A stretch of DNA of 64,000 bases from assembly GCA_013265495.1 (NCBI GenBank), contig MU058065.1:3327003-3391002 (forward strand), given 5' to 3'. Each line of letters starts with the position of its first letter. The stretch's first letter is position 1. Shown one piece after another: positions 1 through 64,000 of the stretch. A model generated the notes under the pieces. That model had not been told where the DNA came from and ran no database searches. It saw only the letters and a list, made by a program, of their open reading frames with translations. This DNA comes from Vicugna vicugna (taxonomy: Eukaryota). Made by a program: the position numbers and the translations under genes.

Positions 1-904
1 CCAGGAAGGATTCTGTTCACCTATTCCATTGATCCACTTTCATAGGCAGATGACAGTATGTGAGGAAGCAAAAAAGCTGAAGATGGGCAGAGGGCTTGTC
101 CCAAGTCACTGTGGCCCAGGAGAGAGCAGGACACTCAGAGGACCCCAGGTGAAGTGGGGTGGCAGCAGCCAGTTGGGTGCATGGATCAGAGAGGCTAGAA
201 ATGGCACCTGGCACCCCGAACAAACAAGGAGGAGTGGATCCCTGTTCAGTACGCAGCCGACAGAGACCAGGACTCAAAGGAAAGCAGCTTCTTGCCTGTG
301 ACCTCGCAGCTCTGTCCCCGCCCTTCACGCCTCACAGCAAGGTTCACAGCGCTCTTCCCCCCCAAGCAGACACAGTCTAATGCGATCATTGCGACCAGAA
401 AGCCACCCTGTTCAAGGAACGCAGTTTTACATGACGCCACTCTTTCTCTCACACCAACATTCCAGTTTTGGAAATGAGACTCAGTGCCAGGCAAGGTCAC
501 AGCTGAAAAGGAACACCTGACATCCAGCCTCCAGGATCACGCCCATCTTTTCTGACTCTCCAGAACCCAGGGGAGCTTGTGGCCATGCTTAAGCCAGGCC
601 ACGATTCCCGCCAGCCCAGGACTGGTCCGAAGTCCATGTAACAGACAGGGCAGGGGCCCTGAAACAACAGGACTGTGGGTTTAGTCTGGCTTCCCCTGAA
701 GCATGACCCTTACACACTAGTGGTCCCTACAAGACAGTTTTTCCTTCCAGACAGCAGCAACACTTATCTGAGACAGCAGCAAAGCGACATGTGACTTACG
801 GATTTTTTTTTTTAAAGAAAAACACGTTATCAAGACTTTCTCACCCAACAAATTTTGATGTCTTGTGCTCATGTCCAATGAGCTAATGTCCAACCATCTG
901 AGGC
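1..904 (-). other. SGPP2: SGPP2 3' UTR (partial; probably continues beyond the window)
   Basis: immediately downstream of the stop codon; no AATAAA noticed on the minus strand in this stretch. Confidence 0.75.
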
Positions 905-1456
905 TCAAAGTAACCCCAGAAACCTGTGTAGCATTGGCACAAAGGTTGTCGCACAGATGCCAACCGACGTATAGGTGACGAACTTGTAAGGCACTTCGAT
1001 CTCCAGTCTCCGCCGGGCCTCCTTGTTCCTGGTGACCACCTTGAACCAGGAGTATAACACTTGCAGCGAGAGAGTTCGTGCCAGCTGACGAACCAGGAGG
1101 GTCAACGCGATTCCCACAACGAATCTGGCCAGACTCGAAACTAACACGTCCATGGTGAGCGGTGGGATGTTCTGAACAACAGGGAGCGATTCCGCGGGCT
1201 CGGACACCAGCTGGAAAAAGTGATTGATCCAGAATCCTATGATCATCCCAGCCCCGGAGGCCAGGATGGTGGTGGTGTCTGCTCTGGTGGGGCTGTAGCA
1301 CTCAGACATGGGGTAATTGTAACTCAAGAAGAAGAGCACCACTATGGCGCATACAGGGAAGAGGGGGCTGGCCGAGTCCAGGCGGTCGATTAGGGTCCAG
1401 GCAGGGTAGGTGAGGACAATGAGGACCGCGGTCATCAGGACGCCACCCAGCACATC
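905..1456 (-). CDS. SGPP2: SGPP2 last exon (exon 5) coding part, 183 aa plus TGA
   Basis: pyrimidine tract + gcAG|GATGTGCTGGGT; DVLGG...EIEVPYKFVTYTSVGICATTFVPMLHRFLGLL*; completes motif C3 (H-TVL-D). Confidence 0.97.
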   Translation of the reverse strand, partial: DVLGGVLMTAVLIVLTYPAWTLIDRLDSASPLFPVCAIVVLFFLSYNYPMSECYSPTRADTTTILASGAGMIIGFWINHFFQLVSEPAESLPVVQNIPPLTMDVLVSSLARFVVGIALTLLVRQLARTLSLQVLYSWFKVVTRNKEARRRLEIEVPYKFVTYTSVGICATTFVPMLHRFLGLL

Positions 1457-1689
1457 CTGCAGGAAGGAGAGGAAAGGACATAAACCGGCAAGCGCTCCCC
1501 TGTATACACGTAAAATTTTGAGTCAAATACGGTTGATTTGACATTTAAAATACAATTTTTACATGGTTTTATTTTATAACATGTTTGAAAAATGCAAAGA
1601 TTTAAAAATTTGAATATAGGAAAAATACAAACAGCAATCATGCTATTCATGTCATGTATTTTCTCATTTTATTCCAGCTTGATGTGTGG

Positions 1690-1940
1690 TTCAGATGACA
1701 TTTTCTAAAAGACAAGACTGCTGGGACGGGGACTAGAGCAGTGTTGCCAGGGTCTGGGGGGTGGGCAGGGGAGGGTGTGACTGCCAAGAACATGAAGGAA
1801 TTTTGGGGGTGATAAGACAGTTCTGAACGGTAGTGGCGGTTACTCAAAGCTATCTGTGTCAAAATCCATAGAACTATACACCCAAAATGAGATCAATTTT
1901 ACTGTTTGTTAACTAAACAAAAAAAAATTAAAAATTACAT
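1690..1940 (+). mobile_element. Old L1 (L1M-type) 3' end fragment
   Basis: typical L1M 3' UTR wording: 'gtcaaaatccatagaactatacacccaaaatgag...aattttactgtttgttaact' plus A-rich tail. Confidence 0.6.
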
Positions 1941-1944
1941 TTTA

Positions 1945-2095
1945 TATATTCCGTACCTTGTAGTAACCTATAATGAAAAATAATATGAAAACAAATATAT
2001 GTATGTACATGTATGACTGAAACATTATGCTGTGCACCAGAAATTGACACCACATTGTAAACTGACTATACTCCAATTTAAAAAAATACATTTTA
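1945..2095 (+). mobile_element. Young lineage L1 3' terminal fragment
   Basis: 'ttgtagtaacctataatgaaaaa...tgctgtgcaccagaaattgacaccacattgtaaactgactatactccaatt' plus polyA; the same motif recurs at several places in the window. Confidence 0.8.
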
Positions 2096-2264
2096 AACAA
2101 AAATAAAAAGCTGGTGGGCTGTCTCGATTTTACTAAATAACAGTGTTGAGCGTGCTGCATGTAAGGCACTGCTCTGGACGCAGAGGTTCCCAGGGTGCCC
2201 CTGGCCTCCTTCCATCCTCCCACCCAAACAGCCGAGAACGTACCCCACACAAAATGCAGAAGTT

Positions 2265-2820
2265 GGACAACATTCTGTTGATGAAATGGTAGGTGGGGAA
2301 AAGGGACTCTTGTCCATTAATCATAAGAATGCAAAATGGTGCAACCCCTGTGGGGAGGAACTTGGCGATATTTTAAAAAACGACACGTTCGCTTAACCTC
2401 TGACCCCCAATCCCCCTCTAGGACTTGACCATGGAGATACAGCTGCCTGTGTCTGTAATGAAGTGTCTACACGCTGTCCATTGTAGTATCATTTGTAATA
2501 GGAAGAGACTGGAAAAATGCCAAGTTCTACCTCTGCAGACCATTTGAATCCAGCTGTGGGATATTCACACCATGTAACAAGGAAGAGCAAGCTCCGATGT
2601 GGAGTTTGAAAAGACATGGTCCAGAACAGTGGGTAGAGTGTACCACCATCTTCCATTTAAAAAAAAAAGGCGAATGGGTACATGGACACATTTTTACTTG
2701 AATACACAAACAGGCTCATTTGAGTGGCAAGGGGTGGAGTTGGGAAGGATACTTTACAGGACACCCTCTTTAGAATTTCATTTCATATAAATATACTGCC
2801 GCCTTAAAAAATCTGAGTAA
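2265..2820 (+). mobile_element. Old L1ME-like fragment
   Basis: 'aatgcaaaatggtgcaacccctgtgggg', 'tgacccccaatccccctctagga', 'tgtgggatattcacaccatg'. Confidence 0.55.
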
Positions 2821-4069
2821 AATAATTTAGTCTCTCCTCTTCCAAACAGGATCTGCCTTTCAATCCCCATGTGAAGCGGGGATCCCAGGTGAGCCCAGCT
2901 GTGTCCTCTGCAGAGGGTTGAGCATAGATGGCAATGGAGGTGGGGGTGGTGGTAAAACATCACCCGCCGAGGGCTGAGGGCATCTTGTCTGTGTGTCAAG
3001 GAGCACACGTGTTGAGGGGGGATGAGGGCCAGGCACAGCACACTTATTGCCTCACACAGGTTTTTACTTTCTCAGTGGGGAGAGGAGATTCTGCTACTCA
3101 GATTCTGTCTCCTGACAGTCCCACTGAACTCATGCCTGAAGTCTGAGGGAGTCAGAGAAGATGGAAGAGTCATTTTGCCTCTATGGATAAAACACAGAGC
3201 TCAAGAATGTTGCTTTGATACCCCTGGGGCTGAGGGCTCTCCAAAGGGGAGGATCCACTCTTCCTCAGACCTCTAGGCTACGGTGCCCCGCGCGGACACT
3301 TTGTGATTCCACCTGGCCGGACAAAGGTAGAGCATCTGTATCATTCACTGTGGCCCTTGAATTAGATTGATGGGCACAGATCTGCTTTGCCTGGTTGGGT
3401 GGCTGAAGAGATGCTGGTGACACACAGACCAGCAGGGGAGGATGCTGACGGGGCAGGGACCGCAGAACCCAGAGCAATAACACCCTCTCCTAGACCACCT
3501 TGGTGGGGCATTTACTGCTAAAATCAGGGAGCTGCTGGGCCTGGAGGGCAGTGGGCAAGACCAAGGTGCTGAAAGGACAGGCCGGGCAGGGAGCAAGGAA
3601 CCCAGCAAAGCCATCTTGACACCACGTCATCTGACAGGGCAGCAGCGGTGCTACAGGGGCTCAGACTGGCTCACGGGCGCACGTGAGTCTGCCTTTGCAA
3701 AGTCCAGAAACTTTTTGTGCGGGTGTTTCTGTTAGAGGTATGGGTTAAACACAGTTTTGCAGAGGGTGAGAGGTTCCAAGCGGTCCTGTAGGTGCTCAGG
3801 GAAATGCATGTGTTATACATGTTTCTGCTGGTGGCCCCACCCCAGGCTCCCTGGCCACAGAAGCTTAGAGCCCTAATGAGCGCTTCTCCGTCTCACCACC
3901 CCTAACCCCCAGCAGTGACTACATTCCACACACTTCTCCTCCTCTGTCCAAAGGCCCCTGCCCCATCACCTCCGAGTACCCACCTTCCCACCCAGACCTT
4001 CATTTCCCCACCCGCCTGCCATTCCCGTATCCAAAGCATTCACTGAGCCCCTCCCGGGTTGTTGTATCA

Positions 4070-4265
4070 AGAGCAACTGCTCCCCAGTTTTAGTGTGCGT
4101 TGGAATCACTTCGGAAGCATATTAAGATGCAGGTTTCAGAGGACTGCCCTCTGATTCTGATCTGCAGCGTGGCCCAGAAGTCTGCATTTTAATGCCCCAA
4201 CGTGATGCTGACATAGTGAGTCTTCAAAGCAACACCAAAAAACCTCTGAGAAATACTAGCCTCTA
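4070..4265. mobile_element. MER5A-like hAT MITE
   Basis: 'ttggaatcac...gatgcagg...ggcccagaagtctgcattttaatg...gtgatgctgac...ctctgagaaatactagcctctag'. Confidence 0.65.
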
Positions 4266-6212
4266 GAGTGGGAGTCAGAATCCTGCACGATACAGGTTTA
4301 ATTAACCTATCATTCCAGAATTTTCTCTCACTACTTTGCCATTTGAACTTACCACACCATTCAGCGAGGTCTACTTGCTTTTCTCAAACACGCCCAGTAT
4401 GATTTTATCATAGTCTCGCATTCCTTTTATGTACAGCACATTTCAACAACTTCTATCAAGATTTTACCAGCTCATCTAAGGCTCCCCTCGAAAGCAACTT
4501 CCTTTCCAAAATATCTTCCTGTATCGCCACAGTTGGAAATAACCAATTCCTGAACTGAACTCGAAGGCACTTGCTGAACAGCACTCAGAAAGCCCCTTTC
4601 TTAAATCGCCTTTGCTGCAGTGACATGTTCACGTGCTTTTCTCCTGAGTTGAATATAAAAGTCTGATGGGCAAGGATCTTAGCATTATTCCTTAGCACAG
4701 CGCCTAACATAGAGCAGGTATCCAGTTATAGATTAGGAGGACTTAATGCTTTTCCCTTATCCAGAATAGCCATGATATTTAAAACTCATTGTTTCAACAC
4801 ATAAAAGAAAATTTGCCTTCCTTCCCTCTGTCTCCCTTTGTAACCACAGTTACCAAGTTCCTAGACATCTGGCAGGAATCTTTCTCATAAACGAATTCTG
4901 TCCATTTTCAGTGCATCAGGAGACCAGACTATTTTGGTTCACAGCCCTAGCACTTGAGACTAAAGTAAATTTGGCCAACACGACTGCCTCTGTAGAGTTT
5001 TTTCCTTTTCCCCACACAACTGGATTTTTAGCCATAAAAGGTGAAATTGTAATGAAGACAATTTAGGTATTTTGGGAAGAAAAATGCTTGAAACATCTCG
5101 TATGAACTTTCTATTTTAGGGCTCCACATTTCTAATGATAAAATTATTCTAAAGAGCTTCTAAAAAATAAGGACCAGAATGCTTGAAAATTCAAGGACAG
5201 CTTTAAACATTAATTTTTCTCAAGCTACTAAATGCACAGAAACTATAAAAACTCACAAAATCTCTATCTCAGGATTGAATCTGCTGCTCTGGTTTTGGCA
5301 AATTCTGAACAAGGAGGTGACTGCTTTGGAACTGCACAGTTGCATGTTTGGCACACTACGTGGGGCCAGAAGGAGAAGAGTTCTCTGGGATGGCGAAGGT
5401 GAGCTGTGGGGCAGAGGACCATGTACAGAGCACAGATGCAGAAGCGGGGAGCCGCTAGCCAGCCCTGGGATAATTCTGTCCAGAAAAGGTGGATTTTGGG
5501 GTGGACGCAGAGAGGAGAGAGGGAAGAGTATCTGTGGTTTATAGAGAGATAGAAACTGTATGGAAGATGGGTAAAAGATAGGGGTGCGAAAAGCATGATA
5601 CGGAAAAGTTGTGAGGGCAAAGATGGCTAAACACATGTTCTTTATTTTGCAAAGTAAAGTTACTTTGTTACTTTGCAAAAAACACATTCAAAATTCCTTT
5701 CCAAGAAGAAAGTAATTAGACTACAAAGTGTACAAAATATTCACCACTTAGACACCAATTATTCCACTCCTAGGAATGTATTCTAAGAAAATCAATCAGA
5801 GAAAGAGCTGCTCCAAAGGTTTACAGACAGGGATGGTTCTTACTGAGTTGTTTCAATTTATACACATGCTCCACCACAGAACAAGCAGGGAACACAAACA
5901 AGCAAAAAGAGCATGAAGAATGGAACATACATCATAATAAGAAAGAATCTGGGAAGACATAAATCAAGCATGTTATAATGTTGTTTACACCACAAATGAG
6001 ACAGAAATACATACTGCTTTCTAATTTAATAATATAGCAGGAACATTTTTCACCTGAACAATACATTTCTGCAACATCTTTATGGTTTCAAAGTATCCAT
6101 AAGTGAGGTAATATTATGCAGAATACAAATTCTACATAAAGGATGATCCTAATTTTATAGAAACACGTACTTGCACGCATGGATAAAATACCAGAAGGAA
6201 ATAAACTATATG

Positions 6213-6495
6213 TTTTAATTGAAGTATAGTTGATTTATAATGTGTTAGTTTCTGGTGCACAGCACAGTGATTCAGTTATAAATATACATATATATTTTTC
6301 ATATTCTTTTTCATTTTATAGGTTATAACAAGATACTGAATGTAAGTTCCTTGTGCTGTACAGTAGAACCTTGCTGTTTATCTATTTTATGTATAGTAGT
6401 TTGTATCTGCTAATCCCAAACTCCTAATTTATCCCTCCCCACTTCCTTTCCCCTTTGGTAAACCTACATGTTTTCTTGTCTGTGGGTCTCTGTTT
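6213..6495 (-). mobile_element. Young lineage L1 3' fragment
   Basis: 'ttttaattgaagtatagttgatttataatgtgttagtttctggtg...' is the reverse complement of the L1 tail seen at 16459-17015. Confidence 0.85.
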
Positions 6496-7647
6496 TAGAG
6501 TTAAATTAAAATATTAAAAGTAGGTTTTTTTTTTTTTTTTTTTTGCTGTTTGGCTATCACAGATGATGGTCCTCTCCCCCAAGCTTTGCAAATATTTTCT
6601 AAATTTTCTAGTCAACACCTACTACTTTTAGTAGAATAAAAACATAATCAAGGCAAAGAACAAGGATATTAAAATCAGAATGTTTCAAAATAGGCAAAAA
6701 TAGAAATAATTAACTGCTGCTTATAAATTTTCATGTCATGTCAAAAAAAAAGAAATGCCCCTAAGGATCTATATGATAATCAAGATACCATTCTTCTATG
6801 ACATAAGTAACATTGAAAATAAAAGCATTGCCCTATAGATCACACTGAAAAATAATAAACCTTTGATTTAATTTACCATCAAAGTTTAAATGAAGACTTT
6901 TAAATTATTTGGGAAAAAATCATTACGTGAAACTAACATTTTCTAAAGTTAAAATGCAGAAGAATTAAATCCCTTTGATTTTTGTACGTATTCTCATTTT
7001 CATATATGTTATAAAAGTCAGCATATCGATAAAAGCTTGAACTTTCTTACACCTCATTACAGAAAACAGTAATAAGACAGGCAACCTAAAGTGTTTAGGA
7101 AAGAATCCAAGAGCGCTGTCCCAAGCATCAGAACAAACTTTAGTGAGTGCTTACATAAACACATAAAATAGTGGTTTTATCCTAAGCCAAACAGAAACAC
7201 TCTTCCTTTTAGTAAACATCTCTAGATATTTCAACAGCAAGCCCTAACCCTGAGAACGCCTGGCGGTGGTGAATTCTGACCCTACCTCACATTCCCATAT
7301 GCGGTTTCCTGCGACAAATTTACATTCTATCTCCAAACATCTTCACTGAAGAATGCTATTGAGCAGACCAACACAACACAAGGTTAGCTCACTAGAAAGA
7401 AGGGGAGAACAAACGCATTCATTCGATTGTCAGGAAAGAATGCATTCAGATCTTGGAGCTATTTATGCCGAGAACTCTATGATTCTGGCATCTTCCCCTC
7501 TGCCAGGTCCCCCGCTAAGCATGTGAGGGCCTTCTCTGCCCTTGGCTGCCTTCACAGAGCAAGCTGAAGCCAGGAGCAGAGTAAAAGCCAAGACCCACTT
7601 CTTTGTAGATGCACTGAATGCTCTGAATGCAAGCAGACCCTGACATT

Positions 7648-7680
7648 ACAACAACAACAACAACAACAACAACAAAAAAA
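7648..7680 (+). repeat. (AAC)n microsatellite
   Basis: direct reading. Confidence 0.9.
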
Positions 7681-9621
7681 ACCCACCTCAAAACCCTACA
7701 ATTATTTTAGAAAATAGATTTTAGTTATAGAGCAATCAATATTTCCTAGTTAATACACTCAGAATATTTACTCTTTTCCATGCTAGTGCACAATTAATTC
7801 AATTTCTGAGAATAATGCCGATGAGATTCAATAGAAGCCAAATGGCAAGAGGGAGGCAACACTGTTCATGAATATGAATATAAATGATTACAGAGAGAAA
7901 CCTACGTGTTACATAATTAGCATGTGTATATGGGAGAAAGAGTGAACTCTTGCGCTCAAAATGTGAACTTCCTATTGAAACACACCAGTGTCCACAGGGA
8001 TCACCCAAAAGCAGGAAGCGGGTGTACCTTGCCACGTGGTGTGAGTGGAAGTGGCAGAACCTCCTGATACTCGTAGCTCAGAGAGCGGGTCCTCTGTCAT
8101 GACTGTTCTGAGCCACCTCAGATATCCTCACACAAACTGGGACTCAGGGTCACCAGGCGTGGAAACCTACCGTCGTACAGAGAAGGCTATGTAAAGCTAT
8201 TTGGAAAACTCACTGGACCCCAGCAGTAATTATAGGAGGTAGAAAAAAGTAGGCCAGCTTTCACCTTCTGCAGTTTTAGAATAAATGCCCACTTGGAAAA
8301 TGAGCATGTTTAAACCTTCTTTAGAAATTATGTTGAATAGGTGTATACATCTATCAAAATTCATCAAATTGTACACCTGACATATGTGCAGTTTACTGTA
8401 CAGGAATTATGCCACAAGAAAGTTGTTTAAAAAATGAAAAGAAAGTATGTTGATTTTTTAACAGAAAATGGTTTTCTGTAAGTGTACGAAAAATTGTATA
8501 ACACTTGGACATAAGGCAGAAAACCTCATTTCAATGTCTTGTGGGGGCAAATGTCACCCAGGACAGTAGAAGGAGTAAAGCTTTGTTCCTTCTGATACAT
8601 GTTCCTCAATGTTTCCTACAGATTAAGGGTCTTAGACTTTGTGAAGTGACAGGCTAGCTGATCATTTTTTTTTTGAGCAAAGATGCAAATAATTTCTGTT
8701 CAGTGGGAATGATAACCCCAAAGGTAACAATTTATTGTCCTATAAGACAGTTACCAGTTTTGTATATAACCTATCATAAAATAATTTCTTTATTAAACTG
8801 TCAGTATTTAGTTCTTTATATCTGACTAATTCCTTCATTAATTAATCAGTGGAACAAAATCTTTGACACATTTTATATTTGGACAAGAGTTATGATTTTA
8901 CCATTTAACATTTATACTCTAGAAAGTAGATCATTATTTCAATGTTTATTCATATGACAGATTATTTTGAATGAATGCATGTCCCATATAACAATTGCAT
9001 TTTTTATCTTGTTTTCCTTTGTACACACTCTATAAATGGCAACAGTTTGCTAAAGTAAATAAGGCAGGTGTTAATGTTTCTTAATGTGATGATATAATTA
9101 CTGCATGCTTTTCAGAATATCAATATTAACTAGAAATACTATACATTTCTAAACTCTAGTCCATATACAGCTTGATTTAGGAAACAATCACTTGCTTGTC
9201 TTGGCTTCACAGAATCTAACAAGTCCAAACAGTCGATCTTCATGAGACAAAGTCTCGCGACCCGTAATTTGCATTCACATGAACAGCTCTAACTACAAAG
9301 AATCTCAGGGCTTGGCAGGTCAACAGGATTATGACATTAGATCAAATAAGCATCACAGGCAGGTTACAACATCATCTCTGACAACTGCTAAGCAGCCTGC
9401 AAGAATGACAAGCACCGGGCAGGAGAACTTGCTAGAAGACACAAAAGACACTGTCAAACACTGAAGTGATTTTTCTCAAATCTAGGTGGGCAGAGGGGCC
9501 TCTGAGCAACAAGAGAATGAAAGAAAGTCATGTTCAAATGTAATCTAATTGCTGAACAGGCCCATGCAGGTTGAAATTTTCATGGCATCATCCCCATATT
9601 TGCTGGGATGCTGCGTAGACT

Positions 9622-9785
9622 GTTTCAGTGCCTTTCAAACTGTATCTTGCATGTGTCCACCGGGGGCTTGTTAAAACATAGAATCTAATTCAGTAGATCC
9701 AGGTGGGCCCGAGAGTCCACATTTCTAACAGGCTCCCAGGTGACGTGGAGGCTGCCGGTCAGGGGACCACACTGTGAGCGGCAAA
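9622..9785. mobile_element. MER5A-like hAT MITE
   Basis: 'gggcttgttaaaacataga...tctaattcagtag...catttctaacaggctcccaggtgacg...gggaccacactgtgag'. Confidence 0.75.
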
Positions 9786-10736
9786 GACCGTCTCACCCTC
9801 CTCACTCAGAGGCCAGCACGGGCTCCCCATGCTGAATATAGCAGGTCAGGGCTTCCTGAGTGCTTTCTTGAAACATACGTGAGAAAAATAAAACCTTCTG
9901 GATTATATGGGTACCGTATACTATATTCATACAGTACTCAGGTGAGTACTGTAAAAATACAAAAGTGATAGTACAGCTTTTGAAAGTCCTAAAGTGATAT
10001 TCTAACGAAGAAACATTTGAGTGTAGAGAGGTGCTAGAGAAAGACCTGAAAATTCTTTGTAGACTTGGTGACATGAGTGCTCACATTTAAAGGAAAAGGA
10101 AATCTGCCCCAGTCCTTTGCCCTTGACTCTGGGGAATTTGGCTCGAACCCTTAAATCCTGACTCCTTGTGCAAAAACAGAACTATCTGAAGGACTCCTTT
10201 GCAGCCTTTGTTTCACACTAGGAATGGGAGCTTATAGGAAAATCAAAAAAAACACAAAAAACAGCAGTCTGGCTCTGCAGTCTTCTAGGGATGTCAGATA
10301 CGGCCATGCGTTGTTTACCACGAGGCCGGACAATCTCAGTTTCAGAGACTGTCACTTCCCTGTCATTGTGTGTCAAGTGAGCAGAAGGTAACACCACGTC
10401 ACTTTATTAAAATGGAGAAATGAGATTCAAGATACAATGAGGCACAAGATCGTGGTGCTTGTGTGACCTTTTATTTTCACACGTGTGATGAGAACTTGGG
10501 GTGTGTGGTGTGGAAACCTAACTGTGCCATAAACCCGTGAGAATGAACTAATTTTATGGAGGTTTCAGGGTTGAAAAAAAATCAAATAAATGACAGCACT
10601 TACCGGAAGCCCTGTGTGCATTTCAAAACATGACACATGAAGTGTTTATTTCCTTTCCCAAGTGAGCATGTTTTAGGGAACATTCCCACAGACACACACA
10701 GACTCAGCAGTGTTTCATGATTAAAATGAAGTCCTA

Positions 10737-10783
10737 TGTCTGCCAGTCTGTTTCTTTTGTAGATGAGTTCATTAGTGTCCTCC

Positions 10784-10815
<32 letters not shown>

Positions 10816-10904
10816 AAGATTTCACATATGAGTGATATCATATTGTATTCTTCTTTCTCTTTCTGGCTTACTTCACTTAGAATGATGTCTACTTCAATTA
10901 AAAA
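10737..10904. mobile_element. 5'-inverted (twin-primed) short L1 insertion with 14-bp TSD
   Basis: TSD aaaatgaagtccta at 10723-10736 and 10905-10918; antisense L1 3' UTR followed by sense L1 terminus 'tacttcaattaaaa'. Confidence 0.8.
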
Positions 10905-11416
10905 AAAATGAAGTCCTAGACCTTTAGCTGATTTTCACAGCATAAGACGCTAAGCAGCTACTTCACTCCCCTACAGTTATCCCCTGTGCCCCAATTAGTG
11001 TTCACTCGATGACCAGCGGGGCACGCGTCGGTGATGGGCTCAATCCTCAGGCAGGCGTGTGGTTGTGACGGACATGCTGTCCATTTCCCCTCATGGCATC
11101 TATGATGCTGCTCCTTCTCTCCACAGGCAACTTGGCCCAGCTCGACTCTCCAGACCCTTCACAGTGAATTTCTCATTTTGAAATAGCACCACAAAGAAGA
11201 AGGATGGATATTAATTCTGTGGAGAACCTGGTCCCCTTTCTCAATCAGATTTGGAGGGACTGTCACAGCAACTATGAAGAGGAATTTTGGAAATCAGTGG
11301 TTTGTGAATTTTTAAATTGATTCCCAAACAATAAAAGGACCAAAGACAAAAGGTCTTTGAAACCCATGTATTTGTTTTATTGCCAAAACCCATATTAAAC
11401 GTTGGTCAGTTAAAAA

Positions 11417-11499
11417 CAAGAAAGAAAGAAAGAAAAGAAAGAAAGAGAGAAAGAAAGAGAGAAAGAAAGGAAGAAAGAAAGAAAGAGAGAAAGCGAGAG

Positions 11500-11530
<31 letters not shown>

Positions 11531-11646
11531 GAGAAAGAAAGAGAGAAAGAAAGAAAGAAAAGAGAGAAAGAAAGAGAGAAAGAAAGAAAGAAAAGAAAGA
11601 AGGAAGGAAGGAAGGAAGGAAGAAAGGAAAGGAAGGAAGGAAGAAA
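11417..11646 (+). repeat. Compound polypurine microsatellite (GAAA/GAGA/GGAA)
   Basis: about 230 nt of almost only A/G. Confidence 0.95.
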
Positions 11647-12209
11647 CAGTGTAAGGGAATAAATAAGAAATGCAAGTACCCAGTTGAAGAAGAAGAGTTA
11701 CTATTCATCAAAGTCTAGAATCTTCCTTCTCTTCTAGGAACTCCTCATGTAAATAATAATGGAGCTCAAATATTTTTCATTTGTTCATGCAATAGCTATC
11801 ATGTGCTATTATTTTCAATTGGTTATTACACACCAAGAAATATATTAGGATAGAGGAAGAATAAGACACAGTTTCTGTCCATTAAACAAAAATGACTTAT
11901 TGCTTTGTCAGAAACAATTCAGGCTCATTATTACACATGCAGTTCAGAGCTTTCTCTCCATAACGAACTCCCCTTCCCACATACATAATTTTGCAGCTAA
12001 TGGCACTACACTATGCTACACAAGCTGTTCTGTAAACTGCCTTTTTCTTTGACAATATGTCATACACATCTTTTCATGACTACACAACTCCATTATTTTA
12101 ATGGCTGTATCACATTCCACTCCATGGAAACAACGTACTTAACTACCTCCGATTGATGGACATTTAGGGTATTCACACTGTTCGCTATTAAATGCACTAA
12201 AGAACACCC

Positions 12210-12480
12210 TGGAAGGGCAGTAGAGAATGGTAATTAAAAGCATGGATTCTCAAGTCAGACTGCTTGGTTTTAAGTAAGTTTCAGCTCAGTCTCTTACCAA
12301 CTATATAATCTTTGTCAGGTTAACTTAACCTCTCTGCGCCTCATCTTGTAAGACTGGGATAATAGTACGTCCCTCACAGGGTCACTGTGAACTACCCCGA
12401 TGAGGTAGCTAATCCATGTAAAGTGCTTAGAATGGTGCCTAGCAGATCATAAGTGCTTTACAAATGTTTGCTACCATTAT
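12210..12480 (+). mobile_element. MIR SINE
   Basis: core 'aacttaacctctctgcgcctcatcttgtaaga...gggataatagtac...gtaaagtgcttagaatggtgcctagca...taagtgct'. Confidence 0.8.
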
Positions 12481-12759
12481 TTTTACTTTTACACTTGTGT
12501 GATTCTATGCTTTAGAGAAATGGGCTAAAGAGCCTCGAAGGCTATGAATGTATAGTTTAGATCTTAATACATTCTGCAAAGTGCCCTCCAAAAAGCTAAT
12601 ACCAATGGATTATCCATAACTTTTAAAATAGCCATCCTCACTTGGCAGGTATGAGATCTGGAAACTGCCAGTCTGACCAACCTGGCTACCCTGATTTAGT
12701 GCACACTGTGGGCAAGTGGAAGCGGCAAGAATCCGGTTCAGGAACCCTGGAGGAAATGA

Positions 12760-15700
12760 CACAGAGAATTCTAAACCTAGCAGATTGAAAATGAAACAAA
12801 GGCATTTCCAGAAAAGCAAAAACTGAGAGAACTCATCCCCAGCAGAACCATGCTAAAAGAGACACTATTTAAATAGGGTAATTTAGGCAGAAGGAATGAG
12901 ATGCCAGATGAACCGTAGGAAGGAATGAGGAACAACAGAAATGTGGATAAACCTAAATGTATATCAACTATGCAACAATAAAAGTCAGTCCTTGTGGGCT
13001 TTAAATATTTGTAGAATTAAATTTTATTTAATAACCCACTCTTCCCAGGAAGTGGTAAAGATACTAATTTTCATTTGACTCTCCTAAATCAAGGATTCAT
13101 GCTGTAATCTCTGGGGTAACCACTAAAAGAATTGTAAAGACTTTATAACAAGCTAATAATGGAGAGAAAATGGGAGAGTTAACATACTTGAGTAATACAA
13201 AAGAAGATAAAGAAGATCAGGTGAGAAAAAGTTAACAAAGAGCAATATGACAGATTTAACTCCAAAAATATATCAGAATACATCATGTGACAATAGACTA
13301 AACATACCAATTAAAAAGCAAAACTGTCAAACTAAATTAAAAAAATAAGCCCAACTACATACTGCTTATAACACAATGAAAATATAAGGGTACAGAAAAG
13401 GCAAAAGAAAAAAAAATGGAAAAATGCTTTGCAAATACTCACCAAAACAAAGCTGGTGTTGCTCTGTTAATATTAGATAAAGTAAGCTTTGAAGCAAGAA
13501 GAATTACTAGAGACAAAAAGGACATTTAAAATAGTGAAAGGGTCAACCTATCAGGGACAATTTAAAAACTATACGTACCAAATAACATAGCTTCAAAATA
13601 TTTCAAAGTATGTGAAGAAAAACATTGACAGACTAAAAGGAGAGACAGGCAAATTCACAGACAGAGAGACTTTTACACACCTCTCTCTCAACAAGTCAGA
13701 GACCAAGCAGGGAAAAAAAAATCAATGAGAATATAGAAGATTATTACAAAGAACAATTTAAAAAATGACCCAATACATAAAGCCCCATGTGCAGCAACTA
13801 TACAAAATACAGTCCTATGTGGGGAAATAAAGCAAATCTCAACAAATTTCAAGAAATTGAAATCATATAGAGTTATCTTCTCTGACTACTGGGAAATTAG
13901 GCTAGAAATAAATTTAAAAATAATAATTAGAAAATTCTCAAATATTTGGAAATTTAAGTAATATATTTCTAAGTAACCCCTAGGGGAAATTAGAGAATAT
14001 TTTCAACTGAATGACAATGAAAAATAACTTATCAATACTTGTAGAATGCCACCATTTTTAAAGCGAAATGTAGAGCCTTAAAGGACATTTGGAAAAGAAG
14101 GGCTAAAAGTTAACAATTAAGAATCTACTTCAAATATTCTGAAGGAAGGATGAAAATAATGAAGAACAAAAAGTAACACACGTACAATGGAGAAAATTAA
14201 CAAAATCAAAAACTGGTTCTTTAGAAAGACTACTAAAAATTGATAAACCCCTATAAAATGGATAAACAAAGGATACAGAATCAGGAACGAAAAGAGAGAA
14301 ATCATTACAGATTCTACAAAAACAATAAAAAGACTATCATAAACAACTTATTGCAAAAACCTGATTTTTTTTCCTGCTTGTTCTCTGAACTGGTGAGAGA
14401 GAGGTGTGTAAAAATCTCCCACTTTGATTGTGGATTTGTCTATTTCTCCTTTTAGTCTGTCAATTTTCCCTTCACATACTGTGAACCAATTTATGGCAGT
14501 TAATTTGACAATTGAGATAAAATGGACAAATTCCTAGAAAAACACAACTTACAAAGGAGAAAATAGAAAATCTGAATAGTTATACATATGTGTGTACATA
14601 TGTGTATGTGTGTGTGTATATATATACACACACGAAATAAATAATTAAAATCCTTTTCCCAAAAATATGTATTCCAGACCCAGTCGGGTTACTAATGAAT
14701 TCTTCTAAACACTTAAGGTTGGGGGGGGGGTGGAACCTTATACAAATTCTTCTAGAAAATAGAAAAGAAAGTAAAACGGTTCCCAAATCCGTTTATGAGG
14801 TTGGCATAACCTTGATACTAAAACCTAGAAACAAAAAATATCATATACCAATCCCTCCCATATAGTTATAAAAGTCCACAAAATGTTAGGAGAAAGTAAC
14901 TTTAGTAATATAAAAAAGGCTGATATGTAATGACCAAATTGAGTTTACGCTAGAAATGCAAAGTTAGTTTAAAAATCAAAAATCAATCAGTCTAAACCAT
15001 AACATTAATAAAATAAAGAAGAAAAATCATATGATCATCTCAATAGATGCAAAAAAAATCATTTAATAAAATTCAATACCATTTAGGATTAAAAAAAAAA
15101 ACCCTCATAGCAGATCAGGACTAATAGGAAACTTTCCAATGCTGATAAATGGTCCCAACAACAACAAAAAAAATCTAGAGCTAACATCAACCTTAAGGAT
15201 GAAATAAAAAACACTTTCTCCCTGAGTTTAGAAACAAGGATGACCACATCGTCACTTCAATTCAATACCATACTGGAGGTCTAACCCCATGTGATTAAGG
15301 CAAACAAAAGAAATAAATATTGGAGAAGAAGAAGTAAATTTGGCATTGTTCGCCATTGTGTTGGAAACAACCCAAATATCCATCAGTAATAAGAGGGATA
15401 AATAAAATGTGATATAATCATACAATTTAATCCTATACAAGAATAAAAAGCAACGAACTAAAGCTACATACAATATGGGTGAATATCGCAAACAAAAAAG
15501 GAAGTTAAAGAAGCCCAGTGCTGAAGGATGCATACTGCATAATTCCATTTATGTGAAGGGCAGCTAAGTCTGCTGTCAGAGATCTGAGGAGTGGGTACCT
15601 TGGGGGAGGTGCAGAGTGGAGGGCACAGGGGACCTCTGAGGTACTGGTAATGCTATACTTAGTAACCTGTGTGGTGATTTCTTGGGTGTGCTTACTTACC
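12760..15700 (+). mobile_element. Degraded old L1 (ORF2 endonuclease/RT remnants plus 3' UTR)
   Basis: A-rich; 'atggacaaattcctagaaaaacacaactta', 'aatcatatgatcatctcaatagatgca', 'ggaaacaacccaaatatccatcag'; many stops. Confidence 0.85.
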
Positions 15701-16458
15701 TCTCCCTACCCTCTAGGTACTACTTACACACCTATACCCAAGAACCAGGTAGCAGGTTTTCTATTTACAAAACTCTCAAGTCCATTCGGAACTGCAGGAT
15801 TTCCTTCTCCACCCCCGCCTACATCATCATCACATTTATGAGATAAAATGTGTGAAGCACTGAAGCGGTGTGTCTTCAGATACTCTTCTCCTAAGAACTG
15901 GTCCCTCAAAGAGCCTCAAAACTTCATGCTGCTGACCACTGCTCCAGGGTCCCTTCTCACATGGCAAGACACCTGCCATATTCAACTCTGTGGCTTCTAG
16001 AAACTCCAAAATAGAGCATCCATGTCTGTACGGTATTTATTTTTGCATGATATTTTTCTGTTAAATTTTTCAAAAGTTTATTTTTACAGGCAAAACAAAA
16101 TAATGTTGAAAAAGAATTATTATATATTTGATCTTGCCTGGTCTTCTACAGTGAATGCAATATTCAGACTAATGGCTGAATCTTGTCAAATCTGACACAG
16201 TAACGTACACAGAAATAAAAAAGATTGATTTATGAACAGATAACATGGCATCTATGACAATCCACTTGACACTTACTGTACACTTACTCTCAGACACTCT
16301 GTTGGGAATTGTGGGGCATATAAAGGTGAAGAAAATAAGATTCTTAGCCTCCAGGGACTCAATCTAATGGGATAGACAGGTATGAATACAACCAACCATA
16401 TGCTCATATCATAGCTTGCTCTTACTGCTGTGAAAGTGATATTTATACATTAAAATGC

Positions 16459-17015
16459 CAGCATTATTTATAATAGCCAAGACATGGAAGCAACCTAAAT
16501 ATCCATTGACAGATGACTGGATAAAGAAGTTGTGGTATGTGTATACCACATACACACACAGTGGAATACTACTCAGCCATAAAAAATAAAATAATGCCAT
16601 CTGCAGCAACGTGAATGGACCTAGAGATTGTCATACTAAGTAAGCCAGAAAGAGAAAGAAAAATACCATATGATATCACTTATGTGTGGAATCTAAAAAA
16701 ATGACATAAATGAAATTACTTACAAAGCAGAAACAGACTCACAGACATAGAAAATAAACTTGTGGTTACCAGAGGGATAAGGGGGTGGGGTGGAGAGACA
16801 AACTGGGAGTCAGGAATTTGCACATACTAACTACTATATATAAAATAGATAAACAACAAGGTCCTACTGTACAGCATGAGGAACGATATTCAATATCTTG
16901 TAATAGCCTATAATTAAAAAGAATATGAAATACATATATATATAACTGAATCATTATGCTGTACACCAGAAACTAATTCAACTCTGTAAATCAACTATAC
17001 TCCAATTTAAAAAAA
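16459..17015 (+). mobile_element. Young lineage L1, 5'-truncated 3' end
   Basis: 'gcattatttataatagccaagacatggaagcaacctaaatatccattgacagatgactggataaagaag...actatactccaatttaaaaaaa'; flanked by aaaatgc on both sides. Confidence 0.9.
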
Positions 17016-17740
17016 TGCTACATGACCTAAGGGACTTTGAATGAAAAATCTTTCAAGTGTCCTTCTATCTACTGAAATAGAGATATTTGTATTTAATAGT
17101 AAAAGAAACAAATGTCAAGAAATTCGCATTCTGGTCTTTTCCGTTGGTAAAATGTCACAGTTTTCCCTAGGACGCTCACATTGAAGAAATTATCCTAAGC
17201 AGAGTTTCCCACAGTGTGCTCAGAGGAAGCTGGATGATAATGGGAAAAGGGATCCCAAAGCACGAGGGACACGGTCAACTGGCACCCTACGTCCATTCCC
17301 ACCTCCCCCTGAACCCGAGATGTGGGAAGGATAAAACGTACATTTCCTTGGCTCCTTGGCCAATCAGGCCCCAGCATTTAGATGCACTCTTGCAGAATTG
17401 GGAAAGTGGAAAGGGGGAGGAAGCCACCTTCCTCCTGCTGTTCCCGTGTTCTGGCAACATCCCAGGAAGGGGAGTTGCAGCAACAGGTCTGAGGAATCCA
17501 GCTCCTAGTTTTTTTTTCAGAGGCAACAAAGACCATCACAGTGGCTGGACTCAGCCTAGCATCTGCTTATTTGGTTGGTGAGAGGTGAAGATTGCAAGGA
17601 TGGTGGTGACAAGTGGCCAGCAGGACTTTGACTTCTGGGTGACAGCGATAGCCATGGGTTCTCCCTGCTCATCAAGCCCTTCTGACAGTTTGTAAGCACC
17701 AGGGTCCCCGTCTTAAATTCCACTGTGCTTGAAATACCTA

Positions 17741-17882
17741 GGGGGGAGGGTATAGCTCAAATGGTAGAGCACATGCTTAGCATGCAGGAGGTCCTGGGTT
17801 CAATCCCCAGTACCTCCTCCAAAAAATAAATACATAAATAAGTAAACGTAATTACCTCCCCCTCAAAATTAAAAACAAAAAA
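17741..17882 (+). mobile_element. tRNA-Ala-derived camelid SINE (Vic-1-like), long form
   Basis: GGGGAGGGTATAGCTCAAATGGTAGAG...GGTTCAATCCCCAGTACCTCC (A and B boxes), then 'taattacctcccc' and an A-rich tail. Confidence 0.9.
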
Positions 17883-19687
17883 CCTTAGAGTTAATTCTAT
17901 TTTCTTTCTTTAATTTAGAGTCTTGGGTTTTTGTTGTTTTAAAATATTTAATTACGTGATGTTAATAGCTGAATTCTGTCTCGTATCTTGATATACAGTT
18001 AATTAAAGCTGGCAATTCCTCATCGCTACACATTAAATTGTTTTCTATGTTGCACTATTTTAAATAGCACTACGACTTTATTCAAATGTATGTATTTATT
18101 CAACTGTTTTTTAGGATAAATTGTCAGAATTCCTAGGCGAAAAGGAATGTACCATTCATTTTACTGCTTTTAACACATGTTCCATGAAAAGGTCCCTTGA
18201 GAATATCCCATTACTCAACCCCTTATCAACCCTGATTGTCATATTTTAATTTTTTTTATCTCACAGGCAAAAATTTAAAAATGACATCTCACTGTTATTT
18301 GTACTTCTTTTGTGACTTTTTTTTATAACCCTATAAATACAGGTGAAATTGGTTCCTTATATTTATTGGACGTTTTTATTTTTCCTTTTGGGAATTGCCT
18401 GTTCTTGTCTGTTGGTATGCTGGGCTTTTGCTTATTAATTCTTTATATTATATTAATCCTTTTTCTATCCCTAAGTACATTTATGCTTTTAACAATGACT
18501 ATCAGTTTTTATATATGGAAGCTTTTAAAAATATATGTAATCAGCTCTCCTAATCTTTTGTGAATTATTACATTTAATCATACCAAGAAAAGTCTTTTTT
18601 AAAAATATATTCTTCCCAGTTTTTCCCAATTTTTTTTTTTTTGAGACAGCATGAAGAATATACGAGGCTTCCTGGCTGAGGCAGACAAACTCACCTGGCC
18701 CCTAACGCACTGGATTTGCTTCTGCCTGCATGGCTTTGAGCTACTGATATTAATTATGTAGGATCCTTCTTTTCCAAGGGGTGCATCTGCGTTCTGAAGG
18801 AGAATAATTTACTGAACTAGGTTGAATTTTTTCCGATGATTGGATTTGGTTCAGACAAAAAAGATTTATTCTCGGGTTTCAAAGGTTAGTTGAGGACTCA
18901 CAGCAAAGCATTTCAGCTCTTTCTTTTCATTCAGCTGGTAGAACAAACCAGTAATAACTTAGAGAGCTGCAATGAAAATAAAGTGCCAGTATTTTCGGGA
19001 AGGTCACAGCAACAGTGAGTATTATGGCAGAAATGTGTGTCTGTCTCTTCCCAAGGGGCCAAAGAATCTTTTCAAAAAAATAATGTAAATGAATGGGAAG
19101 GTCTGATTCATTTACCGAAGTTGATTTCACAAACAAATTCTGAAGACAATGCTTTTTCCATTAAGAGAGGCATGGGATTATAAGCTTACAGGAAAACTTC
19201 ACCCTTCAGCGAGACCGACACTGTATAATCCAAAAAGCAATAACCTAACAAAAGAAACACGGAGACTGGTTTCTACGGAAGGTTTAATCCAACTCCTTGC
19301 TCTCATTTTTACCAGTACCTGGGACTCAGGTAGCACAAAGATACAATCCACAGCAGGATTATCTCACAACACATCCCACTAGAGCAGCTTCTCAGGCTCC
19401 AGGCCACAGAATGTTAGAGGCCGACCAGTTTTCACTGCAGCAGGAAGGATAGAGGTGGCTTCTGGTCGAGGCAAACTGGCCCTGTACCAGCTGTGCCTGC
19501 TCCAGCCCTTTAGAGTTTGGCTTTGCTGCCCTGTGGGACCTCTGGACTCTGGGTGATTCTGGTGCTTTGACCACCTTCTGTCTGTCCATCTTCTGTGGGC
19601 TGCATTCAGGGCTCAGTCCAGCTCCACCTCCTAGATTTAGGGCACTTCCAGTAGCCTATGCTCCTCACACTTTCAGAACAGATGATA

Positions 19688-19695
19688 TACACACA

Positions 19696-19731
<36 letters not shown>

Positions 19732-19797
19732 GGGGACTGAACCCAGGACCTCACGCATGCCAGGCATGTACTCTACCACTGAGCTCCCCACCACCCC
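19688..19797 (-). mobile_element. Vic-1-like SINE, short diverged copy with a (TG)n tail
   Basis: reverse complement of the tRNA head at 19731-19797; (CA)n at 19688-19730. Confidence 0.85.
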
Positions 19798-21029
19798 ACC
19801 GTATTCGTTATTAGGCATGCATACCATGAGCAGTTCTTGCTGGAAATTATGCAAAGCCCTAATTTTGGTTCAATAAATACAGAAGCATAAAATGCTTTCT
19901 GTTTCCCTTCATATCATCCTAGCAAATGGCTGGCTGAATTACTCTGGTGGTTTGACTAATAACGATTTGTTTTATTTTAAAACACACACACACACAACAA
20001 CAACTTTAAAAACAAGAGGGGATGAGTGTTTGTACCATGAGTAATTATTAATTTTAAAACCAGAAATAATCCTCTATTTTAATGAAAGGGTAAAGACATT
20101 TCTCTCCAAGGTAAAGAGAGAACAATGGGCATAATGTGAGGACCGAGGCTTAGAAACACGGCCAAATTCCCTTTTTACCTCAGTAACTAATTCATCCAAC
20201 AGGGCATAACAAAGTAGAGCTTTGTAGGGCGTAATTTGTGTTACAATTAACTTTCTTCTCCATATTAAGTAAGGCAATTTGAAGTAAGTTTTTTTTTTTT
20301 TAAACTAGTTTCAAAGGACTTGAAAAAACACACCAAAAATGCTCTAGTCCAAAGCCAGAGCATAGTTTCGTATGGTCTGCAGATAATTTAATATTTGAGA
20401 AATCGTTTCAACATTCTCCAACTCTAACCAAAACTAAAGCAATACTTAGGGAAAAAAAAACGAACGAGTAAGCAAATAAAACCTAATATCTATATAATTA
20501 TCCACAGATCAAACAATTTAGGGACAATAAAACAGAGCAGTGTTTCAGCTAATTCAAGTTCAAAATAATGGAATAACCATTCACCAATCAAACAGCAATA
20601 ACAACAATTCTGGCTAATTTTACCATTAATATATTAGGGGCGATTGATTGCTTTATCAGTTAAAAGACTTTAAGTCAATTCTATGTAAGTTGATTAATTC
20701 CAGGCATCACAAATGCAGTGTGATCAGCCTTCTTGCTTTGCCCTGCCCATCCTCCTTTCCCCACTAACACAAATACAACTGTGTATAACTGTGTCCAGTC
20801 ATTGAGTCTTTGAAACAGTAGGACATTGCAATAGTGTCAGTGTACAAAGGATGTATCACTGGTGCTTCGCTGGTCTGCTTCTTCTAGTGACAGATGTGTT
20901 TTGCTGTGGAGAAGGGCCCCTCTCACATGCCGATCCTAACCCTAAGCAACCCTGCCCATCACAGCCCCTGCACACGCGGGCTGGCTCCTGACCCAGCTCA
21001 CCCAACCACAAGCCTCTTCACCCCTTGGG

Positions 21030-21365
21030 TGATGTTTGGCACAGCAAGAGGTTCAAAATCCAGGCTCGCCCAATTAGACACTTTTTCTGGAATTCTTCCC
21101 ACTGGAATCCTTTCAGGAATGAAACAAAGAATTTTAAGCCCTGGGTCTGGCCTCAGAGAGAAGGCAGCCCAAGAGGATGCATCCACCATGCGGCAAGATG
21201 CAGAGGTGACCTTGGGAAAGAGATCTAGGCCCCGGGTCCCACTCTCGCAGTGGCCACCTGCACCTCTACCGTTACACACTGTGGTTATAAAAACCAGCGC
21301 ATTTCCTCTCAAGCTTAAAGGTGTTTGAGTTGGTTTCTGTTATTTGCATTCAAGGCAGCCTGACT
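21030..21365 (+). mobile_element. MaLR (MLT1-type) LTR remnant
   Basis: 3' end 'catttcctctcaagcttaaag...tttgagttggtttctgttatttgca...agcctgact'. Confidence 0.5.
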
Positions 21366-22574
21366 CGCCCACATGGGAGCCACTTGAGCTTCTCATTCTC
21401 CATCCAGTGAGCTTAACTGGGTTGTCTTCCTAGTTCCTGTTCTCGGGGCACTGCCTTTGCAGCCCACAGTGGGGCGCCTCCGGAGCCCTGTTTCTGCTTT
21501 GTGACCCTGTCCCCCTGCTGGGCTCTGACATCCAAGGGTAGTGCCCAGCCCAAAGATTCAACTCTGGAAGTGAAGGTTTCTATCTGAGAGAGAAGTTGTC
21601 GGGAGCTGGGTTCTGTGGATGGCGGTACTCGAAAGGGAGAGGGAGACACATATGAGGCTTCGTTGTTCGGCCCCACCTGTGTTGGATTCCACGGGCTGCC
21701 TCATCTTTCCAAGATACTCTACCCTCTCCTTCTCCTCCCACCCCGTTTAGCTAGCTGTAATTGGTTTGCTTTTCAAACCAAGAGGACATGAATTTTATAC
21801 ACCAAAAAAATTGTTTCCATAAATCACTGGTTAGGTTGCTTTTTACTATGGGAAAGGTAAGATTTCAATAAAAATCAGCTTGGGCAATAAGGAACAGCCA
21901 ATCTAGAAGCTCCCCAACGCATGGGACAGCAGCATCAGACTTGGAAGTAATATCCTGGGAGTGGTGTGAGAACAGCCTTAAGACATCTTTAAGAGTCCGA
22001 ACTCATTTGACTTGGTGATGACCTGGTTGATGGGGTGTGGGAGAAGAGGAGCTAGGCCGGTGCCCAAGTTTCTGACATGGGCGTCTTGGTGGATGGAAGC
22101 CACGCCAGAGCAGGTTTGGCTGGATGGTGACGCTGTGTGCAGGTTCAAAGCCTCCCCTCTACCCACACTTCGCTCATGTCTGCCCAGCAGTCAGCTGGAG
22201 CCTTGACATCACAGCAAATCACTCACCTCTGACAAGGAGGGATTTCTTAATGGATGAGATAAGCAACTAGCTGTTCCTCCTCTGGAGACCTCATGGAGAC
22301 CCATTAACATGAAGCAGGCAGCTGCCTGCGTGACTCAGGTGCTTGACCCATCTTGACCTTCCTTCCACCTTCCAACTCTAGCTTTGTTCAGGCACCTGCC
22401 CATGCTTGGCTCTAGAGGACAGTCTACTCAATGGCCCCCGACCTTGGCTGCACGTGAAACATCACCTGAGGAGCTTCGGAAAAACCGTCAATGCTGGGGA
22501 GCCATTATTTACATAGTTTTTAATTTTGGTAAAGATTATATATACTTTATATATATATTTGGCAAACAAAATAT

Positions 22575-23060
22575 ATATTTTATTGTGCTAAAAAAAGCCC
22601 ACATAGCACAAAATTTACCATCTTAACCATTTTAAGGGTACAGTTCAGTGGTATTGACTATGTTTACCTTGTTGTGCAACTCTTGCCACTATCCACTTCC
22701 AGAAATTTTTCATCACTCCAAACTGAAACTCTGTATCCATTAAAAAATAACTGGCGATCCCCCTGCTCAGGTTCTGGTAACCAGCTTCTACTTTCTGTCT
22801 TTATGAATATAAACAGAATCGTATGGTATTTGTCCTTTGGTGAGTGGTTTATTTCACTTAGCATAATGTCTTCAAGTTTCTTCCGTGCAGTATCATGTCA
22901 GAACTCCTTTCCTTTTTAAGGCTGAATAATATTCCATTGTATGAATGTATCATATGTTATTTATCCATTCATCCATCAGTGGACACTTGGGTTGCTTCCA
23001 CCTTTCGGCTATTGTGAATAATGCTGCTGCTATGAACATGGGTGTCCAAACATCCTCAGA
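22575..23060 (-). mobile_element. L1MB-like 3' end
   Basis: 'aaaatttaccatcttaaccatttttaag...ggctgaataatattccattgtatg...ggacacttgggttgcttccacc'. Confidence 0.85.
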
Positions 23061-25335
23061 TACTTTTTTAAAATTTTCCGTGGGATTTACATGTACAGTC
23101 AAGGTTGAGAACCACCAGCATGTGGAGAATGTGAGGGGTCCAGGGGAGAAGCAGGCCATCTCAGTTGGATTGATCCAGGGGGTACACACTAATTATAATA
23201 CTGATCACAGCCAGTAATCAGAAGCTCACCTGTCTGTCTCTGTCAATAGACTCGGACACTCGGGAGGGTGAGGTAGGTTTTGTCTGTCCCAGGCTCTTCC
23301 AGATCTAGATCCAAGTCTGACATCTTGCAAAAGCTTATAAAACTACCAGTCCCTAATTTAACCCCATCTTATTATGAAAACCAACCGTTGCCTTCTGCTA
23401 CTAGAACTTATGACCATCACACCCTGGGCTGTGCCTCTGAGCCTAGAGCCTGACTCAGACCTCCGCCTGAGTCAGGGTCTCAGGTATTTATGAAATAAGA
23501 CTACACATGGGAAAGAAGTCCTGGGCAGTGATGGTGCAGCAGGATGGGGGTGGAAGGAATAGTTACTTCTGTCCCTTGTTTCAGCTTCTTCTGGGACAGA
23601 TGCTCCAAGTGAGTGGCCAGACCCGCTACTTGCATCTCAGTGAGAGGCTTCAACGATCTGCCCCACAAATTTCCACTTCTGCATCCGATAACTCGCTTTT
23701 AAAACTAAAGACGTGTAGCTGGATTTTTACTTGGGTGAGTTTTCCATACCCTCTATTCGTGTCTGCAGCTTCACATTCCCGTGTTTACTTTGGTTTTCAT
23801 TTTAACCTGACTTCCTAAGATCATTGTTTATTAAAACCTATGGAAATTAAAAAGTAGCCTCAGATAAAAGAAATACCCAAACACCCGAGAGAGAGTTCTG
23901 CTTCATTCCGTAGCTAAATCTGTGGACATAATTTGGAGAGGACCTCTTATAGTGAGGAGCAGCGGCGTAGCACATTAGGAATGTCTTCCTCCCCTTTCAC
24001 CCTTTCTGTCTTAGAGGCCATGAGTCACAGCATGCAATGGGACCGGGACAGCAGGGACGTGTCTTGGTAGGTAGGTGGTAATTGCTCCCGTTGTATTTTC
24101 AAGATCTGGGCCCCCTTCACCCGGGCAGCGCCCCAGGATCAGGGTGGGTGCAAAACCAGCAAGAGCACACACAGGCATGGTCAGAGCTGGGGTTTATTTC
24201 AAACTCGGACATTCTGTTCGTCACGGAAAATTTCTACATTGATTTTGATTTTTTTTTCAACTATTGCATTCAAGTCACGTATCTTGATCCCCGAGTTGTC
24301 TGGCGCCCCTTCAATTTCATGCCTCACTTGCCTCACCCTAGGCCCAGCCCTGACTTCACTCACCTCCCTGCTTTCCTTTGAGTTAGAATTTGTCTTTTAA
24401 GAGGAAAGCATGATCTTGCTCTCTGACTCTCATGCACCCATAAACCTTCTTTCTCTGGGTTTACTTCCTCCCAGATCTCTGCCTCTGCCCATTTTGACAA
24501 ACTTTCTCCCTCTATCTGTTTACCTGTGTGGCTTCTTCCTTCCACCCTCTCCCCAGTTCACCAACATCAGACACCAGGAGGAGAAACAAGAGGGCCAACG
24601 AAGGCTGGCTTTCCCCTCCGAGGTCCTTTGCTAATGCCATTCTTGAGCCTCGTGGGAAGAGTTAACGCTATTAGCAAGGGCGTGTTCCTTTTCAAAGAAG
24701 TCTTTCTTGCACCAGTTATGATGATAAATAGTGCCTGTGGCAAACTGTGGCCAGCCTGATGCTCTGGATCATCCAGGCAGCTCGTTGGCACACCAGGAAA
24801 TGGAACTGAGTCATTTTAATTGTGCTAATTCCTGGAAAAATTCCTAATACGGTAAAAGGGTGGACAGATCTTTAAGTGCAAGCCCCAGTATGGAAGGAAG
24901 CATTTTGACCTGGTGGGACCGTACCCTGCAGGGACAGCTGATACACCTGCACTTCAGGCCCATGACTGTGAGGAATTAAGTGGGGATCTGCACTGACTCA
25001 CTCGCATCCCTGACCCTGGGTGTTTTCCTGCACTGCCTGCTGTATCACCAGTAAACCAACACCCAATAAATGAGCTGAATCTCCATTGCTGTTCTAGCCA
25101 GTCTTCAAAGTCATGAGAACCTAGCCCAGCTCAGCCTCTGGAATATTATCTTAATGATTCATTACTGTTATTATACATGTGCCATAAGATAATTATTACT
25201 TAATTCAATGGCCTGATGGGAACTATAACTACATGTGCAAATAGCTTTATAAACACATCGTGTGAGGAACACCCTGACACACAGGCTACACTACTATTCA
25301 GATAATCATCCCAAGACCTGCCCACAAAGACTTAC

Positions 25336-25425
25336 CAGGACCGTGTGCATCCCAGTGTAAAGTCTGCTAAGACACACCAAGGTGGAGAACAGCACAGCCA
25401 ACATCAATCCAAAAACAAATGGATA
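25336..25425 (-). CDS. SGPP2: SGPP2 exon 4 (90 nt, 30 aa), start of PAP2 motif C3 (SRLYTGMH)
   Basis: gacAG|TATCCA...GTCCTG|GTAAGT; YPFVFGLMLAVLFSTLVCLSRLYTGMHTVL; too short for the ORF track, read manually. Confidence 0.96.
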
Positions 25426-26149
25426 CTGTCGGGGTGGGGGTGGGGGGAGAAGAGAAAACAAGAAATTAGATCATGCTCAGACTCGTACAATTTGATGCTG
25501 TAGAAGGAAATAGGATTCCTGACCCAATAACTGCCAGTCTCCAACTCTCATTCCCTCAGCCAGCACTCTGATGATCTAAAACCACTTGCAAAATGGGAAA
25601 ACCAAGGAAACAGAAGGGGCAGATGCCCAGGAATATAGTTCTGGAGAGAAGTTTGACAACATCTTGATATGCCAATAAGACAAAGTAGAACCTGACTTTA
25701 AGAGTGATGACCATAGCTTTTTTGCTGGAAGTTTTAGGGGGCAGATATTTTTATTTCTTCCTATTCTTAGAGTAAGTCTTGTGAAATCTACAGTATTTCC
25801 AAGAGGCAAGGTGGATGGACAGTGCTACTACAATTTGGAAGTCCAACCAGCTACTTCCCCATCATCTGCTATGGTGATAAAGCTTGGCAACAATTGGCTT
25901 CCTGAGGAAGCCCCAAGCTAAGACTGGGCATATGTCATAGATACCAGGGCAAAAGCCCAGACTTTACTGAATCTCGACATCTGCAGGTGGGTAAGAAAAG
26001 CAGCTGGAGGAATCTGGCTAATGCTGAGTCATGGAAGGAACATACGGATATTCTGTTTATGAACTAGACGTAGAGATATAATTGCTTCAAGTATTAATGT
26101 CTGAGGTCTTCCATGGTGATTAGAGTAAAGATAGAGAACTGTCTATATT

Positions 26150-26400
26150 ATGTGAAGTGCTTTTTAGTCACTACCTCATTTAATCTTCACACAACCCTAT
26201 GAAGTAGGTTTTATTGTTAGCCCCGTTCTACAAATGAGGAAACCCCTGGCCTGAATTTAGCACACGGATGCTTGCCTATCAATCATCCCATTTGATCCTC
26301 ACAACAGGAGCCATGGCTCAGAGACTTGCCCAAGGTCACACAGCCAGTAGTGACAGTCAGAACCAGCAGCCACATCTTCTGAGTCCAAGTCCGGTGTGTT
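26150..26400 (-). mobile_element. MIR fragments
   Basis: 'ctcatttaatcttcac...gttctacaaatgaggaaac', 'acttgcccaaggtcacacagccagt'. Confidence 0.7.
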
Positions 26401-27016
26401 TTTTCCAACGTAACATTTGAGTACAGGAACACATGGTTGTGTAGCCTTTCTTAAGATTTACCATTAACTGGGTCTTTGATTTTAATCGAAAACATGTTAA
26501 AAATTAATGAGCTAATGCATTCAGAAATTACAGCCTAGGTATTAGCCTGAATACATTTATATAAATAAACCCATTTTTAGATCTACTTATAAGAAAATAA
26601 CCCAAAAGCTAAATATATTTATCATTAAAAATTAAATAGGAAAGAAGTCCATAGTAACTCAGGCCTTAAGAAATCTGTTGCGTCATGTGAGCTATAAAAA
26701 GTTTTTAAAGAAGGGCCGGGTGGCGTATAAGTGATTGTTGTCACTGTCCTGCAGTCAGCCACCGCTTGCTGCTGTTTTCCTAAGAGAAGCATGTTTGCAG
26801 GGTTCTCTGGATGCTGACAGCTGCCCAGTGTGGGCCAGTGTCGCGGACTATGTCCTTCTGGGGCAGATGGCACTGGGTATAGCACAGAAGCCTGCATTTA
26901 GTTGATTCAGGCAGAACTGAGGAGCTCAGACATTGTTTGGTCCTGGCATGACATTTAAGTTAAGTTACAGCAAAAGATTACACCTAGTTGATGTATTCCT
27001 GATGCCTGTCCCTTTT

Positions 27017-27133
27017 CCATATTCCATCATTGCTCACTTCCGGAGTTTCACAACAGGAGGGGAGAAGGGGCGGGGCGACTTTAAGATACGCTTGGCCACC
27101 TGGCCAATACACATCACCAACTGCATAACCAAA
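27017..27133 (-). pseudogene. Partial diverged duplicate of SGPP2 exon 3 (acceptor plus first 104 nt) with an in-frame TGA
   Basis: ungapped match to 28158-28274 with 14 mismatches in 117 nt by manual alignment; LVMCIGQVAKRILKSPRPFSPPVVKLRK*AMMEYG. Confidence 0.93.
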
Positions 27134-28081
27134 CCCCCGGTGACCAGGTAGAAGAATGCAGAGGTGGAGCCAGAACCTGACCCTAATCTTGTCCTCTTCC
27201 AACCGCATCAGGCTGCCTCCCCTACTTCTGTGCAACCTGAACACGGAACGTCCCTGGGTTTCTGACATAAAGGGGCAGGAGAAACAACACTGTCCTGTAT
27301 GTACAAGACGGCTAGAGTTAATAAAATCCAAATTTCCCAACAGGTAAAAGGTAAAATTGATTAAGTTAAGTGCAAAATTAGAGCAAGATTTCTCAGGTAG
27401 GAGAAACAAATCTTTACTGCAGTAATAATGTAACTCTTAACAGGTCTTACTGTAATTGGATTTCAGCTGATATTAAGTGAAATTCTTCTATTTTCAACAT
27501 TTATTAATCTCCTGTCATTTAGACAGCTTTTTAGACAATGCGGAATGATTATTTCTATGGTTGAGCCCCAACCAGGGGCAGAGGCATCCTTGGGGGTAAT
27601 TGGTGCACAGACACTGTTTTTGCCTTGGGCCCAGGGGAGTCTAGCTGGAGGACTGGGTGACATCATCTCAGCCCTGGAGGATCATTTACGAGGATCATAA
27701 ACTCCTTGTGTCTGTTGCAAACAGACGATGAGGGCACCGATTCAAGTGCCTCTAGTCTGGCAGCTCAGGGTGGTAATTTTTCTGCAGGCGGAGACCACAC
27801 ACCCTGGTTCCCTGACAGTCTGTGTCATGTTTGTTGTGCTCTTATCATTATGAGTGGTGTCCACTTTCACTCTGGGGCACAACCTGATTTGGATACTAAA
27901 TCATACAGTCACTTCATTTATGAAGAAATTGTCACTGACCACTCAGTGAGTTTTAGTTCCCCTGGTCTTTATTTCATAAGCCTCAAAATCCCTCAGAAAA
28001 AGATAATTCTGAAGGGAAAGCCCTCTTGGTCCCTTGTCATACGGACAGGGTTACGTGGGAGGAAGAGTGCAGTCGCCTCAC

Positions 28082-28261
28082 CTGGTATCTGTCCATGCTA
28101 GAGATGAGGAGCGTGAAGGAGATGGTGGTGGCCGCCATGGCGTGGGTGGACGGCATCCCATATTCCATGATCACTCTCTTCTCCAGTTTCACAACAGGAG
28201 GGGAGAGGGGGCGGGGCCACTTCAAGATATCCTTGGCCACCTGGCCAATATACATCACCAA
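28082..28261 (-). CDS. SGPP2: SGPP2 exon 3 (180 nt, 60 aa) with PAP2 motifs C1 (KDILKWPRP) and C2 (PSTH)
   Basis: ttttgcAG|TTGGTG...[71 protein letters not shown]. Confidence 0.97.
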
Positions 28262-28514
28262 CTGCAAAACCAAAAGACTGAGGTAAGTCTAAGCAAAGGA
28301 GCAAAATGAATAAACTCCTAGGTTTCGTGAGTTTATTTGGGGGTTCCCTGTTTGTTGGCTGGAGTCACCTTTCCCTCTGACCCGGCTGCCTACTGGGAAG
28401 GCCTTGTAGCATGATATTTTAGTTGGTAGAAAGAGAAAGAAGCCTTCTGGATTGCAGAGGGTCCTGGGCAACTAGGATATGACATTAATACATGTCTTAT
28501 TTACTCTAGTCATA

Positions 28515-28705
28515 TATTTAACAAACATTTACATAGCTCATATGTGTGCCAAGCACTGGTGTAAAAGCTTTACAAATATTATCTCACTTAATCCAATAAC
28601 ACTTATAGAATGCAGACCCATTTTACAGATGAGTAAACCATTATACATAGCCAGTAAGTGGAAAGACTTGTTGGATTCAAATCCAGGGAGTTTGGGTTCA
28701 TTATA
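28515..28705 (-). mobile_element. MIR
   Basis: 'tatgtgtgccaagcactg...ctcacttaatcc...ccattttacagatgagtaaac...ggattcaaatccagg'. Confidence 0.75.
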
Positions 28706-29199
28706 TATATGTGCCTCAAACTATCATGATAATACCTCTGGGGTCTAATACTCATATCAGACAGCCCTGATTTTCAAGTTTGAACCAAAAAAAGTGACTA
28801 TTCTTATGGAACTTCTGGTTTAAAATTTTTTGAATGCCACTGTTACTCCTGACGTATGTAGGCAACATACTGGATATAATTTAGTTTTATTCAGTAATCA
28901 GGAGCATCATACAATAAATGGCATGACTATTTTCAACCCTAAATTAAAGGTAACTCAATCTGGGTTCTTTCAATTTATTTTTTTTTTCATGATGCCATTA
29001 ATGAAGAAATCCCCCTCTCTTTTTCCCTTAAAGTATAAGATAGAAATCAGAATTGCTTTCCACACCCTCCTGAGATGAACAGGACTGTTAACAAAGGACT
29101 TATTTCTTTTGTCAGAGAGCTTCGCAAGACAGTTTCATGATCTGTTATAAAAGAGGGAAGAGCAACCCATTTTGCAACTTAAATTGTGGTCTGAGGACA

Positions 29200-29335
29200 G
29201 GCAGCATCTGCACCACCCGGGTGTTGTTTTAACATGTGGAATCCCAGACCCCAGCCTGGACCTACGAAATCGGAACCCTCATTTTCACAAGGCTCGGGTG
29301 GTTCGCGTGCACACGACAATTTGAGAAGTAACGCT
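29200..29335. mobile_element. MER5A-like MITE
   Basis: 'cagcatctgcaccacccggg...cccagaccccagcctggacctacgaaatcggaac...cattttcacaag...tttgagaag'. Confidence 0.65.
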
Positions 29336-30729
29336 TTACACTGCATTCTTGCACAGGTCACTCTGTCATGGGCTTTAATTACAAACCTCCTCATCTTACC
29401 ATGGTCATATTGATCTTACTAGAGCTTTATTTAGCTCGTGATGGATGGAGTTACTTTGCTTTGGAACAAAACCCACCCACTATGAAGGACTATTTCAAAA
29501 TACTTTGATTAGGCAGCCAGATTGCTTTAGAGTTTCCCACATTCTCGTGCTTTCTTTTAACTCGCCTAGTTGCCAGTGAATCCTGAGCGTTATCCAATCA
29601 CACTCAGTATCCCCGGAAGGCGCAGCGTATGTTTTTGTGCTCCCCTGCCATTTCGCTCTGGGTTAAAAATCAAGAACCACTCTCTGTGCACAGCAGGCTA
29701 AATCCACAGGCTTTAAAGCCTCAGTGACAATCACTCCAAATTCCATAGGGGCGATTTCTAATCAGACTTTGAAACTTAACCTCTTTACCATCCCTTTATT
29801 ACCAGGAACTACTGTTTTGGAAACCACCTTACTCTTTTATGTTCCTGCCTCCCTCCTGTGAATCTATAAAAACCACCTCAGACTGACTATTATCTGGGCA
29901 GCTGAATAACTTACAGGTATTATTGACTACTGAGAACTTCTCAGAAGTTGCTTAGCTGTATTTCTCAACTCTGCCCTTTCTCCACTCATCTATGTAAACA
30001 AAACATTACAGGCATAATGACTAATTCTTATTCACTCAAAACCAATTAAAACCTCCAGATAGGAAACTTAAAAATTATAAAGTGAAGACAGGTTGGGTGA
30101 CCCTCATTTAGACAAAATTTAATTTCCTTGAAGTTCATGAATTTCTTTGACTTCATTTATTTTTTGCCTTCCATACCCGAAGGATGTTTTAAAGAATGAG
30201 GACAATTGTTCCATTTTATTTAAAAATATTCCCATATCTACACATTTCTGATCAACAAATTTTGAATAACAATGACTGCAGTGACAGCAATCTTCAAACA
30301 AGAGAAAGTGGAGCTACGTTTTCCAATCTGGAGGGAAAGAGCATGACTCACAGGGTGGTGAGTCCTGTCTCTGCCACTGCCTTCATCACAGCAGAACTGT
30401 GATGTGCCCAGCCCTGGGTTAGGTCCCCATGCTTGAGCAGAAAAACAGTCACATAGACAGAGGATCTCATCATAGTGCAAACACTCTTTGAAAAAAATTA
30501 TCCACAGAATTCTTCAGGTATGTACATATATAGGGACAGTCTTTGGTTCAACCTCAGGGACCAAGAGCACTGGGGCTGGATGTTGAAGAAGACTGTTTAA
30601 TAAGATAAGGGATGGGTAGAGAAACATCTACGCTGCAAGAACAGCATGAGCAAAGACTTAGAGAAGTGATAGTGGGTGTTATGTAGTGGGATCCCCTATG
30701 CGGTTAGGACCAGTGGGATTTAAACTGTG

Positions 30730-31665
30730 AGGTGCATCACTACACACCTATCAGAATGGCTGAGATGAAAAGGCCTGGCCATATCAGGTGCTGGGGAGGA
30801 TGGGGAGTACCAGGAACTCTCATACACCACTGGAGCAGGTGCAAAAGGATACAGCCACTTTGGAAAAACAGTTCTAATTTCTTAAAAAAGTTAAAACATA
30901 TGCTTTCCATATGATTCAGCCATGCCAATCTCAGGTATTAACCCACGAGGAGTAAAAGCATAAGGTTTGTACATGAACGTTGATGGCAGCTTCTTTGTAA
31001 TGGTCCCAAATTGGAAACAACTCAATATCCATCAATAACTGAATAGATGAACAAACTGTGATATAATCATATAGTTTGCTTTTTTTTTTAATGGAGGTAC
31101 TGGGGATTGAACCCAGGACCTCGTGCATGATAAGGATGTGCTGTACCACTGAGCTATACCCAAACCTCTTTTGCTTTTTTGTTTATTTTTGTATAATCAT
31201 ACAGTTGAATACTTTCCAACAACAACAAAAAAGAACTATAGTTATCATGCTACAGCATGGGTGAATCTTAAAATAATTATGCTGAATGAAGAAGCCAGGC
31301 CAAAACCAAACAGTACATACTATACGATTTTGCATACATAAAGTTCTTGAAAATAGGGATGGCTTTATAGGACAGAAAAGAGATCAGTGGCTGCCAGGGA
31401 GAGGGGAAAGAAATTACAAATTAGCATGAGGAAACTTTTTGGGGTGATGAATGCCTATCTTAGTTACGGTGATGATTTCAGGGGTATATACATATATCAA
31501 AATATGCCAAGTTGTACATTTCAGATGTGTAAACTTTGTGAATACACAAAAAATTATTGAATCATATACTTTAGAAGTATGAATTGTATAGTATGTGAAT
31601 TTTATACCTCAATAAAGCTAAGTATGGACAATTTATTGTATGTCAATCACATCTTAAAAAGTCGT
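30730..31665 (+). mobile_element. L1MC/MD-like 3' region interrupted by a SINE
   Basis: 'cactacacacctatcagaatggct', 'tacagccactttggaaaaacagtt', 'atgggtgaatcttaaaataattatgctga'. Confidence 0.8.
31077..31191 (-). mobile_element. Vic-1-like SINE, short form, with 15-bp TSD
   Basis: tRNA head at about 31092-31161; TSD tataatcata(t/c)agtt at 31062-31076 and 31192-31206. Confidence 0.85.
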
Positions 31666-31677
31666 TACACAGAACCT

Positions 31678-31825
31678 TGGGCCGCTATAATTACCGATTA
31701 TAGACTAAGTGGCTTATAATCAACAGGAATTTATTTCTTACAGTTCTGGAGGATGAAGTCCAAGATCAAGGCAGAGTCAATATCTGGTGAGGGCCTGCTT
31801 CCTGGGTCACAGTTAGCCCTCTTCA
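31678..31825 (-). mobile_element. MaLR (MLT1/MST-type) LTR fragment
   Basis: 'gtggcttata...caacaggaatttatttcttacagttctggagg...aagtccaagatcaagg...tctggtgagggcctgcttcctgg'. Confidence 0.75.
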
Positions 31826-31829
31826 CAGC

Positions 31830-32312
31830 ACTAACAGAAGTGAGCTTTCAAGTCATGAAAAGACATGGTGCAAACTTAAATGCACATTGCTAAGTGAAAG
31901 AATCTAATCTGAAAAGACTACGTGCTGTATGATTTCACCTATATGACATGCTGAAAAAGGCAAACAATGAAGAGAGTAAAAAGATCAGTAATTGCCAGGG
32001 GCTGGGCACAGGGGTAGGTGGAACCCAGTTAATTTTAAGGGTAAGTGAAACTATTCTGTGTGGTACTGTAATGGTGAATACACATTATACATTTGCCCAG
32101 ACTCATAACATGTACAACACCAAGGGTGAACGCTAACGTAAACTAAGGATGTTGGGTGATTATGATGTGTCAGTGTAGGATCATCAGTTGTAGCAAATGT
32201 CCGCTCTGGTTGGAGGATGCGCATGTGTAGGGCAGGGTAGATGGGAATTCTCTACACTTCCTGCTCAGTTTTGCTGTGAACCTCAACCTCCTCTAAAATA
32301 AAGTCTGTTAAA
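31830..32312 (+). mobile_element. L1MC-like 3' end
   Basis: 'catgaaaagacatgg...aacttaaatgcacattgctaagtgaaag...ttttgctgtgaacct...ctctaaaataaagtct'. Confidence 0.8.
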
Positions 32313-33150
32313 AAGAGTACTATGGTTGAAGAGAACCATTTCTCCATTTAGTTCGTGGTTAAAGAGTATAATGATTAACTCGAGATGGCTTGCCCTAAAT
32401 GAAGGACTTTGCTCTGTATTGTTGAAGGGTCCTTCTACCTAAAGGAAACCAAATTAAGCTCCATCATCCATCACACTCCTCTGGACTGACGCCCCCAAGG
32501 CCTATGTGTAAAAGCAAAAATCCATGGGGAGGCAAGACAGGAAGCACTTAACAGCTCATTAATGCCTTAGCAGCCTAGCTGGGTCCCCTGTATGGTGTTG
32601 GGGCCCCATAGTGTTTCATGATGAGGAATTAGCCTCTTGGCTTACTTCTTCCCTAATTAATATAGAGGCGGAAAGAAAATCTGGTTCTCTGGATAGTCTG
32701 TTGCTGACCCCAAGCAGACAAAAGGCATTTCTAGAGAACCAATTCTGTCAACATGAAATGTGTCTTCACAAGTTGGGAGAGTTTCCAACTTGGGGTCTGT
32801 CCTTGATGGCTGGGATCACTGGGGCGGGCTGAGAAAACAGCTCTTGGTGTGACGGCCCTTCCTAGTTATTACAACCCAAAACGACAACTTTGCCATGTCT
32901 AACACATCTCCGATGAACCAAATTTTACTGTTCACGACAGGATAAATAAAACCTAAATAGTTCAGAAAACAGAAGTTCCTTGAAATAGCATTACTAGTAA
33001 AGCAGCCAAAGGATTTCAAAAACAAAAAAAGCCATACATCATACACTCATTTTCTATGCTCTAAGATTGCTGATTCCCCTCACCCCAACCCCATTTGTCC
33101 TCTTCCTCCCAAAGCATCCCCATCCCTGTGATGTGAAGGCTCCACTATTA

Positions 33151-33260
33151 GTTTTTTTTTTTTTTCATTGAAGTACAGTCAGTAGCAATGTGTCAGTTTC
33201 TGGTGTTCAGCACAATGTCCCAGCCATACATATATATACGTATATTCATTTTCAGATTCT
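33151..33260 (-). mobile_element. Short young L1 3' terminus with TSD
   Basis: polyT plus 'cattgaagtacagtc...tttctggtg'; flanks tccactatta / tccactgtta. Confidence 0.8.
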
Positions 33261-33679
33261 TCCACTGTTACTATAATAAAAGCTAAATCCTCTGTGGGAT
33301 GGAAGGAATGCCAAGAGGCTGTCTCCAAATTACATCCCCACTGACTCCCCAAAACATTTTGATAAATTCTAACATCTTTCTTTCCCTTTGTCTGTGCCCA
33401 TAGCCCACTTCACCATGGGGAAATCACAGTGCAAAGATCACCTAACAGGAATATATGATATCTCTCAGGTCTCATGGGGCAGAAGCATCACGAATCACTG
33501 GGATTTACAGTTTATCCGTGGATTTTCTTTTAAAAGTCAGGAATTAGTCTAATCATTCTAGAGAATAATGAGAATATACCAAAGACCACAGCTCGTCTAC
33601 CCAGACTGTTTTTTAAAATCTCTCCAAATCAAGCTCATTCCTTCTTCTCAGGTTACTAGTATGATGATTTGGATAAAGA

Positions 33680-34235
33680 CCAGACACCCAACTGCTTCAC
33701 TTCTAGGTACATATCCAAGAAAACTGAAAATATATGCCCTCACAGAAGTGTGTACACGAATATTCTTAGCATTATCCTTCAATAATCAAAGAGTTCCAAC
33801 AACCCCAATGTCCATCAGTTGATGAATGGATGAACAAAATGTGGTATACCCTTACAACGAAATATAACTTGACCATAAAAAGCAGCAAAGTATTGATACA
33901 GGTTACAACATGGATGGGCTTTGGAAACTGTATGCTAAGTGAAAGAAGCCCGACATGAAAGGGACAAACATTGTATGATTCAATTTATATGAAATGTTCA
34001 GAACAGGAGAATCCATAGAGACAGGAAGTAGGTTAGTGGTTGTCTAGGGCTGGGGTGGGATGGGAAATGGGGAGTGAGTGCTAGTGGACATGGGGTTCCT
34101 CTTCAGGGAGATGAAAATTCTGGAGTTAGACAGTGGTGATGGTTGCACAACTTCATGAATATAACAAAAAACACTGAATTTTATTCTTTAAAAAGGTGAA
34201 TGTTATGTTATGTGAACTGTGCCACAGTGGAAAAG
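33680..34235 (+). mobile_element. L1MB-like 3' end
   Basis: 'aatgtccatcagttgatgaatggatgaacaaaatgtggtat', 'tagacagtggtgatggttgcacaac'. Confidence 0.85.
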
Positions 34236-37200
34236 AGAAAGAGGAACTAAACATCAAGATGGGTTCTGAAATACCTGTTCTATATGCCCTTGAAGTCCTT
34301 TGTTCCAAAATACTGATTCAATAGAAGCAGCCATGATTGCTCTTCGTATTTTCTCCAAAAGTCCTGCCCAGCTCTGCCCCCAAACCCCAGCTCTACAGGG
34401 CACTGAGGAGATGATGACCACACATGCCACAGAGAAAGCTGCTGAAAATCTGCCTACTCAAACCCGTGAGCATGGGATTCATTTGAAGGGCAATTGTTAG
34501 CTGTGGAGGCTTCTCAGATCGACAATTTCACACACAAAAAAGAGACTGACTACATTAGCCTGCATTTTTGTTTACTCAGTGTTCAGTCTTTTTTTCCCCC
34601 TCCCTGGAATACACACTGCTCAGTGGTCTCATATTTGGCTTCAGGGATTGAATTAAAAGCAGTTCTTTGTTATGGGTATTTGGGAACGTTCTAGAGACTA
34701 CTGCTTACCAGCCAGCGTAAAAAAGTTGCTTTCAGTTGGTGAATGTCCTCTCGTGCTTGTGGCATTATTTTTATTGACTTTTTAAAAATCAGAGCACTTT
34801 GACAGTGTGTATCATGTGGGTTTGTATGGGTTTGTGGGGGGGGTGGGGTGAATTCCTGGGATGGGCAATTGTAATTTCCAACCAATACGATTTTATTCCA
34901 TGCCAGAAGCACCAAAACAAAGAAATTACTGAACAGGCACCATAAATCATAGAAGACTGTCAGCAAACTGGTTTTGAATATTCCAAGTTCCGTAAAAATG
35001 GAGATACAGTAAAAATGGAGATAAGTGGAGATACAAAAGCGCAAAAATAAAACAATCCGGTGACAACATTTTCTTGTTCTTTCTAAGGCTCAGTTTTTTC
35101 AGGCTCAGATCTGCTTCTGAAATTCCTGAAGACAAACACTACAGGTGCAAAGATTAGTAATTAAGTCACAGATGTGTACCTTTAAAAGTTACTTCAAAAC
35201 AACTGGGCCTTCTTTTCATTATTAAGAAAGACTTGGATTAAATAATAGCATTTGTGCAGTGATTGCTTAAGAGTGTAATTTCATTGACATTATTTATTCT
35301 ATGTTCATATCACTCTTATTTTACAGAAGAGGAAATTGAGGCTTAAAGAAGGTAGATGTTCCTCTAAAGATAATACAATGAGTATAGAGAAACCAGGGTT
35401 GAACTTCATTCTGATTCTGAACCCTACGATCTTTATCATACTCCACCATCTGGTATGACAATTAATACTGAGACTAGATACCTATTTTTAAAAAACTTAA
35501 ATTCTATGATCCTAACCCATTAGATCTATGTAATACTCAGTAGAGGCCACCTGATTGCCTTTGGGTCTAAAAGATCAAGATGTCACATCTTATGAGAGAA
35601 CTGCCAAATTCTTACCCATACCATCCTACCAATGAACAGTCCAGCAGAAGACTAGGAACAGTGTCCTTTAACCACCATTGGATAAATGTCACATCCAAAA
35701 TGGTGTCCATTGACAGAATGAGTGTCTTTGGTCCTAAGAAATGTAAAACATGTACAAAAGCTAAAATCATGCATATGCCCACCTTCCTTCAACCAACTAA
35801 CCAACCAATCACAAAAACCTGGAAACAACTCAAAATGTTCATGACAGGACACTGGTTAAATTATGCAACCATTAAAAAAGCATTTTGAGATATACTGTTA
35901 AGTGAAGAAATCTCGAGGCAGCAACAGTATATGATCCCATTTGTAATTTTAAAATGTATTTATAAATAAATGCATGTAGTCCATGGGAAACTGTAGATGG
36001 TAGATTCACTGGGGTTTGAACTGAGGTCTGGGGTGGGTACCTTGTGTGCCATTTCACTTTCTCATGCAAAAGCAAATCAGATTTACTTCGGATAACAATG
36101 GAATTGTTGCTAAGAAAACTTCTTACTATTAGACTCCTCTCTCACATTTTGAAGTATATCGTCTGTTCTGTTGACCCCAGGAAAACAACTGCAAACTAAC
36201 ATTGAAAGAGCAAAACCTTTATTTTTACAGACTCTTGAATACAAAAATGCAATAGATGTTAGCCACAGGCCAAGTTCAACTTTCTTATCTGATTAGAATC
36301 ATGAACTATTCCCATCTCCAAATACGGTGCCACAGATCTTTGTGGGTAACCCAGTCAGACCACCTAGGCAATAGCTACAAAAAAAAAAAAAAAGGCATTT
36401 AAGTATAAATCTCAATTAAATATAGTCTCAGATTTTTCATGCTGAAGAGAAGCCCATCTTTAGTCTTGGCTGACTGACTACTAATCTAAGACTCTGCTCT
36501 TACCTGCACCAAAAACAGTAAAACCAGCTACCAAGATTCCTTCACAAATCAGAAACCCCAGCAAATACAGGAAATCACTCCAAGAAATCACCACAAGCAA
36601 TCTGAGCCAACAGCCCAACAGGCTGAGTTCTATACCAATCCGCTCCATTAATTAGCCAGGCTAGGTTTTTATGAGGCAAGAGCAGCCTAAATGACCAGCT
36701 TTTAATATTTTCAAGATCAAGTCACACAGTTTTAACTGGAGCACGTCTGGACCCCCAACAGGACACTTTCTGTGGCTCTCCCACCAAGCTGGGTTTAGAG
36801 GTCTCCTCTAGGCTCCCGAATCTGCTCAGCTCTCATAAGGGTTTTCAAACTACAGTCATTCACAAACCATATTCTAGATTCTGCCACAACCGTGGATCCA
36901 CCCATGTTGTTACCTCTTTAATACAGGTCTTCAAACTGGCTCACTCCCTTTCAGTGCAACATTTGTGAAAACATGGTCTGATGGTTAGTTATATTTTATA
37001 ATATACACTAAAACCAAGATGTATATATTTAAAGTAAAAAAAGATAAAAAAAGAAAAAAAGAAAGAAAAAAAAAGCTCCTCCCATGTTCTAGGGTCCTGA
37101 GGTGAGAGGCTTCTAGAAAATTTGATTTGTTGGGGATCTGACTTGCCATCTGGAGAAAAGTGCCAAATACAATGACATCAAGAAAGCAATGAAGCAACAG

Positions 37201-38094
37201 TCCAGGGCCCTAGAAAAGCATCCTGGGCTACACGCAGGACCAGCTGGCTGCCTTTGTGACAACCACGACCCCACTTTTGATTCTGGGGTGGGTATTGTAC
37301 TCAAGGACCACTTCATCAAACATATTTCTTGGTGGGATCATGAATCTGGCCAGAGCAACTGTATGGGGGCTCTTAGGTAGGGATCTTATGATCCACGTGG
37401 CCTCTAAGGAGTCAGAGTCCCGGACTATCCTTCCTGGCAAAAGCATGAGAGGCAGAGAGAGGCTCTCAGCCACTGAGGAATCCTTGCCCCAATTCTACCC
37501 CCAATTCACTGAGAATCTTTCATCCTTTCTATACAGCTACCATCTAGGACTGGTAAAGAAGGGAGGACTTAAGAGTCTTCCCTCATTGTACACCAACAGT
37601 GCCAACAATAAAATCCACTCCGTGCACAGTGGGGGTACAGATGAGGAAATAAGACCCATAGGGACACATGAAATTGACATTATAATCACTGACATTGTAA
37701 TACCACACATTATAATCAACAAAACCCCCCAAACTAAACAACAACAACAAAACCCTGGTGGTCTGTAATTTATACACTGATCTGAAGCGAGCAGGGTCTT
37801 GAGTCCTTTGTCATCTTGCAGTCGGAACAGCCCACAAATGTTGGCTTCACATCTCTCTTGAAGGTAGACTTGAGTACTGAAGGCAAGCAGATCAACATAA
37901 ATCTATGCTCTTAACACTTAAAATAAAACAAGAATTCACCACCAGCCTTCTCCTCTCTCTATATTATTTTAGCCCTAATATGTTTGAAATATTTCATAAC
38001 ATATTTAATACAATTTACAATTTATCATCATTTCAATAGGACTTCCTGACCATCCCTCAGCGTACTTCACAACAATGCTTCTGGATCTCAACAT

Positions 38095-38253
38095 TTTTGT
38101 TTATTTTCTAATTTTTTGGAGTTGGGGGAGGAGGTAATTAGGTTTATTTATTTATTTAATTATTATGATTTTCCTAATGGAGGTACTGGGAATTGAGCCC
38201 TGGATCTCATGCATGCTAAGCACGTGCTCCATCACTGAGTTATACCCTCCCCC
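38095..38253 (-). mobile_element. Vic-1-like SINE, long form
   Basis: 'gaggtaattaggtttattta...ggaggtactggg...gagttataccctcccc'. Confidence 0.88.
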
Positions 38254-38474
38254 CTTTTTTGCCTATTTTCTTGCTTAATTCTTTAATGGGTTACATAGTC
38301 TGAACAGAGATCTTTTAACCAGAATCATAAAGTTTCAATATTTCCCTTGGCCTCTCTCAAAACAGAAAGTTCCACAGCAGGTAATTAAGGCAAAGGGACA
38401 CCTTAAGTGATGTCCTTTGAATGGGCATCTTTTCTTCAACTAGAAACAAACCAGTTGTATATCATTTTTAAAAA

Positions 38475-38652
38475 TTTACTGTTTCTTTTTTAAAAATATT
38501 TTTATTTATTTATTATTGTATTATTTAATTATTTTATTTCAGCGGGGAGTGGGGAGGAAATTAGGTTTATTTATTTTTAGAGGAGGTACTGGGGATTGAA
38601 CCCTCATGCATGCTAACCATGAGCTACCACTTGAGCTATACCCTCCCTCCCC
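38475..38652 (-). mobile_element. Vic-1-like SINE, long form
   Basis: 'ggaggtactggggattgaacc...gagctataccctcc'; TSD-like ccagtt(g/a)tata(t/a)cattt flanks. Confidence 0.88.
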
Positions 38653-41600
38653 AGTTATATAACATTTAACAAGATTCAAAATAAGATAGAGTACATCAAC
38701 TTTCTATTTATTTCTATTTATATTTTTAAAAGGCAATTCAATTCTGTAATTAAAGAAGTCTCAAAAGACAGAACTTACACAGAGTAAACACTCTGTCAGT
38801 AGGGGTACCATTTCTTATACCCGACATTGCTAATATTAACCTCCAAAAAATGAGCTATCATTCTCCCCAGCACTCGTCTTCAGCAACAGCAAGCTAGAAC
38901 TTTTCAGTATATGCATTAATAATGAGCTGCTGTTCCCTTTATCTAAATCCTCACTTGCTTATGCATGTGTGTGTATATATATATATATGTGCATGTATAT
39001 ATACATATATACACATATACACGCACACACAATCTCGAGAGCCATTTAGATGTTAAAAAGCAACATTGCTAACAGAAACCTACATATCGTGCATGTTATA
39101 AAGCAAATATGAGCTATGCCCTGGCAGTAATTCAGGAAAGCACTATTCTCCACCTTTCAAGGATCCTCCCTGGGAAGTCACTCTCTTATTTTTCTCAATA
39201 GATACAATAAGCAGGGGATATTGGTAGGTTAAACTTAAATGATGAATATATGATCTATAAATTTTCCCAAGACGTTTTCATGTACATATCCTGATTCCTG
39301 GTGATTTAAAACAAATTTTTAATTGAGCAAACTTAGATCAATCTCCCTATTTCATCCATATTTTACAAATGTTCCTACCATTCTATCACTTGTGATCTAT
39401 GAGTGTACCTATTTGTACCTTGCAAAGGGGAAAAACTTATGAGGGTGGCATAAGGAACAGCTACCCAGACCCTTCTACTTTAAAAGCTCAGATCATTCTA
39501 GTGGTGCCCAAGTAAACTTGTGTTTTCCTGTAAAGACTGAGAAAGCATTTGTCTTAAAAATATTGATCATAAAAACAAATTTTTTTATGTCCCTTCCACC
39601 TCCACCATCACCAAAAACCCAAACCTGTAACAAAACAAAAATATCTCTGTAAAGTAAACTATTTGGGTTTTTGGAATGTGTCTCATAATTTTCTGGGAAA
39701 AAATATTCTGTTGGAAAAAGCAGAGATATGATTAAAATAGGAGTCAGGATCAGTATATCCTGAAGTATAGCTCACCTCAGAGAGTGTCTAGTCTTGAATT
39801 ACCCTGAGACAAGAGAAAATGTGACCACATTGCACTCGCCAGTCTTTCTATGGCAGCGTCTGTGTATGAGGAAGTCTCCAGATGTGATAAGGTCAGAGCA
39901 GCTGTCATGCTGACCTGATGGACCACGAACCCAATTTTAAGCTAAAAGTCACTGACATTCAATACCTAGTTTTTCAGGCCATCCCAGACTCTCCTTATTG
40001 GCTCAAAGTTGGGTCATTTCATATTGGCCTCTGGTCTGCAATCCTGAGAACTCAGAAAAGATTTGGGTGGTGATCACTCAGAAGAAATAAAAAAGATTTC
40101 TATCTGGAAAGATTTCTATCTCCAGGGAATCAAGCTGTACAACCTCACCCCCCCAAGTTCCGAATCACCGTCAGTCACGTCTCCGTGCCTTGCCTTCTGC
40201 AGGACCAGCCAGCTGTGCTGTGTGGAAAGAAACCTGGATTTGCAGTGCCAGCTCACACAGCTCTTGCTGTAACCCCAAGGGATTGAAACCACTTCTAACT
40301 GTGAAATCTGTGTTACAGAAGCACTTGTCCTGATGGTCCTGGGTGGAGATAATTCAAGGGTTAGGAGCCTCTGTCTGTCTGCGTTTGGTCCCCTTTACAC
40401 ATGCCAGATCTTCCCACTTCTCTTGCTTGGCAAGTAATTTAACACTGAACAGATTAGTGATTAGAGCAGCAGATAGTTGTCCCCAAACCCTCTGGTCTGT
40501 GTGTTCTCTGTCTCCAAAGGCTGACACTGCTGGCTGCACTTCCTCGTGTTAGAACATCTGCACATACGTGGAGGGTGGGGGAAGCACCACTTCGTGATGA
40601 GGTGCTCTGTCATCCAGCAGTCCATGAGCAAATGAAATTACCAGTTAAGAGGCTGGGGAGGAAATGGAGAGCTAAGGAAACGCATAAGAATAAAAACTCA
40701 ATATGCAGGCTAACAGAATTATGGGAGCCCTAATCACAGGATGTAGGAAAGAAAATTCACTTAGGACAACGCAGACGATGTCAGTTTTCGGTGAAGGCGC
40801 CCTGGGTATGTATCTATTCAGCTCATCAGGGGGAAGAGCCAAACGGACTCTTCTCTTTCTTTACACAGCATCTATTTCTACTCTCAGGTTGACGGCATGA
40901 GCTGTGCGATCAACACTGGGTCAAGCCAGTTTTCTACTCATTTCGAACAGCGGTCAACATGATGTCCGTGAGCAGGTGTGGCTGTCAACTCCGTGGGCAA
41001 CCCAACGTTGGTCTGAAGGCGAGAGCCCCGAGCGTGCTATCGCCACAGCACCCTCACTCATCTGTATGTTTGTCGGTACCCGCTATGCTCCTCATTGCCC
41101 TGCCCCCCACTTTGTCGATTATCACTTCTCTTCCTTCCAAATGGAAATCAGGGACATTCCGGTGAAAGTTAGGATCCATACTGTCGCTAGAGCACTGCTC
41201 CCTTCCTCCCCTCATCACACCACCAGGAACCCCAACTTCACGTCTCACTTGGGAAATAACAGGACCTGGTCTGAGAGTTACCATAACTCCTGGGAAATGT
41301 ATAAACCTTGTGACAGTCTCTTTGGCACAGCCGTAAAGTTCAGGTGGAGGCTCTCATACCCCCGGAACGAAACCTCTCAGCCAGAGTGACTAAACGAACA
41401 GTTCCCTTGAGGGTTTAATTCCATTTGCTGGTAACACCTTTCTGCCAACCCAAGGTTCAGAATACCCCTAGGTCAGGTCCAGAGTGAGAACTTACCATTC
41501 TCAGCTCTGGTCCAGGGTCCTGGCATCTGGATTCCTCAGCCTGCCAAGAGGCCACTGGTCTAGTGAGCCCTGTGAAAGGGCCTGTTTGGGGTACACTTAA

Positions 41601-42574
41601 TGACACCAACTCTTACAGCTCAACCAAAAAAATCTAACTCATCACCTCCCGAAATGAAAATATTCTAAAGCCAAGATCACAGTGTATTTGAAAAGTAAAC
41701 ATTCTCTAGCCCATCATCTCTGAAAATCAAGTTTCCTTTGCATTTGGCTGCAATAATGTCCTTCCTCCAACAGACTTTTATATCCCCCGCCCCCCATTTC
41801 CCTTCTTGGCTGCTTCCTCATCGTCTTCGGCAGGATGTCTTCATTACAAGGCTTCTCCCAGGCAGAGAAGAATGGATTCTCCTCCCCTGGAGTTAGATGA
41901 CTATGCTCCTGTAGAGCCAGTCTTTGAGCAGGAAGAGACAAGAGTCCCCGAGAACCCCCTTCCTGACGCCTGTTCACTGCAGGGAGCAGAGGAAGGAGGC
42001 TGGACGGACATTGGCAAAGTGGAGGGGGACAGAGCAGGGCGCCATTGATCTTCTAGTTGGTCAGTGAGTGATTAACTCCAACTATTAGGAAGGGCTGTTG
42101 ATCACACAGACAGCACCTCCCCAACAGGACCGTAACTGGGGCTATAACCTCCCCATGACCCTTTGTAACGAGAGAAGCTTGATTTGAGCCGACAGCCTCA
42201 ACCTTCCAGGCCAACAGGCACATCCATTCCCTTCTCTCTGAGACCTTTTCTCTGTAGCTTCTACATCCCATTGTCAGGCTAGGGTCCATAGGATGGGGAG
42301 CAATGTGGGCATTTTTATAAAACTGTTTGATAAGATGCCTTACCAGACTTGAATCACAGCGAATGTTTTAAAGTTGGAAAAGACCAACTCAAAGGTGGTT
42401 TACACTTAAAATTTAGCTGTCTTCTTAGAAGGCTTGCTTGCCATTTAAGACTGCTTGGGAACACTGGGTTTCCAAATGAATACAGATGTCAATCAGAAAG
42501 ACTGCTGAAAAATGTTGAACATTCTAAATTTGTCATAAACAGTTTAAATGTGAGTGATAAGTAAATTATAAGTA

Positions 42575-43150
42575 AACTCAGCTCTGTGTCCAAATGCCAC
42601 CCCCCTCGAAAGGGCTTCCCTGACCTGCTTCCCTACCACAGCTGCCAGTCACCACTCTCTCTCCATAGCCTGCTTTTATTTTTCTTCATAGAACTTCACC
42701 CTGCCTGCACTTAGACTCTGCATTCTGATTTTATCAGCCCCATCCCTACCCCAAGTGGATGCTCGGCCCAGAGTCTGGGACAGTGCCTCACTCTGGCTCA
42801 GTTTTGGATCTCCACCTGTCGAGCCTGGAAGCCCTCTCCCCCAGCTCCCCACCTGGCTGGCTCTCTCTCATCCTTCAAGACTTAAGTTAAATGAAACTAG
42901 CACCAAATGCCCTTTCTTGACCACCTTCTCTAAAGTAGGTCTCTACTCTCACCCTGATCATGCCCTCAACAATAATCATATAATCTTCAAATTTCTGCAG
43001 TTGATTTACTTGTTACTGTTTGTTCTGCCTACAAGGAAGCCCCAGGAGAGCAGGATGGAGTCTGTCTTGTTCACGGCTTACTCCCCTGCCCTTAGCATAG
43101 TATTTTGTAACAGGCCCTCATCAGATGTTTCTTAAATAAGTGACTAAATA
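42575..43150 (+). mobile_element. L2 3' fragments
   Basis: 'cagctct...aaatgccacc...cttccctgacc', 'caggatggagtctgtcttgttcacggct...cccctgcccttagcatagt'. Confidence 0.6.
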
Positions 43151-43414
43151 AATTTAAAAGTTGTTGCTCATCAGTTACAAGGTAAGAAAGAGATCTGATG
43201 CTGTTTTTAAAAGGTAAATCAGATCTGGTTCAAAGATCCCTTAGCAGTTCAGAAACATATAGAATTACTATTTTTATGCTGAAAAAAACCCTGATGGAAT
43301 CTTGACCAAATCTGAGTCCTGACTTTCCATCAGGGCCACTGGGGAAGCATTCCAGATGGGGAACAATTCCATTTATAAAGATCTCTAGTGTACTACCTTA
43401 GCACTCTGTAGACT

Positions 43415-43547
43415 TTCTTTTTCTTTTTTCTTTCTTGAGGGAGGTAATTAAGTTTACTTATTTACTTGATGGAAGTACCAGGGATTGAACCCAGGACCTC
43501 GTGCGTGCTAAGCATGCACTCTGCCAATTGAGCTATATCCTCTCCCC
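43415..43547 (-). mobile_element. Vic-1-like SINE, long form
   Basis: tRNA head in reverse orientation; TSD-like tgtaga(c/t)ttt flanks. Confidence 0.88.
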
Positions 43548-44504
43548 ATGTAGATTTTTCTAATGTGTCTTTAGTACCCTGAACTCTAATTACTTCTTTA
43601 CCTCTGTCCTCTCTAGGGAGACAGCTCTAAATCCTCTTTGTAGAAACAGGCTTTATTTATTTTACTCAACGATTATTTGTTGAGTTGCTACAACATGCCA
43701 GATTCAAGGAACAATAAAGGACCGTCTAGCAGGGAATACAGGTTCAAGGTTCAGGGTGGCTTTTTTTAGAGACAATGCCTGCACTGAGACTTGGAGCAGG
43801 TGACGGCCATTGCTTGCCATTTACTAGGCAACTGTAGGCCTACTGTCAACACTGGGAATGAAGTATAAAGTAGAGCGTGGATACGTCTGAAACGTAGGAA
43901 CTGGGGTAGGAGCGAGGTCATCAGCAGTCTTGTGGCTCCAGAGAAGAGAATGGACAGGAGGAAGAGCTAAGGTAGAGACTTAGGTTGAAGTCCAATTATG
44001 AAAGGCCCTAGAGGTGATTTTAAGGTGCTTGGACGTTAATATGTTCTAAAGACTGGTTCATGGTCATCCTTGCACCTGAGAGGTCACTCCACATGCTGTG
44101 GGGAGGATGGATTTGAAGGTCATAAGAATAGATGGAAGGAGATTAATGAGACAGTTGGTGTGAGTGTGCAAAAATAAAGAGATGCAGGCTTGAGCTGAGG
44201 GAATGTTTCCAGCAACGCTAGAAATGTAAAATCACAGGTGCCCAGTGTAGAAGAAAAATCTTCACTCAGTGAATAAAAGCACAAACCATGGCTCCCTGGA
44301 GAACTAGACCCTGCTCGTTACTCCATCAGAGATGGTAAGACCTAACGGACATGAACTGTTTTAAGTTGGCTGCCTTTATTTTGTGGCTTTTCTGTTTCAC
44401 GTCTCCCTATGTGAAGGAAGATCACTCAAATGTTTTGGTTTAAAAGTCCTGCTTTTTGGATCTACTAAGCTCATGAAAAAAATAAGAGAAAAGAAGCCAC
44501 TTGT

Positions 44505-44670
44505 GGGGGGAGAGTATAGCTCAATTAGTAGAGTGCATGCTTGGCGTACACAAGGTCCTGGGTTCAATCCCCAGTACCTCCTCTCAAAGTAAATAAGTAA
44601 ACCTAATTACCTCCCACCCGCCCTCTGCCAAAATAAATAAATAAATATATTCAGGAAAAAAAAAAAAAAA
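44505..44670 (+). mobile_element. Vic-1-like SINE, long form
   Basis: 'gggggagagtatagctcaattagtagag...ggttcaatccccagtacctcc...aaacctaattacctccc' plus polyA. Confidence 0.9.
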
Positions 44671-45519
44671 CACTTATATTGGTAAATAACCTAGGACTTA
44701 CATAGTTTGTTGCCAGTATTTTAGGAGATAATTAAGAATCTTATATGAAATATTATGTGACAGCTTCTTCAATACTAGGTAAATTTTAGTATATGACTTC
44801 TCAGGTATATACTAGAATTTATTGGGGTGAAAAAAATATCGTATGCTTCATTACCATAGACCTGATCATACAACTGGTTATATTAAGGTCCCTGAATTAA
44901 CCAGTACAAAAGGTAAAACACATATTTGATAGAACTATAGAATAGCCCGGTACCCTCATAGAATTAAAATTGATTTTTCATATATTATTTTTAAATGATA
45001 TAGCACTCCTTAAAACTTGTATTTTTTGTGGACTATGTGTTCCTTAGAAACAGTTAATAAAACAAGGTCACAGACTATGTGGACACAGCTGAGGGGGAGG
45101 TACCACACAGCAAACTCTCCATGTTTCTAGTTAATGCTGGGAAAGCCAGCTCTAAAATACATAAAGGAAGAGAAAATAGAAATCGCCTAATATTTTCGGG
45201 TGGAAGGTGCTTTTGTGGTTGTATTTGAGTATAGTTACCTCTAACGATCGTGATTAGGAGCTGTGACTATAAAGTTAGGGCGTCACTTTGGGTTTAAGGA
45301 GCTTGTCTCAAGTGTATGTGAAGGGCGAGCCTTAGCAAGACGACCCCTCCTCATTTTGTCTTCGCGTGCTGCTGCGGTTAGAGGAACAATTCAAGTGCCT
45401 TCCTGAAAGCCATTCTGCAACATGAAAGATCGTGTGTGGCATGAGAGGCGTAAGCACGAGGTAAATTCTGCCATGAATGATCTTGGAAAGTGAGAACTAC
45501 AACACCGGCCCTACAGACG

Positions 45520-46170
45520 GACCCCTGGGTTGAATTCTCTGTGCTTCCTGTTGTCTTTATCAAATAAAAGCCAAGTCTGGATTTAGGCCAGGACGGCCTG
45601 TGTTTGAAAGGACTATTGCAGAGGTGGGGGGATGGCACTATTGCCATCAGGAGACCTCTCTGATCGTAAGATTTGTGAGTGTTCACTGATCAGGCAGAAA
45701 AGGGTTTTCTTTCATAGGGAGGGATGACCATGGCTGGAAAGATGTTCCCGGGCTGTGCGGAGGTGGAGAGACAGTAGATCAGAGATGATTTACCCTGAGG
45801 TCAGCTTGTTCTCAGGAGGGGTGGTGTGCTGGCTGGAGTGAGGATGGGTCAAAGCTCACGGGCGCGGTCTGGCGATGGAGAGAAGCTTAACCAAAGTTTG
45901 GTCAAGTCAAGGTAGCAAGAGTTTTGTCCAGTTTGGCCATGGGGACAGAGTTCAAACCATTTATAAGACAAAGAATGGGACTCGGTGGGTCCATGACTGG
46001 CCTTGTCACAGGTAAACAAGGGTCTTTACCTGTGAGTCCTATCTAACTGTCTGGGGAAGGAAGTCTCCTTGTAGTAAATTATTCCTAAAACACAAAAGTG
46101 TGGGGAGATTGTCTTCATAGTTTCTGTTTTCCAGGAGCACAGGGCTCAGGTAAAATTCAACAGGGTCACT
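45520..46170. mobile_element. Probable ERV1-class solo LTR remnant
   Basis: wording resembles MER-type LTRs ('aaggactattgc', 'ggttttctttcataggg'); family not determined. Confidence 0.4.
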
Positions 46171-47149
46171 TTCTTTCTTTTATTTTTAAGCCAAGAGTGT
46201 ATTAAGAGCTTTGCCTCATCAGGTTTGGTTTCTCAGGAGAAAATGCAGATTTAAAAAGGGATTCGGTGAAAGTACTTTAGGATAAACTCTGACACTGGCA
46301 AACCCCTCAGGCTCTCAGACCAGCAGCAGCTGTGGGGTTGAAGACAAACTGAAGAGCTGGCGGGAACTTTCTGAGAAGCCAACACAAGGTGAAGCCGGGA
46401 CTTCCAGCACTGAGTGAAAAGGAGCAACCTTTCCTTTAAAGTTAAAAGAAAAAACCCCAGTGGTCCAGCCTTTGCTGAATGTTTAGATGCCTTTCCATGC
46501 TGCTCAGCTCTATCCAGTGTACCTTACAGGGACTAGTTATCCAACTGTTTTTCTTTGAACTTTCCTAAGGGGTGCATTTTCCCACCCACACATATTCTCT
46601 CTACATCTACCATCTACAGCCTAGCCTGTTGAGCCTTTTTCAGAGACTCTTCATTTGCTTCGTTTGCTTTATTTTGGGCCTGACACAGTACGATGAAGGA
46701 AGAAGAGGGCTGGATTGAGAGGGAGGTCTGGGTGTTATTAATATCCCGTCCTCACTTCCATCTTATGTAAATGTAGGTATTAATATCTTACGAGCATGAT
46801 GTTGGATTCAGATAAGAATACATTTGGAAGCGCTATGCCATCTGTGGAGTTGTCTGCTTTTTAAAAAAATGTTATTTTTAGAAATAACAATTGCCTCATG
46901 GAACGTCTTTCTTATTTACATCCTCCTGACATCACATTTTAGATACAGATATGCTACGGAACTGTGAAATTAAACTGATATTTTATGGCAAGACAAGAAA
47001 AATTTAAACAAAAAAATTTCTCTGCCCTCTGGTCTCCTCTCTCGCCCCACCATGCATTGTGTGTCTGCACTGATGCATCAACCAAACTGTCCCCATCAGC
47101 ACAAATACCTGCTCAACCGTAAAAAGCAATAATCTCACAGCTACAGTAA

Positions 47150-47413
47150 GACTTCTTAAAGACAACATTCCTTCTTGATCTTGTAAGGGGCCACATGGCA
47201 CGTAGATCTGGATGATGTAAACTGTCAATAATATGTCGTTTGATGTACAGCCCTCTGGCTCAAAAATCTTATATAACTGCGCCCTGATGTCTAACGAGTA
47301 GAGTGGTGCTCAGAGCCTTCTGAGATACTCTTCCCGGGTGATAATCCTCAGATTTGGCTCAGGTCAAATTTTCTATTTCTTTCATAGATCGACTCATGTA
47401 TTTTTTGTTGACA
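47150..47413 (+). mobile_element. ERV1 (MER34-like) LTR 3' part ending in TGACA
   Basis: TATA-like 'cttatataactg', 'agagccttctgaga', 'cctcagatttggctca..aaattttctatttctttc...ttgttgaca'. Confidence 0.55.
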
Positions 47414-47518
47414 AGACCTAATTCTACAGATTTTTATGCTCAAGTCAAATTTTCTATTTCTTTCATAGATAGACTGATTAATTTTTTGTTCGCAAGACCT
47501 AATTCTACAGATTTTTAT
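47357..47518 (+). repeat. 81-bp tandem duplication (2 copies)
   Basis: 47357-47437 and 47438-47518 are near-identical; also visible in the ORF track as a repeated AQVKFSISFIDRL. Confidence 0.95.
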
Positions 47519-49570
47519 GCCCAGCTGCTCTCACAGTGGAGATGGAGAGCTGGCGTGAGACCAGTTACCCTCTCGTACAATCTCATCATTTTAAGAAGCA
47601 AGTGCATTTTCACCTTCATTTAACTTTTTTCAGACTTGGCTGTGGAGCACCTAGATGTAGTTTAGGGAACAAGGTATTACTGGTGGTAACTACTGAATTA
47701 TGCTCACAGTTACAAGACCACCAAAGGAAAAAGACTCCAAGTGAAGACCTAAGTTTGAATCTGTAAAAATACAGGATTCAGAAGCCTGAAGTTTTAGGAG
47801 ATGCCTTCAGAGGGTTACTATGCTCGTCTTCTTGCTTGGATCAACCTGTAGTGTTTAAATACACAGAAGCCCCGAATTTCAGGTTGCAAAGGATGAAAAA
47901 TGCCCAGGTGACCACAAAAGACTATTGAATGTTGTCTAGGTTTGATTTGGGTGTCCCTTCACCTTGGGTTTTCTAGGAGAATTTCTACCACAAAAACTCT
48001 GTTCCACTTACCAACAAAATTTCCGAACCCTATGCATGACACTTTATATTTTAATCTTAAAGGTAACACACTAAAAAGTCTCTAGGTGGGTTTCTACCTC
48101 TTTTACAAATGTTCCTTAAAATATATTCCTCATGAATATATATACATATATTTATAAGGTTACACAAAATTAACAGCTATAAGAGAGCTAGATAATAGAT
48201 CAGCACAACCTTAAACATCCTTTTAGGCAGCAAAGATGTCTTAAATAAAGACAGGCACCTGGTTTTCTGAAACTCAGGCTCTTGACAGAGTTTTAATGAT
48301 TTAATCCTTTCAGTGTTAAGGGTACACCTTTCTGATTGTCCCATAGGAAATAGTCTAGCATTCTTTGTATTAATAGACTTATTTTTTTTTCTAAGCATAA
48401 AACCCAGCCCTATACATTCGAAAAGGTTTCTACAGTACAATTTAGGGTTAAATTTCTGAATCGAGCCCCAGTAGGCAAAAACCTCAAAGAGCACGTAGCT
48501 TGTTTGGAATGTTTACCCAAGTCAGTGAGCCCCCTGATCTTTTTCTTTTTCTTTTTTTTTTAAATGAATTCTCATGAAACAGCCCAGTTGTGGTCTTTGT
48601 TGGCTAAAGAAAAATGGAACTGTTCAGTCCATCCCCTTGTGTCCATTCTTTCTAGCTAAATATTTCCCCCAATTATGTACACGAACACTGAAAACTACTC
48701 AGCCTTTATCTCACGTAGCCTGGGTTTAAGACGCCCTTGTGGGGGGCGTGGTCAGGCTGGGATGGGCTCAAGTCTGTCGGCAGCCCCTTTGCAGGTGTGC
48801 CATGGATTGTAGCATAAGCATTCAATCCAGAATTTAACCTTCTCCTTTGACTGCACCTTCTATTATAGCCTAAGAAAGAAATCAGCTCTCCTATTTCACT
48901 CATTTAGCCTTTATTTGTGGACCAGTGTTAGTTTAAAAAGAAGTCAGATTACTGCTGCTCATAAGTTGCTAATTTCCAAATTAAAGAGTTTTGGGAAAAA
49001 CCTTCAGAATATCACTTCTTAACCCCTAGAGTCAAATTGCTACGTATTTGAAAAACATTTTCAAATTGAACAAAACATTTTTTTCCCTTCTGATTTCAGT
49101 GCCTGTGAATGCCAGAAGAAATTTAATTTCAAAAGGAACAAAAACCTAACATCTTTTTCTAGTTAAATCTGAGCATATGCAATGCAAACAATGGATTTAT
49201 ATGCATGCACGCACACACACGCATGAGCGCACACACACACGGAAGCTCAGAGGAAGACTGTGTGCTTGATGTTTGCCATTGCCATTTGTCTGGACTAGGA
49301 GAGCCCTGAACCCTCACCAAACCCCACTGTCCCTTGGTTTGCATTTGCAAGGCCAAGCGATTCCTAGTGACTCGGAACTGTTGGTCCACCCAATGAAGGG
49401 TTTAAGGACTTTTTTTCAGAGAAACGCTAACTTTTGTTCCTCAAAGCGACCCCAGGAAGTCTGGAAGGAGCAAACCCAGTCAAGCTGTGTGGGGATCACC
49501 TGGAGGAAATTGTAGAGAACTGAATGCATGGTTGAAGGCAGAACATATGATTATTAAAGATGGAATATCT

Positions 49571-49912
49571 GAAACCAAAAACAAACTCATGGACATAGAA
49601 AAAAACTATGGTTACCAAAGGGGAAAGGGTGTGGGAGGGATAAATTAGAAGTTTGGGATTAACAGAGACACATTATTACACATAAAATAGATAAACAAGG
49701 ACCTACTGTATAGCACAGGGAACTATATTCAGTGTCTTGTAATAACCTAAAATGGAAAAGAATCTGAAAACAAAAACTATGTATGTATGTATATGTGTAG
49801 CTGAATTGCTTTGCTGTACACCTGAAACTAACTTTGTAAATCAACTACACTTCAATATAAAATTAAATTTAAAAAATTAAAAGTTAAATAATTTAAAAGT
49901 CAAAAAAAAAAA
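49571..49912 (+). mobile_element. Young lineage L1 3' end with TSD
   Basis: 'acaaactcatggacatagaaa...tgtaaatcaactacacttcaat'; TSD aaaga(t/c)ggaatatc. Confidence 0.88.
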
Positions 49913-50629
49913 GACGGAATATCCTAAAACACGCATCACCATCAATATTTTTATAACTGTAAAACTTTGAAAATAAGAGGGGCCCTGAGGTCATTTTGTT
50001 CAACTCCACATTTCATAGATGGTCAAACTGAGGCCAGAGATAAATGCACTTGGCTAGTTGCTAGTAAACTCTGGACTGATTGATTGCCCACTTGTAATAG
50101 AGAGCAGTTCTGAGCCCATCCCAGCCTGGCCATGCCCCCTGGGAGGCGTCTCCCTCTCTCTTACTAAAATACATGCTATTTAAAAGAAACAGAGATGGAG
50201 CAATTCTCACTTGGCTTAGAATCCAAGTCTCCTAATTCTTAAAGTAACTCAACTGCCTTTTGATTCAACTATTCCTTTTAGGTTAAAAGATTCATGAGTC
50301 ATCCTCAGCCTCATTCTCCTCTTTGTCTTAGGCATGTGTCATCAATGCCACATCATGTTTAATGTTCTATCCAACCATCTCTCACAAAGTAGCTTATAAA
50401 CTGTATCCTGTGATCAAACAGGGCACAGGCAGGCAGGCAGGCAAACAGATGGAAAAGGTGAATCACCCTCAAGTCAATAATGAGGTAGGATTTAGGAAAC
50501 GTTTCCTTCTTCTCGTTTCAATTTTTTTATTAATACAGCTCATTACTTGTAAAATGAAAAATAAAAATTGAGCATATTTAATACACAAAAAAGCTGGAGT
50601 ATATTTAACACCATTAAAAGAAATGGCTA

Positions 50630-50850
50630 ATGCAGAGTGCAGTGGCTCGTAGCCAGGATTCTGGAATCAGACAGCCCTGGGTTCAAATCCTGACTCTGCT
50701 CCCTACTGACTTGGCTGCCCTTTCACGTTGTTTTCTCACCTTTAAAGTGAGAATGCTAATTGTGTCTACCCCTTGCTCCCTAATGTTTACAGGGTCCACA
50801 GCCCCATGTCCAGCACCCAGTCGGGACTCAGTAAGATGGATACAGCTGTG
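50630..50850 (+). mobile_element. MIR
   Basis: 'tctggaatcagacagccctgggttcaaatcctgactctgctcc...ttttctcacctttaaagtgagaatg'. Confidence 0.75.
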
Positions 50851-53800
50851 TTGAGAGCTGCTGTCATCTTGAGGACTGGCACCTGAGGAAGAGTCAGACC
50901 CTGCCAGCACAGTCACCTGTGGCTTATGGTTATGATTTTACAATGCTCTTTATTCATAAGCAGTTCAACTGTGGCTCCTTGGAAATTATATATTCACTCC
51001 TCCTCACCAGGGACATGATAAGGGCACATGATATGAACTCAGCCCAGCAAGGAGAGTGCTGGGGCTGGGCCTCAGGCACCAGGCGGTGGCCGGCACCACT
51101 GCGGGAGGCAGGAGGCCAGAGAGAGAGGGTGCCCTGGGTCAGGGTGCGGCCAGGAGGCCTCAGTTTCCCAGATCAACCCTCCGATGGCTGAGGCCCAACT
51201 CCCTGCAAGCGAACACAATGCCTCCCGGCCACCATGCCCACGGAGGCTCTGGCACCAAAGGGTGTGACTGGCGGAAGGAAAGGAATGGAAGTCAAGGCTG
51301 TTGTCTGCCCTGGGAAGGAGGGGCTGCAAAAGGTGCCTCTGGGGAAGCCCCAGGGCTGCACTGGTGAAAAGGGGAGGGAAGAGGAGAGATGACTGCCATT
51401 AGGTTAACAAGACCGGGTTTGTCTGGTAACTCTCAAGTTTCCAGAAAATTCCAGGGGCCACAATGAAGTGTGGCCTCTCTAGCTGTAAACTGGCAGAGCA
51501 CTTAACTGATAAAAAACAAACAAAAAAAACACTTTTCTTCCCTTTCCTGGCCTAGGGGACACTTCCTAATCCTCCAGAGCCATAGGAGAGCTGCTGAGGG
51601 GTGCAAGGCCGCTCACCCCTCCACCAGGTGCCCCTCAGGCAAGGACAGTCCCGTCAGGTCACATCCCCACCTTTCGTGGGATAAAGGCCAAGTTGACCCT
51701 CACTCCTCCTTTTCCACTTGGCTGCTTTGCAAAATAGGATAAGGGAGTTGGGTGTGGGCCTGGCCATGACCAGCCTGCAGGATCAGCAGCCCTTCCCTAC
51801 TCCCTTCCCCAAACGAAGTTACCAAAGCACTTCTCCTCCCTCCCAGGTCCCTGTAATGCCCCAGCCTTCCGGGGATGTAGCCAGTCTGGGACACATTTGG
51901 ACATAGTTGAGGGGGGACTCAAGAGACCACAGCTCAGAGAACTGGAAGGCAAGTGTTTGGGGAATCTGTGACATGTGTCTGCTGTGCAGATGAGGCTGTG
52001 ATAATAAATGGAGGCTTTGAAACCAAACAGGCCAAGTACATTTCTGAATAACTGGATGTGGGGACGGGGTGGTGGGGGGAACAGAATTTAGCCATTTGAG
52101 GCAAGATGGTGCAGCGGAAAGGAATGGATGGAGTTGGGAGATCGATGTGAACAGTACCTGTCCTGCTCACCGGATGTGTCCCCTTGGGTCAGTCACTTAA
52201 CCTCTCACCTGTGAAGTGGAGTTCTTGAATACAAAGCACCTGGCATGTAGAGGAGGCCCAGAAGCAGCTACTAGAATCATATCCATTCAAAAAGGCAGCT
52301 TTGCAAATAGAATCGACTGGTTAAACAATAAATAGATTGCTGTTAAGAAAGTCCCCCCCACCCCATGGCCTATTGATTAGCTCATTCTCTTTTGTTTGTT
52401 TGTATGTTTTTTTTTTTAAACAAATGAATGAGAGAATCTGGGACAAAGGGCAGTCCGGAAAGGTGCTATGTAAAGACCCCTAGGGACTGACTTGCCTGCA
52501 GGCAGCCCTCACCTCCCAGCCTGACCCCAGCTGAATTCACAGCAAAAGTGAACTCCTTGGTTTCTGGACTGGATGTGACTTGGCAAATGGTATGTGCTTT
52601 TCCTGATAAGACATTCAAAGCTATGATAAAACCAAAGGGAGAGAAGGACTAAGGGCATATCCGAACTCCGTATGAAATGTTTAATTTCTTTCTTTTTTTT
52701 TTTTTTTCTGCATCATCTTAGCAGATCCAAACTAACTTCATCCTTACAGATAACCCGCCTCCGGACTCCTGGAGTTTCAAACAATTTCATGCCTTGCTAA
52801 GCTTTAAAGTAATCACACATCCAAGAAAGAGATGAAGTAAGCAAAGCAGCTAGAAGTGGTACTTGGGGGGTTGCTGGTCTCTATCTGGGAGGATTACAGT
52901 TCTGCTCAATCAAAATAAAACAAAATCCAAACCCAAATCAAAACCCAACATTGCAGTCTTAGGGGGATGAGAACAGGGACGGTAGTTGGAGCGGGGTGGG
53001 CAGTTAGGGAAAAATGAGGCCACACATTCATCATTGAAAAAGCTGGGGGCACAGATTATTTTTCAGGTAAGATGGTGTAATGATGGAGATCCAAATCTGC
53101 TGAGTCCTGTTCTCAGGTTTGTTTTTTAATTTTTTAAACCTTACATTAAACGCCAAAACATTTCCTGATTGTGCTTTAAAACCCGAACCAATACAGTTTG
53201 CATAACAAACCCCTGAGAGACATTTACTTAATATTTAACTAAGGCTAAATTACAAGATTCTACTTCAGAGGAACTGGGCAGAATCTCTGACGCCTACTTC
53301 TATTTCATTCAATGCAAGTTAGCAAGGGTTACAATCTGGCCATTGTTGAATACTTTTCAAGACTCATTAATCTCAACCAAGGACCAACTTAATAAGCAGG
53401 GCAATCTCTTGAAGTGAACGGTGGTAGTGGTTTAGACAGAGGATTAGGAGATAATCACATTAAAAGTCATCTTCTAGCACTAAAATCGACCCCAGTCTAG
53501 GGGTTGTGAATTACAGGGACGAGGCAGGCTGCTCTCCTCCCCGCTCTTAGCAGGTCTCACATACTCCCGGTGACACAGCCAGATGGCAGCCTGCCCACAT
53601 CCAAAGAGACAGCACTGCGTGTTACCACAAGGCTGCTTCTTAACCAATTTATGGGGCTGTTTATAGAATAATACCCTAGGCTCTACTGCAGTTAGACCTT
53701 CGATTGTAGGTACAATTAAAATGTAAATTTTAGGTTTGCTTTGTGCTTGTAGTCATCAGCTAGCTAGCTTTCAGTGATCAATGCGAGATGCGGAATCCAC

Positions 53801-56800
53801 CATTTTCAACTCAAGCCCTCCAACATAAGTTAATTTGACTCAGAAGAGCAGGAACGAAGGGCCTGCCAAAAGGAATCTTCTGCTGTTACGACTTCCTTCT
53901 GGCCAGGATTTTGCTCGTACCAGAAAAATGGAATCTAGATTCACCGAGCAATTCAGCATCTCCTTTTAAAGCGTTCCTTTGATCGTGTGGAACACAAAAC
54001 AGCAGACCATCTAACAGTTTATTTAGCAGTGGATTTGATATGCATTTCAAACCTACTGTCGAATATTGAGGGGTTCACAACACAGACAAAATGTATAAAA
54101 CCACATTAGCATTCCATCTGCGAAAGAGATGACGTGCTTTTTTTTTTTTAATGTTCTCCTGCCCAGCATTTTCCCCTTGCCTTCTTACTCCATGTCATAG
54201 ATGGATCTCTTAAGCGTCCCACAGTGAACACAGAAAGAGTCCTGACCATGTGATATGCCTCCAGGGATTCTCTAGCAGGTGTCCTTTCATTTTGAAGACA
54301 GGGATGCCTGGGGCCAGAATCTTGAGGTGCCTTGAGCAAGGTTTTACTGCTGGGATCATAGTCCAAGTCTCTTGATATTTCAACTGTGCCCACGGCTCTG
54401 TGCCTCAATTAATTGTCTACCCCCACCTCCAACACAGCTGCTTGGACCAAATACAGTCAGCGTTGCACTGGCCACGGAAGGGTGGAGTTGTGCTACACGA
54501 TGTGCTGGGTCACAGTGTCTTGGAGCTCTGAACTAGAAGAGCTAGGAAGTTACTAGCTGGCAACAGGAGCTGGAGAAGCAGGTAAGTGGAGTCACTGCTT
54601 AATTGCAACAGAAACAAGCTTTTTACTGGCATCAGCTCCTGTGAGGTTTTGGTTTCTATGGGATTCCTCATAACCTCACAACAAATCCCACCTTTTCTGA
54701 GCGATGCTGAGTGGGTCTCTATTTCTAGACACCAACAAACCCACTATAAACATCAGCCTGGTGTTCCTTTTGTGGTATTTCAGGACCAGGAACCTCTGAC
54801 CAAACCTCAAAGCTGCTGATGGAGGTGGAAGCAATGCCCCTACACGTACACTCCTTGACGCCATTCAGGGAAATCATCCAAAGCCGAGTTAAAGTGGATG
54901 GAGGGAACTTAAAAAAAAAAGGGCCATGAATTATTAGAAGAGAAATTAACTCTGCCTGGAGACTCCCAGAAGTGACCAGGGCCTTCAATACAATCAGAAA
55001 AACTGTAAGAACGCTTTGGATAGGATGACAATTACTTAAAAATAGCCACACATGGGTTAGAATGGTGGGGACTCTATCTTTCGGTGTTAAGGAAAAGAAG
55101 TGTTTACAAATGGACAAAAAAAGGCAAGGGGAAACTCATAAGGACAAATTTTAACTCTATCGGAGTCCAGGCAGCAAAAATCAGGTTTTCTAAGGACTGG
55201 TTGCCCCTGAGTAAGCTATTTTATGGCCAGAGAAACTATAGGCCAGAAAGATTAAGTGCCTGAGGACAGGAGTCCCAAATTCAAATGACTTAAAGAGGCC
55301 ATGGAGGTCACAAAAAGTAAGACAACAGGAAGTGGTAAGGTCTGTACTTAAATAAAGTGAACACCCCATATAAAAGCACTGAAATTCAATTTTAAAGGAT
55401 TTCTTAGGTCACTGTTGATACCATAAATTTGTCTACTGTTCCTCAAAATCTTGAACTTCTAAAAAATCTTTTTATAATATATAAAGACACATTGCCCTTG
55501 AGACAAGGAAAATCAATAGTTCAACACCATTTTATGTTAACAACTGATGAAAATCAATTTAAAAAAATGAAAGCCCCTTTAAAATATTCTCCAAAGGCAG
55601 ACAATTCACAAAAGAGCTAACACAAATGGCTGATAAAAGTCTGAAAAATATTTTTATCTTCACTAAAAATATGAGATGAAAATTAACTGAGATACCATTT
55701 TTCATTGGTTTAATCAGCAATGGTTAAAAAATGAGGAGACACAAAGTTTAGGAGGAAGAGTCAAAATACTCACACAGCTGATGGGGGGTACTGATAGCAA
55801 ACAGTATTTCTAGGGGAATAATTTAGCAACATGCATCACTATCCTTAACGATTCTACCAATCTTATGTGTCCGAAGGTTTCCTCTCTTAGGAATAAGTCT
55901 ATGATGTCCTAGCAAATAATGTCATTTCGTTTTAGTTTGGTCAAGTCAAAGTTTAAAGACAAATTCATGATTCAACTTTAGACTAGGCCTTCATCTCCAA
56001 TCTATCTGTATTCCTCCTATTTTGATTTTAGCTACATTTCCTATTTTTTTTTGAGTCTCATCTTGAATGCCATGCAGTATCTATGAAAAGAGGCAAGATA
56101 TAAATATCATAAGAATAGAGAAAATGAGGGTTCCATGGATCACTTGTGGTACCAACATTTGCATTGCTATTTTACAAGACAGAGAATAACTTCATTTAGC
56201 AAAAAGTGAGATTTTGCCTAATGGTACGAAGCTGAACGTCATGCAGTTTCAATGAAATTGCCTCTAACCTTTTTAAGACATAAGCAATATTCTTTTAAAG
56301 CTTTTCTTTTCTTTTTTGGAGGGGCTGTCATCACACCAAAATGGAAGCCAAGTGATCAGATAATTACTCAGTTGGACAATGACTCCTTCGGAAGCACCAT
56401 CTGCAACATCTCTTTAAGAGTATCTACTTGATAACCCATTCATGGCTTTTTTTTCCCCAGTGTCAAAGATTCTGTTGAGTCCAATGGCAGGGTAAAAACC
56501 TTGATAAGTGACAGAGGAAGAAAATACCTCATGGATGTTTTTCAGCTAACTTAACAAAAGCTTACCTATGTTTTCTGTGATAAAATACCTTTGACTTGTC
56601 AAGAAAGGTTTACAGAAGACACTTAAGCAGTAGATAGAGTGAATAAATACCATTCAGGCAAATCTGAAACACAATCAATCATATAGCAAATGTGCAATGG
56701 AAGAGAACCTTGGGAAAGTTGTTTTAATGCCTAAAGCCTCGGTTTTAACATCTCTTAAAAAAAAAAATGACAGTGAAATGCCATTCAAGTCCTTAGCTGT

Positions 56801-56859
56801 GTTCTAAGAAACAACGATAGTGGCCTTCTCTAGCACAGGAGGCCTTAGGGGACAGGATC

Positions 56860-57040
56860 AAGTCCACTTAACCCAATGTGACCCTTTCTACATGTCAGTT
56901 TCCTGATCTGTAAAATGGGCTGGAAATTATCACTTCTCAGGATTGCTGGCAGGATTAAATGAGATTAAACTATGTAAAGCAATATTACTGTGAGTGGCAT
57001 ATATACTGAGGGCTCAACATATAATATGCCTTATTATTAT
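56860..57040 (+). mobile_element. MIR
   Basis: 'tcagtttcctgatctgtaaaatggg...ggattaaatgagat...tgtaaagc'. Confidence 0.75.
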
Positions 57041-57981
57041 TTGAAGTATTATTATCCCAATCTATAAAATGATGAAAATGATACTAACCCATTGTTATGA
57101 AGATCCAATAAAAAAAAATGATCATAGATGCCAATAAAAGATGTACAACAGGTCAGAGGAACAATTATGATTGTGATGAGAAAGTGGTTAGTGTAACCAT
57201 AAACTCTGCCAAGCTACTTCAGGCAGTATGACTCACCCCTAATATGACAAATTATTTTTAAAAGCAATAAAACCTGTTGAAATTTCATCCAATGACAACT
57301 GTCAAATTAATATAAAATTTGACGAGAGGTCTGGCATTCTTGAACACAGTTGCCTGCCAAAGAATTTTGGGTGAGATAAGATGTTTAAAGTTAGGCGACT
57401 TTAAGCTCTACCCCTTATATAATTATATAAGTAGTAAATTATATATAAGTATAAGAAATAACATCTCTTTATCCTCGCCTCTTGAAGAGGCAGCCACTAA
57501 TTTGGGGATATCCCTTACAGGAGAGAGGCTACCTCAGCAGGAAGCTGCTTACCCAAAAGAATCTCACCCATCTCCACCCCTCCTTCCCTCCCGACTCCCA
57601 ACACCATCAGGAATTTTCCTTCCCTTCCCCCACCTTCAACACTGGAGCCAGCCAAGCCTCTCCCACTATTATCTCAGCAGCAGGGCACAGAGCAACCACC
57701 TTCCCACCTCTCAACCCAGCAGCCCCCCCACCTCTCTCAATCCCCCAACCCCTCTACCCGCCCAACCCAACTCCCAAGCTCAACCTCCAACTCTCTCTAC
57801 CCACCCCCAAACTCTACACCCGCCTCTCTAACCTCTACCTCTCCTCTCTCTCAACAGCTACCTGTCCCCTGCCCCACCTCTACCCTCTAACCTTCTCTCT
57901 TCTCCCCTCCATTCTTGGAACCACACTGCTGCACCGATACAGAGCATGGGTACCTTGTGGACCTGGCCATTCACCCATGTG

Positions 57982-58083
57982 GGGTTTGTTTGTTTGTTTG
58001 TGTTTAGAGGAGGTACTGGGGATTGAACCCAGGACCTTGTGCATGCTAAGTGTGCACTCTACTGCTTGAGCTATACCCTCCCC
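57982..58083 (-). mobile_element. Vic-1-like SINE, short form
   Basis: 'ggaggtactggggattgaacccaggacc...gagctataccctcccc'; TSD-like attc(a/g)cccat flanks. Confidence 0.88.
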
Positions 58084-58940
58084 AACAATTCGCCCATTTT
58101 AAAAAGTAAGTAACAGGTCGCTAAAGCTCAGGACAAATTGCCTGCTCAGAGGTTGCTCCTTCCTCTCTCAGGGAAAGATTTTATTTGCCTACTCTCTGAC
58201 AAAAGATTGGTAATTTTACCTCAAATGGCAAATCCTTTGAGTGCTTTGAAATGAGGACCCCAAAGTGAAAAACAACAACCCATAATGACAGTCAGAGTCT
58301 TCTAACCACTGCCTCCCACTGGGTCTAAAGATCTTCCCGGCCCCTCAGGAAACATTTCCTACCCTCAGTGGGCAAGATAGTTGGCCTTGAGCTGACCATA
58401 CACAGTATAAGATAGTCCCAGGTTATTAAAAGGATTTTGTACCATTTGCCCCACTCAACCGCCAAAGTTGGATTTTTTTTTCCCCTAATCTCAGAAAACA
58501 AGTGACAGGAAAAGAAACTCAAGCATCATGGGTCTTGGGTGGATTTTCACATCTTAAGACTGGAAGGAGCGCTGCTCTCTGTTCCCTCTCTCTCCTTCCC
58601 TGACCCCAGATGCTCCGGTGGACGGCACCGCCGAGCTCTGCAGGAACGGAGGCCGCTTCAGGTAAGAGAGGAACAACTGCACTGACGTTCGTCTTGTGCA
58701 AGATGCACATGCTTTTGCAGATTGTCGGAGCTCACTTTTAGACAGAAGCTAGATTTCTGAATTCATGGCCAAATAATCCTAGCTATAAGCCCTCAGGACT
58801 TAGCTGATCTTCAGGCTAGAGGCTTCAAACCAGGCCTCGGGGATTTGGACTTCAAGCATTCTTTGTTCAGTTGGCATATAAAGCGTTTAGAGTATAAGCC
58901 TACATTTAAAAACTGGGAGATTTCACGTGGAAAATAGATC

Positions 58941-59020
58941 TGTATAACTGATTCACTATGCTATACATCAGAAATTATCACAACGTTGTAAATAAACCGA
59001 CTATACTTCTATTAAAAAAA
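58941..59020 (+). mobile_element. Very short young L1 3' terminus
   Basis: 'tataactgattcactatgctatacatcagaaatt...actatacttctattaaaaaaa'. Confidence 0.75.
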
Positions 59021-60256
59021 GAAACAGATGTGATGACTCTGGCCCATTTTTCCTCACATGGTCACAGGTGGAGGCGAGGCGCAGAGCCCCAGGTGCCCCT
59101 CTGCCCTCACCCGCCTTCTGACCCTTCGCAGCACTTCACAGTTTATTTCTCTCCCCTGCCTCTGGGGACATTTACGCTCACAACTGCTGATCGAGGCCCC
59201 TCTCACGTGTCCTACAAATGAGAAGAATGAAGGCCCAGTGGTGCAGCCACAGCTCCTCTGGGCAGAGCTGCACAAGAACCCCGATCCTTTTATACGCAAC
59301 CAACTGCCTCTGAAGCTCTGTTTTCAGGATGGAATCTTGAGTGAAAGAAACAGCCCTGCTGGCAGCCTTGTCCCTGAAGCCCCTCTCCAGGCTCAACAAT
59401 CTTTGACCTTAGAACTGGTCAATCTTTAAGACTCCTCAGCCCTCCTGGGCTCGTCACCACGCATCACCACGCTCATAGTCCCCTGCGAGCCCTCCCAAAC
59501 ACCAGGCCTAAGCTTCACGCACACAGCCTGCACGTCTTCACGATGATTCTGGGAGATGCAGGTTCTTAACACCATTTTACAGATGAGGACGGTGTGGCTC
59601 AGGCGGGGCCCACAGACAGGCGCAGTGGCTGAGCTGCACTTGAACCCAGGCCTGTCTGATCCCAGGGCCGGTAAGCTGGCAGCCTGCCTTGCTGCCTTGC
59701 AAATATCCACCATCTCCCCCAATTAAAAAAAAAAAAAATCCAGAACTTACTTGATCCAGAACAAAGGTAAATGATAGGATTCCAAACAAAACATCCAAGG
59801 GGCTCCACCCGTCTCCCTGGAACTGTCCCTGGGGTTTTGTGTCTGCGCCAGCTGCCCTACCACCCTAGAAGCCCCCTCGAGGAAGCCGTCCTGCCTTTTA
59901 TGCATTTCTGTCTCCAACGCATACAGAGGAGTCACTTAATACTACTTGGAATCATTAGTCCACAGCTTCTAGTTTCAGTTTGTGATCAAATTTTACCAAA
60001 AGGGTCCTCCTGGTAGGATGCATTTTACGCACCTTCAAGGGTTCTCAGAAAGGTCCTTTCTCTGCGTATCCTATCTTCCCCCTCCTTATGTTCACCTATA
60101 GCTTTTTAATATTTCCTTTTATTTTTCCAAAGTAAACCAGGTAAAATTTCAACTCTAAAGTGATTTTTTTTAAAGGAAGCATATATGCAGAGTACCTGAA
60201 TATCAAAGCAGGTAGCTGTTGTAGAAGTAGTAATGATTTGTAATAGCAATACTTAC

Positions 60257-60415
60257 AACCCATACGATGACCAGTCTTTTGGATAAATAAGTATCAATAT
60301 TCCAGTGAGTGAACGGAAGAAATGTGATGTAGAACACTTCTTGACCCATAGCGGCTGAAAATCTGAACAGATAATAGTAGAAATAATTCTTCACAACGTA
60401 CTTCTGTACATAAGC
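60257..60415 (-). CDS. SGPP2: SGPP2 exon 2 (159 nt, 53 aa)
   Basis: tctAG|GCTTAT...TGGGTT|GTAAGT; translates AYVQKYVVKNYFYYYLFRFSAAMGQEVFYITFLPFTHWNIDTYLSKRLVIVWV, recognisable as SGPP2. Confidence 0.96.
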
Positions 60416-60755
60416 CTAGAAGACAAAAGTTAGAGGACCCTGTAAGTTCATTGAACAGGTCACTACAAGGCAAGTTTTACAAACCTCTACCTACAACTCA
60501 TGAGGTTTCAATGGCCAAGGCTGCCTCCTCTCCCCTTACATAGTTACAGTATCATTATCGTCAGTATACACCGTTATTGAACATCTATCAACCCCAAAGT
60601 TTCCACACAAACATAGATGATGCCAGTGCTTCATAAAATTAAATCAGTAACATCCAAGACAGAAATACCAGGGGAAGACACAAAAGAGCCAAAACCTTTC
60701 TCCTGTGCCCACAGAAGGCTAGAAACTGCAGGGAAGTGAGCTCTGTTAGACACTG

Positions 60756-61420
60756 TGTGGTAGGCAGAAGAATGTCGGCAGAAGATTGTCCCCAAAGATG
60801 TCCACAACTCAATCCTTAGAACCTGCAAATATACTTCCTCACAAAAAGGGACTTTTGCAGATGTAATTAATGATTTCAAGATCAAGAGGTTATCCTGGAT
60901 GAGGTGGGTGAGTTCACTGTGATGACAAAGATCTTGAAAAATCTGTACACCTGAAACTATGTTGTAAACCAACGACACTTCAATTTTAAAAAAAAATGAT
61001 TGATAGCTTGGTGGCCTTTACATGAGTATGCATATTTATCAAAGGTCATTAAACCATACATTTAAATGTGTGCATTTTATTGGATGTCAATTACACCTCA
61101 AATACAGTGGATTTGAAAATACATATATGGAGGCGGAAGTGTCGAGAGTCAGAAAGCGATTTGAAGACGCTCCACTGTTGGCTTTGAGGATGGAGGAAGG
61201 AGCCACGGATCACAGAATGCAGGCAGCCCCTAGAAACGGGGAAAAGTGAGGGAAAGCATTCTCCCCTTGAGGCTCCGGAAGGAACGCAGGTCTGCTGATG
61301 CCTTGATTTTAGCCAAATAAGAACTGTTTCAGACTTCTGGCCTCCACATATTCTGTATCCACAGAATAAATTTGTGTCGTTTTAAGCCCCTGCGTTTCTG
61401 GTGATTTGTAAGAGATAACT
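60756..61420 (+). mobile_element. MLT1 (MaLR) solo LTR with nested short L1 3' fragments (about 60941-61115)
   Basis: 'tgtggtaggcagaa...ccccaaagatgtccac...gggacttttgcagatgtaatt' and 'gacttctggcctcca...aataaatttgtgtcgttttaagcc'. Confidence 0.85.
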
Positions 61421-61682
61421 GATCTGAAGCCTTCAGAAAAATCACTTGTTGATGAACATTTGCAATTTACCTTTTTAGTGGGATTAGTCAAGCCAACCGA
61501 CTGCAGTGATGGTGTAAGAAACACAGCAAGTACACACAGGGCCTGCTAAAATGCACTCCCATTCTGTCATCCTCTTCCACCTTCTTATTCTGTTTAGTAG
61601 GCAGGCAGCAAGAAAACCAAGAAAGACTGAAGGGAGTCAAAACAGGCCTAAGCAGACAATCTATTTAAAAATATGATTTAAA

Positions 61683-61799
61683 GGGAGGAGGGTATAGCTC
61701 AGTGGTAGAGCGCATGCTTAGCATGCATGAGGTCCTGGGTTCAGCCCCCAGTACCACTATTTAAATATATAAATAAATAAATCTAATTACCCCCCCACA

Positions 61800-61832
<33 letters not shown>

Positions 61833-61834
61833 CG
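61683..61834 (+). mobile_element. Vic-1-like SINE, long form, (AAC)n tail, 13-bp TSD
   Basis: GGGTATAGCTCAGTGGTAGAGCGCATGCTTAGCATGC...; TSD aaaatatg(a/g)ttta. Confidence 0.92.
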
Positions 61835-64000
61835 AAAATATGGTTTATGTCCTTCAATCATGACATAATAGTAATGAGTGAAAAACAAAAACACTGTCAT
61901 CCTGCTAAATAAATCTAAAACGTAGAGTTTTAATGCTACTGATGGTAGCCATAACCTTTATAAAGATAAAGTCAAAGTAAAACACCAACATGGAAAATGG
62001 GGAGGAAAAAAGGCAGCCCCATGACACAGGACGCTACATGCAGGCTCCTGTAGGTCTGGATTTCTGTTTTGTTTTACACAAAGTCTGAGGTCCTTGAGTC
62101 CTCGGCGAATTCAGAGAATAAGTTAAATGTGTTTGGCAAATATTCGTTCTGTGCCGAGGATGACTCAGTCCATGCTGGGTGCCAAGAATATTCAGATGAG
62201 CGAGGCCTGATGCCTGGAGGTGGTAAGTGGGTACCAAAAAGTATAAATTGAGGGAATTCATTTTTAAAGGACCAACATTGTCTTGGAAGCCTTGAAAAAG
62301 GCCAAGTGCTTTTTATACTTAAGCGGAAAAAAAAATGACCTTGGAAATTGCAGGAATATTAACTGTATTTGACACTGCTGGCTGCCTACCAAGTACACAT
62401 TGCTTTCTTTCTCTTCTGTAAGGGGTTCCCGATTTTATGATTTTATTCCAGCATCTCCACCTCCCCTACAAGGCCTGTGACCCAGGGGAGGCTGACACTG
62501 CCCTTGGCTCCAGAGTAACATCTGGATTCATGGGTGAGCTAGAAGTTCATCTCTCTTCCAGGATAAACTTTACTTCTGAGTGAATTCAGAGGAGAGAGAA
62601 TGGCAATAGATCTGTCCTAAAAAGACAATGTTGCACAAAATGAATTAAATAAGGAATGTGTACTTCCACCTCTCTGCCAAGGTATTATACTATGGTTGGA
62701 TTTGCAAAACAAGGTCAAGGCACTGTGATGAATGAATTAGTGACCAACCCCTCCCTCCCTCCTTCTCCCTGTCTCTCATAATCGAACCCGAGGACTAATC
62801 TCTGCACGTTCTGTTTTACAAATGTACATCCAACAGGCCCGACCTTGGGGCAAACCCTGTGAAGACACCTTTTTTATGTAAAGATGGGTTATTATAATAC
62901 ACCAGTTACCAGGAACACCTGGTAATCTCTCCTGCTTTGAAGCTTTATGAGAAATACTTTTGCCAAACTTTGACAAGGCTCAGCCCCTCCCTCATGTCAT
63001 TTCATGGTACTCAAGTGTTATATGACATTATAAAGCCTCAGTGACAACCATTTCCCTACCCTAGAGATCTAACTGAAACCAAGTTCAATATCTTCATCCT
63101 AGTAAATAATTGAAAAGACTGTTAAAGATGACAGCAAACTGCTTTAGTGTTACTTATTGCTAATTAATATCTTTAGACATGCTTTTTATAATCTTTTTTT
63201 TTGAGTGGAGAGCTAAATATTCTCTAAATCTTCTTAGAGACAAAAAGCAAAGATGAAATTAAAAATATCAGCACATATATAGGCTTGCCAAAGGATTTTT
63301 TTTAAGATAACATGTCTGTATATGTAATTAAATAGCTTGAGAGCCAATACTTCTGCCAAATCCTTAGGAATTATATGTACCCAAATAAAGCAGTTAAGTA
63401 CTTGTCTTTTCAGAATAAGAATCTAGGTTTCCCTTTAGGAAATCTCAGTGTGTATTATTTCAATATATTTTTGGCAATAACAAGAATTTCAGCTCCAGTG
63501 CAAGTATTGGTCCCACCGGGAATAATTCGAGGGAGAAGAAACTGGGGTTAAAAATAGCAATGGTAGGTAAAGTGAATGGCAGATAAGTGATAAAGCTGAA
63601 AGACAGGGAATCAAGACCCAGAACAAAGCACCTACGTTCTATAGAATCGGCCACTCACAAGGGGTCGAGAGCCCAGGCAGTGGGGCTGTGTTTCTGGGGC
63701 ATGGACTCAGAAGGCAGTGGTTAGCAGCTGATTTTTTTCAACAAAGGACCAGGAAAGCACTGAATATTCAGATGGGTGGAGCGCTCGTTTTAGAATTAAA
63801 ATACTTCTTAGTAAGTCAGTCATCTGTCGCAAAGCCAAACAGGATGTTTCCAGTAAACGAGATGATAAGATGGAAATTACCCACAGAACCCATAGAGTTA
63901 ATACTAACTGCAAAGTGTCACTGATACCCTCATTTGTATATTTTATTTACTGGTTTATTTTCCTGAAAGTTGAAAACAAAATGTTCTCCCAAGTAGGGGG

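Follow-up and report, generated by a model that had tools for sequence, protein, structure and literature searches.

Does the broken second copy of an exon that lies in intron 3 of the camelid SGPP2 gene do anything for its bearer, or is it debris? The question arose from a first-pass annotation, made from the letters alone, of the stretch of DNA analyzed here (hereinafter the window: 64,000 nt of Vicugna vicugna, assembly GCA_013265495.1, contig MU058065.1, positions 3,327,003 to 3,391,002). It proposed that a partial duplicate of exon 3 serves as a poison or alternative terminal exon tuning the level of S1P phosphatase, with a dead relic as its fallback. Camelid SGPP2 intron 3 does hold a real 117-base broken copy of the front of exon 3 (Table 1). 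As to its meaning, the fallback, together with the restriction to camelids, fares better than the main proposal: the copy is probably dead and unused, left over from a short templated insertion of local origin. Nevertheless, its substitutions do not look like plain drift, and a regulatory alternative has to be weighed alongside the splicing one.

The identity of the gene is plain. All 60 residues encoded by exon 3 agree with the Camelus and Vicugna SGPP2 entries, the encoded protein is recovered as a PAP2 family phosphatase in a family search, and across exons 2–5 it differs by one residue from one Vicugna entry and by nine from two Camelus entries, as would fit a South American camelid. Exons 2, 3 and 4 measure 159, 180 and 90 nt and are phase 0 throughout; both the phase and the exon ends at 60257, 28082 and 25425 are as originally reported. 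For the KxxxxxxRP and PSTH motifs encoded by exon 3 we presume the roles customarily given to them. In exon 5, at approximately 1400-1390, the window reads Leu within AIVVLFF where the camelid entries read Pro, which is the single difference from the Vicugna entry and is either a variant or a sequencing error. Two gene models in the databases skip symmetric exons in frame: the Vicugna isoform X2 (345 aa) lacks exon 2 and a dromedary model (244 aa) lacks exon 4. Elsewhere in the gene, an 81-bp unit occurs twice head-to-tail in intron 2 (47357-47520, 91% matched), constituting another small local duplication, and intron 4 contains a purine-rich AAGA-type microsatellite of about 230 bp (11418-11646). 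Furthermore, the plus strand of 57316-58066 is C-rich and G-poor and stays open over long distances in three phases (129-204 codons, rich in Pro, Ser and Leu), and may be part of a decayed retroelement.

Table 1. Coordinates of SGPP2 exons, the intronic copy and the signals predicted in and around it (window numbering).
Feature	Position	Strand	Remarks
SGPP2 exon 5, coding part including stop	905..1456	-	
SGPP2 exon 4	25336..25425	-	90 nt
ATTAAA hexamer	26481..26486	-	background-level: the gene has 1.83 hexamers of this kind per kb; P 0.69 over 634 nt
Donor of the first-pass annotation, TAG/GTGTAA	26978..26986	-	outside the copied tract; 5/9 consensus; U1 duplex -5.1 kcal/mol
Copy	27017..27133	-	117 nt, 14 substitutions, 0 indels; same orientation as source, 1141 nt downstream of it
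Six-substitution cluster	27030..27043	-	predicted overlapping ETS (CCGGAAGT) and AP-1/CEBP (TGAGCAA) site
Cryptic donor GAA/GTGAGC	27032..27040	-	83-nt frameshifting exon, last base 27038; 6/9 consensus; U1 duplex -4.6 kcal/mol
In-frame TGA	27034..27036	-	AGA in exon 3; after 28 codons
GC box GCCCCGCCCC	27067..27076	-	unchanged from exon 3, CpG kept; 24 nt upstream of the composite site
Copied acceptor end	27121..27133	-	AG kept; 8/17 proximal bases pyrimidine, no yUnAy
SGPP2 exon 3, source exon	28082..28261	-	180 nt; carries KxxxxxxRP and PSTH
Source tract	28158..28274	-	13 acceptor bases and first 104 nt of exon 3
SGPP2 exon 2	60257..60415	-	159 nt, phase 0; donor GTT/GTAAGT; translation as in the compared Vicugna and Camelus entries

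Comparison of the window with itself aligns the copy and its source tract without a gap at an offset of 1141 (103/117 identical, 88%; E 5e-36), in agreement with all the coordinates given for the duplicate by the first-pass annotation. A genome search with the copy returned only two matches, namely the copy itself and SGPP2 exon 3. The copied tract covers 104 of the 180 nt of the exon (its 5′ 58%), leaves the donor uncopied and keeps KxxxxxxRP but not PSTH, with the homology stopping at codon 35, two codons short of that motif, as had been noted earlier. Both ends are sharp, as neither extension of the homology is better than random intron: 42% of 3000 random intron windows, along with 19% of shuffles, score as well as the upstream extension, and for the downstream one the figure is 63%. 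No target-site duplication was found around the copy. The flanks each have a single match in the genome, in a search that skips very common words, and further copies of exons 2, 4 and 5 were not seen in the window; thus, no 1141-nt repeated unit survives. The element qualifies as an intronic partial exon duplicate: it lies in an intron, outside repeats, and is significantly homologous to one of the exons of its own gene. Titles and abstract openings on SGPP2 held no account of it.

Several other origins were considered and set aside. An assembly duplicate is incompatible with the 12% divergence from exon 3, and a processed retrocopy with the inclusion of intron bases. Derivation from the paralogous exon (53% identity, likely of SGPP1) finds no DNA match longer than 10 nt, and carriage by a repeat is at odds with the single-match flanks. 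Given the sharp ends, the included intron bases, the missing paralog match and the absence of a 1141-nt unit, the simplest origin would be insertion from nearby DNA during break repair; a templated insertion is characterized by being short, copied from a template close by, sharply bounded and free of a target-site duplication, as is the case here. In such a scenario, a DNA break in intron 3 would have been repaired with about 117 bases taken from a template 1.1 kb upstream, whether by end joining or by template switching, such that the inserted piece would never have possessed a full set of exon signals. It would then have drifted, with some of the changes perhaps stemming from error-prone synthesis at its birth.

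It is improbable, although conceivable, that exon 3 instead underwent a larger tandem duplication, giving a once-usable mutually exclusive pair, and that the copy is all that can still be seen of it after its 3′ half, donor and flanks had been deleted or overwritten. The shared orientation, the position in the adjacent intron and the start at the acceptor would suit such an event, as would the symmetry of exon 3 (phase 0-0), by virtue of which a full duplicate would keep the frame; moreover, whole-exon tandem duplication is well described (PMC9013439). However, the remaining 76 bases of the exon have left no trace, nor have the donor and the intron on either side, although flanks of this age should probably remain around 75-80% alike, and the scenario needs two separate deletions.

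The same scenario predicts a past life as a coding exon, for which the copy shows no sign. As stated by the first-pass annotation, the frame is kept for 28 codons, with the peptide it gave, before AGA becomes TGA. The 13 exonic changes are spread 4, 5 and 4 over the three codon positions, and there are 10 replacement changes per 79.3 sites as against three silent changes per 22.7, giving a dN/dS of about 0.95, with a ratio of 0.1 rejected at P 0.0002. Of the eight residues that changed, four fall at positions where at least 98% of 124 homologues agree (the best 120 of 452 matches plus four cluster members). The amino-acid changes are hence neutral and there is no sign of past coding constraint. 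What would be looked for in a mutually exclusive duplicated exon is likewise missing: the copy has 104 of 180 nt, no donor, a TGA at codon 29, a dN/dS of about 0.95 and four altered invariant residues. A stop-free minus-strand frame of 150 codons (26987-27436) crosses the copy in a shifted frame and is likely due to chance; its 95-codon ORF (26987-27271) was tried as a gene and rejected, having no homologue and no family at the cut-off.

Two residues bear on the age of the duplication. Codon 32 of the copy is ATG, equivalent to the Met that exon 3 shows only in camelids: among the 124 homologues (best 120 of 452 matches plus four cluster members), Met32 occurs in seven, all camelid, with Ala in 104. 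This implies that the copy likely postdates that camelid change, although exon 3 may have passed on its Met32 through a later conversion. Phe stands at residue 19 of the copy, as it does in whales, ruminants, horse, pangolin and cat, whereas all seven camelid entries have Leu. This ancestral Phe19 suggests that the copy is older than the split of Camelini and Lamini, dated to about 16.3 million years ago (PMC12337305), though it is a single site and could be a back-mutation. Accordingly, from these sequence comparisons the copy likely arose on the camelid stem, in an ancestor of the living camelids. Host DNA in metagenomes yielded four orthologous-intron loci of 61-75% identity, none camelid-like, and a second exon copy was present in neither of the two inspected. 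Within exon 3 itself, the camelid-only Met (28166-28168) stands four residues ahead of PSTH in the same set of 124 (best 120 of 452 plus four).

We next consider the splicing proposal, in which the piece would serve either as a terminal exon or as a regulated cassette exon of the poison type, 83 or 137 nt long, routing part of the SGPP2 mRNA to NMD or yielding an inactive protein of 153 or 213 residues, these being the predicted truncated products with the copy included. On the signals available in the DNA, we regard this as quite improbable. The acceptor, which had been called intact, retains its AG (27122-27121), but only the last 13 intronic bases were copied, which include neither the branch point nor the greater part of the pyrimidine tract. 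The tract is indeed weaker, as claimed: its proximal 17 bases comprise eight pyrimidines and eight G with an adjoining G run, whereas the four real SGPP2 acceptors have 12-16 pyrimidines, counts matched by only 0.2-13% of YAG sites. Of the 1949 YAG sites in SGPP2, 64% equal or exceed the copy, placing it below the median, and the copy alone lacks a yUnAy or consensus branch point, with yUnAy present in all four real acceptors. Speaking for an exon are the kept AG, an AG-free zone of 54 nt (among the top 3% of YAG sites) and, further up from the acceptor, a stretch with 20 of 24 pyrimidines (top 6%), as well as the largely retained internal sequence of the source exon; the AG-free zone and the pyrimidine stretch count against the relic reading.

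On the donor side, the TAG/GTGTAA that would close a 137-nt exon at 26984 is located as claimed and is weak. The first-pass annotation missed that the A>T change creating the stop also makes a new donor, GAA/GTGAGC, which is nearer the consensus (6/9) and would close an exon at 83 nt. A further in-frame option at 21 nt, CAG/GTGGCC (U1 duplex -7.3 kcal/mol), exists in exon 3 too. The duplexes with U1 formed by the two donors of the copy are weaker than those of all three real SGPP2 donors (-7.3 to -11.6 kcal/mol), and comparable binding is seen at 14-26% of the 3384 GT sites in the gene. Scoring by simple counts and U1 duplex energy, 1056 of the 1246 YAG sites with an equal or greater pyrimidine count have a 6/9 donor 50-250 nt downstream; with around a thousand equal chance pairs in SGPP2, the pairing of acceptor and donor in the copy is thus background. 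Spliceable sequence is reported to arise frequently by chance and to be depleted on the sense strand of introns, with chance exons being both common and unconserved (PMC10760453). For a terminal exon, the ATTAAA adduced as its poly(A) signal is where it was reported, but is of background frequency and expected by chance.

A premature stop more than 50-55 nt ahead of a downstream junction marks a transcript for NMD. The NMD arithmetic of the first-pass annotation holds if the piece is spliced in, as the predicted stop lies 68 nt (83-nt form) or 140 nt (137-nt form) before the exon 4/5 junction, beyond that distance in both main forms, and either form, if made, would likely be degraded. The peptide of the copy is absent from all seven camelid SGPP2 entries compared. 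A search of the copy-frame peptide against longer proteins gave 17 candidates with none at E ≤10, the search being a weak one in that native SGPP2 was also missed. Sequencing runs were consulted for 25200-28500: 20 of the 24 listed contain part of it, 14 DNA or unlabelled runs having 0.89-0.96 of its words, and the word shares of the RNA runs (0.06-0.32) are not counted as evidence. Taken together, the background-level proximal acceptor tract, donors and poly(A) signal and the missing peptide leave the proposed tuning of S1P phosphatase without positive support. Occasional noise-level splicing into NMD-bound RNA would fit a dead relic as well.

The substitutions tell a less ordinary story. Five of the 14 are G/C swaps, as compared to 6% of mismatches (35 of 578) among 33 pairs of repeats within the window (GC-adjusted P 0.003; simulated P 0.004-0.007). 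Seven are packed into 16 nt (P 0.018), and the CpG count rises from one in exon 3 to four in the copy (P 0.046 with CpG decay, 0.32 without). Overlooked by the first-pass annotation, six clustered changes convert the exon 3 bases to CCGGAAGTGAGCAA (27043-27030), forming a predicted ETS site, the CCGGAAGTG of which is unique in the 64 kb on either strand, overlapping TGAGCAA. We take the inherited GC box nearby to be an Sp/KLF site; it is intact, including its CpG, an outcome reached in 7% of simulations with CpG decay and 26% without. The G/C swaps, the clustering, the CpG gain and the composite site all indicate that the substitutions are not plain drift, and thereby stand against the relic.

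The main rival to a dead relic is therefore that it was reused as a camelid-specific intronic enhancer, perhaps inflammation-responsive, combining the GC box with a new ETS/AP-1/CEBP site, with the stop codon and the new GT as by-products of site building. Judged on the sequence, this is unlikely, and no more likely is the stronger statement that selection rebuilt the broken exon copy, through six substitutions in 14 bases, into the camelids' own inflammation-responsive SGPP2 enhancer. In favor of reuse, 6 of the 14 substitutions lie inside a 14-bp composite, which is rare in simulations: with a panel of 48 motifs, a new motif cluster taking up at least six changes appeared in 1-2 of 12000 runs with scattered changes (P about 0.0001) and in 96 of 40000 with clustered ones (P 0.0024), these values being post hoc, as several features were examined and TGAGCAA joined the panel after being seen. 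With the first panel of 30 motifs, the chance of a new motif with at least three changes was 0.011-0.016. The overlap geometry is that of published ETS-CRE and ETS-AP1 sites (PMC3464117), TGAGCAA is a preferred site of FOS-CEBPE (PMC5349851), and SGPP2 is among the TNF-inducible genes of human Caco-2 cells (PMC4263293).

Against it, TGA[CG]CAA by itself is common, occurring 17 times in the window. The CpG o/e of 0.30 over 514 nt around the copy marks an ordinary methylated-type intron, and no CpG island was seen there; methylation blocks ETS binding, and GABPA peaks are found at only 10% of 14,031 human CCGGAAGT sites (PMC3464117). The composite 14-mer has eight copies in the genome as against one for a control sequence; the match of the other seven at the site never exceeds 15 bases, so none is a longer template. 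Two of these seven belong to one repeat, alike at 72% over 441 nt, and another two are in CpG-island-like DNA. Within the window, no template for the clustered changes was found either (21-mer, within 30% mismatch). A strand-coordinated, APOBEC-like change was also tried and dropped, as the bias of the G/C changes, six of seven of which fall on the same strand, is not significant (P 0.15).

Error-prone synthesis at birth offers another account of the clustered changes, one in which the strand bias is likewise not significant. C>G changes have been reported as a signature of REV1 close to meiotic breaks, and the 5 of 14 G/C swaps match these break-repair changes (PMC7615360). The dead relic of a templated insertion remains the probable reading. 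As such it would be ordinary, given that there are thousands of such copies per mammalian genome, and it would be of use only for marking camelids and as a pitfall to bear in mind when reads are mapped or genes predicted. Selection of the clustered changes would make it a rare new regulatory site with its exact ancestral sequence kept next door. Were the enhancer real, that ancestral sequence, exon 3 at 1.1 kb, would make each step of its birth readable and testable, in the setting of an inflammation-responsive gene that controls the level of sphingosine-1-phosphate. Of interest too, if true, would be a regulated poison exon born of a duplicated exon, but it is less supported than the selected cluster.

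Among the closest known systems are the unannotated intronic exon duplicates of Ivanov and Pervouchine (2022), of which human introns hold 4,027 as targets: these too are same-gene exon homologues of more than 80% identity outside repeats and annotated exons (PMC9013439). That some of them are expressed and, on average, conserved counts against the relic. The SGPP2 copy differs in comprising only the 5′ 58% of the exon, with no donor and with a stop codon. Mutually exclusive exons from tandem exon duplication resemble it in the neighboring, same-strand placement and the phase-0 source exon, but it is not full length, its frame is closed, invariant residues are changed and the donor is uncopied. 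Like poison exons and pseudoexons that trigger NMD, it would, if spliced in, introduce a premature stop at a sufficient distance from the last junction; unlike theirs, its proximal acceptor tract and donors are at background. Exonic remnants with cis-regulatory function are, similarly, non-coding remnants of a coding exon bearing factor motifs (PMC2831330), but those keep an old regulatory code after genome duplication, whereas the SGPP2 site would be new and in a young local copy. ETS-bZIP composite sites present the same ETS-CRE and ETS-AP1 overlap geometry, the exact SGPP2 11-mer not being among those given (PMC3464117). Finally, the short templated insertions known as human germline variants, as described, are inverted and come from within 100 bp (PMC8421209), whereas the SGPP2 copy is direct and 1.1 kb from its template; what they share with it is a short copy of nearby DNA, sharp ends, no target-site duplication and no features of retrotransposition.
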